64,000 nucleotides of DNA from an uncultured Bacillota bacterium (GTDB lineage: Bacteria; Bacillota_I; Bacilli_A; RFN20; CAG-288): assembly GCA_949282275.1 (NCBI GenBank), contig CASDOO010000010.1, positions 36,597 through 100,596 on the forward strand, read 5' to 3'. The translations under genes were made by a program, and so were the position numbers. Of the stretch, positions 1 through 64,000 are shown one piece after another (the stretch's first letter is position 1; the number at the start of each line of letters is the position of its first letter). The notes under the pieces were generated by a model, which was not told the DNA's origin, did no database searches, and saw nothing but the letters and a program-made list of their open reading frames with translations.

Positions 1-1
1 A

Positions 2-1621
2 ATCGAAATGATGCGAGCAAGCGCAGTCAACTCGCTCTTGGAGAGGAAAGATACGATCGTCGTTTGTTCCGTGGCTTCCATCTATGGTCTTTCCGACCCG
101 GACGAATATCGGGATCTCGCCTTCACGCTCCATGTCGGAGAGCCTTTCAATCCGCAGGCTGTCGCCAAGAAGCTTGTCATCTCGCAGTACAAGCGAAACG
201 ACATCGACCTTTCGCCGGGAACCTTCCGCATCCGGGGTGAAGTCATGGATATCTATCCCCCTTCCGGAGACAAATTCTTCATCCGTATCTTTTCGAATTT
301 CGACGAGATTGCCGAAATCGACCAAATCAATCCCATTACCGGGGAGGTTCTCCACACGCTCGACTACTTTCCCATCTTCCCGGCCCATGAGCACGCCTCT
401 GGCACGGCCAGGATACAAAGGGCATGCAAGACCATCCGCGAAGAACTTATTCCACGTCTCAAGTTCTTCGACGACCAAGGCAAATTCCTTGAGTCGGAGA
501 GATTGAAAATGCGCACGGAACACGATCTCGATGCCCTCGAGGAATTCGGGATGTGCGCCGGAATCGAGAACTATGCCCGGCATTTCGACGGTCGGAAGGA
601 AGGCGAGACCCCCTATACCCTCTTTGACTATTTCCCGAAGGATTTCCTTCTTTTCATCGACGAAAGCCATGTCACGATTCCGCAGATCGGAGGCATGTAC
701 AATGGCGACCGTTCCCGCAAACAGACCCTTGTCGATTATGGTTTCCGTCTCCCTTCTGCCCTTGACAACAGGCCGCTTCGGTTCGAGGAATTCGAAAAGA
801 AGATAAACAACGTCATCTGCACATCGGCAACTCCCGGAGACTACGAGCTCAAGAAGTCCGACAACAAGGTCGTGGAACAGATCATCCGACCGACAGGACT
901 CCTCGATCCTCTTATCGAAGTCCGCTACAATACCAACAACCCCATCTATGACTTGATCGAGGAAATCAAAAAGAGAGTGGCAAAGGACGAGCGCGTCCTC
1001 GTCGTCACCTTGACGGTCAAGGATGCCGAAAACCTCACGGACTTCCTCAAGGAACATGATTTCAAGGTTGCCTATCTCCAGCACGAGATCCTCACCCTCC
1101 AGAGAAGCGAAATCATCTACAAGCTTCGCAAGGGAATCTATCAGGTCGTCGTCGGAATCAACTTGCTCAGGGAAGGCTTGGATATTCCGGAAGTCTCCCT
1201 CATCGCCATCCTGGATGCCGACAGGGAAGGGTTCCTAAGATCGACCCGTTCCCTGACGCAGATCGTCGGCCGTGCCGCAAGAAACAGCAACGGTCATGTC
1301 ATCATGTATTGCGACCGGATTTCCGATGCAATGGCGGAGACCATCAAGGAAACCAAGAGAAGACGTTCCATCCAGGAAAACTACAACGCCGAGCACGGCA
1401 TCACGCCAAGGACCATCGTCAAGCCGATACAGGCACCGCTGAAGATGATCGACGACGAGAGCAAGATCAAGAAGAGACAGGAAGGAAAGCTCACCAGGAA
1501 GGAAACCGAGCAGCTCATCAAGAAGCTGACGAAGGAAATGAACCAAGCCGCCAAGGAGCTCGATTTCGAGAAGGCGGCCCAGCTTAGGGACCAGCTCCTG
1601 GAATTGAAGGCAACCCTTTAA
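2..1621 (+). CDS. uvrB: Excinuclease ABC subunit B (UvrB), 5'-partial. The frame is open from the window edge.
   Basis: Helicase C-terminal motifs and a C-terminal UVR domain (…AAQLRDQLLELKATL). No stop upstream of the first Met back to position 2. Confidence 0.9.
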   Translation: MEMMRASAVNSLLERKDTIVVCSVASIYGLSDPDEYRDLAFTLHVGEPFNPQAVAKKLVISQYKRNDIDLSPGTFRIRGEVMDIYPPSGDKFFIRIFSNFDEIAEIDQINPITGEVLHTLDYFPIFPAHEHASGTARIQRACKTIREELIPRLKFFDDQGKFLESERLKMRTEHDLDALEEFGMCAGIENYARHFDGRKEGETPYTLFDYFPKDFLLFIDESHVTIPQIGGMYNGDRSRKQTLVDYGFRLPSALDNRPLRFEEFEKKINNVICTSATPGDYELKKSDNKVVEQIIRPTGLLDPLIEVRYNTNNPIYDLIEEIKKRVAKDERVLVVTLTVKDAENLTDFLKEHDFKVAYLQHEILTLQRSEIIYKLRKGIYQVVVGINLLREGLDIPEVSLIAILDADREGFLRSTRSLTQIVGRAARNSNGHVIMYCDRISDAMAETIKETKRRRSIQENYNAEHGITPRTIVKPIQAPLKMIDDESKIKKRQEGKLTRKETEQLIKKLTKEMNQAAKELDFEKAAQLRDQLLELKATL

Positions 1622-1893
1622 AGAGAATTCACTTCTTTAGACAAAGAAAGCGATTTTTTTCGATTTCTTAACAGCTTTCGTTTGCATTGGCATACTGCCT
1701 TTCCTATACTTGATGCGGCAAGCGCCTGCTGAGATGTGAAGGTCGACACCCCTGTGCCTTGATAGGCACATCAAAAAACAGAACCTTCTTTTTCAGAAGT
1801 TTTAGCGACAAAAAAACAGAAAAAGCTTTCTGACCCTCTCCTGAACCTTCACCGTGGCTATAGCCATGGGAACACATTGAAAGGATACAGACA

Positions 1894-4002
1894 ATGAAAA
1901 AGAAAAGTTTTTTGGGTGTTTTGCTTTTGGCCTCCACATTCAGCCTTGTCGGTTGCAATAACGGTACTTCTTCAACGACGACAACCACGCCGCCAGCAAC
2001 GACAACACCCTCGACACCATCGGTTCCCGAAGATCCTCTCGCTGCTCTTTGGACGGACTACGATACGTATACCATCGAAGAGCTTATCGACATGATGACT
2101 TCCACGGCATCCAAGGATCGGTATTATGTCAAAGCCGAGATCGTCGAGGTCAGCAACCCCACTTATGGCCAGATGACCATCAAGGATTCCACGGGCGAAC
2201 TTCTCGTTTACGGAACTTATGGCGCCGATGGCGTGGATCGTTATCCGACTCTTGAGGAAAAGCCTGTCGCGGGTGACTATGTCCTGCTTTATGGAACGAT
2301 TCAGATGTACAAGGACACTCCGGAAATCTATTCCGGCTGGATCATCGACTTCCAAAGCAATGCCGAGCCTTTCGATCCCTCCGACTATGAGGAAATGACC
2401 CTCAAGGAGGCTCGCTCCGCCAAGAAGGATGCCCTTATCAAGACGACAGGAACCGTTGCCGCCATTACGAATGCATCGGGGATCGTTCCCAATGGCGTCC
2501 TGCTCGTGGACGACAATGCCTCCATGTATGTTTACGATGATGCCTTTGCCAGTTCCGTCAAGGTCGGCAATACGGTCGAAATCTGCGGAACGAAAGATTA
2601 CTATATCGCGCAAAACGAATCTTCCAATGCCGAGAAATGGGGATATATCGGATCCAATCAGCTCACGGATATCCACCTCCTCAGCAACGACAAAGAAGAA
2701 AAGGCTCTCGATCTTTCCTGGGCAGAGGAAATCTCCGTCAAGGATTTGGTCGAGACACCGGCAAGCGAAGACATCACCGGATTGGTCTACAAGTCCACGG
2801 CAGTCATCCACAAGGATAGCAAGCCTGGCTATGTCAACTACTACATCAACGATCTCGACAACAGCACCGGCAGCTATGTCTACACCCAGGCCAATGGCGC
2901 CGACTTCGAATGGCTCGATCCCTATGATGGCAAGATCTGCACCGTCTACTACACCGCCCTCAACGCCAAGTCCACGGACACCGGAACCGTCTGGCGCTTC
3001 CTTCCCGTCCAGGTCGAGGAAGACAAGGACTTCGCCTTCGCCCAAGACGATGCCGCACAGTTCGTCCTGGACTACTATGCCGTCTCCCAATTCGACACGG
3101 TCTACCAGGCCGACCCAAAGATGGAAGTCCTGACCAGCGCCCCCGAGAACAACCTGATCGACCTCTCCGGCGTTACCCTTTCCTATGCTTCCTCCGATGA
3201 AAAGGTCGCCTGGTTCACGTCCGAGGAAGGAAAGACCATTTTCCACATCGATGCCAGCGTAACCAAGGAAGCCACGATTACCATCACGGCAAACAACGGC
3301 AATCACAAGAGCGCTACCGCCACGGTGAAGATTACCGCCCAGGCAAAGCCGGTATTCGAGAACCTCATCACCGTCAAGCAGGCTATCGAATCCGAAGTGG
3401 GAACGGAAGTCGTCGTCGATGGCATCGTCGGCCCTTCCCTTGTCAACAAGACCGGCTTCTATCTCATTGACGATACGGGAACCATCGCCGTCCAGGTCGC
3501 CAGCGAGACGGAACTGGATGGTCTTGCCATTGGACAGACAGTCACCCTTTCCGGGACACGCGATCTCAAGAAAGACGAAGGCGAAAACGTCGGTGGTCAG
3601 ATCAATATCCGCAACGCCACGATCGAATACAATGAGTTCGGAAACGTCCCCTATCCCACGAATGCCTTCATCACCGGAAAGACGATTGCGGATGTCTTGG
3701 CCCTCGATACTAACGATAGCAAGCATACGACGGAAGTCTATGTCATCGAGGACGTCACGGTCACGGGCGAATCCACGCAGTACTCTGACAACTACTATCT
3801 GACGCAGGGCGAAGACAGCCTCCGCCTGTATTGCAGCAACGCAAAGTCGCAGTATGGTTGGCTCAAGGACTATATCGACAAGACCATCGATGTCACGCTT
3901 GCCCCATGCCAGTGGAACAGCAGGACTCCCTATGCCTGTTGCGTCCTCTCCATCACCGATGGCGAAGGCAATACCATCTACAACGAACTCAATTTCGACT
4001 AA
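1894..4002 (+). CDS. Large surface lipoprotein with three OB-fold-like modules. Function unknown.
   Basis: Signal peptide and lipobox (MKKKSFLGVLLLASTFSLVGC), a T/P-rich linker, and repeated ~90-aa modules resembling tRNA_anti/YhcR-type OB folds. RBS AAAGGA upstream. Confidence 0.7.
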   Translation: MKKKSFLGVLLLASTFSLVGCNNGTSSTTTTTPPATTTPSTPSVPEDPLAALWTDYDTYTIEELIDMMTSTASKDRYYVKAEIVEVSNPTYGQMTIKDSTGELLVYGTYGADGVDRYPTLEEKPVAGDYVLLYGTIQMYKDTPEIYSGWIIDFQSNAEPFDPSDYEEMTLKEARSAKKDALIKTTGTVAAITNASGIVPNGVLLVDDNASMYVYDDAFASSVKVGNTVEICGTKDYYIAQNESSNAEKWGYIGSNQLTDIHLLSNDKEEKALDLSWAEEISVKDLVETPASEDITGLVYKSTAVIHKDSKPGYVNYYINDLDNSTGSYVYTQANGADFEWLDPYDGKICTVYYTALNAKSTDTGTVWRFLPVQVEEDKDFAFAQDDAAQFVLDYYAVSQFDTVYQADPKMEVLTSAPENNLIDLSGVTLSYASSDEKVAWFTSEEGKTIFHIDASVTKEATITITANNGNHKSATATVKITAQAKPVFENLITVKQAIESEVGTEVVVDGIVGPSLVNKTGFYLIDDTGTIAVQVASETELDGLAIGQTVTLSGTRDLKKDEGENVGGQINIRNATIEYNEFGNVPYPTNAFITGKTIADVLALDTNDSKHTTEVYVIEDVTVTGESTQYSDNYYLTQGEDSLRLYCSNAKSQYGWLKDYIDKTIDVTLAPCQWNSRTPYACCVLSITDGEGNTIYNELNFD

Positions 4003-4016
4003 TAATTTCCATTAAC

Positions 4017-4055
4017 AAAAAGAGGTTGTCCGTTTTTGCGGACAACCTCTTTTTC
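4017..4055 (+). terminator. Rho-independent terminator after the lipoprotein gene.
   Basis: AGAGGTTGTCCG / CGGACAACCTCT, a 12-bp perfect stem with a TTTTTG loop, followed by TTTT. Confidence 0.75.
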
Positions 4056-4311
4056 AATAGCACTAAACCCATTCTTTTGAAATCAGAGGGAATTTTTATA
4101 ATCCTTCCTAAAAAGCTTTAGGCCGAGATATCTGATTTCTTTATCTTGGTTAGAAAAAAGAGTCCGATTGTCCCCATGGTGACTGGGGACACAAAAGCAA
4201 CGAGGCCAAATGAAGAAAAGCCGTGCTGTCAAACCTTATAATTTTCAAACATGAAAACTCATCACATCCATTTCCTAAAAAAACTTCATCCGTTGTCCAT
4301 GCCAAAATTGT

Positions 4312-5007
4312 TTACTTCATCACTTTCCAATAGCCTCTATGATCAGAACCGATTCGTTCAATCAATCCTTTTTCCTCAAGTTTTTTCAGGCGCAATGCAA
4401 CTGTTTTACGACTAACAGACAGCGTATTGGCTAATTGCGACATGGTATATCCAGGATCTTCTTCCAACAATATCAGAATTTCTTTCTCCCCATCAGTCAC
4501 CTTATCAATCACCCTATCAGTCACCTGTACAAAGCGATTATCTTGAGCAGTAAATTCGATCATAATATCACCCGGGTTAATTACATATTTCGGTTGTAAC
4601 AATTCCTTCCTTCTTACATACAGAGAATATTTTCTCAACGCCCCTCCCCTAGCTCTCAATAAAGCCGGCAAGATAAAAAAGAGCGAGATTAGGATTATAC
4701 GAACTCAATGCATGTTTACTCATTAGGTTATCAATTGTCCGATTTTTCTGGCAAGTATCCACAATTGGCAATATACATTTCATCCTCATAAACGCTAAAT
4801 TCGAATCCAAACACCAGACTGATATCATTTATGACATAATGCATTGAGCAAAGCCTCTCGCAGGGCTTCCTCGGGGACAAAGTAACGCTCAAGTCGCTGC
4901 ATCCCCTCATAGATTATTTTTGCCCTCATGTCTTTGAAATACACAAGTTCGACGACTTTATCGATTTGTTCAAGAACAGATCCGTGGATTTCATCTTGAT
5001 AAAGCAA
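4312..5007 (-). pseudogene. Decayed COG2865-type regulator gene (Schlafen/AlbA_2-HATPase_c_4-wHTH family). Two out-of-frame fragments; the N-terminal domain is missing.
   Basis: The 60-aa fragment (4825-5007) carries …PEEALREALLNALCHK. The 119-aa fragment (4312-4671) carries …YVINPGDIMIEF… plus a C-terminal winged HTH (MSQLANTLSVSRKTVALRLKKLEEKGLI). Frames are broken between them. The region is A+T-rich. Confidence 0.55.
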
Positions 5008-5072
5008 ATCGGAATCTGTTTCAAAATATCCGATTGTCTTTTGCTTACTTTTAAAAATGAAGCATGCTCACC

Positions 5073-5888
5073 TTATCTCGAAACAGAGGCGATGTCCACT
5101 GACAGTTTCGCGATCTCTTCCGGTTCCATCTGCCTTGCCCTTAGGGAAAGTCGTGAATCCTCTTCTTCCTTGAGTTTTTCCAGCGCCTTTCCATAGCAAT
5201 CGAATTGCCTAAGGCAGTTTGAGATGGTCTTGTTGGGATCCTTAAACAAAGCCTTGAAGACAGGATAGAGAGAGAAGGGAATGGGATGCGTCAGGTTAAT
5301 ACGGAGAAAGGCGGAATCAACCTTCGGGGAAGGGTCGAAGCAAGAACGATCGACAAAGGTAACAAGGTTCAATGTGCCGCTGGCCTTGATCAAAGCCCCC
5401 AGAGGACTGTTCTCCTTCCTGCCCTTCTTGTAGTCCAGCTTTTCAAAGACTTCCTTCTGAACCATGAATCCGGCAGAGGAAAAACCCTTATCGAGCATAT
5501 ATTCCAAAAGCCTTGAGGTGATGTTATAGGGAAGGTTACCTATGAAAAGACGGCTATCCTTATGGCTGACAGCGTCCGGATCGAAGCGCAGGAAATCCGA
5601 CTGGACAATTTGAATATCGCCATTATCCATGAAAATATCATTGAGAACCTTGATCATGTCCCTGTCGGCATCAACAAGAATCAATTTTTTTGCCGATTTT
5701 GAAAGAGGAACGGAAAGTGCCCCTAATCCCGGTCCGATTTCGATGACCGTGTCGAAAGAGGAAACATCCATGCCGTCTACGATGCGCCGGATAATGCCAT
5801 CATCCACGAGAAAATTCTGGCCGAAGGACTTCTTCGCCGCAAAGCCATATTCACGCAATAGTTCTTTCGTTCTCTCTCGTTCAGTCAT
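5073..5888 (-). CDS. rsmA: 16S rRNA (adenine1518/1519-N6)-dimethyltransferase RsmA/KsgA.
   Basis: SFGQNFL motif, SAM-binding VIEIGPGLGALS, and NLPYNI. Confidence 0.9.
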   Translation of the reverse strand: MTERERTKELLREYGFAAKKSFGQNFLVDDGIIRRIVDGMDVSSFDTVIEIGPGLGALSVPLSKSAKKLILVDADRDMIKVLNDIFMDNGDIQIVQSDFLRFDPDAVSHKDSRLFIGNLPYNITSRLLEYMLDKGFSSAGFMVQKEVFEKLDYKKGRKENSPLGALIKASGTLNLVTFVDRSCFDPSPKVDSAFLRINLTHPIPFSLYPVFKALFKDPNKTISNCLRQFDCYGKALEKLKEEEDSRLSLRARQMEPEEIAKLSVDIASVSR

Positions 5889-6444
5889 CCGTCAATATCT
5901 CCTCGATTTCATTCTTTCCGACAGAAAGCATCAGAAGGCAATCCTCGACCTTTTTTGCCGACGTATAGGGGATGGAATAATGGTCAACGAGTTTCATCCT
6001 TTTCACCTTGCTCCCCTGGCCGATGAGTCCCAGGTCATAGAAGTCCTCTTCTTCAAGGGACAGCCTCTCATCCGTAAAGAGGTCGTGGGAGACAAAGACG
6101 CGGAGATAATCCTTCAGAACCTGAATGTCCATTTCGGCAACTCCGACCTTTCCTTTCCGGATGGCCTTCTTCTTGGGAACATTCAAGTGGATGCAGGGAC
6201 CGATTCGTTCCTCTACCATGGAAGCAATCCTTCTTCCTGGCCCATCCGGATCCACCACAAGAACGACGTCCCGCACTTCCTTGCATTTTTTAAGGAAGTC
6301 CGTGATTTCCCGACGGATGAAAACGCCTTCCGTCGGAACGACGAAAAGGCAGCCAAGCTTCTTCAGCTTGTCCTCGTCATGGATGCCTTCGCAGACATAG
6401 AGATATCTCTTGTCCGGATGTTGGCCTTCAAATTTCGATTCCAT
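5881..6444 (-). CDS. rnmV: Ribonuclease M5 (RnmV), Toprim domain.
   Basis: VCEGIHDEDKLKKLG Toprim start. A strong RBS (GGAGAAATTCT-ATG) supports a start at 6444, overlapping the tatD 3' end. The ORF track's longer version (start at 6501) is less likely. Conserved yabF-ksgA order. Confidence 0.75.
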   Translation of the reverse strand: MESKFEGQHPDKRYLYVCEGIHDEDKLKKLGCLFVVPTEGVFIRREITDFLKKCKEVRDVVLVVDPDGPGRRIASMVEERIGPCIHLNVPKKKAIRKGKVGVAEMDIQVLKDYLRVFVSHDLFTDERLSLEEEDFYDLGLIGQGSKVKRMKLVDHYSIPYTSAKKVEDCLLMLSVGKNEIEEILTDD

Positions 6445-7213
6445 AGAATTTCTCCGCGTTTTCAATAAGAATTTCGGCGCATGCTTCATCGTCCATGCCA
6501 TGGATAGCGGCTATCTCGCGAATGACAAGGGGAAGATAGGAAGGATCGTTTCTTTTTCCGCGATACGGCGTCGGCGTCAAGTATGGGGAATCCGTTTCGG
6601 TCAGCAGAATGGAGAGAGGGGCCTTGGATACGACTTCCTTGAGGACCCGGGCATTCTTGAAGGTCAGGACGCCACCAACTCCTATATGGAAATCCAATCC
6701 CAATCGGAGATAGTTTTCCATCATCTCATACGATCCGGAATAGCAATGAAGATCAAAAACCGGCGGTTTCTCCTGCCGGACAATTTCATACGTGTCCTGA
6801 TCCGCATCCCGGCTATGGATGACGACAGGCAGGGAAAGTTCCTTGGCAAGACGAATCTGACGGATGAAGATCTCCTTCTGTCTTTCCTTTGTCTTTGGGC
6901 TCTTGTCGTAATGATAGTCCAATCCAATTTCCCCAATTGCCTGGATCTCGCTTTTATGCTCCCGTATGAAAGAAAAAGCCTCATCGAAATAGTCGTCCTT
7001 CTCCATCGCAAATTCCGGATGGATGCCAATGACGGAATAGAAGAATCCAGGATATCGTTTGGCTAGGGAGAGGATCTTTTCGAAAGAGGGAAGGGAATCC
7101 GCCGTATTGAAACAGGCCCTGACGCCAGTGTCCCTGCATTTTTCGATAACGGAATCCAAATCCTCTGTATAGGAGACATCATTGAGATGGCAATGCGTAT
7201 CGATGATTCTCAT
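6428..7213 (-). CDS. tatD: TatD-family metal-dependent DNase/hydrolase.
   Basis: MRIIDTHCHLN… TatD signature and length. Confidence 0.9.
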   Translation of the reverse strand: MRIIDTHCHLNDVSYTEDLDSVIEKCRDTGVRACFNTADSLPSFEKILSLAKRYPGFFYSVIGIHPEFAMEKDDYFDEAFSFIREHKSEIQAIGEIGLDYHYDKSPKTKERQKEIFIRQIRLAKELSLPVVIHSRDADQDTYEIVRQEKPPVFDLHCYSGSYEMMENYLRLGLDFHIGVGGVLTFKNARVLKEVVSKAPLSILLTETDSPYLTPTPYRGKRNDPSYLPLVIREIAAIHGMDDEACAEILIENAEKFYGIEI

Positions 7214-7216
7214 ATT

Positions 7217-8572
7217 CTATTTCCCCAGGCAAAAACGCGAAAACAAAGTCTGATAGATATCTTCCATCGTCTGGGAGACGTTCTCCCCCATCAAAGCATT
7301 GAGAAGATCGATGGCCTGTCGGAGAGTATCGGAAGCAATATCGATCTGATGGATTTCCCGAATGGCCTTCCTTGTCTCCATCAGCTTTTCCAGGATATCG
7401 GAAAGGAACTGTTCTTCCCTCTTCCCAAGGAAGGAAGATTCCTCCTTCGTATCCAAGTCCAGCTTCTCGAAAAGAATCCGGATCAACGGATTGAGATCAT
7501 CCGTCAGCGAAGAGAGAAAAATATCGGCGTCCTTGCCATCTCCGCCAAGATCCTTTTTCGTGGCGGCCTTGACAAGGGGTTTGTCGCCTATGGCTTCCAA
7601 AAGATCTTTTTCGTTCTCAAGGAAAGAGAAGCCGCAGTCGGAAGCGAGGATGACGATATCGCTATCCTTGATTGTCTTGAAGGATTTGGCAATTCCGATA
7701 TTCTCAATTTCATCCGTCGTCTTTCTAATTCCGGCCGTATCCTTGAATTGGAATCGGATTCCTCCGATTTCCCTTTCCCCTTCAACGACATCGCGGGTCG
7801 TTCCCGGAACGGAGGAAACGATTGCCTTGTCTTCCTGGATGAGGGCATTGAGCAAGGTCGACTTACCGACATTGGGTTCCCCGGCAATGGCAACACGAAT
7901 GCCTTCGTATTCCCTGTTGTTCCGCCTTGTCCTCTCCAGCGTCCTGGACCAGGCAAGAACATCCTCATCGAGTAGGGAGGCGACCTCTTCGAGCTCTTCG
8001 TCGTAGTCTTCCTTCTCGTCCGTGTACTGATCCTCAACGAAATATTCCAGTTTGGCGATATCTTCCAGAAGCCTCTCTTTCAGTGCCTTTACGGCTCTCG
8101 TGTTTTCGCCACTGACCGTATTGTTGGCAATCTGCATTGCCCGTGTCGACGTCGCATGGATCAAATCATTGATTCCTTGGGCCTTAAGCAAATCCATCTT
8201 TCCGTTGAAATAAGCCTGGGCGGAAAACTCGCCCTTTTCAGCCCTTCTTGCACCGTTTCTTGCCAAGGCAGACAGAAGGGTTTCCGCAATCAAGGGAGAG
8301 CCGTGGATCGATAAATCGACGGAATCAAACCCTGTATAGGATCTAGGCCCCTTATAGAGAACCATTATGCATTCGTCGATATAGGTTTTTTCATCATTCC
8401 TATCGGCATAGATCTTTGTCAGATAGGCATGATCCATCGAAAGTTTGGAGACATCCCTCCTTGTCATTTTGGAAAGGACCTCGAAAGCCTTCGGGCCCGA
8501 AAGGCGAACCAAGGCCAAAGCGCTTCGATAAGGAGGTGTCGCTAGGGCACAAATAGTATCAAAAACAAGCAT
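7217..8572 (-). CDS. mnmE: tRNA modification GTPase MnmE (TrmE).
   Basis: N-terminal MnmE domain, G-domain GEPNVGKSTLLNAL, and the C-terminal CxGK (…FCLGK). Confidence 0.9.
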   Translation of the reverse strand: MLVFDTICALATPPYRSALALVRLSGPKAFEVLSKMTRRDVSKLSMDHAYLTKIYADRNDEKTYIDECIMVLYKGPRSYTGFDSVDLSIHGSPLIAETLLSALARNGARRAEKGEFSAQAYFNGKMDLLKAQGINDLIHATSTRAMQIANNTVSGENTRAVKALKERLLEDIAKLEYFVEDQYTDEKEDYDEELEEVASLLDEDVLAWSRTLERTRRNNREYEGIRVAIAGEPNVGKSTLLNALIQEDKAIVSSVPGTTRDVVEGEREIGGIRFQFKDTAGIRKTTDEIENIGIAKSFKTIKDSDIVILASDCGFSFLENEKDLLEAIGDKPLVKAATKKDLGGDGKDADIFLSSLTDDLNPLIRILFEKLDLDTKEESSFLGKREEQFLSDILEKLMETRKAIREIHQIDIASDTLRQAIDLLNALMGENVSQTMEDIYQTLFSRFCLGK

Positions 8573-8720
8573 GTTTTCATTATATCAATTTCCTTCCGTT
8601 TCTTCTCCTGGTACATCTTTCTCGCCATTCCGATAGAGCATCTTCAGCCATATAGTCACGGCATTTGAAATCCGCTTTCTTTCCCTTCAAAATAGACAGG
8701 TAACATATCAGGAGGCCACC

Positions 8721-9290
8721 ATGACGGTCGAGGAATATATAGAAGCGATAGAAAAAGATGGCAAAGTAAAGGCTGATTCAGAAATGCATGAAGTGATGCA
8801 TTTCCAAGCCTTGGAAGCAAGAAAAATAACAAGCGCAATCAACGGAGAATACCACGAGGTCCCGGAATTGCGTGAACTGTTTTCAAAACTAATAGGAGAA
8901 AAAGTCGACGATGGCTTCAGACTCTTCCCTCCTTTCTATACCGATTTCGGAAGGAACATCCATCTTGGAAGAAACGTCTTCATCAATTCCGGGTGTTGCT
9001 TCCAGGACCAGGGCGGCATCGAAATCGGAGACAATACCCTAATCGGACATCAATGTGTCCTGGCAACGATAAACCATGATCTCGATCCCGAAAAAAGAGG
9101 AGACATGGAAATGAGGAAAATCGTCATAGGCAGAAACGTCTGGATCGGAGCCCATGCCACCATCCTTCCAGGAGTGACGATCGGAGAAGGGAGCGTCGTT
9201 GCCGCCGGGGCAGTCGTCACGAAGGATGTTCCACCATTTACTGTCGTCGCCGGCGTGCCAGCAAGGGCAATCAGGAAAACCGAAAAATAG
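8721..9290 (+). CDS. Hexapeptide-repeat sugar O-acetyltransferase (maltose/galactoside acetyltransferase-like).
   Basis: Mac N-terminal domain followed by left-handed beta-helix hexapeptide repeats. GGAGG RBS. Confidence 0.8.
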
Positions 9291-9385
9291 CCCTTGCCAT
9301 CGTTTTTTGTTTCTTCGAACGAAAATCCATCTGGCAGTCTTTTGCTATCGAGAAAAACCTGTCCAAATACGGACTTCCAAAAAAA

Positions 9386-9414
9386 TTAACTTGTCCTTCT
9401 ATTTTTGATAGAAT
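9386..9414 (+). promoter_or_regulatory. Putative sigma-A promoter for eno.
   Basis: TTAACT, a 17-nt spacer, then TAGAAT, about 30 nt upstream of the eno RBS. Confidence 0.4.
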
Positions 9415-9439
9415 AGGTGCGTCATTATAGGAGATATAA

Positions 9440-10747
<1,308 letters not shown>

Positions 10748-10763
10748 AAAACGAAAGAAGAAC

Positions 10764-10797
10764 GGCTATGGGATCGAAAGGTCCCATAGCTTTTTTT
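10764..10797 (+). terminator. Rho-independent terminator after eno.
   Basis: GCTATGGGA-TCGAAAGG-TCCCATAGC followed by TTTTTTT. Confidence 0.75.
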
Positions 10798-11044
10798 ATG
10801 CTCGAACCAAGTACTATATCTATCTTTCTCGGGCATCTTCCAAAGGCCTTATCGAAGGCAAAACATCGAAGGCGTCTCGCTTGGTAAGCGTTTTCACACA
10901 CAATGTGTGATATTTTTGTTTGCCCAAAACAATCAAAACGCCTTATTTTTTCTTTCAAATCAATAATACTTTACGAGAATTTTGCGCAAAATTGGTAAAT
11001 TTTCTCATTAATTATTTCTGCTCTTTTGGAATTGAGTATTCTTC

Positions 11045-11073
11045 TTGAAAATTATTTTTCCTTTCCATATATT
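11045..11073 (+). promoter_or_regulatory. Putative sigma-A promoter for ftsH.
   Basis: TTGAAA, a 17-nt spacer, then TATATT, about 45 nt upstream of the ftsH start. Confidence 0.4.
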
Positions 11074-11119
11074 TAATGTAGTTGTGCCATGCATCCGCCT
11101 ACATTATGGAGGTAATTGA

Positions 11120-13924
11120 ATGAACCAAACCCACAAGAAGGGTGAAGACTCTTTGCCCATCTCCTCCCAATATGAGATGGCCTTCTCCGACGATAACAGC
11201 CCGAAAAACCAACAGCCACAGAACAGGCAGAACAAGGCCGGCCACGGGAACAATGGTCGCGGCTATATTTCCGTCATTCTTCTAGCCGTCGTCCTGACCC
11301 TCATCATCAGCCTGATGCTCTACTTCTTCGTCTTCCGCAGCGACAGCATCCATTTCAACTATACGGCAACAGATCTTAACTATCAGGTCGATGTCGATAG
11401 GGACGACAAGCCGGATGCCACTTCGGAAGGCTACCCGGATTTTTCGGGATACGACGATGCCACGATGGACGTTTCCATCTATGACCCCGTCGAAAACCCC
11501 GAAGGCATCATCATCCCCAAGGACGTCGATTCCAGCAAGCCGAACCTGATTGACCTTCTCACCTCGCCGGCCGAGTATGGTGGCGTGCTCCTTCAGGTCA
11601 TCAATTCCAACATCAACGCCAATGTCATCTATGTCCAGGGACAGTTCACGATTCTCGTCAACGACAAGCCGAGAACGGCCACTTTCAGCCTGACCATCGA
11701 CCAAGTGACATGGGACAAATATCTGCGCCCCATCACGATGTATGTCACCTACGACTATACCAACCCCGAAACGGGCGAGACGATCAAGGATATGCCCTAC
11801 TACACGGCCAGCCATTATCAGGAAGGATTGGAATCCACGTCCTCCATCGGTTCCTGGCTTGTCCCTCTCCTCATGTTCATCCTCTTCATCGGCATCATCG
11901 TTTTCTTCTACAATCGCATGAGCCGTTCGATGGGTGGCGGTTCCGGCGGTCCGATGTCTGGCTTCGTCAACAACATCGCCCGCAAGGAATCCACATCCAA
12001 GGTCCGCTTCTCCGATGTCGCCGGATGCGATGAAGCCAAAGCGGAATTGGTTGAGCTTGTCGACTACTTCCATTCGACGGACAAATATACCCGTTTGGGT
12101 GCGAAACTGCCCCATGGCGTTCTCCTTGTCGGCCCTCCGGGTACCGGTAAGACGTTGCTTGCAAAGGCCGTTGCCGGCGAGGCGAGCGTCCCCTTCTACT
12201 CCATCTCCGGTTCCGACTTCGTCGAGATGTACGTCGGTGTCGGTGCTTCCCGTGTCCGTTCCCTCTTCAAGACGGCCAAGGCCAATGCTCCCTGCCTCAT
12301 CTTCATCGATGAAATCGATGCCGTGGGTCGTCAAAGAGGTGCCGGCTTGGGCGGCGGAAACGACGAAAGGGAACAGACCCTGAACGAGCTTCTCGTCGAA
12401 ATGGATGGCTTCGCGGACAACTCCGGAATCATCGTCATGGCAGCGACCAACCGTTCCGACGTTCTCGACCCGGCCCTGACAAGACCCGGAAGATTCGATA
12501 GAACCATCACGGTCGACCTCCCGGACAAGAACGGAAGGGCTGCCATCCTCAAGGTCCATTCCCGCAACAAAAAACTGGCATCCGATGTCGATCTTGGCGA
12601 AATCGCAAGTCGTACCGTCGGTTTCTCCGGCGCCGACCTTGCCAACATCATGAACGATGCCGCCATCCTTGCCGTCCGTGCCAACAGAAATGCCATCACG
12701 ACGGCGGATATCGACGAGGCAATCGACAGGGCCATCTCCGGACCGGCAAAGAAATCCCACTTGGAACCCAACGAAAAGAAACAGGTCGCCTACCACGAAT
12801 CCGGCCATGCCGTCATCGGCATCTTCCTTCCCTACTCCGATGTCGTCCAGAAAATCACGATCGTTCCGAGAGGCCGTACAGGAGGCCATGTCCTCATGAC
12901 GCCTGCCCAGGATCACTTCCTCCTGACGAAGAATCAGCTTATGGCAAGGATCACGGGCTATCTCGGCGGAAGGACTTCCGAGGAAATCTTCTTCGGCGAT
13001 GTCTCCACCGGCGCCTCCAACGATATCGAGGTCGCCACGCAAATCGCCCGTTCGATGGTCACGCAATATGGCATGTCGGACCTCGGTCCCATCCAATACG
13101 AAAGGCCAGGCGGTTCCGTCTTCCTGGGAAGGGACTACAACTCGACCCAGGCAAACTATTCCACCCAAATCGCCTATGAAATCGACAAGGCCGTCCGCGA
13201 CATCATCGACCAATGCCATGAGCAGGCCAAGACGCTCCTCACCGAGCACAAGGACGATGTCACCTTGATTGCCGAAACCCTGATCGAACATGAGACGATC
13301 ACCGCCGACCAGATCCAGTACCTGCTCAAGAACAGGAGGCTTCCTCCCGTCGACGAGCATAAGCTCCAGTCCCAGGAAGGCCTCCATCCGAAGAATCCGA
13401 ACAACATCATCCTCTACCCTGGATATGAGAACTACTACATCACGGCCGACAGGATCATGGAAGGCAATCCTTCCCGCTTCGTCCTCGTCGTTGCCAGAGG
13501 CGACGGCAACCCCATCGACAACAACGAGTTCAAGTCCGTCTGCGTCCGTGGGGCAAGCGATCCTTCCCGTATCGGAATGATGTTCCTGGATTACAGCCAG
13601 TCCATGCAGATCTCCCTCTCCCTGGAGACGTTTGCCAGTCACATCGAGTCCTATGTCGGAACGAACGTCCTCCTCATCAAGACGGACGACAATTCCGTCA
13701 AGGCATTGAAGGCCATCTACGAGCCCAAGGCAACGACGGTTCCTCCCGCAAAGGAAGAAGAAAAGCCGACGAATGGCGAAGATACGCCCAAGGCCAACGA
13801 AGAAAGGCCAGGCGTCGTCAACGAGATCCTGCCTAGCGACAGGAAGGAAGAAGAGAAGACCGATTCCGATGAGACTCCGGAAAAACCGGATTCGAATAAC
13901 GACTCACAGCAAGGAGGAAATTAA
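11120..13924 (+). CDS. ftsH: ATP-dependent zinc metalloprotease FtsH with extended N- and C-terminal regions.
   Basis: Two TM segments, Walker [22 protein letters not shown], and the HESGHA zinc site. About 270 aa of extra C-terminal sequence ending in an acidic tail. Confidence 0.9.
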
Positions 13925-13926
13925 AC

Positions 13927-14499
13927 ATGTCGTCCAAACCCTTCACGAAGCATGCCCAGCGCGTGCTCAACAAAAATCCGAACGTCGTCAAATGCACCGT
14001 CGCCAAGATCATCTTCAAGGAAGAATTCGCCTTGAAGGTCTGCGAGGCACTCAAGCAAGGCGAGGATCCCTACAAGGTCTTCACCGACAATGGGCTTTCG
14101 CTTCGTGTTCTCGGAAAGAGCCGCGTCAACGGTGTCATCGGCCTTTGGAAGTCCAAGTACAATCTTGAGAACCTTCCCAGGAGAAAGCCGCCCGTCAAGC
14201 CGAAGCCGCATGTCGAGACCGCCAAGGAAAGAAAGGAACGGAACCTTCGCGAGGCTATCGTCCTGTGCGATTCCTATATTGCCGATCCGTCCTCCCTTGG
14301 CCTGACTCCCGAGACGGACATCGACACCATCCGCTTTGCCGCCATCAAGAAGGTCTTCGATTCCGACCAGCCGGTCGTCGTCAAGGATCTTTGCGCCCAT
14401 TATGGCTATCCCTACTCCAAATACTACGGCTATCTTACCTCGCTCCGTCCCAACGAGGACACCTTCGTCAATATCCTCAATCCCCATCGGAAGAGATAA
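13927..14499 (+). CDS. Hypothetical protein, possibly a two-repeat HTH (IS3-OrfA-like, non-mobile) domain protein.
   Basis: Starts 3 nt after the ftsH stop. Two repeated ~50-aa units. I cannot assign it confidently. Confidence 0.45.
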   Translation: MSSKPFTKHAQRVLNKNPNVVKCTVAKIIFKEEFALKVCEALKQGEDPYKVFTDNGLSLRVLGKSRVNGVIGLWKSKYNLENLPRRKPPVKPKPHVETAKERKERNLREAIVLCDSYIADPSSLGLTPETDIDTIRFAAIKKVFDSDQPVVVKDLCAHYGYPYSKYYGYLTSLRPNEDTFVNILNPHRKR

Positions 14500-14511
14500 G
14501 GAAGCGGAAAA

Positions 14512-15102
14512 ATGTTTCTGATTGCCATAGGAGGCATCATCGGCCTCGTCATCGGCGGCATCGTCCTCATCGGTATCCTGACGTTTGTCTTCTGGGCAAT
14601 CGCCAAGCACAATGCCTTCCGACGGATGGAAGTCAAGATCGATGAATCAGCAAGCGACATCGACGTTGCCCTCAACAGGCGTTTCGACCTTCTGACGAAG
14701 GAATACGAAATCTGCAAAGGCTTTGCCAAGCAGGAAAGCAATGTCCTTCAGGAAGTCACGCGTCTGCGTGGCCTTGCCGATACGACGAAGAAAACGGACA
14801 TCGACAGGCTTTCGAAGATCAACGCCGGGCTCGACCGCCTGCAGAACGCCATCCAAGTCACGATGGAGCAATATCCGACGCTCAAGAGCGACCAAGTCTT
14901 CCTTCACCTGATGGATTCCTGCCGGGAAGTCGAAGAACACCTCGAGGCGTCAAGAAGGCTCTACAATTCCAACGTCTCGATCTACAACCAGGAAATCGTC
15001 GTCTTCCCTTCCTCCCTCATCGCCTCCTTCTCCCATTGCCAAAAGCGGGATCTCTTCCGGGTCGAGGAAGGAAAAGCCAAGGACGTCCGAATGGAGTTCT
15101 AG
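14512..15102 (+). CDS. lemA: LemA-family membrane protein.
   Basis: N-terminal TM followed by a LemA domain. Confidence 0.8.
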   Translation: MFLIAIGGIIGLVIGGIVLIGILTFVFWAIAKHNAFRRMEVKIDESASDIDVALNRRFDLLTKEYEICKGFAKQESNVLQEVTRLRGLADTTKKTDIDRLSKINAGLDRLQNAIQVTMEQYPTLKSDQVFLHLMDSCREVEEHLEASRRLYNSNVSIYNQEIVVFPSSLIASFSHCQKRDLFRVEEGKAKDVRMEF

Positions 15103-15717
15103 ATGGATATCATCCTCTTCGACGACGAAAGGGCCGTCAAGACCCTTGCCGAGCACAAGGTCCTGGCCATCCCGACGGAGACCGTCTACGGCCTTGCCGT
15201 CTACTGGGACGATCCGCTTGCCTACGAAAGGCTTGTCTCAAGCAAGAGAAGAAGGCCCGACAAGGCCATTGCCTGCATGTGCAGCGAGGACTTCGAATTC
15301 CGGACATACTTCCAGATCGACGATAGGACTGAGAGGGTGATGAAAAGATTCCTTCCTGGCCCGTTGACCATTCTGGTGCGGGCAAAGGAAAGTGCCCCAT
15401 TCCAAAGCCATCTCGGAACAAACGTCTGCGGCATCCGCGTTCCCGGAAAGAAAGACCTTCTTTCCTTCCTCAGGAAAGTGAAGAAGCCCCTCCAGGTCAC
15501 AAGCGCGAATCTCTCCGGCACGCCGCCTCTCTATCAATGGCAGAAAGTCTACGATCAGTTCCGATCCGACGAAAACATCCCCACCCTTGTCCAGGGAAGC
15601 TGCGAAAGCGACATCCCGACGACCGTCGTCGATTTGACCGGAGACGAACCCGTCTTGATCCGGCAAGGCGAAATACGATTGGATTCAATCAAGGAGGTCT
15701 ATCATGGACAACATTAA
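15103..15717 (+). CDS. tsaC: L-threonylcarbamoyladenylate synthase (YrdC/TsaC family, short form).
   Basis: YrdC fold motifs (…AIPTETVYGLA…), about 200 aa. Confidence 0.8.
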   Translation: MDIILFDDERAVKTLAEHKVLAIPTETVYGLAVYWDDPLAYERLVSSKRRRPDKAIACMCSEDFEFRTYFQIDDRTERVMKRFLPGPLTILVRAKESAPFQSHLGTNVCGIRVPGKKDLLSFLRKVKKPLQVTSANLSGTPPLYQWQKVYDQFRSDENIPTLVQGSCESDIPTTVVDLTGDEPVLIRQGEIRLDSIKEVYHGQH

Positions 15718-16165
15718 GACTGTCAGCTTCGGCTGCGACCACGGCGGCTATCCCTTCAAGGAGGAAATCATCAACCATCTCAAGGAGATGGGATTCGAAG
15801 TCCTTGACTGCGGCACCTATTCCAAGGAGAGCTGCAACTATCCCGATCCCGCCCTCAAGGCCGCGACCGCCGTTTCGGAAGGAAAGGCCCAGGCCGGTAT
15901 CCTCATCTGCACTTCCGGCGAGGGCGTCGCCATCTGCGCCAACAAGGTAAAGGGCGTCATCTGCGGCATCGGCTACAACGATGACGTCAGCCACCTCATC
16001 GTCACCCACAACCACGCCAACATGATCGCCTTCGGCGGTGCCTACATGACCATGGACGACATCCTGAGACGTATCGACATCTTCTTCCATTCCGTTCCCC
16101 ATGAAGGCCGCCACCAGAGAAGAGTCGAGATCATCCAGGACTACGAAAACAAGCACTGCAAGTAA
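15704..16165 (+). CDS. rpiB: Ribose-5-phosphate isomerase B (RpiB/LacAB family).
   Basis: …SFGCDHGGY…ILICTSGEGVAICANK…. Confidence 0.85.
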   Translation: MDNIKTVSFGCDHGGYPFKEEIINHLKEMGFEVLDCGTYSKESCNYPDPALKAATAVSEGKAQAGILICTSGEGVAICANKVKGVICGIGYNDDVSHLIVTHNHANMIAFGGAYMTMDDILRRIDIFFHSVPHEGRHQRRVEIIQDYENKHCK

Positions 16166-16178
16166 GGAAAAGGAAGTT

Positions 16179-16619
16179 TTATCTTTCCAAACGTTCCTGC
16201 TTCCTTCTTTCCATCTTTTCCGTAACCAATTCTATCTCATCGAGGACCTTCTTCAGGTCCTCTTTTATTTCGTGTTCCCAAAAGCGCAGGACGACATATC
16301 CCATCTCGACAAGCTGTCTGTCCACCTTCCTGTCCCGTTCCCGATTGCGTCTTATCTTGGCGCTCCAGAAGGCCTTGTTCGTCTTTAGCTGTCCTTCGAT
16401 CCTGGCCAAGTCGTAGCCATGAAAAAAATCGCCATCGCAGAAGATGCAGACCCGATACTTCCTCAGGACGATGTCCGGATGTCCTGGCAGGGTGCTGACG
16501 TTCTTGCGATAGCGATAGCCTTCGTGGTAGAGGGCCTTCCTCAGGACAAGCTCAATGGAGGTATCCTTTCCATGGATACTGGCCATCATCGTGCTCGTCT
16601 TGGAAGAGTCCCTTTTCAT
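16179..16619 (-). CDS. vsr: Very-short-patch-repair endonuclease Vsr (T/G mismatch endonuclease).
   Basis: KDTSIE…FCDGDFFHG Vsr motifs (compare KDTxPE…FVHGCFWHG). Starts 4 nt after the NUDIX stop. Confidence 0.8.
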   Translation of the reverse strand: MKRDSSKTSTMMASIHGKDTSIELVLRKALYHEGYRYRKNVSTLPGHPDIVLRKYRVCIFCDGDFFHGYDLARIEGQLKTNKAFWSAKIRRNRERDRKVDRQLVEMGYVVLRFWEHEIKEDLKKVLDEIELVTEKMERRKQERLER

Positions 16620-16622
16620 TTC

Positions 16623-17051
16623 TCAGTCGTGCTTCCGGCGTCTTTCAAGCCGTTCCAGATAGCTGTCCGCCAAGGAAAGGGTCTCCTTGTCGGAAGGATA
16701 GGTAAGGAGTGACAAGGCTTCCTCCAGAGGAAGGAAAAGGATTTCCTCGACTTCCTCCTCCTGCGGATGGACCTCCCCGGAGACGACCTCGGCAAGATAG
16801 AAGGTCACGTCCTTCTGGATGCCTTCCTTCGGAGAGTAGGAAATCGTATGGCCATAGGTCGAATCCAGATCGACCGTCAATCCCGTTTCCTCGAGAATCT
16901 CGCGCATCGCGCATTCCCTGGGCGTCTCTCCCTTTTCGATATGTCCCTTGGGAAGGGAGACATGGCCAAGACGCATCTTTTCGATGAGATAGAGCCTCTT
17001 TTCGCCATCCTTTCGATAAACGACGGCACCATAGCTATATTCTTGTCTCAT
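16623..17051 (-). CDS. NUDIX hydrolase.
   Basis: NUDIX box GHIEKGETPRECAMREILEETGL. Start chosen at MRQEYSYG with a GGAAAGGAGAAGG RBS. The ORF-track N-extension overlaps the feoB terminator hairpin. Confidence 0.8.
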   Translation of the reverse strand: MRQEYSYGAVVYRKDGEKRLYLIEKMRLGHVSLPKGHIEKGETPRECAMREILEETGLTVDLDSTYGHTISYSPKEGIQKDVTFYLAEVVSGEVHPQEEEVEEILFLPLEEALSLLTYPSDKETLSLADSYLERLERRRKHD

Positions 17052-17083
17052 GCCTTCTCCTTTCCGATAACAAGGTCTTTTCC

Positions 17084-17117
17084 AGAAACTAAAACTCCCC
17101 TCTGTATTGCAGAGGGG
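17084..17117 (-). terminator. Rho-independent terminator after feoB.
   Basis: CCCCTCTG-caata-CAGAGGGG hairpin followed on the minus strand by AGTTTTAGTTTCT. Confidence 0.55.
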
Positions 17118-17253
17118 AGAGAGCAAAAGGAATTTTTATGTTGGAATTTATTATCGTTATCGTTGCCCAAGAAAGCCGTGCCTCTTAAGCAATAATAACT
17201 ATAAGGGATTGCGGACAGAATGTCAACTAAGCGTCTTCTTGAAAGCGGTTTAC

Positions 17254-19641
17254 CTAATGGCAGCAGCTTCCGCCGTCCTTATGGAAGAAGGATTTCCTTT
17301 CACGGCAGGAAGAGGAGACGCCGGCCGTGGAGACATCGATCCTGTTCTCGATGAACTGCGCATTCCTATCCTCGACGACGAAGGGGACAAGGTGGATGGG
17401 ATGATGGTTCTTCTTGACGTAGAAGTAGTTGCCGATGACCAGCCCGACAAGACCGCAGATGAAGACAGTGGCGATGATCCCGTCGACAAGCTCAAGCGTG
17501 CCATAGGACGGCGTGCCGACAAGGGAGAAGGAACCAAGGCCATAAGTGACAAGAGAGAGGACGTAGGAGGTCAAGACCCAGAAGACCAAGACGAAACGGA
17601 AGTTCTTCTTGCTCTTGAGTTCCGCCTTTGCCGCCGACATGGCCGCGACGCAGGGAAGAGTGAACAAATTGAAGACAAGGAAGGAGAAGGCACCCGGGAT
17701 ATTGATGCCGGCAGTCTCCATCGTATAGATGTTCAGGGATTCCATCGTTCCGACGACCTGCTCCTTGGCAACAAGACCGGTGATGGCGGAAACGACGTAT
17801 TTCCATCCATCCGCGCCATGGGCAAAGCCAAGCGGATAGAAAATAGGTTGGATGAAGGCGCCGATCGAGGCAAGGATGGATTGGCTAAGATCGCTGACGC
17901 TCTCGCCATTCGCATCGACGATGGTCGGCATCGTCCAATCCCAGGAGAAAGTCTGAAGGAACCAGAGCAAGGCGGACATGACGGCGATGACCGTTCCGGC
18001 CCTCTTGATGAAGCGTTTCGTCTCTTCCCAAAGCGCAATGCCTGTCGCCTTGGCCTGGGGAACCATGTAGGGCGGGAATTCCATGATGAAGGGAGAGCTC
18101 TTCCCCTGGATGATGAACTCATTGGAGAAGAAACCGGCGATGATGGCACCGACGATGCCGACGGCATACATGATGAAGGCGACGATGCCGCCTTGAAGGG
18201 CGCCACCGGTAAGCCCCTGGATAATCTCCGTGCCGATGCCCATGAAGATAGGAAGCTTGGCCCCGCAGGCAAAGAACGGCGTAAGGGAGATGGTCAAGAC
18301 CCTTTCCCGCTGGCTGTCAATCGTCCTCGCGCCCATGATTCCGGGAACAGCACATCCAAAGCAGGAGATAAGGGGGACGACGCACTTTCCGGAAATGCCA
18401 AACCTTCTAAGAAGCCTGTCGAAGACAAAGGCGACACGGGCCATATAGCCGGAATTCTCGAGGATCTGGATGAAAAGAGTCAAAAGGACGATAAGCGGAA
18501 GGAAGGTAAGGACTGCAAAGACGGAAGCCAGGATGCCATCGCACAAAAGCGAATTCAGCCATGCCGGACAGTTTATGCTCTCCAAGCCTTGGGCAAGGTT
18601 TCCAAGTATCAAAGTGTTGAGGAACCAATCCAGGAAATCCTGAAGGAAGATGCCGAGGGAAGGCATACCTGGCTCAGGATCCTCGAAGAAGGGCCGGACA
18701 GGCCCCAGTCCCATCGCCCCCATGAAAAGAAAGTCGGAATTGAAGACGATGCAGAAGACGAGGAACATAATGACGGCAAATATCGGAAGGCCAAGCCAGC
18801 GGTTGGTCAGAATCCTATCAACGCGATCGGAAAAGGAAATCTTCGGCGACAGGATGCCCCGCTTATAGAAGGGATAGAGCGTCCTATCGATGAATTCATA
18901 ACGATCATCCGCAATCCTTTCTTCGATATTTTCCTCGCTCAGTCTTGTATCTTTTTCAGAAAGCAGTTTCTTTGTTTGGTCGACAAGTTCTGGATATTTT
19001 GCTTGAATAAGAGAATCGTTTTCCAACAGCTTTCCGGCAACGAAGACCGGGGAAGGAATCGCGTTTTCGGCAGCAATCTTTGCAAGATCCTCTTCCGCCT
19101 TTCTCAATTCGGGATCCTGGAGCTGGCTTTGTCCGATGCGAACCTTGCCTTTCTGCTCGTAGACAATCCTCATGAGTTCCTTCATTCCCGTCCCCTTCAG
19201 GGCGGAGACAGGAACGACCGGGACACCAAGAGTCCTGGAAAGGCCCTCGATGTCGATGGCATCGCCCCTCTTCTCGATGACGTCCATCAGGTTGAGCGCG
19301 ACGACGACGGGAACATCCATTTCCAGAAGCTGGCTTGTCAGGAACAGGTTTCGGGAAAGGTTGGTGGCATCCACAAGATTGACGACAACGTCGGGATCCC
19401 CATCGAGAATATAGTTCCTGGAGACGACTTCCTCCGGCGTATAGGGGGAGAGGGAATAGATTCCAGGCAGATCCACGATCTTTATTTCTTCCGGAAAATC
19501 CTTCTTCTTGCGATAGATGCCTTCCCTTCTCTCGACGGTGACGCCCGGCCAGTTGCCGACATGGGCCTGGGATCCTGTCAGGTTGTTGAACAGCGTCGTC
19601 TTTCCGCAGTTCGGGTTTCCGCACAAGGCTACCTTAAGCAT
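17254..19641 (-). CDS. feoB: Ferrous iron transporter FeoB.
   Basis: N-terminal G-domain (ALCGNPNCGKTTLFN), a multi-TM gate domain, 795 aa. Confidence 0.9.
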   Translation of the reverse strand: MLKVALCGNPNCGKTTLFNNLTGSQAHVGNWPGVTVERREGIYRKKKDFPEEIKIVDLPGIYSLSPYTPEEVVSRNYILDGDPDVVVNLVDATNLSRNLFLTSQLLEMDVPVVVALNLMDVIEKRGDAIDIEGLSRTLGVPVVPVSALKGTGMKELMRIVYEQKGKVRIGQSQLQDPELRKAEEDLAKIAAENAIPSPVFVAGKLLENDSLIQAKYPELVDQTKKLLSEKDTRLSEENIEERIADDRYEFIDRTLYPFYKRGILSPKISFSDRVDRILTNRWLGLPIFAVIMFLVFCIVFNSDFLFMGAMGLGPVRPFFEDPEPGMPSLGIFLQDFLDWFLNTLILGNLAQGLESINCPAWLNSLLCDGILASVFAVLTFLPLIVLLTLFIQILENSGYMARVAFVFDRLLRRFGISGKCVVPLISCFGCAVPGIMGARTIDSQRERVLTISLTPFFACGAKLPIFMGIGTEIIQGLTGGALQGGIVAFIMYAVGIVGAIIAGFFSNEFIIQGKSSPFIMEFPPYMVPQAKATGIALWEETKRFIKRAGTVIAVMSALLWFLQTFSWDWTMPTIVDANGESVSDLSQSILASIGAFIQPIFYPLGFAHGADGWKYVVSAITGLVAKEQVVGTMESLNIYTMETAGINIPGAFSFLVFNLFTLPCVAAMSAAKAELKSKKNFRFVLVFWVLTSYVLSLVTYGLGSFSLVGTPSYGTLELVDGIIATVFICGLVGLVIGNYFYVKKNHHPIHLVPFVVEDRNAQFIENRIDVSTAGVSSSCRERKSFFHKDGGSCCH

Positions 19642-20053
19642 GTTCTTCCTCCTTGGCCTTCCGGCCTTCCCGGATTTCCTTGAGTTTCGCCTTGTTCTTC
19701 TTTTCCTCGGCGATCATCCTGGAATCCTCTTCCTTAAAGCGCCTCCTGGCATCTTCCGTTGGACGGCGCAATGTGAGGGAATGCCTCTTCTTTCCGAATC
19801 CAACGTCTTTCGAATAGGTTTCGAAATCCTCGGGATTCAGGGATTCCACTTCGATTTGACAGGCGAATTCCCGATTGATCGCGATCCGGCCGTCCTTGAC
19901 CTTGATGACGATATCGCCCGTCCTGTTGCAAAGACAGGTAATTGTCTCGCCTTTCAGTATGGAGAGATTCTCGAGATGCCGCTTGTGCCGGTAATCGGTA
20001 TTGACCGAGACGATCCTGAGATCCTCCCGTTCGCAGGCTTGGGTAAGAAGCAT
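19634..20053 (-). CDS. feoA: FeoA-domain protein with a roughly 65-aa K/R/E-rich C-terminal tail.
   Basis: FeoA SH3-like domain. Overlaps the feoB start by 8 nt. GGAGG RBS. Confidence 0.75.
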   Translation of the reverse strand: MLLTQACEREDLRIVSVNTDYRHKRHLENLSILKGETITCLCNRTGDIVIKVKDGRIAINREFACQIEVESLNPEDFETYSKDVGFGKKRHSLTLRRPTEDARRRFKEEDSRMIAEEKKNKAKLKEIREGRKAKEEEHA

Positions 20054-20067
20054 GCTTCAGCCTCCTT

Positions 20068-20112
20068 GTTAACAATCATTAACTACTATACGCCTTCTCT
20101 TCCCTTTTTCAA
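20068..20112 (-). promoter_or_regulatory. Putative feoAB promoter with a Fur-box-like inverted repeat.
   Basis: On the minus strand: TTGAAA, a 16-nt spacer, TATAGT, then GTTAATGATTGTTAAC, immediately followed by the GGAGG RBS. Confidence 0.4.
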
Positions 20113-20131
20113 GACTATTTTTGTCGGATGT

Positions 20132-21520
20132 TCAATATTCGCTCGAGGGAAGAGCTTCTCCGAAGGCATAGTCGCGGTAGAAGGCATCATGAACGACGAA
20201 ATCATCCGGACGATCGGAGATTTGATAGCAGGAATAGGCAAGAAGGGAAAAGAGAAGGACAAAGAGATTGTAGATGGTATTGTCCATCAGCCCAATCAGT
20301 TCCAGGACAAGAAGGAAAAGGAGGAAGAGCCATTTTTCCTTGTTTTTCTTCCGCAGCACGGAAGAATAAAGCCGGACTTCGTAGAGCGCGAAGAAGACAA
20401 GCCCGACGACACCGCCCATCGTCATTGTCGTGATGACCGTGTTGGAGCAGAACGTGACCGTCCCTTTTGTCATGTCGCTCATGACCGAAATCGAGGAACC
20501 GAATGCCGGGAAGGCAAGGAAAGCATCAATACCCTTCCTGAAAAGACCGCTTCTCTCCGGGTTCTGGTCACTGACAAGATTAAGGCTTGCAAGGGCATTG
20601 ATGACCCTGTCGCGGAAGGAATCCTCGACAAGCATCAGGACAAGAAGGAAAAGGCCAAGAAGCGCAAGGATCGTGATGACGATATAGGGATAGGCTTTCC
20701 CATAGGGGCGGAAGGAAAGGAGAACAAGCGGGATGCTGGCAAGAATGAGGACAATAAGCCCGGAATCGGCGGAAAGGGAGATGATCCCGTAGATGACGAA
20801 CAGTTCGAGGATGCCCCACAGCGGCTTTTTCCTGGCAATCAGCATCGAAAAGAAAGGAAGGGAAAGACAAAGGATGGTCGATGCGCTTTGGTTCGTATAG
20901 GCCCAGCCGAGATTGATATCCGGATCCCCGATGCGGAAGCCATAGCGCAGCTGATAGAGAAGGATCTCGGCCGAGACGGCAAGGGCAAGGATGGAAGCCG
21001 TCCTGGCAAAATAGAGAATCGTGTCTTCCCTCTTGAGACAGGTGTTGAATAGGATATAGGTCAACAGGATGACGAAAAGGGAGACAATGAAAAGGATTCC
21101 CGTCGTATCGAACGTCTCAACCCGGACGAGGTTGATGAGATAGGAAACCAGGAAAGTCAGGAAAAGAAGCGTCATGGGAAGGGCAAGTTCGCCTTTTCGG
21201 AAAGGAAGCTTCTTGATGACAAGGAAAAGGATGATCGACACGAGTGTCGTGCCGCCGATGGCATAGAGATAGGTCGGGAGGCCTTGGAAACTGACGGCGG
21301 AACTGACCGTGATCGTGACGAAGAAAATCAAAGGGATGTAGCCGCGGCCATCGGAGGAAAAGAGAGGGAAGAACGTCAGGACGATATAGAAGGAAACGAA
21401 GATCCACACGAGATTTCCGGGCATCATCCAAATCAGGACAGCCAGGACGGCAATCGCGATCTGGAAAAAGCTGGAGCTTGTGAATTCTTTGAGCCGACGG
21501 TCAAGGGCAATAAGCTGCAT
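20132..21520 (-). CDS. Polytopic membrane protein, Wzy_C/O-antigen-ligase-like (polysaccharide polymerase/ligase family).
   Basis: About 12 predicted TM segments with a large extracytoplasmic loop. Start chosen at MQLIALD; the upstream ORF extension is likely non-coding. Confidence 0.45.
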   Translation of the reverse strand: MQLIALDRRLKEFTSSSFFQIAIAVLAVLIWMMPGNLVWIFVSFYIVLTFFPLFSSDGRGYIPLIFFVTITVSSAVSFQGLPTYLYAIGGTTLVSIILFLVIKKLPFRKGELALPMTLLFLTFLVSYLINLVRVETFDTTGILFIVSLFVILLTYILFNTCLKREDTILYFARTASILALAVSAEILLYQLRYGFRIGDPDINLGWAYTNQSASTILCLSLPFFSMLIARKKPLWGILELFVIYGIISLSADSGLIVLILASIPLVLLSFRPYGKAYPYIVITILALLGLFLLVLMLVEDSFRDRVINALASLNLVSDQNPERSGLFRKGIDAFLAFPAFGSSISVMSDMTKGTVTFCSNTVITTMTMGGVVGLVFFALYEVRLYSSVLRKKNKEKWLFLLFLLVLELIGLMDNTIYNLFVLLFSLLAYSCYQISDRPDDFVVHDAFYRDYAFGEALPSSEY

Positions 21521-21612
21521 GGGATTAGTATAGCAAATACGCGTTTCCTTGTTTCCGGCCAAAGATAGAAAAGAAAGGCCAATAATGGTTAAATATACGT
21601 TAGGTAAAAAAC

Positions 21613-31960: not shown

Positions 31961-32941
31961 CTATTGTTTCTCGATGATACGATAGCGTATCTCGTGGCTA
32001 TAGACTTGTCCGGGAACAAGAATCCTATCCTCAAGCGGGAAGCATTGCGGTTCGATGGCAATCGCCCGGCGTCCGTAGGGTTGGCCGTTTTCGAACAGGA
32101 CCGGGGAATTCGTCGTATCGACATAGAGATTGACGCCATCGTAATCGGTATAGCATTCGATTCGTGCCTTGGAGGACTCCAGTAGGACTTTGGGCTGGTC
32201 GTTCTCGATCTGGTCGAAGAGGAAGGCGTGGTCAAGGGTGTCGATTTCCCCTTTCTGCTTTTGGATTCGGTCCAGGGAATCCTTCAGAAGAAGGCCATTC
32301 TTGAAATCGAGGTATTCCGGAACAGGCTTGGAGCCGACAATAAGTCTCGTTCCGTCCTTGAAAACGCCGACGCGGGAAGAATGAACGGTGAGTCGATAGC
32401 CATTTACGTCTTCATCCGAGAAGATGTTCCAGTACATATGATTGCTTATCGAAACAATCGTCTCCTTTGTCGTCGTGGCCTCATGATGAATGATTAATTC
32501 GTTGGTATCTTTCGGGATGAAATAGGAGACCTTTGTCGTCAGCTGACCAGGGAAACCGCATTCCCCGTCCGGAGAGACATAAGTGAATTCGATGCCGATG
32601 GCATTCTCCTTGGAGACAATGATTCCGCTGAAATCGCGATAGGCAAGTCCTTTGTCCCCACCGCCATGGAGGCACAAGCCATCCTCGCCCGAAAGAAGGT
32701 CGTATTCCTTGTGAAGAATGCTTATGCGACCGGGAAGACGGCCGATGACGCGACCGACCGTCTTTCCGAAATACTGCGGAGAGGAGAGGTAGACGTCCTT
32801 GTCCTTCGGCTGAAGGATGAGATTCTTCCCGTGGAGGGAGAGGGAATAGACTCCTGCTCCAACCGTACTGAAAACGGCTCTTAGGCCCTTGTTATTCTCG
32901 ATGGTAAGGAAACCTGAGGAAATCTTGTTTTTCTTAGTCAT
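31961..32941 (-). CDS. Aldose 1-epimerase family protein.
   Basis: Galactose-mutarotase-like fold motifs, 326 aa. Confidence 0.75.
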   Translation of the reverse strand: MTKKNKISSGFLTIENNKGLRAVFSTVGAGVYSLSLHGKNLILQPKDKDVYLSSPQYFGKTVGRVIGRLPGRISILHKEYDLLSGEDGLCLHGGGDKGLAYRDFSGIIVSKENAIGIEFTYVSPDGECGFPGQLTTKVSYFIPKDTNELIIHHEATTTKETIVSISNHMYWNIFSDEDVNGYRLTVHSSRVGVFKDGTRLIVGSKPVPEYLDFKNGLLLKDSLDRIQKQKGEIDTLDHAFLFDQIENDQPKVLLESSKARIECYTDYDGVNLYVDTTNSPVLFENGQPYGRRAIAIEPQCFPLEDRILVPGQVYSHEIRYRIIEKQ

Positions 32942-32980
32942 TTCGTAAGCTAGTCTTATCCAACTGAAAGGCTTGCTTCT

Positions 32981-34000
32981 TTATTTGTTCTCGCCTTCGG
33001 CCGGTGTTTGTTCAGCAGTCGGGGCAGGCGCGGAAGGCTTGAGTTTTCCGTCCTTGAACGCCTTGTAACGGAAATCCAGGTCATCGGCAAAGAAGGACGT
33101 GACGTTCTTCCGGAACTCTTCGGGATTGTTCTTCATGAGTTCCCGGATTCTCTCGGCAGCCTGTCTCTGCTCTTCCGTCCATGCATTGGAAAGCGTCAGC
33201 TTGTTGTTCTCGAAGATGTCCTGGGTAAGGATGACGCCCTGCTTCGCATCATCGTTTCTCTGGAAAAAGGCATAGCGGGTCTGGGTCTCCGGATCGTCAT
33301 AAACGAACTGGCAGGTGAATTCGACCTTGTTGCCATCCTTGTCGTTGAGGCTCACATGGGCCTTGGCATCGCCGGTAAGGACCCTGGCGGCATCGGCGAT
33401 CGTTCTGTAGGAAGGAAGGAGACGATTCATGAGAAGCTCATTGATCATGTCGATCCTGGAGCGGATTTCCTGCGTGTGATTGATGACAAGGCGGAGATGC
33501 TTGGAATCCGGCGTGACGGAGAAGAGATACTGGCCAGGGAAGGAAAGACCGATGCAGGAAACGAAGAAGACCTTGGAGCGGAAGTCATAGTAACGATAGA
33601 CTTCGATCATCGTGACATCCCTTCCGACGGAAGAACGAAGCTTGACTTCGACGCCATTGTTCTCAAGACGGTTCTCGAGGACGATTTCGTATTCGCCAGA
33701 CTCCTCGATTGCTGGAGGAACAAGGCTCATGGTCGGCTTGATATCCCTGTTGAAGTGGGAAGTAAGCCTTGCCGTTTCCTTGATGTTTCTCTCTTCCGTG
33801 ATCTGTCCCTCGGCATCGACATGGAAGATACGGAAGATAAGGTGCGGCATGTCGGAACCCAAGCAGTAAACGGTCTTGCCACCATCGCTCTCGTCCTCGA
33901 TGTGGATAAGGGTCAGCTCGGCGGTCCGGACGAAATGGTTCTCGGCGACGGTTTTGTCGGCGAGCGCCTGAATCCTGGCCATCAATTCGTTGTTGTCCAT
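32981..34000 (-). CDS. Hypothetical protein (339 aa).
   Basis: Long ORF with coding-like composition. I do not recognise a family. Confidence 0.55.
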   Translation of the reverse strand: MDNNELMARIQALADKTVAENHFVRTAELTLIHIEDESDGGKTVYCLGSDMPHLIFRIFHVDAEGQITEERNIKETARLTSHFNRDIKPTMSLVPPAIEESGEYEIVLENRLENNGVEVKLRSSVGRDVTMIEVYRYYDFRSKVFFVSCIGLSFPGQYLFSVTPDSKHLRLVINHTQEIRSRIDMINELLMNRLLPSYRTIADAARVLTGDAKAHVSLNDKDGNKVEFTCQFVYDDPETQTRYAFFQRNDDAKQGVILTQDIFENNKLTLSNAWTEEQRQAAERIRELMKNNPEEFRKNVTSFFADDLDFRYKAFKDGKLKPSAPAPTAEQTPAEGENK

Positions 34001-34069
34001 AATTGTCTCCTTTGAGATAGCATCCTTAATTATAGTTTCTTCGATAAAGTAATTCTACTCTTCGAATCC

Positions 34070-34774
34070 TCAATCGTCGGAAATACGGAAATCGATCGGA
34101 TCCAATTGTTTGGAAAGAAGATAGTCATTGCAGCGGATGAAACAATCCGAGCAGAAGAAGCCCTTGCTTGCAGACAACGGGGAAGGATGGGCCGTATGGA
34201 TGATCTTCGCCTCCTTGCCATGGATAAGGGATGCCTTCTTGAAGGCATAGCTTCCCCAAAGCAGATAGACGATTGGCCGGTCCTTTTTGTCGAGGTATTC
34301 GATAGCCATGTCCGTGATCTTGTCCCACCCATACCGGGAGTGGCTGTTGGCTTCGCCCTTGCGCACGGTAAGCGAGGCATTGAGCAAAAGGACTCCCTGT
34401 TTGGCCCAAGGCGTCAAATCGCCGTTTCTCTTCGGTATCGGATAGTGGAACTCATAGGAGAGCTCCTTGTAGATATTGACCAGGGACGGCGGAAGCGCAA
34501 CGCCCTTTCCAACGGAAAAGGCAAGGCCGTTTGCCTGGTTCGGATTGAAATAGGGATCTTGTCCGATGATGACAACCTTGACATCCTTTTCCGGCGTCAA
34601 GGCAAAGGCACGATAGACGTTTTCCAACGGGGGATAGACAGTCTCCTCGCTCGCCTCGCGACTGACTTTTTCAACCACGGAAAGGAAACCTTCGCTGTCC
34701 TTGATGCCTTCGAAGAAATCCTTCCAGCCTTCCGGGAAGGAGGTCAGCTTCGCCCTATTCTCCTCGTAGCTCAT
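34070..34774 (-). CDS. ung: Uracil-DNA glycosylase.
   Basis: GQDPYF water-activating loop, …LLLNASLTV…, and a C-terminal HPSPLSA motif. Confidence 0.9.
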   Translation of the reverse strand: MSYEENRAKLTSFPEGWKDFFEGIKDSEGFLSVVEKVSREASEETVYPPLENVYRAFALTPEKDVKVVIIGQDPYFNPNQANGLAFSVGKGVALPPSLVNIYKELSYEFHYPIPKRNGDLTPWAKQGVLLLNASLTVRKGEANSHSRYGWDKITDMAIEYLDKKDRPIVYLLWGSYAFKKASLIHGKEAKIIHTAHPSPLSASKGFFCSDCFIRCNDYLLSKQLDPIDFRISDD

Positions 34775-35024
34775 TTTCCTCTTTCTCCTTTGCTTCCTTC
34801 TTCTTTTTGAGGAATGTCTTCAAATCATAGACAAAGGAATACGTCAAAAAACCGCACGCCAGGACGGAAAGCACGACGAGCACGATTCCCGTGACGGACC
34901 ATTCCAGGAAATGGGCCATCGTGATAGAGGCAGCAAAAAGAAGATAGGCAAGAACGACGCAAAGAAGAATCATATGTTCCTTGAGTTTGTATTTCATAAA
35001 TCCTCCTTGAAAAATGACCTGCAC
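34755..35024 (-). CDS. Small membrane protein (2 TM). Hypothetical.
   Basis: Hydrophobic 89-aa ORF overlapping the ung start. Confidence 0.4.
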   Translation of the reverse strand: MQVIFQGGFMKYKLKEHMILLCVVLAYLLFAASITMAHFLEWSVTGIVLVVLSVLACGFLTYSFVYDLKTFLKKKKEAKEKEENELRGE

Positions 35025-35063
35025 TTTATTCTACAGGTCATAAGTCGGCTCATTTTATCATCG

Positions 35064-35291
35064 TTATCGATGCGAAAACCAATTATCTTGGATGAAATCC
35101 AATGTCTCATCAAGATTCTCTTCTTCCATTGCCGCAACGGCGAACATATAGGAAGGCATCGACAGCGCCATCTTGGGGTCGAAATCGATCGTGTCGCCGC
35201 ATTTTGCCGAACCTTTCGAAATGAAATACCTATTGTCAGCAAGAAGAAGAAGCTTCTCCCCCTTTGTCATAAGCACAGTGCCTTTGATCAT
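35064..35291 (-). CDS. Small hypothetical protein (~75 aa).
   Basis: A strong GAGGAG RBS 9 nt upstream of the internal Met (MIKGTVL…); the longer ORF-track version is less likely. Confidence 0.4.
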   Translation of the reverse strand: MIKGTVLMTKGEKLLLLADNRYFISKGSAKCGDTIDFDPKMALSMPSYMFAVAAMEEENLDETLDFIQDNWFSHR

Positions 35292-35470
35292 AGCTGTTTC
35301 TCCTCGTGTCTCCATTATACATTGCCAAACGATAGCAAGCAAAACGCGCTTCAAAGGACTTGCAAATGAAAAGGTAACCCCTTTTATGCGGAAAACCTAT
35401 TACTTTTAGAGTATGTTAGCTTATATTATTACATAGTTCTATTAATGATTCTTGAGATAAGGAGTCCTGC

Positions 35471-36031
35471 ATGGCAAACAAACTTTGCATTGTGTTTCCT
35501 GGGCGTCGCTACAGTGCCGATCGCTCATTGCTATATTTCCCGTCGAGAATGCTGGAGGCCCGAGGCTTTGAAGTCATCAACCTCCACTACGACATTCCGC
35601 GCGAGGTCGCCGAGACAGAACCGCTCGAAAAGAACATTCGCGATGCCGCGAGTTTCGCACTCAACCACACCGACCACATCGATTGGAAGAAATACGACCA
35701 GATCATATTCATTTCCAAGTCCATCGGCACCGTCGTCTCTGCCAACATCAAGAAGTTCATAGGCGAATATGGAGAAAGGGTCCATCAGATCCTTCTCACG
35801 CCATTGGAAGAGACGCTGCCCTTCATCGACAAGAAGGATCTCGTCATCGTTGGCGAGCATGATCGCTTCCTCACCGATCCCAAAAAGAAGCTTGCCCAGT
35901 TCCCTAACGCCTATATTTTCCCTTCCTTCACGCATTCCCTGGAATCCAAGACCAATTTCCGCCTCAGCCTAAAGACCCTTTCCGACGTCTGTGGCATCAT
36001 CGACACCTATCTGGACAGCATAGGAGCATAA
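35471..36031 (+). CDS. Putative alpha/beta-fold hydrolase-like protein.
   Basis: 186 aa with a serine-nucleophile-like FISKSIG segment. Confidence 0.45.
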   Translation: MANKLCIVFPGRRYSADRSLLYFPSRMLEARGFEVINLHYDIPREVAETEPLEKNIRDAASFALNHTDHIDWKKYDQIIFISKSIGTVVSANIKKFIGEYGERVHQILLTPLEETLPFIDKKDLVIVGEHDRFLTDPKKKLAQFPNAYIFPSFTHSLESKTNFRLSLKTLSDVCGIIDTYLDSIGA

Positions 36032-36035
36032 GGAA

Positions 36036-36743
36036 ATGGCAAACAAACCGAATTCGTCCCATGACCTTGGCCAAAACACGCTGGAGATCCAGAAAATCGA
36101 GGCCACCGTCGATAGCGCATATTATTTCCGAAAAAAGCCCATTTATGCCTTCGTCAAGCGTTTCCTGGACATTCTCGTCTCTGGGCTTTTCCTCCTTGTC
36201 TTCTGCTGGCTCTACCTGATTCTCGCCATTCTCGTCAAATGCACGTCCAAGGGACCTGTCTTTTATCGCCATCGTCGCATCGGCAAGAATGGCAAGCCTT
36301 TCAACATGTACAAGTTCCGCACGATGAAGGACGACAAGAGACCGATTGAGGAGCAGTTGACACCAGAACAGCTCAAGCAGTTCTACACCGAGTTCAAGGT
36401 CGACAACGATCCCCGTGTCACCAAGATCGGCAAATTCCTGCGAAAGACGTCCTTGGACGAGCTTCCCCAGGTTTTGAACGTCTTCCTTGGAAACATGTCC
36501 GTCGTCGGGCCGCGGCCCATCATCGATATCGAGACAGACAAGTATGGTTTGACACGCAAGGTCCTTCTTTCCGTAAGACCGGGCATCACCTCCTATTGGG
36601 CATGCCACGGAAGAAGCGATGTCGACTACACGGAGCGAATCAACATGGAGCTTTACTATATCAAGCACCGTTCCCTGTGGTTCGACACCAAGATCTTTTT
36701 CCGGACGATACTGAAGGTCTTCCAAAACGAGGGAGCCAAATAA
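36036..36743 (+). CDS. Undecaprenyl-phosphate sugar phosphotransferase (bacterial sugar transferase, WbaP/EpsL-like short form).
   Basis: …KFRTM…SLDELPQVLNVFLGNMSVVGPRP… (PF02397 signature). Confidence 0.85.
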   Translation: MANKPNSSHDLGQNTLEIQKIEATVDSAYYFRKKPIYAFVKRFLDILVSGLFLLVFCWLYLILAILVKCTSKGPVFYRHRRIGKNGKPFNMYKFRTMKDDKRPIEEQLTPEQLKQFYTEFKVDNDPRVTKIGKFLRKTSLDELPQVLNVFLGNMSVVGPRPIIDIETDKYGLTRKVLLSVRPGITSYWACHGRSDVDYTERINMELYYIKHRSLWFDTKIFFRTILKVFQNEGAK

Positions 36744-36746
36744 GAG

Positions 36747-38192
36747 ATGATCGTTTTCGAAAACGGACGCGAACGTAAGAACAGGGAAATCCTCGACTGT
36801 TTCGTCTTTGCCGTTCTTACCCTTATGCTTCCTCTTTTCAGCATCGGAAAGTTCATCGAATCCGAGAATCCGGACCTTCCTTTCGGAATCGATCCCTTCC
36901 AGCCGACGAACCTTCCCATCATCATCCCCATTGTTGTCGTCTTCCTTCTTCTTGCCTTCTTCTTCATTTGGCGACGGACTCCCTATCTTGAAAGGACGAA
37001 GAAAAGAAACTTTGTCCTTATCCTTTTCGCCATCTTCTTTTTCAGCTGCCTTTCCGGGACCCTGCTCTTTCCAAAAGGAGAAACGGATTTCACGTTCACT
37101 TCCGACATCTATGGGATGACGGCAACCGTTTCCTACGACTACCCGATGACAGTCCGCATCATTTCCCTGATCGAGGATTTCTGCTTCGGTTTCTATTTCG
37201 TCCTTCTTTTCGGATACACCGATACCCTCGGAAAGAAGTTCACGATTCTCGTCGACATTGCCCTTTTCTGTCTCATCGTCATCGCCTTTCTTGCCTTTGC
37301 CTATTCCATGGTCATGGAAAGGGACATTGTCATCAACAATTTCTATGCCCTCCTCGAAAAGGAAGGCTATAGCATGAGGGCCTTGGAAAGCTTCACGGGA
37401 CATAAGAATACCTATGGCTTTCTGATGACCCTGTCCTGCTTTGCCTGCTTCATCTTCTTTGCCAGGAAACCCAATCCCGTCCTCCCGCTTGTCGTTCTCT
37501 TCTGTTTCTTCAACACCCTTCTCTGCGGTAGCAGGACCGCCATCTATCTCTGCTCCGCCGGCATCATCGCCTATTGCATCCTCTTCCCCTTCATTGCCTT
37601 CCGCACGAACAGGATTTCCTCTTTCTTCTTCATCGCGATCGATGTGGCGCTTTTGGCTTTCCTCGTCTATGCCTTCACCCGTCCGGAAGGCCATCCCATC
37701 CACGTGTTCTTCGACGGATTCCTGGAAAACATGACGGATCTCGTAACCATCAACATGCGCATGGAACATTGGGAAACGGCACTGGCAATGATGAACAACG
37801 GCTTCTTCCAGCTTTTCGGCTATGGGAAGTTCCCCTTCCTCAATCTCTATCATCAATTCGAGATTGCCATCGGTGGGGAATATTCCGTCGTCACGAGCCA
37901 CAACGGCTTCCTTCAGCCCTATCTCGAGTTTGGCCTTATCGGTGCCGTATGCACCCTCCTGCTTACGCTTTATATCGCCTACATGGTCCTTCGCCTTCTT
38001 ATCGGCCAGAAGAACCAGAAAATCGCCTTTTCCCACCTCCTTGTTTCCGTATTGACGCTTATCCATTGCTATATCGAACCGCGTTTCTTCCTGATGAACG
38101 AGGGCTCCAATATCCTTCTCATGTTTGCCTGCCTCTTTCCCTTGATGCGGGAATATCGCGATTCGATACTCAAGCCAAGGCATTGCTGCTGA
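36747..38192 (+). CDS. O-antigen ligase/polymerase family membrane protein (Wzy_C).
   Basis: About 11 TM segments and an …[11 protein letters not shown]… Wzy_C-type motif. Immediately downstream of the sugar transferase. Confidence 0.65.
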
Positions 38193-38217
38193 CCATCACG
38201 AACAGGGGAAAAGAAAA

Positions 38218-38808
38218 ATGTATCAAGAACTTCAGAAAGGCTGGATAGAAGTCATCACGGGGCCGATGTTCGCCGGAAAGAGCGAGGAGCTGATCCGTCG
38301 TCTTCGTACCCTTTCCTACGCCCATAAGAAAATCGTCTCCTTCAAGCCGGCAATCGACGATCGCTATGACAAGACCAAGATCGCCAGTCACGATGGCGGA
38401 ATGTTCGAAGCCTACGCCATCAAGAAAGCCAAGGATGTCTACGAATTCCTGGAAGAAGACACGGAAGTCGTCGCCATCGACGAAGTCCAGTTCTTCGGCG
38501 TGGAAGTCGTTGACGTCATCGAAAGCCTGGCGGACAAGGGCGTCCGCGTCATCTGCGCCGGACTCGATCTCGACTTCCGGGGAGAGCCTTTCGGACCGAT
38601 GCCCATACTTCTTAGCAAGGCCGAGTTCGTCACGAAGCTTTCCGCCGCCTGCACGATCTGCGGATGCGCGGCGACAAGGACGCAAAGGCTTATCGACGGA
38701 AAGCCGGCAAACTACGACGATCCTGTCATCCTGGTCGGAGCGAAGGAATCCTACCAGGCGCGCTGCCGGAAGCATCATTGCGTTCCCAACAAGCCCATGA
38801 GGAAATGA
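38218..38808 (+). CDS. tdk: Thymidine kinase.
   Basis: P-loop [12 protein letters not shown] and a C-terminal zinc ribbon (CTICGCAA…CRKHH). Confidence 0.9.
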
Positions 38809-41567
38809 AAATGCTTGGATTCCAGAAAAAGAAAACCGTGGAACAGGAAGCCGAGGACAAGCTCCTCGAGCAAAGGAAAGGACAGGCCCTCACCGAGGAA
38901 ACGGAAAAGGAAGACGCCGTGCCGAAAAAGAAAAGTCCTTTTTCCTTTGGAAAGAAGAAAAAGGAAGAGAAGCCGATGGCGATTCCCGATGACCTCGAAC
39001 GGTTCCATCCGAAGACATCGGACGGCCTGAGTTCCGCCCAGGTCGGAAAAAGGATGGAACAAGGCTATCAGAACATCGCAAAGAACGTCTCCGAAAAGTC
39101 CGTCCTCAAGATCATCGGAACCAATGTCTTCACCTTCTTCAACATGCTCCTTCTTGCCATCGCCATCGCCTTGATCATCTTCGGCCGTTTCACCTCGACG
39201 TATTTCCTGCTTGTCGCGATCGTCAACACCATCATCGGCATCGTCCAGGAAATCAAGGCCAAGAACACCATCGACAAGCTTCGCCTCGTCACGTCCCAAT
39301 CCGTTCGCGTGCGCCGCGACAGGAAAACCTATACCATCCCCACGGAAGAACTCGTCCTGGATGACATCTATTATCTTTCCAACGGCGATCAGATCCCGAC
39401 GGATTCCATCGTTTTGGAAGGAATGATCGAAGTCAACGAATCCCTTCTCACGGGTGAGTCCCTCCCCATCAAGAAAGAAGTCGGCGACAAGATCTTTGCC
39501 GGTTCCTTCGTCGTCTCGGGATCCTGTACGGTCCGGGCCGAGGAAATCGGCGACTACAACTACGCTTCCGGAATCCAAGCCAAGGCGAAACAATATTCCA
39601 AGCCGAAATCCGAGCTTCTCCGCTCCCTCAATCTCCTCATCAAGGTCATCTCGATCATCATCGTCCCGCTTGGCATCGGAACCTTCTGCACCCAATGGCT
39701 TCAGGCGTCCCAGTCGGGGAACTTCGCCAACAATTGGGAAATCGCCTCCGAGGCGATGAGATATACGGCGGGAAGCGTCGTCGGCATGATTCCTTCCGGC
39801 ATGTATCTTCTGACTTCCGTTGCCCTGGCAGCCGGCGTCATCAACCTCGCCAAGAAGAAAACACTGGTCCAGGATCTCTACTGCATCGAGATGCTGGCTC
39901 GCGTCAATGTCCTTTGCCTGGACAAGACGGGAACCCTGACCGATGGCACGATGAAGGTCGATGAGGTCCTCGTCGTCGATTCCAACGTCGAGCTCTACAA
40001 GCTGATGGGATCGTATCTCAATGCCTTCAAGGAATCCAACCAGACGTCGATTGCCCTTTCCCAGCGCTATCCTTTGCGCAACGACTACAAGGTCAAGAAC
40101 AGCATTCCCTTCTCCTCGGTAAGGAAGTTCTCGGCCGTCAGCCTCTATGACATGGGGACCTATGTCCTTGGCGCACCGGAATACGTCTACACCCGCAACA
40201 GGGATCGGACCATCGTCAAATACATTTCCGAAAAGCAGGCCAGTGGCTATCGCGTCGTCATGCTCTGCCGCTGCGAACGGGACATCGAAAACAACGACAT
40301 CAAGGGAAGAATGTCTCCTGTCGCCATCTTCACCTTGGAAGACCATATCCGGGCCGAGGCTCCGGATACGATAAAGTGGTTCACCGAAAATGGTGTCCAA
40401 ATCAAGATCATTTCCGGCGACAATCCGTTGACAGCTTCCGAAATCGCCAAGAAATGCAACGTTCCCAACGCCGAAAAATGCGTCTCCCTTGAAGGCCTTT
40501 CCCTGCGTGAGGTCGCCGAGATCGTCGATCAGTACACGGTCTTTGGCCGTGTCTCCCCGGAACAAAAGGCGGCCATCATCAAGGAACTCAAGAACAGGAA
40601 GAACAGCGTCGGCATGACGGGCGATGGCGTCAACGACATTCTCGCCATGAAGAATTCCGATTGTTCCATCGCCATGGCAAACGGCGCCTCCGCCGCCAGG
40701 AATGCCGCCCATCTCGTCCTCCTGGATTCCAACTTTGCCTCCATGCCTGCCGTCGTGGAAGAAGGCCGACGCGTCATCAACAACATCCAGCGTTCCTCTT
40801 CCCTCTTCCTGATGAAGACCATCTTCACCATCGCCTTCACCGTCATCGTCCTCCTTACTTTCCTCAACGGCGGACATGGCATCAAGTATCCCTTCGAGAC
40901 CAACAACATCATGGTCATGGAAATCGTCGGCATCGGCGTGCCGTCATTCTTCCTTGCCCTTCAGAAGAACAACCAACTGATAACCGGCCACTTCCTGAGG
41001 AATACCTTCTCCAGGGCCATACCGGCGGCATTGATCCTCATCATGGCCATCGGTCTCAACTATATTCTCTATATCCAGGCAGAGGATTTCCTCGAACCGG
41101 TAAAGGGCATCGAGGAAAAGAGCTTCGTCACCTTCTGCTCGCTGACGATGTCCGTCATTTCCCTTGCCATGGTCTTCAATTGCTGCTCGCCATTCAATCT
41201 CTACCGGACCTGTCTCTACATCGGCGTCCTTGTCCTCTTCTGCATCATGGTCTTTGCCCTTCCCTATATCCCGGCCGTGTCAGACAATCCGGAATCCAGC
41301 AATCTTTCCATCCAGCTCACCGGCATCGACTTCCGCGACATGAGCAAGACGATGTGGCTCATGCTTGTCATCTACGGAACGACCTCGACAGGTCTCCTCA
41401 ACGTCCTTCTCAAGCTCTTCGCCATCCTCTTGAACAAGCCCTTGTTGCCAAAGCTCATGGGCGAGAAGAAAGAGGAGGAAACAAAGGAAAATAGCGAACA
41501 GCAGCGGAATACACTCACCATGCCGGCAATCCAGGAAGCCTCGTCGGAAGAGCCCGGGCAGCATTGA
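38805..41567 (+). CDS. Cation-translocating P-type ATPase (E1-E2, type II-like).
   Basis: DKTGTLT phosphorylation site, [11 protein letters not shown], and about 10 TM segments. The start overlaps the tdk stop (ATGA). Confidence 0.9.
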
Positions 41568-41697
41568 TTGCCGAAGTCTTCTCGATGAAAGAAGAGCGGC
41601 AAGCGAATACCCGACCTTTTCGTTTTTGATTCGGTTGAAGCACGCCTAACGTTCTTTGCTTGTCCTTTTGTCCCGTGACTTTCTTTTGGACAGGGAT

Positions 41698-41738
41698 ACA
41701 AAAACTCCGGCCCTCATAACGAAGACCGGAGTCTTTTC
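41698..41738. terminator. Bidirectional terminator between the P-type ATPase (+) and ferritin (-) genes.
   Basis: ACTCCGG…CCGGAGT hairpin flanked by AAAA on one side and CTTTTC on the other. Confidence 0.5.
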
Positions 41739-41749
41739 AATCGTGATGT

Positions 41750-42250
41750 CTACTTTCTTTCGCCGAATTCCCTGTCCAACTTGTAGAGGACAGAAAGATC
41801 CTTCCCGTAGAGATCGAACTTCTCGAGCAATTCATGGGAATGGCCTTCCTCTTCCGTCTGCTCATCGACGAACCACTTGAGGAAGCTCTGGGAACGATAG
41901 TCCTTGTCGGCGATAGCCTGGTCCATCAGCTTGTAGATGAGGGACGTGACAAGCTCCTCGTGCTTGACCTGAAGGACAAGTCCGTCACGGAGTTCCTTGA
42001 GCGTTCTCTTGGGTGCCGCAATATCCTTGAGGACAACCTTGACGCCATTCTCGCGGAGATAGTCGATGATCTTCTTGGCGTGCTCGAGCTCTTCCTCGGC
42101 CTGCTTGTCGAACCACTTCGAGAAACCGACAAGCTTTTCCTCGAAATAGAAGTTCGCAATGTCCTGATAGAGATAGGCGCTTTCGATTTCGGCCCGGATT
42201 TGATCGTTGAGAAGTGTGGCGAGTTTCTTTGTGATTGTAGCCATTTTCAA
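41750..42250 (-). CDS. ftn: Ferritin (non-heme Ftn-like).
   Basis: Ferritin-like diiron motifs (…EELEHAKK…). Confidence 0.85.
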   Translation of the reverse strand: MKMATITKKLATLLNDQIRAEIESAYLYQDIANFYFEEKLVGFSKWFDKQAEEELEHAKKIIDYLRENGVKVVLKDIAAPKRTLKELRDGLVLQVKHEELVTSLIYKLMDQAIADKDYRSQSFLKWFVDEQTEEEGHSHELLEKFDLYGKDLSVLYKLDREFGERK

Positions 42251-42309
42251 TTACCTCGTTTCGAAAACATTATAGAAGAACAAAAAGCAAAACAGAAAGA
42301 AGATGCATT

Positions 42310-42347
42310 GAAAAAAGGCTGCTCGGAAGCATTGCGTTCCGAACAGC
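42310..42347 (-). terminator. Rho-independent terminator after tpiA.
   Basis: On the minus strand GCTGTTCGGAA-CGCAATG-CTTCCGAGCAGC followed by TTTTTT. Confidence 0.6.
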
Positions 42348-42356
42348 CCAAGTCTT

Positions 42357-43118
42357 CTAGATGTTTTCGAGAAGTTCCTTGAAGGATTCGCTCTTCAGGG
42401 AAGCGCCACCGACAAGGGCGCCATCAACATCAGGCTGAAGGAGATAGTCGTGGATGTTGTTGGGCTTGACCGATCCACCATAGAGGATGAGGATCTTGCT
42501 TGCCGTGACTTTTCCGTAGAGTTCTTCGAGAAGGCTGCGGATATATCCACAGACATCCTCGGCAATCTCGGCGGAAGCGTTCTTTCCGGTTCCGATGGAC
42601 CAAACCGGCTCATAGGCAATGACGACCTTGCCGATATCTTCCTTGGAAACGTTCATGAGGCCGACAAGGATCTGTTCCTTGACGACATCCTTGGTAAGAC
42701 CCTGTTCATATTCCTTGAGGGTCTCGCCAACGCAATAGATGGCATGGAAGTCATGCTTGAGAAGCGTATGGATCTTGCGGTTGCAGACGAAGGAAGTATC
42801 GCTGTCGTAGGTCCTTCTCTCGGAATGGCCGATGATGGACCAGTTGACACCGATTTCCTCGAGCATGCCACAGGAAACCGAAGACGTAAAGGCTCCGCTT
42901 TCCTCATAGTGGCAGTCCTGGCTGGCGACAATTAGGCCATGGGCATGTCTCTTGACCTGATGGAGGGAGAGGAAGCTCGGGGCAACGCCAAGGATGACGC
43001 CCTTGGAACGGGCAATCTTGAGCAAGGAATCGTTCTTCACATCCTCGCAGAAGCGGACGGCTTCCGCAATGGTGTGATTCATCTTCCAGTTGCCCATCAA
43101 GAATTTTTTGCGGGCCAT
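42357..43118 (-). CDS. tpiA: Triosephosphate isomerase.
   Basis: MARKKFLMGNWKMN…. Confidence 0.95.
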   Translation of the reverse strand: MARKKFLMGNWKMNHTIAEAVRFCEDVKNDSLLKIARSKGVILGVAPSFLSLHQVKRHAHGLIVASQDCHYEESGAFTSSVSCGMLEEIGVNWSIIGHSERRTYDSDTSFVCNRKIHTLLKHDFHAIYCVGETLKEYEQGLTKDVVKEQILVGLMNVSKEDIGKVVIAYEPVWSIGTGKNASAEIAEDVCGYIRSLLEELYGKVTASKILILYGGSVKPNNIHDYLLQPDVDGALVGGASLKSESFKELLENI

Positions 43119-43124
43119 GCTTGA

Positions 43125-44363
43125 TTACTTCTCTTCGATGTCGTCGATGCCAGGGAGGTGTCCATCGAACTGGATGAGTTCAAGGGAGGCACCGCCACCG
43201 GTCGAGACGTGGCTGAAGTCCGCGGCATAGCCGAACTGCTTGGCGGCAGAAGCGGAATCGCCACCACCGATGGCAGAGAAGGCACCAGCCTTTGTGGCTT
43301 CGGCGCAAGCAGCGCAGACAGCCTTGGTTCCGGCAGCGAACTTTTCGTTCTCGAAGACGCCCATCGGGCCGTTCCAGAAGATGGTCTTGGCGGAAAGGAT
43401 CTCGTTGTGGAAGAGTTCGACGGACTTCGGACCGATATCGAGTCCAAGATAGCCATCGGGAATCTCGACGCCGACGGTCTGGATGTCCTTGGGATCGTCG
43501 AAGCTATCCGCGACGACATTGTCGACAGGAACGACAACCTTGCCCGTGGCGAGGCAGTTCTTGGCATATTCGACCTGATCGGCCTCAAAGAGGGAGTTGC
43601 CGATCTTGTGCCCCTGGGCAGCAAGGAAGGTATAGGCCATTCCGCCACCGATGAGGATCTTGTCGCACTTCTTCAGAAGGGAGTCGATGACCTGGATCTT
43701 GTCGGAAACCTTGCTTCCGCCAAGGATGGCAACATAGGGATGACCATCCTCAGGGCAATTGACGCAACGTCCGAGGTTGTTGATCTCCTTCTCGACAAGA
43801 TAGCCAACGGCCGTTTCTTTTCCTTCCTGGGCAAGGATGGTCGGCACACCGACGGTGGAAGAGTGGGCCCTGTGGGCAGAACCGAAGGCATCCATGACAT
43901 AGGCATCGCAAAGGGAAGCCCATTCGGCGGAAAGCTCGGGATTGTTCTTCGTCTCGCCCTTCTCGTAACGGGTGTTCTGGACAAGGAGGACTTCGCCGTC
44001 CTTGAGAGCCTCGGCAGCGTTCTTCAGGCCTTCGCCGCGGGTATCCTCGGAGAAGCTGACGGAAACTTCATGGCCGAGAGCCTCGGCAAGATGGGCCTTA
44101 AGGGCAGGAAGGGCAATCTTGAGATCGTTCTTCTTCTTCTCGTTTTCGATTTCGGCATCATCGACCTTGCCCCACTTGATTTTGCCAAGGTGGGACATGA
44201 GGATGACCCTGGCGCCCTTCTTGAGAAGGTCGGCAATGGTCGGGATGGCAGCCTTGATACGATTGTCGTCGGTGACTTTCTCACCCTTGTGGGGAACGTT
44301 GAAGTCAACGCGGACAAGGACCTTCTTTCCGGCAACGGAGAGATCGGAAACTAACTTTTTCAT
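43125..44363 (-). CDS. pgk: Phosphoglycerate kinase.
   Basis: Full-length PGK. Confidence 0.95.
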   Translation of the reverse strand: MKKLVSDLSVAGKKVLVRVDFNVPHKGEKVTDDNRIKAAIPTIADLLKKGARVILMSHLGKIKWGKVDDAEIENEKKKNDLKIALPALKAHLAEALGHEVSVSFSEDTRGEGLKNAAEALKDGEVLLVQNTRYEKGETKNNPELSAEWASLCDAYVMDAFGSAHRAHSSTVGVPTILAQEGKETAVGYLVEKEINNLGRCVNCPEDGHPYVAILGGSKVSDKIQVIDSLLKKCDKILIGGGMAYTFLAAQGHKIGNSLFEADQVEYAKNCLATGKVVVPVDNVVADSFDDPKDIQTVGVEIPDGYLGLDIGPKSVELFHNEILSAKTIFWNGPMGVFENEKFAAGTKAVCAACAEATKAGAFSAIGGGDSASAAKQFGYAADFSHVSTGGGASLELIQFDGHLPGIDDIEEK

Positions 44364-44447
44364 GTTTTGAATCTCCTTTTTCCTTTACTAGACAAATGGC
44401 GGCAGGGTCATACCCTACCGCCAGTGATTTGCATGGTTACCGATGAC

Positions 44448-45485
44448 TTAGGCAGCAAGCTTCTGGCCGAAGAGCTTGGCAAGACGAACATACTGGCAGG
44501 TGTAGGAGTATTCGTTGTCATACCAAGCGAAGACCTTGACAAGCTGGGTTCCCTCAGGAGAGGTGAAGACCTTGGTCTGGTCGCCGTTGTAGATGCCACC
44601 TTCGGTTCTGCCGAGGATATCGCGGCTGACGATCGGATCGTCGGTGTAGCCGAGAACATCCTTGAGGTAGGTCTCGGAAGCTTCCTTCATGGCAGCATTG
44701 ATCTCAGCGGCATCCTTGACTTCCTTCTTGAGGTGAAGGGTGACATCGATCAAGGAACCATCGAGGACAGGGACGCGGATGGCACCACCCTGCATTCTGC
44801 CCTTGAGGGAAGGAATGACAAGGTTGATGGCCTTGGCGGCACCCGTGGAGGTCGGAACGATGTTCTGGGCGGCGGCACGGCCTCTGCGGAAGTCCTTTTC
44901 CTTGATGAGGTCAAGGTTGGTCTGATCGTTGGTATAGGCATGGACCGTGGTCATGAAGCCGCAGTCGATTCCCCAGTTGTCCTCGACGACCTTGAGAACA
45001 GGGCCGAGGCAGTTGGTGGTGCAGGAAGCACCGGAGATGATCTTGACATCAGCGGTGAGCTTGTCGGTGTTGACGCCATAGGCATAGGTCGGGGTGGCAT
45101 CCTTGGCAGGAGCGGACATGACAAGTCCCTTGGCTCCGCTCTTGATGTGCCACTGGGCCGTTTCCTGGGTCAGGTAATGGCCGGTGCACTCGAGAACGAT
45201 ATCGACTCCGAGTTCCTTCCAGGGGAAGAGGCACTCATCGGAAGGTGTCTTGATCTTGTAGACAGGAATCTTCTTGGTTCCGTCGACGATGATGCTGGAA
45301 TCATCGTGGCTGACGGCATGACCCCATGTTCCATGGGCAGAATCGTACTTCAGAAGGTAGGCAAGGTTGGCAGTGGAAGAGAGATCGTTGATGGCAACAA
45401 TCTCGAAATCCGGATCATCATACGCTCTTCTGAAAGCGAGACGACCGATACGACCGAATCCGTTGATCGCAACTTTAATAGACAT
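44448..45485 (-). CDS. gap: Glyceraldehyde-3-phosphate dehydrogenase.
   Basis: MSIKVAINGFGRIGR… plus the SCTTNC active site. Confidence 0.95.
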   Translation of the reverse strand: MSIKVAINGFGRIGRLAFRRAYDDPDFEIVAINDLSSTANLAYLLKYDSAHGTWGHAVSHDDSSIIVDGTKKIPVYKIKTPSDECLFPWKELGVDIVLECTGHYLTQETAQWHIKSGAKGLVMSAPAKDATPTYAYGVNTDKLTADVKIISGASCTTNCLGPVLKVVEDNWGIDCGFMTTVHAYTNDQTNLDLIKEKDFRRGRAAAQNIVPTSTGAAKAINLVIPSLKGRMQGGAIRVPVLDGSLIDVTLHLKKEVKDAAEINAAMKEASETYLKDVLGYTDDPIVSRDILGRTEGGIYNGDQTKVFTSPEGTQLVKVFAWYDNEYSYTCQYVRLAKLFGQKLAA

Positions 45486-45791
45486 TCTATGTCCTCCTAG
45501 TTACGTCTTGTATTATAGCCAACGCAATATGCATTTTAAAGAGACTTTTCTTCGCTTTTTCGTTAAAATAGCGTTTTCATTTCACGATTTGCAACTTTTT
45601 TACTATTGCCATCGAAGACACCTTGGCAAATGCGCACGCAGTGTGCAAATATATCCTTTTCAAAACGTTAGGCTTTTATCGAGTCATAAACGCAATTTGT
45701 TTTTTTGTTTGTAGGTATTAACATGTTTATAAATAAGGAAAAGGCAACTCAACTATTTGCAGCATGAATATCTTGGAAGGAGGATATTGTT

Positions 45792-46451
45792 ATGGAGAAA
45801 GCTGCTGGCCTAAAGCTCTTCCTTATCTCCGGAGCCGTCCTATTGGGAGTAGGCGGAACAATCCTTGCAATAGGCGCAATAGAAGCTGCCTCGAATGGAC
45901 CGCGCGATAGCAAGACCGTGTCCGTCGAATCCTACGATGGGGCTTCCGATTTCAAGCTGACATCAAAGATGACCGTGCACATCGACTACGACAATTACGA
46001 GGGCCAGGCCTATTTTTCCCTCTTGGACGATACCACTTTCAACGACTACATCGCCGATCTGCAAGAACCGGGATATAACTTGACGAAACCGGCAGACGAC
46101 TTCTTCGTCGTCCAGTACAGACACGACGGTTTCGACTATTGCTTCTTTGTTTCGGGACCTTCTTCCTCTCCTGCCGCGAATTACTCCCTTCAGAACGTCC
46201 CTTTCCAGTGCCCGATCCTTCTCGTCAAAGAATACCGAAACATGTTGGAGGATCTTGATCTTGTCTATCAAGAGCCTTTCTCCAAAACGTGTCGCTATAC
46301 GACTGATCACGACTATGCGGACTTCAAGGCCTATTTCTCGAAAATCAACTTCTCCAATATCGCCTATCACGACGAGGAAAACACCATCGTCTATGATGAT
46401 ACCTACCGATTCCTCATCGATAGTGGGGAAGTTCTTGTCAGACCAGCATAA
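45792..46451 (+). CDS. Hypothetical membrane-anchored protein (219 aa).
   Basis: N-terminal TM/signal anchor. GGAGG RBS. No recognised family. Confidence 0.5.
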   Translation: MEKAAGLKLFLISGAVLLGVGGTILAIGAIEAASNGPRDSKTVSVESYDGASDFKLTSKMTVHIDYDNYEGQAYFSLLDDTTFNDYIADLQEPGYNLTKPADDFFVVQYRHDGFDYCFFVSGPSSSPAANYSLQNVPFQCPILLVKEYRNMLEDLDLVYQEPFSKTCRYTTDHDYADFKAYFSKINFSNIAYHDEENTIVYDDTYRFLIDSGEVLVRPA

Positions 46452-46556
46452 TTCCTTGCGTTTTCGGCAGACTCGATCCTTCCGTCTTTCCTTGTCGATA
46501 TAAAGAAAAGGCCGCCGGCTAGCCCCGACGACCTTTTCATGATGCCGAATGTTCCT

Positions 46557-49500
46557 TTATTCGGCCTTCGTCTCGACGGTCTTCTCTTCTTCCTTCTTCT
46601 TCTTTCCGCGGAAGGCCTGATCATAGACCAGCCATCCAATCCAGGCAACAAGGCCCAGGCCGACAACGACATCCAAGGCGATCATCCACTGGATCCAACC
46701 CGGGAGGATGGGAATGATCCTGGAATCGCTGGCGATGTCGTTCATGGCAGCGGAATTGCAGACGGTGTAGAGAACATTGTGGGCAGCCCTTCTCAGATAG
46801 GTGACGATCTGCGGATCATCAAGATAGTCGGTAAGGAGGAACTTGTTGGCAGCCGTATTCATCCACATATCGGTTCCGGCCTGAAGCCCGGCGCGGATAT
46901 CCATGTAGGACTCCAATCCGGCCATATCGGTCTCGATCATGCCGCGGAATCCCCACTCGTCCCTAAGAAGATCGGTAAGAAGTTCGCTGGAGGCACCGCA
47001 CCACTTGGTTCCGATACGGTTGAAGGCGTTCATCATGCAGAAGGATCCACCCGACTTGACGGCAAGTTCGAACGGCTTGAGGTAGATTTCCCTGGCCGCC
47101 TGTTCGTTGAGGAAGGTGGCAATGCCGTCCTTGGATCCCTTGATGCCGTTGTCCTCATCGATGTAGCCTTCCGTATCGTTGAAGGCGAAGTGCTTGACGA
47201 AGGTGTAGAGGCCCTTCTCGGCAGCACCGGCGACAGTCTGGGCTCCCATCTTTCCGGAGATGAAGCCATCCTCGGAATAGTATTCGAAGTTTCTTCCGGC
47301 ATAGGCCGTGCGATGGATGTTCATGGCCGGAGCATACCAACCTTGGACATTGGCGAACATCGCATCGTTTCCGACGGCAACGCCCATCTCGTAGGCAAGG
47401 TCGACGTTCCAGGTGGAGGCAAGGACGACTTCGGTCGGATAGGCCATACCCTTGCTTCCGCCGATAAGGGTCGCGGAGATGCCGGCAGGGCCATCCTTTT
47501 CTGTCGTGGCGGGCTTGTTGATTTCCTCGATGACAGGCGTTCCGTAACCGCCATTCCTGGCGATGTACTGAAGCTGATCGACGGTCAAGGAATCCAGCAA
47601 GGATTCCCAAGCGGGATCGTCATACTCGAGACCGATAAGGGAAGCAAGGTTGAAGGGCGAATCGGCTCCGGTCGTCGGCATCGTGTAGCTTTCGGAATCC
47701 TCGACATAGACAGGAGCCAAGTCATCGATAAGCTCCTGCGGGAAGGTGATGTAGTGCTCACCTGTCTTTTCGTCCGTCCTGTCGCAGAAAGGCTCCGGAT
47801 AGGTTCCCGTCCAGTCGCTTCTGGTCAGATACTTGAAATCGGAATATTCGTCATAGTAGTCAATGGAGGCGAAATCGAAGTGATTCTTGATCTCGACGCC
47901 AGTGGCGGAATCCTTCGAATAGGTCGAGGTATCGACACCGTTGTGCTTCCACTCGAAGACGAAGTTGACATCGCCATTTGCCGTCATGCCATCGCCCGTG
48001 TCATATCCCTTCTTGGAAAGAATGTTGTTGACGGCGGCATGGGCATCATCGGCAACGGTCAGATAGTAGGTGCCATCATCGAGGATGTAGGTTTCATCCT
48101 TCTGGTAGTCATAGGAGGTCAATTCGCTCTTGTCGACATCGATGGTGACGGTCGTTTCCTCGCCGGCATCCAGAAGATCGGTCTTGGCAAAGCCGACAAG
48201 CTCGACGGACGCCTTTTCGATGCCGTTGTCGATATCGTACTGGGTATAGGGAGACTGCATGTAGATTTCGACGACATCCTTGCCGGCGACATCGCCGGTA
48301 TTCTTGACGTTGACGGAAACGGTGAAGCTGTCGTCATTCTCCTTGACGCTGAACCCGGACTTCTCGAACTCCGTATAGGAGAGGCCGTATCCGAAGGGAT
48401 AGAGGACGGTGCTGGAATAATCGTAGGTGCCGACATTGCTTCTCTTCATGACGACATCTTCGTAACGGGTCTCATAGTAGCGATAGCCGACGTAGATGCC
48501 TTCCTGGTAGACGGTGTACTGATCCGCCTCGTTGACATAGCCGGCAGAGGTCGGCTTGTTCTCGATCCAGAAGTTGGCAGCGGAGTTCTGTGCGGCCGGC
48601 GCGGAATTGTTGTCGAAGACATAGGTATCGACAAGCTTTCCGGAGGGATTCGTCTTTCCGCTGAGAATTTCGGCAATGGCGGAAACGCCTGTCTGGCCAA
48701 GACCACCGCACCAAAGGACGGACTTGACGTTCTGATAATCCGCAAGGTCGCCAAGTTCCATGGTGTTGTTGGCATTGACGAGGACGACGACATTGTCAAA
48801 CTGCCTGTTGACGGCATCGAGCATGTCCCTTTCCTGCTGGGAGAGCTCCAGGTAGGATCCGGAGTTTCCCTCAAGACCCGTCGTCTCCTTGAAGTTGTGG
48901 GCGGTCAGATCGCTTCCCTCGCCACCGCTTCTGGACAGGACGACAACGGCAGCATCGCCAAACTGGGCAAAGGAGGATTGGCACTCCCGGCTGACATCCG
49001 CCCAAGGGACTTCGTTGATGGAGAACTTTCCGCCTCTCCAGTTCGGGGCAGAGCGGACATAGCCTTCCTCATGCTTCTTCTGATAGAAATCCCACAGCGT
49101 GGAATTGACGGAAAAGCCTTCGTCCTCGAGGGCCTGCTTGAAGGTCTTTGCCGTGGAAGTGTCGACCGAGCCCGAACCCGTTCCGCCGAGGACCATGTCG
49201 ACGGAGGAGACGGAGAAGACGGAAATCTTCGCATTGGCGCTCAACGGAAGGGATTCGTCGTTCTTGAGCAGGACGGCACCCTCGCCAGCGATACGCTTGG
49301 CAACATCGCCATTGTGCTTGGTCAGCTCTTCCTCGGTCTCAAAGTCGTTCTTGTAGCGTTCGGTATCTTCCTGGCTGTCTTCGTTCTTCTCGACACGGAA
49401 ATCGCTCTGATTGAAATAACGGGTAATCAAATCCCTGTAGTTGAGCGTAACGGCATTCAGCGTGATGATGGTTCCGACGATGAGGGCAATGCCGACGATG

Positions 49501-49562
49501 TGTACCGGCAAGAATCTTTTTCTCATGTTGCTTTTTGACTCCTTGTCTTTCAGGATGGCCAT
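46557..49562 (-). CDS. Glycoside hydrolase family 3 (beta-glucosidase-like) with N- and C-terminal membrane anchors.
   Basis: GH3 N-domain (KHF…) and C-domain motifs, an Fn3-like domain, a TM near the N-terminus, and a C-terminal TM followed by a KKKKEEEK tail. Confidence 0.85.
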   Translation of the reverse strand: MAILKDKESKSNMRKRFLPVHIVGIALIVGTIITLNAVTLNYRDLITRYFNQSDFRVEKNEDSQEDTERYKNDFETEEELTKHNGDVAKRIAGEGAVLLKNDESLPLSANAKISVFSVSSVDMVLGGTGSGSVDTSTAKTFKQALEDEGFSVNSTLWDFYQKKHEEGYVRSAPNWRGGKFSINEVPWADVSRECQSSFAQFGDAAVVVLSRSGGEGSDLTAHNFKETTGLEGNSGSYLELSQQERDMLDAVNRQFDNVVVLVNANNTMELGDLADYQNVKSVLWCGGLGQTGVSAIAEILSGKTNPSGKLVDTYVFDNNSAPAAQNSAANFWIENKPTSAGYVNEADQYTVYQEGIYVGYRYYETRYEDVVMKRSNVGTYDYSSTVLYPFGYGLSYTEFEKSGFSVKENDDSFTVSVNVKNTGDVAGKDVVEIYMQSPYTQYDIDNGIEKASVELVGFAKTDLLDAGEETTVTIDVDKSELTSYDYQKDETYILDDGTYYLTVADDAHAAVNNILSKKGYDTGDGMTANGDVNFVFEWKHNGVDTSTYSKDSATGVEIKNHFDFASIDYYDEYSDFKYLTRSDWTGTYPEPFCDRTDEKTGEHYITFPQELIDDLAPVYVEDSESYTMPTTGADSPFNLASLIGLEYDDPAWESLLDSLTVDQLQYIARNGGYGTPVIEEINKPATTEKDGPAGISATLIGGSKGMAYPTEVVLASTWNVDLAYEMGVAVGNDAMFANVQGWYAPAMNIHRTAYAGRNFEYYSEDGFISGKMGAQTVAGAAEKGLYTFVKHFAFNDTEGYIDEDNGIKGSKDGIATFLNEQAAREIYLKPFELAVKSGGSFCMMNAFNRIGTKWCGASSELLTDLLRDEWGFRGMIETDMAGLESYMDIRAGLQAGTDMWMNTAANKFLLTDYLDDPQIVTYLRRAAHNVLYTVCNSAAMNDIASDSRIIPILPGWIQWMIALDVVVGLGLVAWIGWLVYDQAFRGKKKKEEEKTVETKAE

Positions 49563-49646
49563 CCCTTTGCCAAGACTATAAAGGCGTCATGAAAGCGGTT
49601 CAACGAAACAAGCCTATCCTTGCTGTTTCATCGTCCTAACCTTTCG

Positions 49647-50987
49647 CTATGCCGGTATCGGAAGAAGGATGTTGAGAGTGAAAATATTGTTTTCGCCGGG
49701 AATCATCTGGATATCCCCGTTGTAGTTCTGAACGATGAATTGAATGCTTTTTGTGCCAAAACCATGGTTTTCCTGATCTTTTTTCGTCGTAATGAGCTTT
49801 TTTGCTTTCGTTTTCACGATACCATCGTAATAATTCCGGATGACGATCGAGACGAAGCCCTTCTTTCTTTCGATGACGATGGAGATGAAACTCTTCTCCT
49901 CGGGGACCTTCATGGAAGCTTCGATGGCATTGTCGATAGCGTTTCCAAAGAGCGAATAGATTTCATTGTCTCGAATGAAGGAAAGGGAGGCACCGTCGGC
50001 GATGACGGAAAGATTTATCTTCTGTTGCTTGCAGACCATCTGCTTTTCCATCAGGACGATGTTCAAGGCCTCGCATCCTGTCTTCAGGCCGGCATCATAG
50101 ACGGAAATGACCTCCGAAATCTGTTTCAGCTCATTGGTGTCGAGGCTCTTCCCGCCTTGGGCAAGGGCGCGGATCTGGTGCTTGAGGTCATGGCACTTGA
50201 TGTTGAGAAGGTCGATGTTTGCCTTGCTCATCTCGTATTGCTGGGTCTGCTTGTAGAGAAGGTTCTGGTATTCGTCAGGTTCCGCCTTGAGTTCGCTTTC
50301 CTGAAGGAAGTTGAACATGATGAGGAGGATGCCCAGGGAACAAATCATGTTGTAGACTTCGTTGAAAATCATGTAGAAACGATTGAAGTCTGTATAGCTA
50401 TAGAAGGTGACGACGGCATTGATGACAATGTCGACGGCCATGACGGCAACAAGGCCAATCAGGACCGAAGGATACTTGACCTTTATCTTGGCATGCTTCT
50501 GGATTCGGTAACCGAAAAGGAAATAGCAGAGCCAATAGATATCCAAATAGGCAAAAAGATAGACAAGGATGGAGATGGGATTGAATAGGGCTTGGCTGTC
50601 GTTGGACTGTCCATAGCCGACAAGGGAGTTGAAGGAGCCGATGTTGAAGAGGTTCAAGGCGAGGTTGTAGCATTCATAGGCCAAATGCTGCGTCGCATAA
50701 CCGGCAAGGGCAACGAAGACGACGCCATTGAAATCCTCGTCGAAGATGAACAGGCACGAAACGATCGTTGCCGCAAAGATCGTGAAGAAGAGAATCGACG
50801 TATACCAAAAGTTGTAGGAGAATTCGCCGATCGGAAAAAGGGACGTGATGAGGTAGATGACGGCAATGGAAACGGGAATGCGAAAATACGGCCTGTCCCT
50901 GAGATTCAGCTTGAAGGAAAAAAGGAAGACGGCAAAAATCAGCTCCGTGGTGAACAGGTATTTGTATTCCGCAAGGCCGCCTATCAT
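49647..50987 (-). CDS. AgrC-like (HPK10-type) sensor histidine kinase, partner of the LytTR regulator.
   Basis: 6-7 N-terminal TM segments, H-box …KCHDLKHQIRAL…, and a GHKL ATPase domain. Confidence 0.8.
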   Translation of the reverse strand: MIGGLAEYKYLFTTELIFAVFLFSFKLNLRDRPYFRIPVSIAVIYLITSLFPIGEFSYNFWYTSILFFTIFAATIVSCLFIFDEDFNGVVFVALAGYATQHLAYECYNLALNLFNIGSFNSLVGYGQSNDSQALFNPISILVYLFAYLDIYWLCYFLFGYRIQKHAKIKVKYPSVLIGLVAVMAVDIVINAVVTFYSYTDFNRFYMIFNEVYNMICSLGILLIMFNFLQESELKAEPDEYQNLLYKQTQQYEMSKANIDLLNIKCHDLKHQIRALAQGGKSLDTNELKQISEVISVYDAGLKTGCEALNIVLMEKQMVCKQQKINLSVIADGASLSFIRDNEIYSLFGNAIDNAIEASMKVPEEKSFISIVIERKKGFVSIVIRNYYDGIVKTKAKKLITTKKDQENHGFGTKSIQFIVQNYNGDIQMIPGENNIFTLNILLPIPA

Positions 50988-51694
50988 TTCCTTGCTCCGC
51001 TAAGATAGAGATTAAGCACCCTCATGAACTCTTTCTTCTTCGGATGGGAAATCAGGAGTTCCTCATCCCCGATCCGGATCGTATATCCGCTGACGGAAGA
51101 GACATGGGAAAGATTGACAAGATAGCAGTTGTTGCATCGGGCAAAGAGGGCTGGATTGACCTTCGCCTCGATTTCCTTGAGCGTTCCATAGGATTTGATG
51201 TTCTTCGTGACGGTATGGATGACAAGGGAATGGTGCATGACTTCGACGTAGGCGATTTCATCCTGCCTCAGCGTCACCAGTTCCTTGCCGCTGGATATGC
51301 GTATTGGCATGTCCTTGTTCGTCATCGCTTTGTCGATGGCTTTCTGTATCTTGAAGAAGAAGTCGTAGTACTTGACCGGCTTGACGACAAAATCCAAAGC
51401 CTCGACTTCATAGCCGTTAATGGCAAACTGGGCGAGGTTCGTGACAAAAATGATACTGACCTTTCTGTCGACGTTCTGCAACGCCTTGGCCAAATCGATA
51501 CCGTTGCTATCCTTCAAATCGATGTCCAGAAAGACGATATCGAAACTATCGTCCAGATTTTCGAGGAATGTCTTGCCATTGGGAAAACGCGTGATTCAAA
51601 ATTGGATCTTCTCCTCTTCCTGATACCTTTTCAGGACAGAATCGAGGTTCCCGAAGTCGCTATCATCATCTTCGACAATGGCTATCTTGAGCAT
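50984..51694 (-). pseudogene. LytTR-family response regulator interrupted by an in-frame TGA (codon 33).
   Basis: ATG at 51694 gives MLKIAIVEDDD…KIQF-TGA(51598-51596)-ITRFPNGKTFLENLDDSFDIVFLDIDL…, then the LytTR domain, all in one frame. Overlaps the kinase gene by 4 nt. Confidence 0.75.
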
Positions 51695-51984
51695 TTTTCC
51701 TATCGATGTTTCAGCATGATTTTATGGAAAAGGGAAAGGGATTTCAATCATTGTTCGTGGCACCGAAAAAGGTAAAACATATAATGTTTTAATCTTTTTT
51801 CTTTACCGCCGAAACGCGGTGGTTTTCAATACGATTCCCTATTCTCTGTCGGTTCTTTTTGGTTGTTTTTCTTTCCTTGATCCGTAGAGAAGTCGACAGC
51901 ATTCTTGTCCATCGCAAAACTATGTTTAACAATATAGAACCAAGTCTTTTTATAAATAAAACTTGTTTCAACTATCTTTTGCTT

Positions 51985-52941
51985 TTATTTATCAATCTTT
52001 TCGATTTCTTCTCTCAATGCCGAAATGATATGGACGACGCCGGATTTCGATATCGGCGTCCCGTTTGCGCTCAAGAACTCGGCGATTTCCCGGTAATTGA
52101 AATCCTCATGCTCCAGGCGAGCCTTGATGACCTCCTGCGCCTTCTTGTCGAAAAGGGGAAGAGGCTTGACCTTCAAAAGCCTATTGATGCCCTCGATATC
52201 CTTTTTTGCCGTCGACAGCGTCTTTCCGTAATTGGCGGAATCGCAAATGGAGAGCCTGTTGTTGATGTTGATGTCCTCCTTGAGGATTCTGGCGTTTTCG
52301 AAGGAAAACATCGCGGAGGTCGCCCCGATAAAGGAGAGAAAAACGGAAATCTGATCGCTTCGCTTGAGATAGAGGACCTGTTTTTCCCTTCTCTTGATCG
52401 TCTTGAAGTTCATCGTCTTCTCTTCCTTGAAGGTAAGAAGCTTTCTCTTTATCGCCAAGGCGTCGTCCTTGTTGTTGAAGGACATCTCAAGGAAATAGGA
52501 CGTCTTGCTCGTCGTCGGATTGTTGACGCTGCCGCTGGAGAGAAAGACGCCGATGAGAAGGAAACGGAAATTGTTCTTTCTCAGTCCCTCTTTCGGAACC
52601 ATTCTCTCGATGCCGTCCTGAAGGACTTCCAGGTCATCCATGATTTTGTAGAGGTCGGGAGAGGAAACGACGACCTGATAGGCAATGCCCTTCCTGAAGC
52701 GGGTCACCTGTTCATAGACGATCCTCGGGGAAAGGCCATAGCATTCCTTGAGCGCCTGGAAGAGCAGCTTGGCGACTTTTGCCAACTCCGTCCGAAGATG
52801 AAGGGTCGGATTCTTTCCAAAGGAAAACACGCCCCCATTGCGAGCAAAGCCGGAAAGGATGTATTTCAGTTCTTCCTTTCCATAAGCATAGGAGGCAAGC
52901 TCGTTCTTGACGCTGCGGGTGAAGTTCTCCTTTTTTTCCAT
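51985..52941 (-). CDS. whiA: DNA-binding protein WhiA.
   Basis: Degenerate LAGLIDADG-like N-terminal domains plus a C-terminal HTH. Start at METKENFTRSVKNEL…. Confidence 0.85.
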   Translation of the reverse strand: MEKKENFTRSVKNELASYAYGKEELKYILSGFARNGGVFSFGKNPTLHLRTELAKVAKLLFQALKECYGLSPRIVYEQVTRFRKGIAYQVVVSSPDLYKIMDDLEVLQDGIERMVPKEGLRKNNFRFLLIGVFLSSGSVNNPTTSKTSYFLEMSFNNKDDALAIKRKLLTFKEEKTMNFKTIKRREKQVLYLKRSDQISVFLSFIGATSAMFSFENARILKEDININNRLSICDSANYGKTLSTAKKDIEGINRLLKVKPLPLFDKKAQEVIKARLEHEDFNYREIAEFLSANGTPISKSGVVHIISALREEIEKIDK

Positions 52942-52945
52942 CGTC

Positions 52946-53875
52946 TCACTTCTTCCGGGAATGGAGATAGTCGTAATGAATCTGCGTCGCGGCAAGGGAA
53001 CCGTCGGCAACGGCCATGGTAATCTGGCGAAGCGGCGTGTTGCGACAATCGCCGATGGCATAGAGATTTTGTACTTGGGTCTTCATCGTGGTCGGATCGG
53101 CCTTGAGGAATCCTCTCTCGTCGGCAACGCCGGGAATCTGCAGGAATCCCGTGACCGGAATGGATCCGACATAGACGAACATGCCTTGGACAGCAAGCTC
53201 CATTTCCTCGCCGGTCTTCGAATTCTTGACGGTGACAGCCTCCAAGGAATCCGTTCCGCGGCAGGCGATGCACTGATAGGGAGCGAGAATCCGACTGTTT
53301 TCGAAGGCGCGGAATCTCTCGACGGCTTCTTCCTGGGCACGGAACTCTTCCCTTCTGGCGACGAGGGTGACGGAATGGCATATGGAGCAAAGATAGCAGG
53401 CTTCCTCGAAGGCAGCATTTCCCGAGCCGATGACAAGGACGTCCTTTCCCTTGTAGAAGGGTCCGTCGCAGACGGCACAGGTGCTGATGCCCTTGCGCTT
53501 GAAGGTTTCCTCGCCCGGAACATGATAAGGCCTATCGGCAAGACCGTTTGCCAGGAGGACGTATGGGAACGTTCTCTCCTCCTTGCCATAGGTCACGCTG
53601 AAAGTGCCATCGGCGTTCTGATAGACGCCGTTGATTTCGCTATAGATGGGCTTGATATCCAGATTCTTGAGCTGTTGCGCAATCTGGAGTCCGAGCTCCG
53701 GTCCTTTCACGCCAAGGTAGCCAGGATAGTTCTCGATCTTCTCGGTATAGTTGGTCTTTCCGCCAATCAGATCCTTTTCGAAAACGACTGGCTCCATTCC
53801 ATAACGCTTGAGATAGATGGCAGCGGAAGCACCGGCAGGGCCACAGCCGATGATGCAGACTTCCTTTTCGTTCAT
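52946..53875 (-). CDS. trxB: Thioredoxin-disulfide reductase.
   Basis: FAD motif CIIGCGPAG and the CAVC redox centre. Confidence 0.85.
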   Translation of the reverse strand: MNEKEVCIIGCGPAGASAAIYLKRYGMEPVVFEKDLIGGKTNYTEKIENYPGYLGVKGPELGLQIAQQLKNLDIKPIYSEINGVYQNADGTFSVTYGKEERTFPYVLLANGLADRPYHVPGEETFKRKGISTCAVCDGPFYKGKDVLVIGSGNAAFEEACYLCSICHSVTLVARREEFRAQEEAVERFRAFENSRILAPYQCIACRGTDSLEAVTVKNSKTGEEMELAVQGMFVYVGSIPVTGFLQIPGVADERGFLKADPTTMKTQVQNLYAIGDCRNTPLRQITMAVADGSLAATQIHYDYLHSRKK

Positions 53876-54516
53876 AGTACAAAGCTCCTTTCGATATCGG
53901 CATAACTGGCATACCTTTCGTCCGCGACGATATCGTCCGTCTTCTTCAGGCCGAACGTGACCAAGCCTGTTTGGATATGGGAGTTCCTGCCACATTCGAT
54001 GTCGGAAAGCGAATCCCCGATGATAAAAGCTCTTTCCCGAGCTATTCCGGTTCTTTCCAGGAGGATCTCGACACCGCTGGGATGGGGTTTCGGATGCGGA
54101 TAATCTTCCAATGCAAGTATATCACCAAAATACTTGTCGAGTCCGAAATGCGAAAGGTTGTCCATGGTCGGCCTTCTTCTCTTGCTTGTCAAAATGGCAA
54201 GACGATAACCGACTTCCCTCAGCTTGGCAAGGACATCGAGCTCGCCTTCGTAGAGGGAAGAGAAGCGATTGGAATTCTTCAGGGAAAACGCCTCGAATTC
54301 CGCAAGCAGGCTTTCTTTCGGGATTCCGGGAAGGTAGCGGTCGAAGATCTCGACAAGAGGCGGCCCCGAAAAATAGACGAATTCGGTAAGGGACGGGGAT
54401 TGGACATGATATTTCTCGAACAGATGGACATAGTTAAGAACGATGTAGAGCGCCGTGTCCAGAACGGTTCCGTCCAAGTCGAAGATAATCAGATCGACGT
54501 CATTTCTCTTCTTCAT
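53872..54516 (-). CDS. HAD-superfamily hydrolase.
   Basis: DLDGT motif I, 214 aa. Confidence 0.8.
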   Translation of the reverse strand: MKKRNDVDLIIFDLDGTVLDTALYIVLNYVHLFEKYHVQSPSLTEFVYFSGPPLVEIFDRYLPGIPKESLLAEFEAFSLKNSNRFSSLYEGELDVLAKLREVGYRLAILTSKRRRPTMDNLSHFGLDKYFGDILALEDYPHPKPHPSGVEILLERTGIARERAFIIGDSLSDIECGRNSHIQTGLVTFGLKKTDDIVADERYASYADIERSFVL

Positions 54517-55516
54517 CGTTCTTCCTCGAGAGTTCCCTTATGCGGCCCATATCCAGACCGTCGAGCGAATCCCCCTTGGCAGAGACGGCCACTTCCTGAA
54601 CATCTCCAGCTCTTTCCTTCAGATAAAGGATTGCCTTGTGCAGGAATGGGATCCTGTCGAAGAGATGCAGGCTGTTGTCAAGGTAGCGAAGAAGATGGTT
54701 CAGGACAATGCAGACGGCGCCGATGACGATAAAGGCTATCGCCATTGCCTGGGAATGGGGGTCGTCCGTCCCGCCCATGATGAATCGGGAATTCCGCAGA
54801 GGTTCCAGGATAAAGCGGATGATGCCATAGGAAATGAAATAGGCAAAAGTGGAATCGCCGTTCTTATAATGCTTTCCCTCCAAGGTCTCCAATCCCGTCG
54901 TCATCAGGAAGTAGAAGGCGATATTGATGACACCTTCCACAAGGAAGAGCGGAGCGGCTATCGATCCTTCCGGTATGATAATGCCGTTTCCGCCAAGCAT
55001 CGGGCTGTTTCCGTTCTGCATGTTGTTCGTAATGAAAGACGGAAGGAAAGACCACGCCTCTTCCGAAACGACCTGTCCGAAAACCTCCTGATTGAAGAAA
55101 TTCCCCCATCGTCCGACGGCTTGCGCGACGATGATCGTCGGAACGGCGAAATCCGTGCATTGGAGAAGCGGTGTCCCCTTTCTCCGGAAAAAGGCGACAA
55201 GGCCACCGGCAAGGACACCCGCAATCGCCCCTCCCTGGATGGCAAGACCGCCATTCCAGATGTAGAACATGCTGATGGGATTGTCCTGGAACTCCGGCCA
55301 CGAGGCAATGACATACCAGATTCTCGCGCCGATGATTCCGCACGGGAAGGCAACGACGAATATCGTCAGGAAGAAGGACCATTCAAAGCCTTTCTTGTGT
55401 GCCCTGTAGCTTGACAGGAAAAGGGCAAGCAAGGCACCGACAAGAATGAAGACGGCATAGAAGTGAAGAACGGGATTCTCTTTCGGGATGCCCTGCCAGT
55501 AAGCGAGCGTACCCAT
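54500..55516 (-). CDS. lgt: Prolipoprotein diacylglyceryl transferase with a roughly 45-aa C-terminal tail.
   Basis: Lgt signature region and multi-TM architecture. Confidence 0.9.
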   Translation of the reverse strand: MGTLAYWQGIPKENPVLHFYAVFILVGALLALFLSSYRAHKKGFEWSFFLTIFVVAFPCGIIGARIWYVIASWPEFQDNPISMFYIWNGGLAIQGGAIAGVLAGGLVAFFRRKGTPLLQCTDFAVPTIIVAQAVGRWGNFFNQEVFGQVVSEEAWSFLPSFITNNMQNGNSPMLGGNGIIIPEGSIAAPLFLVEGVINIAFYFLMTTGLETLEGKHYKNGDSTFAYFISYGIIRFILEPLRNSRFIMGGTDDPHSQAMAIAFIVIGAVCIVLNHLLRYLDNSLHLFDRIPFLHKAILYLKERAGDVQEVAVSAKGDSLDGLDMGRIRELSRKNDEEEK

Positions 55517-55517
55517 T

Positions 55518-56606
55518 TCACTTGCCTTCCTTCATGAACTTCTCGTCGACGATCATTCTCTTCTTCTCTTCTTCCGGATAGTTCGACTCCGGGTTTATGA
55601 GACCGACCTGGATGCTTTCCTTATCCCCCTTTGAGGCAGAGCTTTCGTCCTGTCCATGGAAGACAAGCATCTCGGCTTCCCTTTTCTCCATCTGCTTCTT
55701 TTCCTGAAGCTCGACAAGCCTTCTTTGGAACTCATAGCCCGTGTCGTAACCGAAATCCTTGAGCTTGAAGTTCGTGACGGCCGCCTCGATGATGTCGGAC
55801 ATGGAGCGGGCCGCCGAAACGGGAAGCTTGACCATAGGAACGAACTCGCCGAGGATCTCATAGCGATCGGTCTTCATCCCGACCCTTTCCATCGGTTCGT
55901 TCCGATTGAAGGAGACGAGATTGACGACAAAGGATATCTTCGCGCTCTTGGAGAGGGAATTGATGCCGAACATCCTGGCGACATCGATAATGCCGATGCC
56001 GCGGACTTCCATCATGCCATAGATGGATTCCGGACAGGTTCCGATAAGCTTGCCGCGGACATCCCGGATATCGACCCTGTCATCGGCGATGAGACGATGG
56101 CCTTTCTTGATCAGGTCCAGGGAGATTTCGGACTTTCCGATGCCGGACTCGCCAAGGATCAGGACGCCAATGCCATAGATTTCCATGAGTCCCGCATGGA
56201 CGGCCGTCTTGGGGGCAAGGGCTTCCGCAAGATAGACATACATGTCCGCAGAAAGACGGGAGGTATCGGCATCGGAAGAGAAAATGGGGCAATTCGTTTC
56301 CCTTGCCGCCCTCATGATGGGTTCCGGACAGCTATCCCCATGGGTGACGATGATGCACGGACACTCATTGGAACAGATCTTGAGTGCGTTGAGATAGACG
56401 AAATTCGGATCGGAATCCTTGATAAGGGCCATTTCCTTATGGCCGATGATCATGATCCTATCCTTCTCGTGGAACTGGAAGATTCCCAAAAGCTCGACGC
56501 CGGGACGATCCAGCTCGGCGACGGTGATACGACGCTTCAGGCTTTCCAGGTCCCCGTTAAGAAGCCGGAAGCCGAAGTGATTTGCCAAATCCAGACTGGT
56601 AAGCAT
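55518..56606 (-). CDS. hprK: HPr kinase/phosphorylase with a roughly 50-aa acidic C-terminal tail.
   Basis: Walker A GESGIGKSE and the HprK C-terminal domain. Conserved hprK-lgt order. Confidence 0.9.
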   Translation of the reverse strand: MLTSLDLANHFGFRLLNGDLESLKRRITVAELDRPGVELLGIFQFHEKDRIMIIGHKEMALIKDSDPNFVYLNALKICSNECPCIIVTHGDSCPEPIMRAARETNCPIFSSDADTSRLSADMYVYLAEALAPKTAVHAGLMEIYGIGVLILGESGIGKSEISLDLIKKGHRLIADDRVDIRDVRGKLIGTCPESIYGMMEVRGIGIIDVARMFGINSLSKSAKISFVVNLVSFNRNEPMERVGMKTDRYEILGEFVPMVKLPVSAARSMSDIIEAAVTNFKLKDFGYDTGYEFQRRLVELQEKKQMEKREAEMLVFHGQDESSASKGDKESIQVGLINPESNYPEEEKKRMIVDEKFMKEGK

Positions 56607-56669
56607 AAGGTATACCTCAAATAATCATTTCCATTATATCGAATTCCGTCCCTTCTTTCCTTTATAGGA

Positions 56670-59510
56670 CTAACGGCGATATTTCTCCTTCTCCAGCTCC
56701 CGGCGGAGATAATGGCCCGTATAGCTCTTTTCGCAGTCCACGATGTCTTCCGGACGTCCCTCGAAGATAAGTGTGCCGCCCCTATCGCCGCCTTCGGGGC
56801 CGAGGTCGATAATCCAGTCGGCGCATTTGATGACGTCGAGATTGTGTTCGATGACGACGACGGAGTTTCCCGAATCGACAAGCCTGTCCAGGACGGCGAT
56901 GAGCTTGCTGATGTCGTAGGGATGAAGGCCGGTCGTCGGCTCGTCGAGGATATAGAGCGTCCTTCCGTCGCTGACCTTTTCCAACTCAAAGGCTAGCTTG
57001 ACTCTCTGCGCCTCGCCGCCGGAGATGGTCGTCGAAGATTGGCCAAGCTTCATATAGCCCAGTCCGACATCGACAAGCGTCTTCAGTTTCCGCCGAATCT
57101 GGGGATGGGCACTGAAGAAATCCAACGCCTCTTCCGCCGTCATCTCGAGAACATCGGCAATGTTCTTGCCCTTGTATCGAATCTGCAGGACATCGTCCGT
57201 ATATCTTTTGCCGTTGCAGACATCGCACGTGACATAGACATCCGGAAGGAAGTTCATCGAGATCCTCTTGACCCCGGCCCCTTGGCAAGCTTCGCAACGG
57301 CCACCTGGCATATTGAAAGAGAACATGGATTTTCCCATGCCTTTGATCTTGGCTTCCGGCGTCGAAGCGAAAACATCGCGGATATCATCGAAAACCTTGA
57401 TATATGTCGCTGGGTTGGAACGTGGCGTCCTTCCGATTGGTTCCTGGGAAACATTTATGACTTTCGAGAGGAGTTTGACATTATCGATGCCATCGCATTC
57501 TCCTTTTTCCGTCTCCTTGAAGCCCAAGGCATGGCGAACGTTGCGATAGAGGACCTCATCGATCAAAGAGGACTTGCCCGATCCGGAAACGCCCGTGACG
57601 ACAACGAAATTTCCTAGCGGGATATCCACGTCGATATTCTTGAGATTGTGACAATGCGCATTATGTATCCTCAAGCACTTCGAATAGGACCTTCTCCTTG
57701 TCGGCGAGGCGATGAGTTTCCGCCCGGAGAGATAGTCACCGGTCAGGGAATCCTTGCACTGGATCAGACCTTCCGGTTTTCCGGAATACACGATCGTTCC
57801 GCCGTGCTCGCCGGCTTCCCTTCCAATATCGACGACATAGTCCGAAGCCAGGATGGTATCTTCGTCGTGCTCGACGACGATAAGAGAATTGCCGAGGTCA
57901 CGCATTTCCTTCAGCGTGGCGATAAGCTTGTCGTTGTCCCTTTGGTGAAGTCCGATGGATGGCTCGTCGAGAACATAGAGGACCCCCGTGAGCTTGGAAC
58001 CGATCTGGGTCGCAAGACGAATACGCTGGCTTTCTCCGCCCGAAAGGGTTGAGGCGGTTCTGGAAAGGGTAAGATAGTCCAGGCCCACATCGATGAGGAA
58101 CTTCAGCCTGTTCTTGATTTCGTTGATGATCATTGTGGCAATCGTCCTCTGCATATCCGATAGGACAAGGTTGTCAAAGAAGCGATAGATCTTTTCCAGG
58201 CTCATCGAACAAAGTTCGAAGATGTTGAGTCCTCCGACGCGAACGGAAAGGACCGTCTTCGACAGTCTGGCGCCATGGCAGGTCGGGCATTCCTTCTCCG
58301 ACATGAAGGAACCGTAATACTCCTTCATGAATTCGCTCTTGGTCGTCATGTAGAGTCTATCGATCCTGGCCTTGAGGCCTTCGATGACCGTCTTCCGGAT
58401 CATCGAACCGTTCTGGGAACGATAGGTATAGTTCACCGGCTCGGGCGGGCCATAGATGATGATATTCCGCTGTCTTTCGGAAAGACGGTTGAACGGCGTC
58501 TTCGTGGATATGCCGTATTTGTCGAGAACGGCATAGAAATCGTTCCACTCGATCGTCTCGTGATTCCTTTTCGGAAGGCAGGCAATCGCCCCATCGTCGA
58601 TGGAAAGGGAAGGATCGGCAATCATGAGGGAAGGATCCGCTTCGATCTTGACGCCAAGGCCATTGCAGTCCGGACAGCACCCAAGCGGATTGTTGAAGGA
58701 AAAGAGTCTCGGCTCAAGCGCAGGGACGGAAAAGCCACAGAGAGGACAGGACTGATGTTCGGAATAAAGCTTCTCCTGTCCGTTGACGTCGATCAGGACG
58801 AAGCCGTTGGCAAAATCCAGGGCGGTTCTAAGGGAATCGAAAAGGCGTCCTTCGTTTTCCTTGTTGAGAAGAAGACGATCGATGGCAAAGGAAATCGTGT
58901 GCTTGTTGTTCTTCTCCAACAACGGGATTTCCTCATAGCGAGTCAGGTTTCCGCCATCGATCTTGGCGCGCGTGAATCCGGCGTCGAAGAATTTGCGCAT
59001 GGTCTGCATGTGTGTTCCCTTCTCGTTCTGGACGACTGGGGCATAGACGGTAACCCGGCTTCCGTCCGGATTCTTCCGGATGGCGTTGAATACCTGCTGA
59101 AGGGAAGAGGCTTGGATCGGAAGATTGTGTTCCGGACAATAGGCAACGCCGATACGGGCGTAGAGAAGACGGAGATAATCATAGATTTCCGTAACGGTGC
59201 CGACTGTCGAACGGGGATTGTGGGACGTCGTCTTCTGATCGATGGAGATGGCTGGTGAAAGACCATCGATGGAATCGACATCCGGCTTCGAGAAATCCCC
59301 AAGGAACTGCCTGGCATAGCTGGAAAGGGATTCGACATATCTTCGCTGCCCCTCGGCAAAGATCGTGTCAAAGGCAAGGGTCGACTTGCCCGATCCGGAA
59401 ACGCCGGAAAAGACAACGAGGGAGTTTTTCGGTATTTCGACATCGACGTCCTTCAGGTTGTTCTCCCTGGCACCCTTGACGACGATATAGTCCTTATAGT
59501 TTTCTGTCAT
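56670..59510 (-). CDS. uvrA: Excinuclease ABC subunit A.
   Basis: Two ABC ATPase modules, zinc fingers, 946 aa. Confidence 0.95.
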   Translation of the reverse strand: MTENYKDYIVVKGARENNLKDVDVEIPKNSLVVFSGVSGSGKSTLAFDTIFAEGQRRYVESLSSYARQFLGDFSKPDVDSIDGLSPAISIDQKTTSHNPRSTVGTVTEIYDYLRLLYARIGVAYCPEHNLPIQASSLQQVFNAIRKNPDGSRVTVYAPVVQNEKGTHMQTMRKFFDAGFTRAKIDGGNLTRYEEIPLLEKNNKHTISFAIDRLLLNKENEGRLFDSLRTALDFANGFVLIDVNGQEKLYSEHQSCPLCGFSVPALEPRLFSFNNPLGCCPDCNGLGVKIEADPSLMIADPSLSIDDGAIACLPKRNHETIEWNDFYAVLDKYGISTKTPFNRLSERQRNIIIYGPPEPVNYTYRSQNGSMIRKTVIEGLKARIDRLYMTTKSEFMKEYYGSFMSEKECPTCHGARLSKTVLSVRVGGLNIFELCSMSLEKIYRFFDNLVLSDMQRTIATMIINEIKNRLKFLIDVGLDYLTLSRTASTLSGGESQRIRLATQIGSKLTGVLYVLDEPSIGLHQRDNDKLIATLKEMRDLGNSLIVVEHDEDTILASDYVVDIGREAGEHGGTIVYSGKPEGLIQCKDSLTGDYLSGRKLIASPTRRRSYSKCLRIHNAHCHNLKNIDVDIPLGNFVVVTGVSGSGKSSLIDEVLYRNVRHALGFKETEKGECDGIDNVKLLSKVINVSQEPIGRTPRSNPATYIKVFDDIRDVFASTPEAKIKGMGKSMFSFNMPGGRCEACQGAGVKRISMNFLPDVYVTCDVCNGKRYTDDVLQIRYKGKNIADVLEMTAEEALDFFSAHPQIRRKLKTLVDVGLGYMKLGQSSTTISGGEAQRVKLAFELEKVSDGRTLYILDEPTTGLHPYDISKLIAVLDRLVDSGNSVVVIEHNLDVIKCADWIIDLGPEGGDRGGTLIFEGRPEDIVDCEKSYTGHYLRRELEKEKYRR

Positions 59511-59703
59511 AAGTCAAAGTACTCCGAACCTTAATTATAAATCATCCTCTTAGGAAGATTGTGTCGGACGCGTAAAATTTTGGCTAGGCATTTGCCAGGA
59601 AAAAAGATACCATTCATGGCTACGATTCTTTCCTCTTGCGAATCTTATTCAAAAAGCTTGGTTCCGAATTTGTCCTTTTCGCTCTGTTATTTAGGATTCG
59701 GTT

Positions 59704-61005
59704 TTACTCCAGAACAATACCATCTTCATCCATCTTGATTCCTGTTTCATAGAACGCCTTAACGAAGGATATCATATGTTCAATATCCTTTATGGCGCAT
59801 AATTCATTGGATGAGTGCATCGCAAGCTGTGCGATGCCGATATCGCAGCTGATCAAGGAGACCTCGGAATTGGAAATGTTCCCGAGCGTGGATCCTCCGC
59901 GAAGGTCGCTTCTGTCCGTGTATTCCTGGAAGGGTATGCCGTTCTTTCTGGCAATCATCTTCACGATGGCACAGGAGAGGGCATCGGTCGTATAGGATTG
60001 CCTGGCGCTATGCTTGATGACGACGCCCTTCCCCAAAAGGACCTTGGTCGTCGAATCCGAGATTTCGGGATGATTAGGATGATTGGCATGGGCGTTGTCG
60101 ATGCTCAGGGATACCGAGGAGGCGATGCTCTTCTCGTATTCCCAAGCCATATGCCGGCAGATTCTCGAAAGGCTGTCCTTCAGGAAAGTGGAATTTGCCC
60201 CTTGCTTTGTCAGGCTGCCGACCTCTTCGTTGTCGAAGGCGGCAAAGACAGGGATTTCCTTTTCCCCTTCCGCTTCCAGGAAAGCCAGAAAAGCCGAGTA
60301 GCAGGAGGCGAGGTCATCCAGCTTCGGGGAGGAAAGAAATTCTTCGTGAAGGCCGACCTTCCTCGGCTTGTCGCGATTCGTCAGGAAAAGGTCGAAGGAG
60401 AGGACTTCCTCTTTTTCGACGCCGAGTTCCTTGGCAAGAAAGGCCTTGAAATCGAAGTCCTCCGTGCCGATCAAGGGAAGCATGTCCTTGGCGGCATTGA
60501 ACTTCATCCCTTCGTTCACGGTCCTATTCATGTGGATACAGAGATTCGGAATGAAGAGAAGGTCCCTGTCCGGGGAGAAAAGAAAGCTCTTTATCCTCCC
60601 TTCCCTTTCGACAAGGACGCGTCCGGAAAGCGTCAGTGGCCTATCCATCCAGGTCGAATCGATCATTCCGCCATAGGGTTCGACGTTGAGGACATAGCCG
60701 TCATCGGTGGAAACGACAGGATTGGGCTTGACCTTGAACGTCGGCGAATCCGTATGGACAAGGGAAAGATGGAATCCCGTTTTGGCTCCTATTGGCAGAC
60801 GGAAGGCGATAAGACTCGAGCCGTTGCGGGTAACGAAGTATTTTCCGCCCTCTTCCAGTTCCCACGTCCTCTCTTCGCGTAACTCCACATAGCCCTCGCT
60901 TTCAAGCCTTTTTGCAAGCAGCGAGACGACATGGAAGGGCGAGTGGGATCTTCCAAGATATTCCATGACCTTTTCGACTTTTTCCATTTTGTTGTCCTTT
61001 CCCAA
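59704..61005 (-). CDS. M18-family aminopeptidase.
   Basis: M18 metal-binding region motifs, 433 aa. Confidence 0.7.
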   Translation of the reverse strand: MGKDNKMEKVEKVMEYLGRSHSPFHVVSLLAKRLESEGYVELREERTWELEEGGKYFVTRNGSSLIAFRLPIGAKTGFHLSLVHTDSPTFKVKPNPVVSTDDGYVLNVEPYGGMIDSTWMDRPLTLSGRVLVEREGRIKSFLFSPDRDLLFIPNLCIHMNRTVNEGMKFNAAKDMLPLIGTEDFDFKAFLAKELGVEKEEVLSFDLFLTNRDKPRKVGLHEEFLSSPKLDDLASCYSAFLAFLEAEGEKEIPVFAAFDNEEVGSLTKQGANSTFLKDSLSRICRHMAWEYEKSIASSVSLSIDNAHANHPNHPEISDSTTKVLLGKGVVIKHSARQSYTTDALSCAIVKMIARKNGIPFQEYTDRSDLRGGSTLGNISNSEVSLISCDIGIAQLAMHSSNELCAIKDIEHMISFVKAFYETGIKMDEDGIVLE

Positions 61006-61030
61006 AAAGCGGCCCGAAAGCCGCTTCGAT

Positions 61031-61999
61031 TCATTCGTTCTTGTCTTCCTTGCGGAAGATGTAGTCTATGCAGTATGTCGGCCTGTTCCTCGTGTTGATG
61101 ACGACGTTGTGAAGATAGAGCGCGAGAATGCCGATGAAGAAGAGCAGGACGGAGATCCCCAGGAAGACGCCAGAGAGGATCAGGAAGAGGACAAGGGGGC
61201 CCGAGTCGAAGGTCAGCACCTGGAAATGGCCGAGGAAGTAGAAAAGCAGAAGGACGACAAACACAAAAGCGAAGAATGCCGAGGCGATGGCTCCAGCCTT
61301 TATGGGAAGATAGAGCGGCTTCGTCGTTCCCGAGGAAATGATGTCGAAGGCATAGTTGACCATCTTCTTGATGTTGTATTTGCTCTTTCCCGCCTTTCTC
61401 TTCTCCCTTTCGAAGTCGATCTGGCAAGTCTTGAATCCGACAAGCGGAATCTCGTTGACAAGAAGCCTGTCCTTCTCCGGAAGGGCCATGATCCGGTCGA
61501 CCGCCCTCCTTGAAAGACCGCGGAAGCAATTGACATTGGAGGGGAGGACTTCCTTTCCCTCAAGCGAATTGGTGAAGCGATAGAAGAAGGCCGCCGAATT
61601 TCTCTTGAAGTACGTATCCGTCTGCCGCGAGGCGCGGTGGGGATTGACGACATCATAGCCTTCCTCGAACTTGGCGCAGATCTTGGCAATCATCGAAATG
61701 GGGTCCTGAAGGTCCGCATCCATCATGATGACATAATCGGATTTCGAAGAGGCAAGACCTGCAGTCAGGGCCGGATTCTGTCCAAAGTTCCGGGACAGGT
61801 TGACGATATTGACGTCATCCCGTTCCTCGTAGATTTTCTTCATCGTCTGAAGCGTGCCATCCTTCGAACCGTCGTTTACCAGGATAAAGTCGAAGGAAAA
61901 GCCTTCGATGGTCGGAAGGACCTCGTCGACCGCCTCGAAGTAGTAGGGAAGGACCGTCTCTTCGTTGTAGCACGGAAGGATAATGCTTACCGTTTTCAT
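61031..61999 (-). CDS. GT2-family glycosyltransferase (GtrB/CsbB-like polyprenyl-phosphate sugar synthase).
   Basis: N-terminal …ILPCYNEE… GT-A domain, DAD motif, two C-terminal TM segments. Confidence 0.8.
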   Translation of the reverse strand: MKTVSIILPCYNEETVLPYYFEAVDEVLPTIEGFSFDFILVNDGSKDGTLQTMKKIYEERDDVNIVNLSRNFGQNPALTAGLASSKSDYVIMMDADLQDPISMIAKICAKFEEGYDVVNPHRASRQTDTYFKRNSAAFFYRFTNSLEGKEVLPSNVNCFRGLSRRAVDRIMALPEKDRLLVNEIPLVGFKTCQIDFEREKRKAGKSKYNIKKMVNYAFDIISSGTTKPLYLPIKAGAIASAFFAFVFVVLLLFYFLGHFQVLTFDSGPLVLFLILSGVFLGISVLLFFIGILALYLHNVVINTRNRPTYCIDYIFRKEDKNE

Positions 62000-62033
62000 A
62001 TGGATGGCTCCTTTTTTGTCACCTTGGATTGTA

Positions 62034-62354
62034 TCACAGCCCTTCTTCTTTTTCTCGGTACTCCGGATTTTTTTCGCCGCAGTTTGGACACCTGTCCTCC
62101 TCTTTCGGATAGAGGGTATCGCACCGCGGACAGCGGACGCCCTGATGGACCTCGGGAAGATTCTCGCGCGTCAGGAAGGAATAGAAAAGAAGGAAGAGGA
62201 AGACGATCAGAAAGGCGATGGCAAGCCCCAAGGAAAAGGAGTGCCAATACCCCGTTTCATCAAGGCTTTCCGGAAGGACGCCATAAAGGACGAATAGGGT
62301 CAACGAAAGGGAAGGAAGGACGGCAAGGAGGACAGGAAAAACTTTTCCTTTCAT
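62034..62354 (-). CDS. Small membrane protein with a C-terminal zinc-ribbon (CPRC…CPNC).
   Basis: Two or three TM segments followed by a Cys4 ribbon. Overlaps the pepT start by 4 nt. Confidence 0.45.
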   Translation of the reverse strand: MKGKVFPVLLAVLPSLSLTLFVLYGVLPESLDETGYWHSFSLGLAIAFLIVFLFLLFYSFLTRENLPEVHQGVRCPRCDTLYPKEEDRCPNCGEKNPEYREKEEGL

Positions 62355-63541
62355 CCGATCATCAGCTCACGGACGACATCGACCATCCGCTCCATTTCGA
62401 AAAGATCAACATATTCATACTGGCCATGGCAATTGTAGTCCCCCGTCCCGAGATTCGGACACGGAAGTCCCTTGAACGAGAGCTGGCTTCCGGTCGTTCC
62501 GCCACGGATGGCCTCATAGGCATAGGGAATGGCAAGCCTGGAATAGACCTCTTCCATCTCCTTGGAGACGGAAGGATACTTGTCGAGAACGTTCTTCATG
62601 TTGTGATACTGCTCATGGATGGAAAGGGAGATAGCCTCATAGCCAAGACGCTCGTTGAGCCTTCTGGCCGTGAAGCGCGCCAAGGCAATCATTCTCTGAA
62701 TCTCTTCCTCGTCAAAGGAACGGACGATGTACTCCGCCTTGGCGGAATCCTCGCTTCCGTTGATGGCACAGAGGTGATAGAAAGGTTCTTTTCCGGTCGT
62801 GTGCTCCGGACGAAGGGCATGCGGCAGGCTATCGTGGAATTCCATCAGCACCTCGCTGGCATTGACAAGCTTGTCCTTTGCCGATCCGGGATGGATGGAC
62901 TTCCCCTTGACCACGACATCCATGGCATAGGCCGTAAAGGATTCGATGGCAATGAGGCGATAATCCCCGCCATCGACCGTATAGCCATATTCGCTATCGA
63001 CAATTTCCATGGAAACATGCTCGGCATCAGCACCGATTTCTTCGTCTGTCGTAAAGATGATTTCAAGAGGACGATGGTCTTTGTTGCTCAAAACGTCCGT
63101 CAAAGCCGTCATGATGATCGCCATTCCCGCTTTGTCATCTCCACCAAGAAGCGTCGTTCCGTCGGTAATGACGATAGGATGGTTCAGGGCATTGGCAAGA
63201 TGCGGAAAATCCTTTTCGGAAAGCACCCTTCCTTCGGAAAGAGGAATGTCCTTTCCTTCATAGGTGACGACCCGTGCCTTGACATCCTTTCCGGAAGCCT
63301 GGGGCGATGTGTCCATATGGGCAAGGAAGGCGACTTTCTTCTTTTCGGGATTTCCGTAAAACTTGCAGTCGATCACGCCAAAGCGATTGATGCTGATTTC
63401 ATCCGGATGAAGCCCAAAGAGCTCGCGCATCATCTCGTCGGCAAGAAGCATCATCTTCTCGTTCGAGCAGCGGTCGCTCCTTTCCTCGCCAGCCGTCGTC
63501 TCATAGGAAACGTATTTCAGAAAACGATCCAGGACAGTCAT
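62351..63541 (-). CDS. pepT: Peptidase T (tripeptide aminopeptidase, M20B).
   Basis: M20 metal-binding motifs (…HMDTSP…), 396 aa. Confidence 0.85.
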   Translation of the reverse strand: MTVLDRFLKYVSYETTAGEERSDRCSNEKMMLLADEMMRELFGLHPDEISINRFGVIDCKFYGNPEKKKVAFLAHMDTSPQASGKDVKARVVTYEGKDIPLSEGRVLSEKDFPHLANALNHPIVITDGTTLLGGDDKAGMAIIMTALTDVLSNKDHRPLEIIFTTDEEIGADAEHVSMEIVDSEYGYTVDGGDYRLIAIESFTAYAMDVVVKGKSIHPGSAKDKLVNASEVLMEFHDSLPHALRPEHTTGKEPFYHLCAINGSEDSAKAEYIVRSFDEEEIQRMIALARFTARRLNERLGYEAISLSIHEQYHNMKNVLDKYPSVSKEMEEVYSRLAIPYAYEAIRGGTTGSQLSFKGLPCPNLGTGDYNCHGQYEYVDLFEMERMVDVVRELMIG

Positions 63542-63567
63542 TCTTGTTTCTCCTTTGTTGTCGGTAT

Positions 63568-64000: not shown

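Follow-up and report, generated by a model that had tools for sequence, protein, structure and literature searches.

Structure of the locus

The DNA analysed here, called the window, is a stretch of 64,000 nucleotides from an uncultured Bacillota bacterium. GroEL and WhiA searches put it with uncultured "Bacilli bacterium" MAGs; its GroEL is 82-85% identical to the named matches, and its WhiA is 46% identical to that of Candidatus Enterosoma. Between whiA and gap the window carries an accessory island of 6.3 kb, which is flanked by housekeeping genes on the minus strand (uvrA, hprK, lgt, a HAD phosphatase gene, trxB and whiA upstream; gap, pgk and tpi downstream). The island contains a plus-strand gene of 219 aa, to which no function was assigned, and three minus-strand genes that encode a GH3 glycoside hydrolase, a histidine kinase and a response regulator (RR). 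The RR gene is interrupted by an in-frame TGA. The features are listed below.

45700..51978, both strands: accessory island of 6.3 kb between whiA and gap (219-aa gene on the plus strand; GH3, kinase and RR genes on the minus strand)
46557..49562, minus strand: GH3 glycoside hydrolase of 1001 aa with permuted domain order (Pfam and NCBIfam), third gene of an RR-kinase-GH3 cassette
about 46654..50444: region of some 3.8 kb missing from two conspecific assemblies (L004 and L015), with the junction at a 10-nt microhomology, CCTTGTTGCC
49647..50987, minus strand: intact 446-aa histidine kinase whose N-terminus is polytopic and which carries a GHKL HATPase_c_5 domain (Pfam)
50984..51694, minus strand: interrupted LytTR-family RR gene, conceptually 236 codons, with a receiver and a LytTR DNA-binding domain
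50984..51517, minus strand: TTG-initiated ORF of 177 aa, the gene called by annotation pipelines, which starts after Asp57 and lacks the acidic pocket and the phospho-acceptor
51596..51598, minus strand: in-frame TGA at codon 33, in the second beta-strand region of the receiver and upstream of the phospho-acceptor Asp57
51599..51694, minus strand: N-terminal ORF of 32 codons, the product of a normally terminating ribosome (strand 1, helix 1 and the start of strand 2)
51719..51747, minus strand: sigma-70-like promoter candidate (TTGAAA and TAAAAT separated by 17 nt) that ends some 25 nt before the RR gene and was identified by consensus match only (4 such sites, where shuffles predict 3.3)

The RR gene begins with the ATG at 51694-51692, and an AGGA motif resembling a Shine-Dalgarno sequence precedes it at 51701-51698. 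Codons 1 to 32 are sense codons and encode MLKIAIVEDDDSDFGNLDSVLKRYQEEEKIQF. They are followed by the TGA at 51598-51596 and by 203 further sense codons in the same frame, up to the terminal TGA at 50986-50984. The terminal stop overlaps the start of the kinase gene (ATGA, with the kinase ATG at 50987). The preliminary description of this DNA had placed a receiver N-terminus at the ATG at 51694, an in-frame TGA after it, and the same frame running on through the whole LytTR domain. These coordinates and the reading frame hold on the minus strand.

With the stop masked, the Pfam model Response_reg matches RR residues 4-109 (E 6.8e-14) and spans the stop, while the LytTR model covers residues 138-227 (E 1.8e-15), scoring 57.4 bits where the cut-off is 22.6. 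The TGA at codon 33 means that receiver and LytTR domain are not encoded in one uninterrupted ORF. The 32 residues upstream of the TGA align with the homologues without gaps, include the conserved acidic-pocket residues E8 and D9, and are identical to the closest full-length orthologue at 19 of 32 positions. Because the domain model spans the stop and the upstream residues are conserved, the two parts are one broken gene and not two ORFs that adjoin by chance. An alignment of 21 homologues was used, comprising 20 full-length proteins (233-251 aa) and the 177-aa truncated call P0001. In this alignment E8, D9, D52, D57, T85 and K105 all occupy columns that are invariant or nearly so. Apart from the TGA, the RR retains every invariant and near-invariant residue of the family and has no other stop or frameshift. 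Judged by its sequence, the gene is by descent a member of the LytR/AlgR (LytTR) family that has been disrupted. The repeat search gave no direct-repeat candidates for a LytTR box upstream of the RR or GH3 genes.

The kinase aligns over its full length to orthologous kinases (66% and 60% identity), and the H-box His, the N-box and the G-box are conserved in the orthologue alignment. Motifs GGAG/AAGGA upstream of its ATG are its own. The order RR-kinase-GH3 recurs in another genome, L011, with identities of 66%, 66% and 80% for the three products and with different flanks. This recurrence in another setting identifies a conserved three-gene cassette. With GH3 as the conserved neighbour, the system may have served a regulon related to carbohydrates and not peptide quorum sensing. 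Two shorter GH3 calls were considered as further decay and rejected. In L005 a run of Ns at a scaffold gap accounts for the 755-aa call, and the 853-aa call is identical to the window throughout and probably runs off the contig end.

Comparison with known LytTR systems

LytR/AlgR response regulators and HPK10-type GHKL kinases form known pairs such as AgrA/AgrC, LytR/LytS, BtsR/BtsS and ComE/ComD. The conceptual RR has the receiver-LytTR order of these systems, and here too the RR gene overlaps the start of a gene for a polytopic HATPase_c_5 kinase. ComE (PDB 4cbv) aligns with RR residues 3-207. Unlike in the named systems, the ORF described here is broken at codon 33. The RR does not reach any of the NCBIfam equivalogs (77 against 375 bits for LytR, 57 against 246 for BtsR, 54 against 400 for AgrA), and no NCBIfam model matched the kinase.

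The Agr locus (agrBDCA) has a different composition. In the window the neighbours are whiA upstream and GH3 downstream, and the orthologous cassette is likewise RR-kinase-GH3. No agrB- or agrD-like genes were found near the RR, and the interval from 45.7 to 52 kb has no other credible ORF. The earlier label of the pair as AgrC-like is therefore apt at the level of domains (the polytopic N-terminus and HATPase_c_5) but does not extend further, given the lack of agrB and agrD and the AgrA score.

Presence of the TGA across assemblies

The 177-aa TTG-initiated ORF is represented in the public collection by two near-identical proteins on at least 11 contigs. Every distinct locus with this ORF was fetched: L004 (GCA_964328895.1), L005/L010 (ERZ16268070), L006 (ERZ16268039), L015 (ERZ13616895), and L007, L008 and L009 (Logan assemblies of ERR10610450, ERR10610512 and ERR10610449). 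All eight sequences that include codon 33, the window and seven others, have the TGA there, and the seven others come from seven different sample or assembly accessions. Across the RR and kinase, L005-L010 are 99.9-100% identical to the window. The TGA also occurs in two variants about 1% diverged from it. The first, L004, has 66 substitutions relative to the window over 7 kb (99.07% identity), and the second, L015, differs from L004 at 13 positions and by a 4-nt indel in 2.6 kb. A further locus, L016, was rejected as an additional strain; it begins downstream of codon 33 and may be a chimeric scaffold.

No intact allele of the species is on record (best 120 of 1,595 homologues; 5.8 billion clusters). 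Within the same best 120 of 1,595, identity to the RR falls from 99% to 66%, and above 66% only the truncated 177-aa call is found. A scan of genome contigs gave distant RR orthologues only, with 63%, 41% and 35% identity. The 30-nt context with the codon left free had no match in the JGI metagenomes, a collection from which the species is absent.

A sequencing error was one of the three options in the preliminary description. Recovery of the same TGA in independent assemblies, diverged variants included, excludes a sequencing or assembly error for practical purposes, and we regard this option as effectively refuted.

Reading of UGA in this organism

Among the 42 genes called in the window on the basis of codon usage, 21 end in TAA, 12 in TGA and nine in TAG. 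The genes that end in TGA include tatD, tdk, trxB, lgt and hprK. In tatD the Pfam model is matched to its last position, three residues before the TGA. In tdk (38218-38808) the Pfam TK model is matched over positions 1-176 of 176, with the TGA at 38806-38808. The profile is thus complete before the stop, as expected from the earlier statement that tdk uses TGA as an ordinary stop. We likewise agree that genome-wide recoding is unlikely, as TGA terminates 12 of the 42 window genes. A scan for other window genes split by a lone stop yielded only neighbouring genes that share a frame by chance, and the window contains no tRNA genes.

The preliminary description had called for a comparison with orthologues and for a search for a SECIS-like structure. 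The codon aligned to the TGA is a sense codon in the two closest intact orthologues, GAA in L011 (66% amino acid identity) and CAA in L001 (63%). Position 33 varies among the homologues (E, Q, S, T, D, Y, N, K) and is never Cys. A change from GAA or CAA to TGA takes two steps; the one-step sources CGA, AGA, GGA, TCA and TGG are possible and were not observed. No SECIS-like structure was found: the fold of 91 nt from just upstream of the UGA is no better than that of shuffles (z = 0.14), and Rfam gave nothing above noise around codon 33. On this sequence evidence selenocysteine, reassignment of the code and a conserved programmed read-through site are all unsupported.

Loss of the island in relatives

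In the conspecific assemblies L004 and L015 the deletion of about 3.8 kb removes the catalytic half of the kinase and nearly all of GH3. It fuses the kinase at codon ~180, with the frame kept, to the final ~28 GH3 codons and gives a 208-aa product. In the nearest sister species (WhiA 92% identical at the amino acid level; six loci, L017-L022) the island is absent. There whiA is followed directly by gap, with ~37 nt where the window has the island. A second sister species, L023 (WhiA 87%), has a different GH3 at the site (34% identity) together with a 353-nt remnant that is 85% identical to the 3' end of the window-type GH3. The deletions in L004 and L015 and the absence in the sister species indicate that the system is dispensable. 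Within this small clade the island has thus undergone at least three independent erosions, and the interval between whiA and gap forms a minor hotspot where genes are gained and lost.

Substitution patterns and age of the lesion

Between the window and L004 the RR has two synonymous changes and one non-synonymous change. Between L004 and L015, both of which carry the deletion, it has no synonymous and two non-synonymous changes. In the kinase N-terminus, the window and L004 differ by nine synonymous and two non-synonymous changes, a departure from neutrality (binomial p = 6e-5). This ratio points to purifying selection on the kinase for most of the divergence between the window and L004, a signal that consists of 11 substitutions and is confounded by recombination or mixed-strain consensus. 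The block from whiA to the RR has a low SNP density (seven observed against 19.4 expected, p = 0.001). In the kinase N-terminus of L015, window-like and L004-like alleles alternate, and this mosaic indicates recombination or a mixed-strain consensus.

Relative-rate tests against L011 gave no acceleration in the window sequences, with 16 against 27 unique changes for the RR and 29 against 47 for the kinase. The absence of acceleration, the retention of family residues and the lack of a second stop or frameshift suggest a lesion that is young relative to the gene family and to species divergence.

Discussion

We consider it most probable (about 0.72) that the TGA, which all sampled genomes of the species carry, is a true nonsense mutation and inactivates the RR within an island that is being lost. 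Translation stopping at codon 33 would yield a peptide of 32 residues that lacks Asp57, T85, K105 and the entire LytTR DNA-binding domain. Because the phospho-acceptor and the LytTR domain lie downstream of the stop, phosphotransfer from the kinase to a DNA-binding output would be abolished. The RR, kinase, GH3 and 219-aa genes together form a dispensable island that is undergoing loss across the clade. The RR gene is best read as an ordinary pseudogene, with a disabling lesion that lies inside a conserved domain and is verified beyond a single assembly. Close relatives have also lost partner genes or the entire locus (L004, L015, L017-L022 and L023).

The preliminary description had offered as one option a recent nonsense mutation that orphans the sensor kinase. 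The nonsense mutation stands, but the lesion is neither private to one assembly nor very recent, as the codon is in all eight sequences including the variants about 1% diverged. The orphaned kinase holds only for window-type strains, in which the adjacent kinase is plausibly an orphan; in L004 and L015 the kinase itself is truncated by the 3.8-kb deletion.

In E. coli reporters UGA leaks more than the other stop codons, mostly through insertion of Trp (PMC11126739), so a complete loss of RR function is not guaranteed. Earlier work cited in the introduction of that paper gives up to 14% read-through in a single genetic context. The stop could accordingly be leaky and act as an attenuator. Near-cognate tRNA-Trp would read UGA at a low rate and supply a little full-length RR in which Trp sits at a surface position that tolerates it, and the two-component system would work at reduced dosage in window-type strains. 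In-frame stops that retain a dN/dS below 1 are reported to be widespread in bacteria (PMC7918605). The locus resembles that class in having a single stop in an otherwise intact, family-typical ORF among closely related genomes. Position 33 is variable, with Tyr in one homologue, the TGA is common to all sampled variants, and the RR has neither a second lesion nor acceleration next to an intact kinase with its excess of synonymous changes. Nevertheless, the same study concludes that such in-frame stops are mostly short-lived polymorphisms. A stimulatory downstream structure is absent, the orthologues do not conserve the stop, and the selection signal comprises 11 substitutions confounded by recombination or mosaicism. 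L004 and L015 have moreover deleted the catalytic half of the kinase along with GH3, and sister species are without the island. This context of deletions and absence in relatives points to gene loss and not to regulated expression. We therefore regard a leaky stop, the main alternative to plain loss of function, as unlikely. Somewhat less probable again is an attenuator by read-through that the species tolerates or even maintains, with Trp insertion setting a very low RR dosage for a GH3-linked system.

A truncated product could also be functional. Translation would restart at codon 60 (the TTG at 51517) or from Met129 and give a stand-alone LytTR protein that acts independently of phosphorylation. 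Stand-alone LytTR regulators occur in other Firmicutes. The LytTR domain (residues 138-227) is untouched, and gene callers annotate the 177-aa ORF in every assembly. An ORF caller, however, takes this TTG mechanically as the first start codon past the stop; it is the first canonical in-frame restart and lies past Asp57. One pipeline also annotates the 32-codon ORF in L006, as a 32-aa gene. The TTG at 51517 has no convincing Shine-Dalgarno sequence before it, with only GGA at about -10. Judged from the domain architecture, half a receiver that has lost strands 1-3 together with the acidic pocket and Asp57 would probably neither fold nor dimerise, and relatives have lost the island. A functional truncated product thus seems quite improbable, and the annotated 177-aa gene is most likely a caller artefact.

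The third option of the preliminary description was a reversible phase-off switch, in which the stop would toggle to a sense codon at high frequency and maintain ON and OFF subpopulations. LytTR systems of S. aureus offer a precedent in reversible changes of an agrA poly(A) tract and in an agrC duplication-inversion (PMC6686034). These reported switches work by tract length or rearrangement and not by point nonsense codons. The lesion at codon 33 is a base substitution within CAATTTTGAATC, in which the longest homopolymer is T4. Inspection of the sequence and a repeat search found no simple-sequence tract, tandem repeat or inverted repeat at or near the codon. A sense allele occurs in none of the eight assembled sequences, all of which are in the OFF state. 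With neither a repeat tract or invertible element nor a sense allele in any assembly, the switch is unsupported and in our judgement very improbable.

The chance that the codon is a sequencing or assembly error, or is read as selenocysteine or a reassigned sense codon, is negligible, given its presence in seven further assemblies from seven accessions, the use of TGA to end 12 of 42 genes (conserved housekeeping genes among them), and the absence of a SECIS-like hairpin, an Rfam match and a homologue with Cys.

A regulator inactivated by a nonsense codon in an accessory locus is a well-known phenomenon. The closest named parallel to the inactivation favoured here is the recurrent loss of agrA and agrC in S. 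aureus through nonsense or frameshift mutations (PMC8768832, PMC6686034). In the agr-defective variants, too, loss-of-function lesions in a LytTR RR or its kinase spread naturally. The agr lesions are strain-level polymorphisms in a core virulence regulator, some of them reversible through poly(A) tracts. Here, in contrast, a point nonsense codon is found in every sampled genome, in an accessory island that relatives have lost.

The locus serves as a worked example of how a real, population-wide nonsense codon can be told from a sequencing error by means of independent metagenome assemblies. If UGA read-through proved functional, the locus would offer a natural example of a signalling protein attenuated by a stop codon, a concept that is already established. 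Beyond annotation the significance of the finding is small. The 177-aa "LytTR protein" of every public assembly of the species is the tail of a broken RR gene, and the adjacent kinase is best treated as a probable orphan.

Island at the whiA-gap site

Compared with the nearest sister species, in which whiA directly adjoins gap (locus L017, 8958-9000), the entire block holding the LytTR response regulator, its kinase, a GH3 enzyme gene and a 219-aa gene (window 45700-51978) represents an indel. An 11-nt direct repeat, TTATTTATAAA, lies close to both island borders, at about 51959 and 45736. The repeat could mark the junction of an island deletion or insertion; alternatively, it could be a coincidence in AT-rich spacer.

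Some of the features described in the following sections are listed here.

Features of the window and of related loci
window 46557-49562, GH3 enzyme with permuted domain order
L012 1108-3184 and L013 471-2547, second LytTR response regulator and GHKL kinase pair
window 5073-5888, rRNA adenine dimethylase-family gene (in low-GC patch 4001-6000)
window 26324-26947, HTH_3 gene (in low-GC patch 26001-28000)
window 26934-27614, DUF3990 gene (in low-GC patch 26001-28000)

GH3 enzymes and a second two-component pair

In the window GH3 the GH3_C domain (residues 97-360) is followed by a Fn3-like domain (430-506) and GH3_N (705-906), and both termini have hydrophobic segments. Compared with L011, the locus with the intact orthologous cassette, this enzyme is better conserved (80% identity) than its regulators (66%). 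A different GH3 occupies the whiA-gap site of the second sister species (L023 5167-9267). This protein of 1029 aa shares the permuted architecture and is 34% identical to the window GH3. The 141-aa ORF that follows it is a remnant of the C-terminus of a window-type GH3 (353 nt, 85% identical).

In the species with the intact orthologue, an additional LytTR response regulator and GHKL kinase pair is found directly upstream of the cassette in divergent orientation (loci L012 and L013). The kinase of this pair shares 26% identity with that of the window.

Other genes in the window

Two patches of low GC content, 4001-6000 (0.42) and 26001-28000 (0.40), stand out against the window-wide value of 0.51 and may have been acquired horizontally. 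Besides the response regulator, the sole same-frame pair separated by a TGA in the window is found at 16179-17126 (minus strand), where a NUDIX gene stops at 16625-16623 with a TGA; one codon past it, with the frame unchanged, a gene for a Vsr-type mismatch endonuclease begins. These are probably two distinct genes. HprK/P (55518-56606) is 362 aa long, the typical length being about 310 aa, and its C-terminus is extended by a charged stretch of about 50 residues that is also found in the sister species (363 aa). Between ftsH and lemA, a 190-aa ORF (13927-14499) contains a transposon-related HTH domain (HTH_Tnp_2, E 1.9e-5).

Possible recombination among strains and species

On scaffold L016 (ERZ16268131 scaffold_8282) the kinase and GH3 are of window type (98% identical) and are joined to the 3' end of an L011-type GH3, with unrelated genes, an esterase among them, downstream. 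Either this is a recombinant that exists in nature, or the scaffold is a chimera from a sample containing both species. In the conspecific assembly L015 (coverage about 5x), window-like and L004-like alleles alternate over 11 polymorphic codons of the kinase N-terminus (1115-1741), reflecting either fine-scale inter-strain recombination or a mixed-strain consensus assembly.

Between the window and the conspecific assembly L004, the whiA-response regulator segment (50880-52962) contains 7 SNPs where 19.4 are expected, a density about 3.5-fold below that of the flanks, and synonymous divergence is 0.01 in the segment against 0.04-0.07 in the flanks. Together, the low SNP density and low synonymous divergence suggest that this segment, the TGA allele included, is a recent recombination tract.
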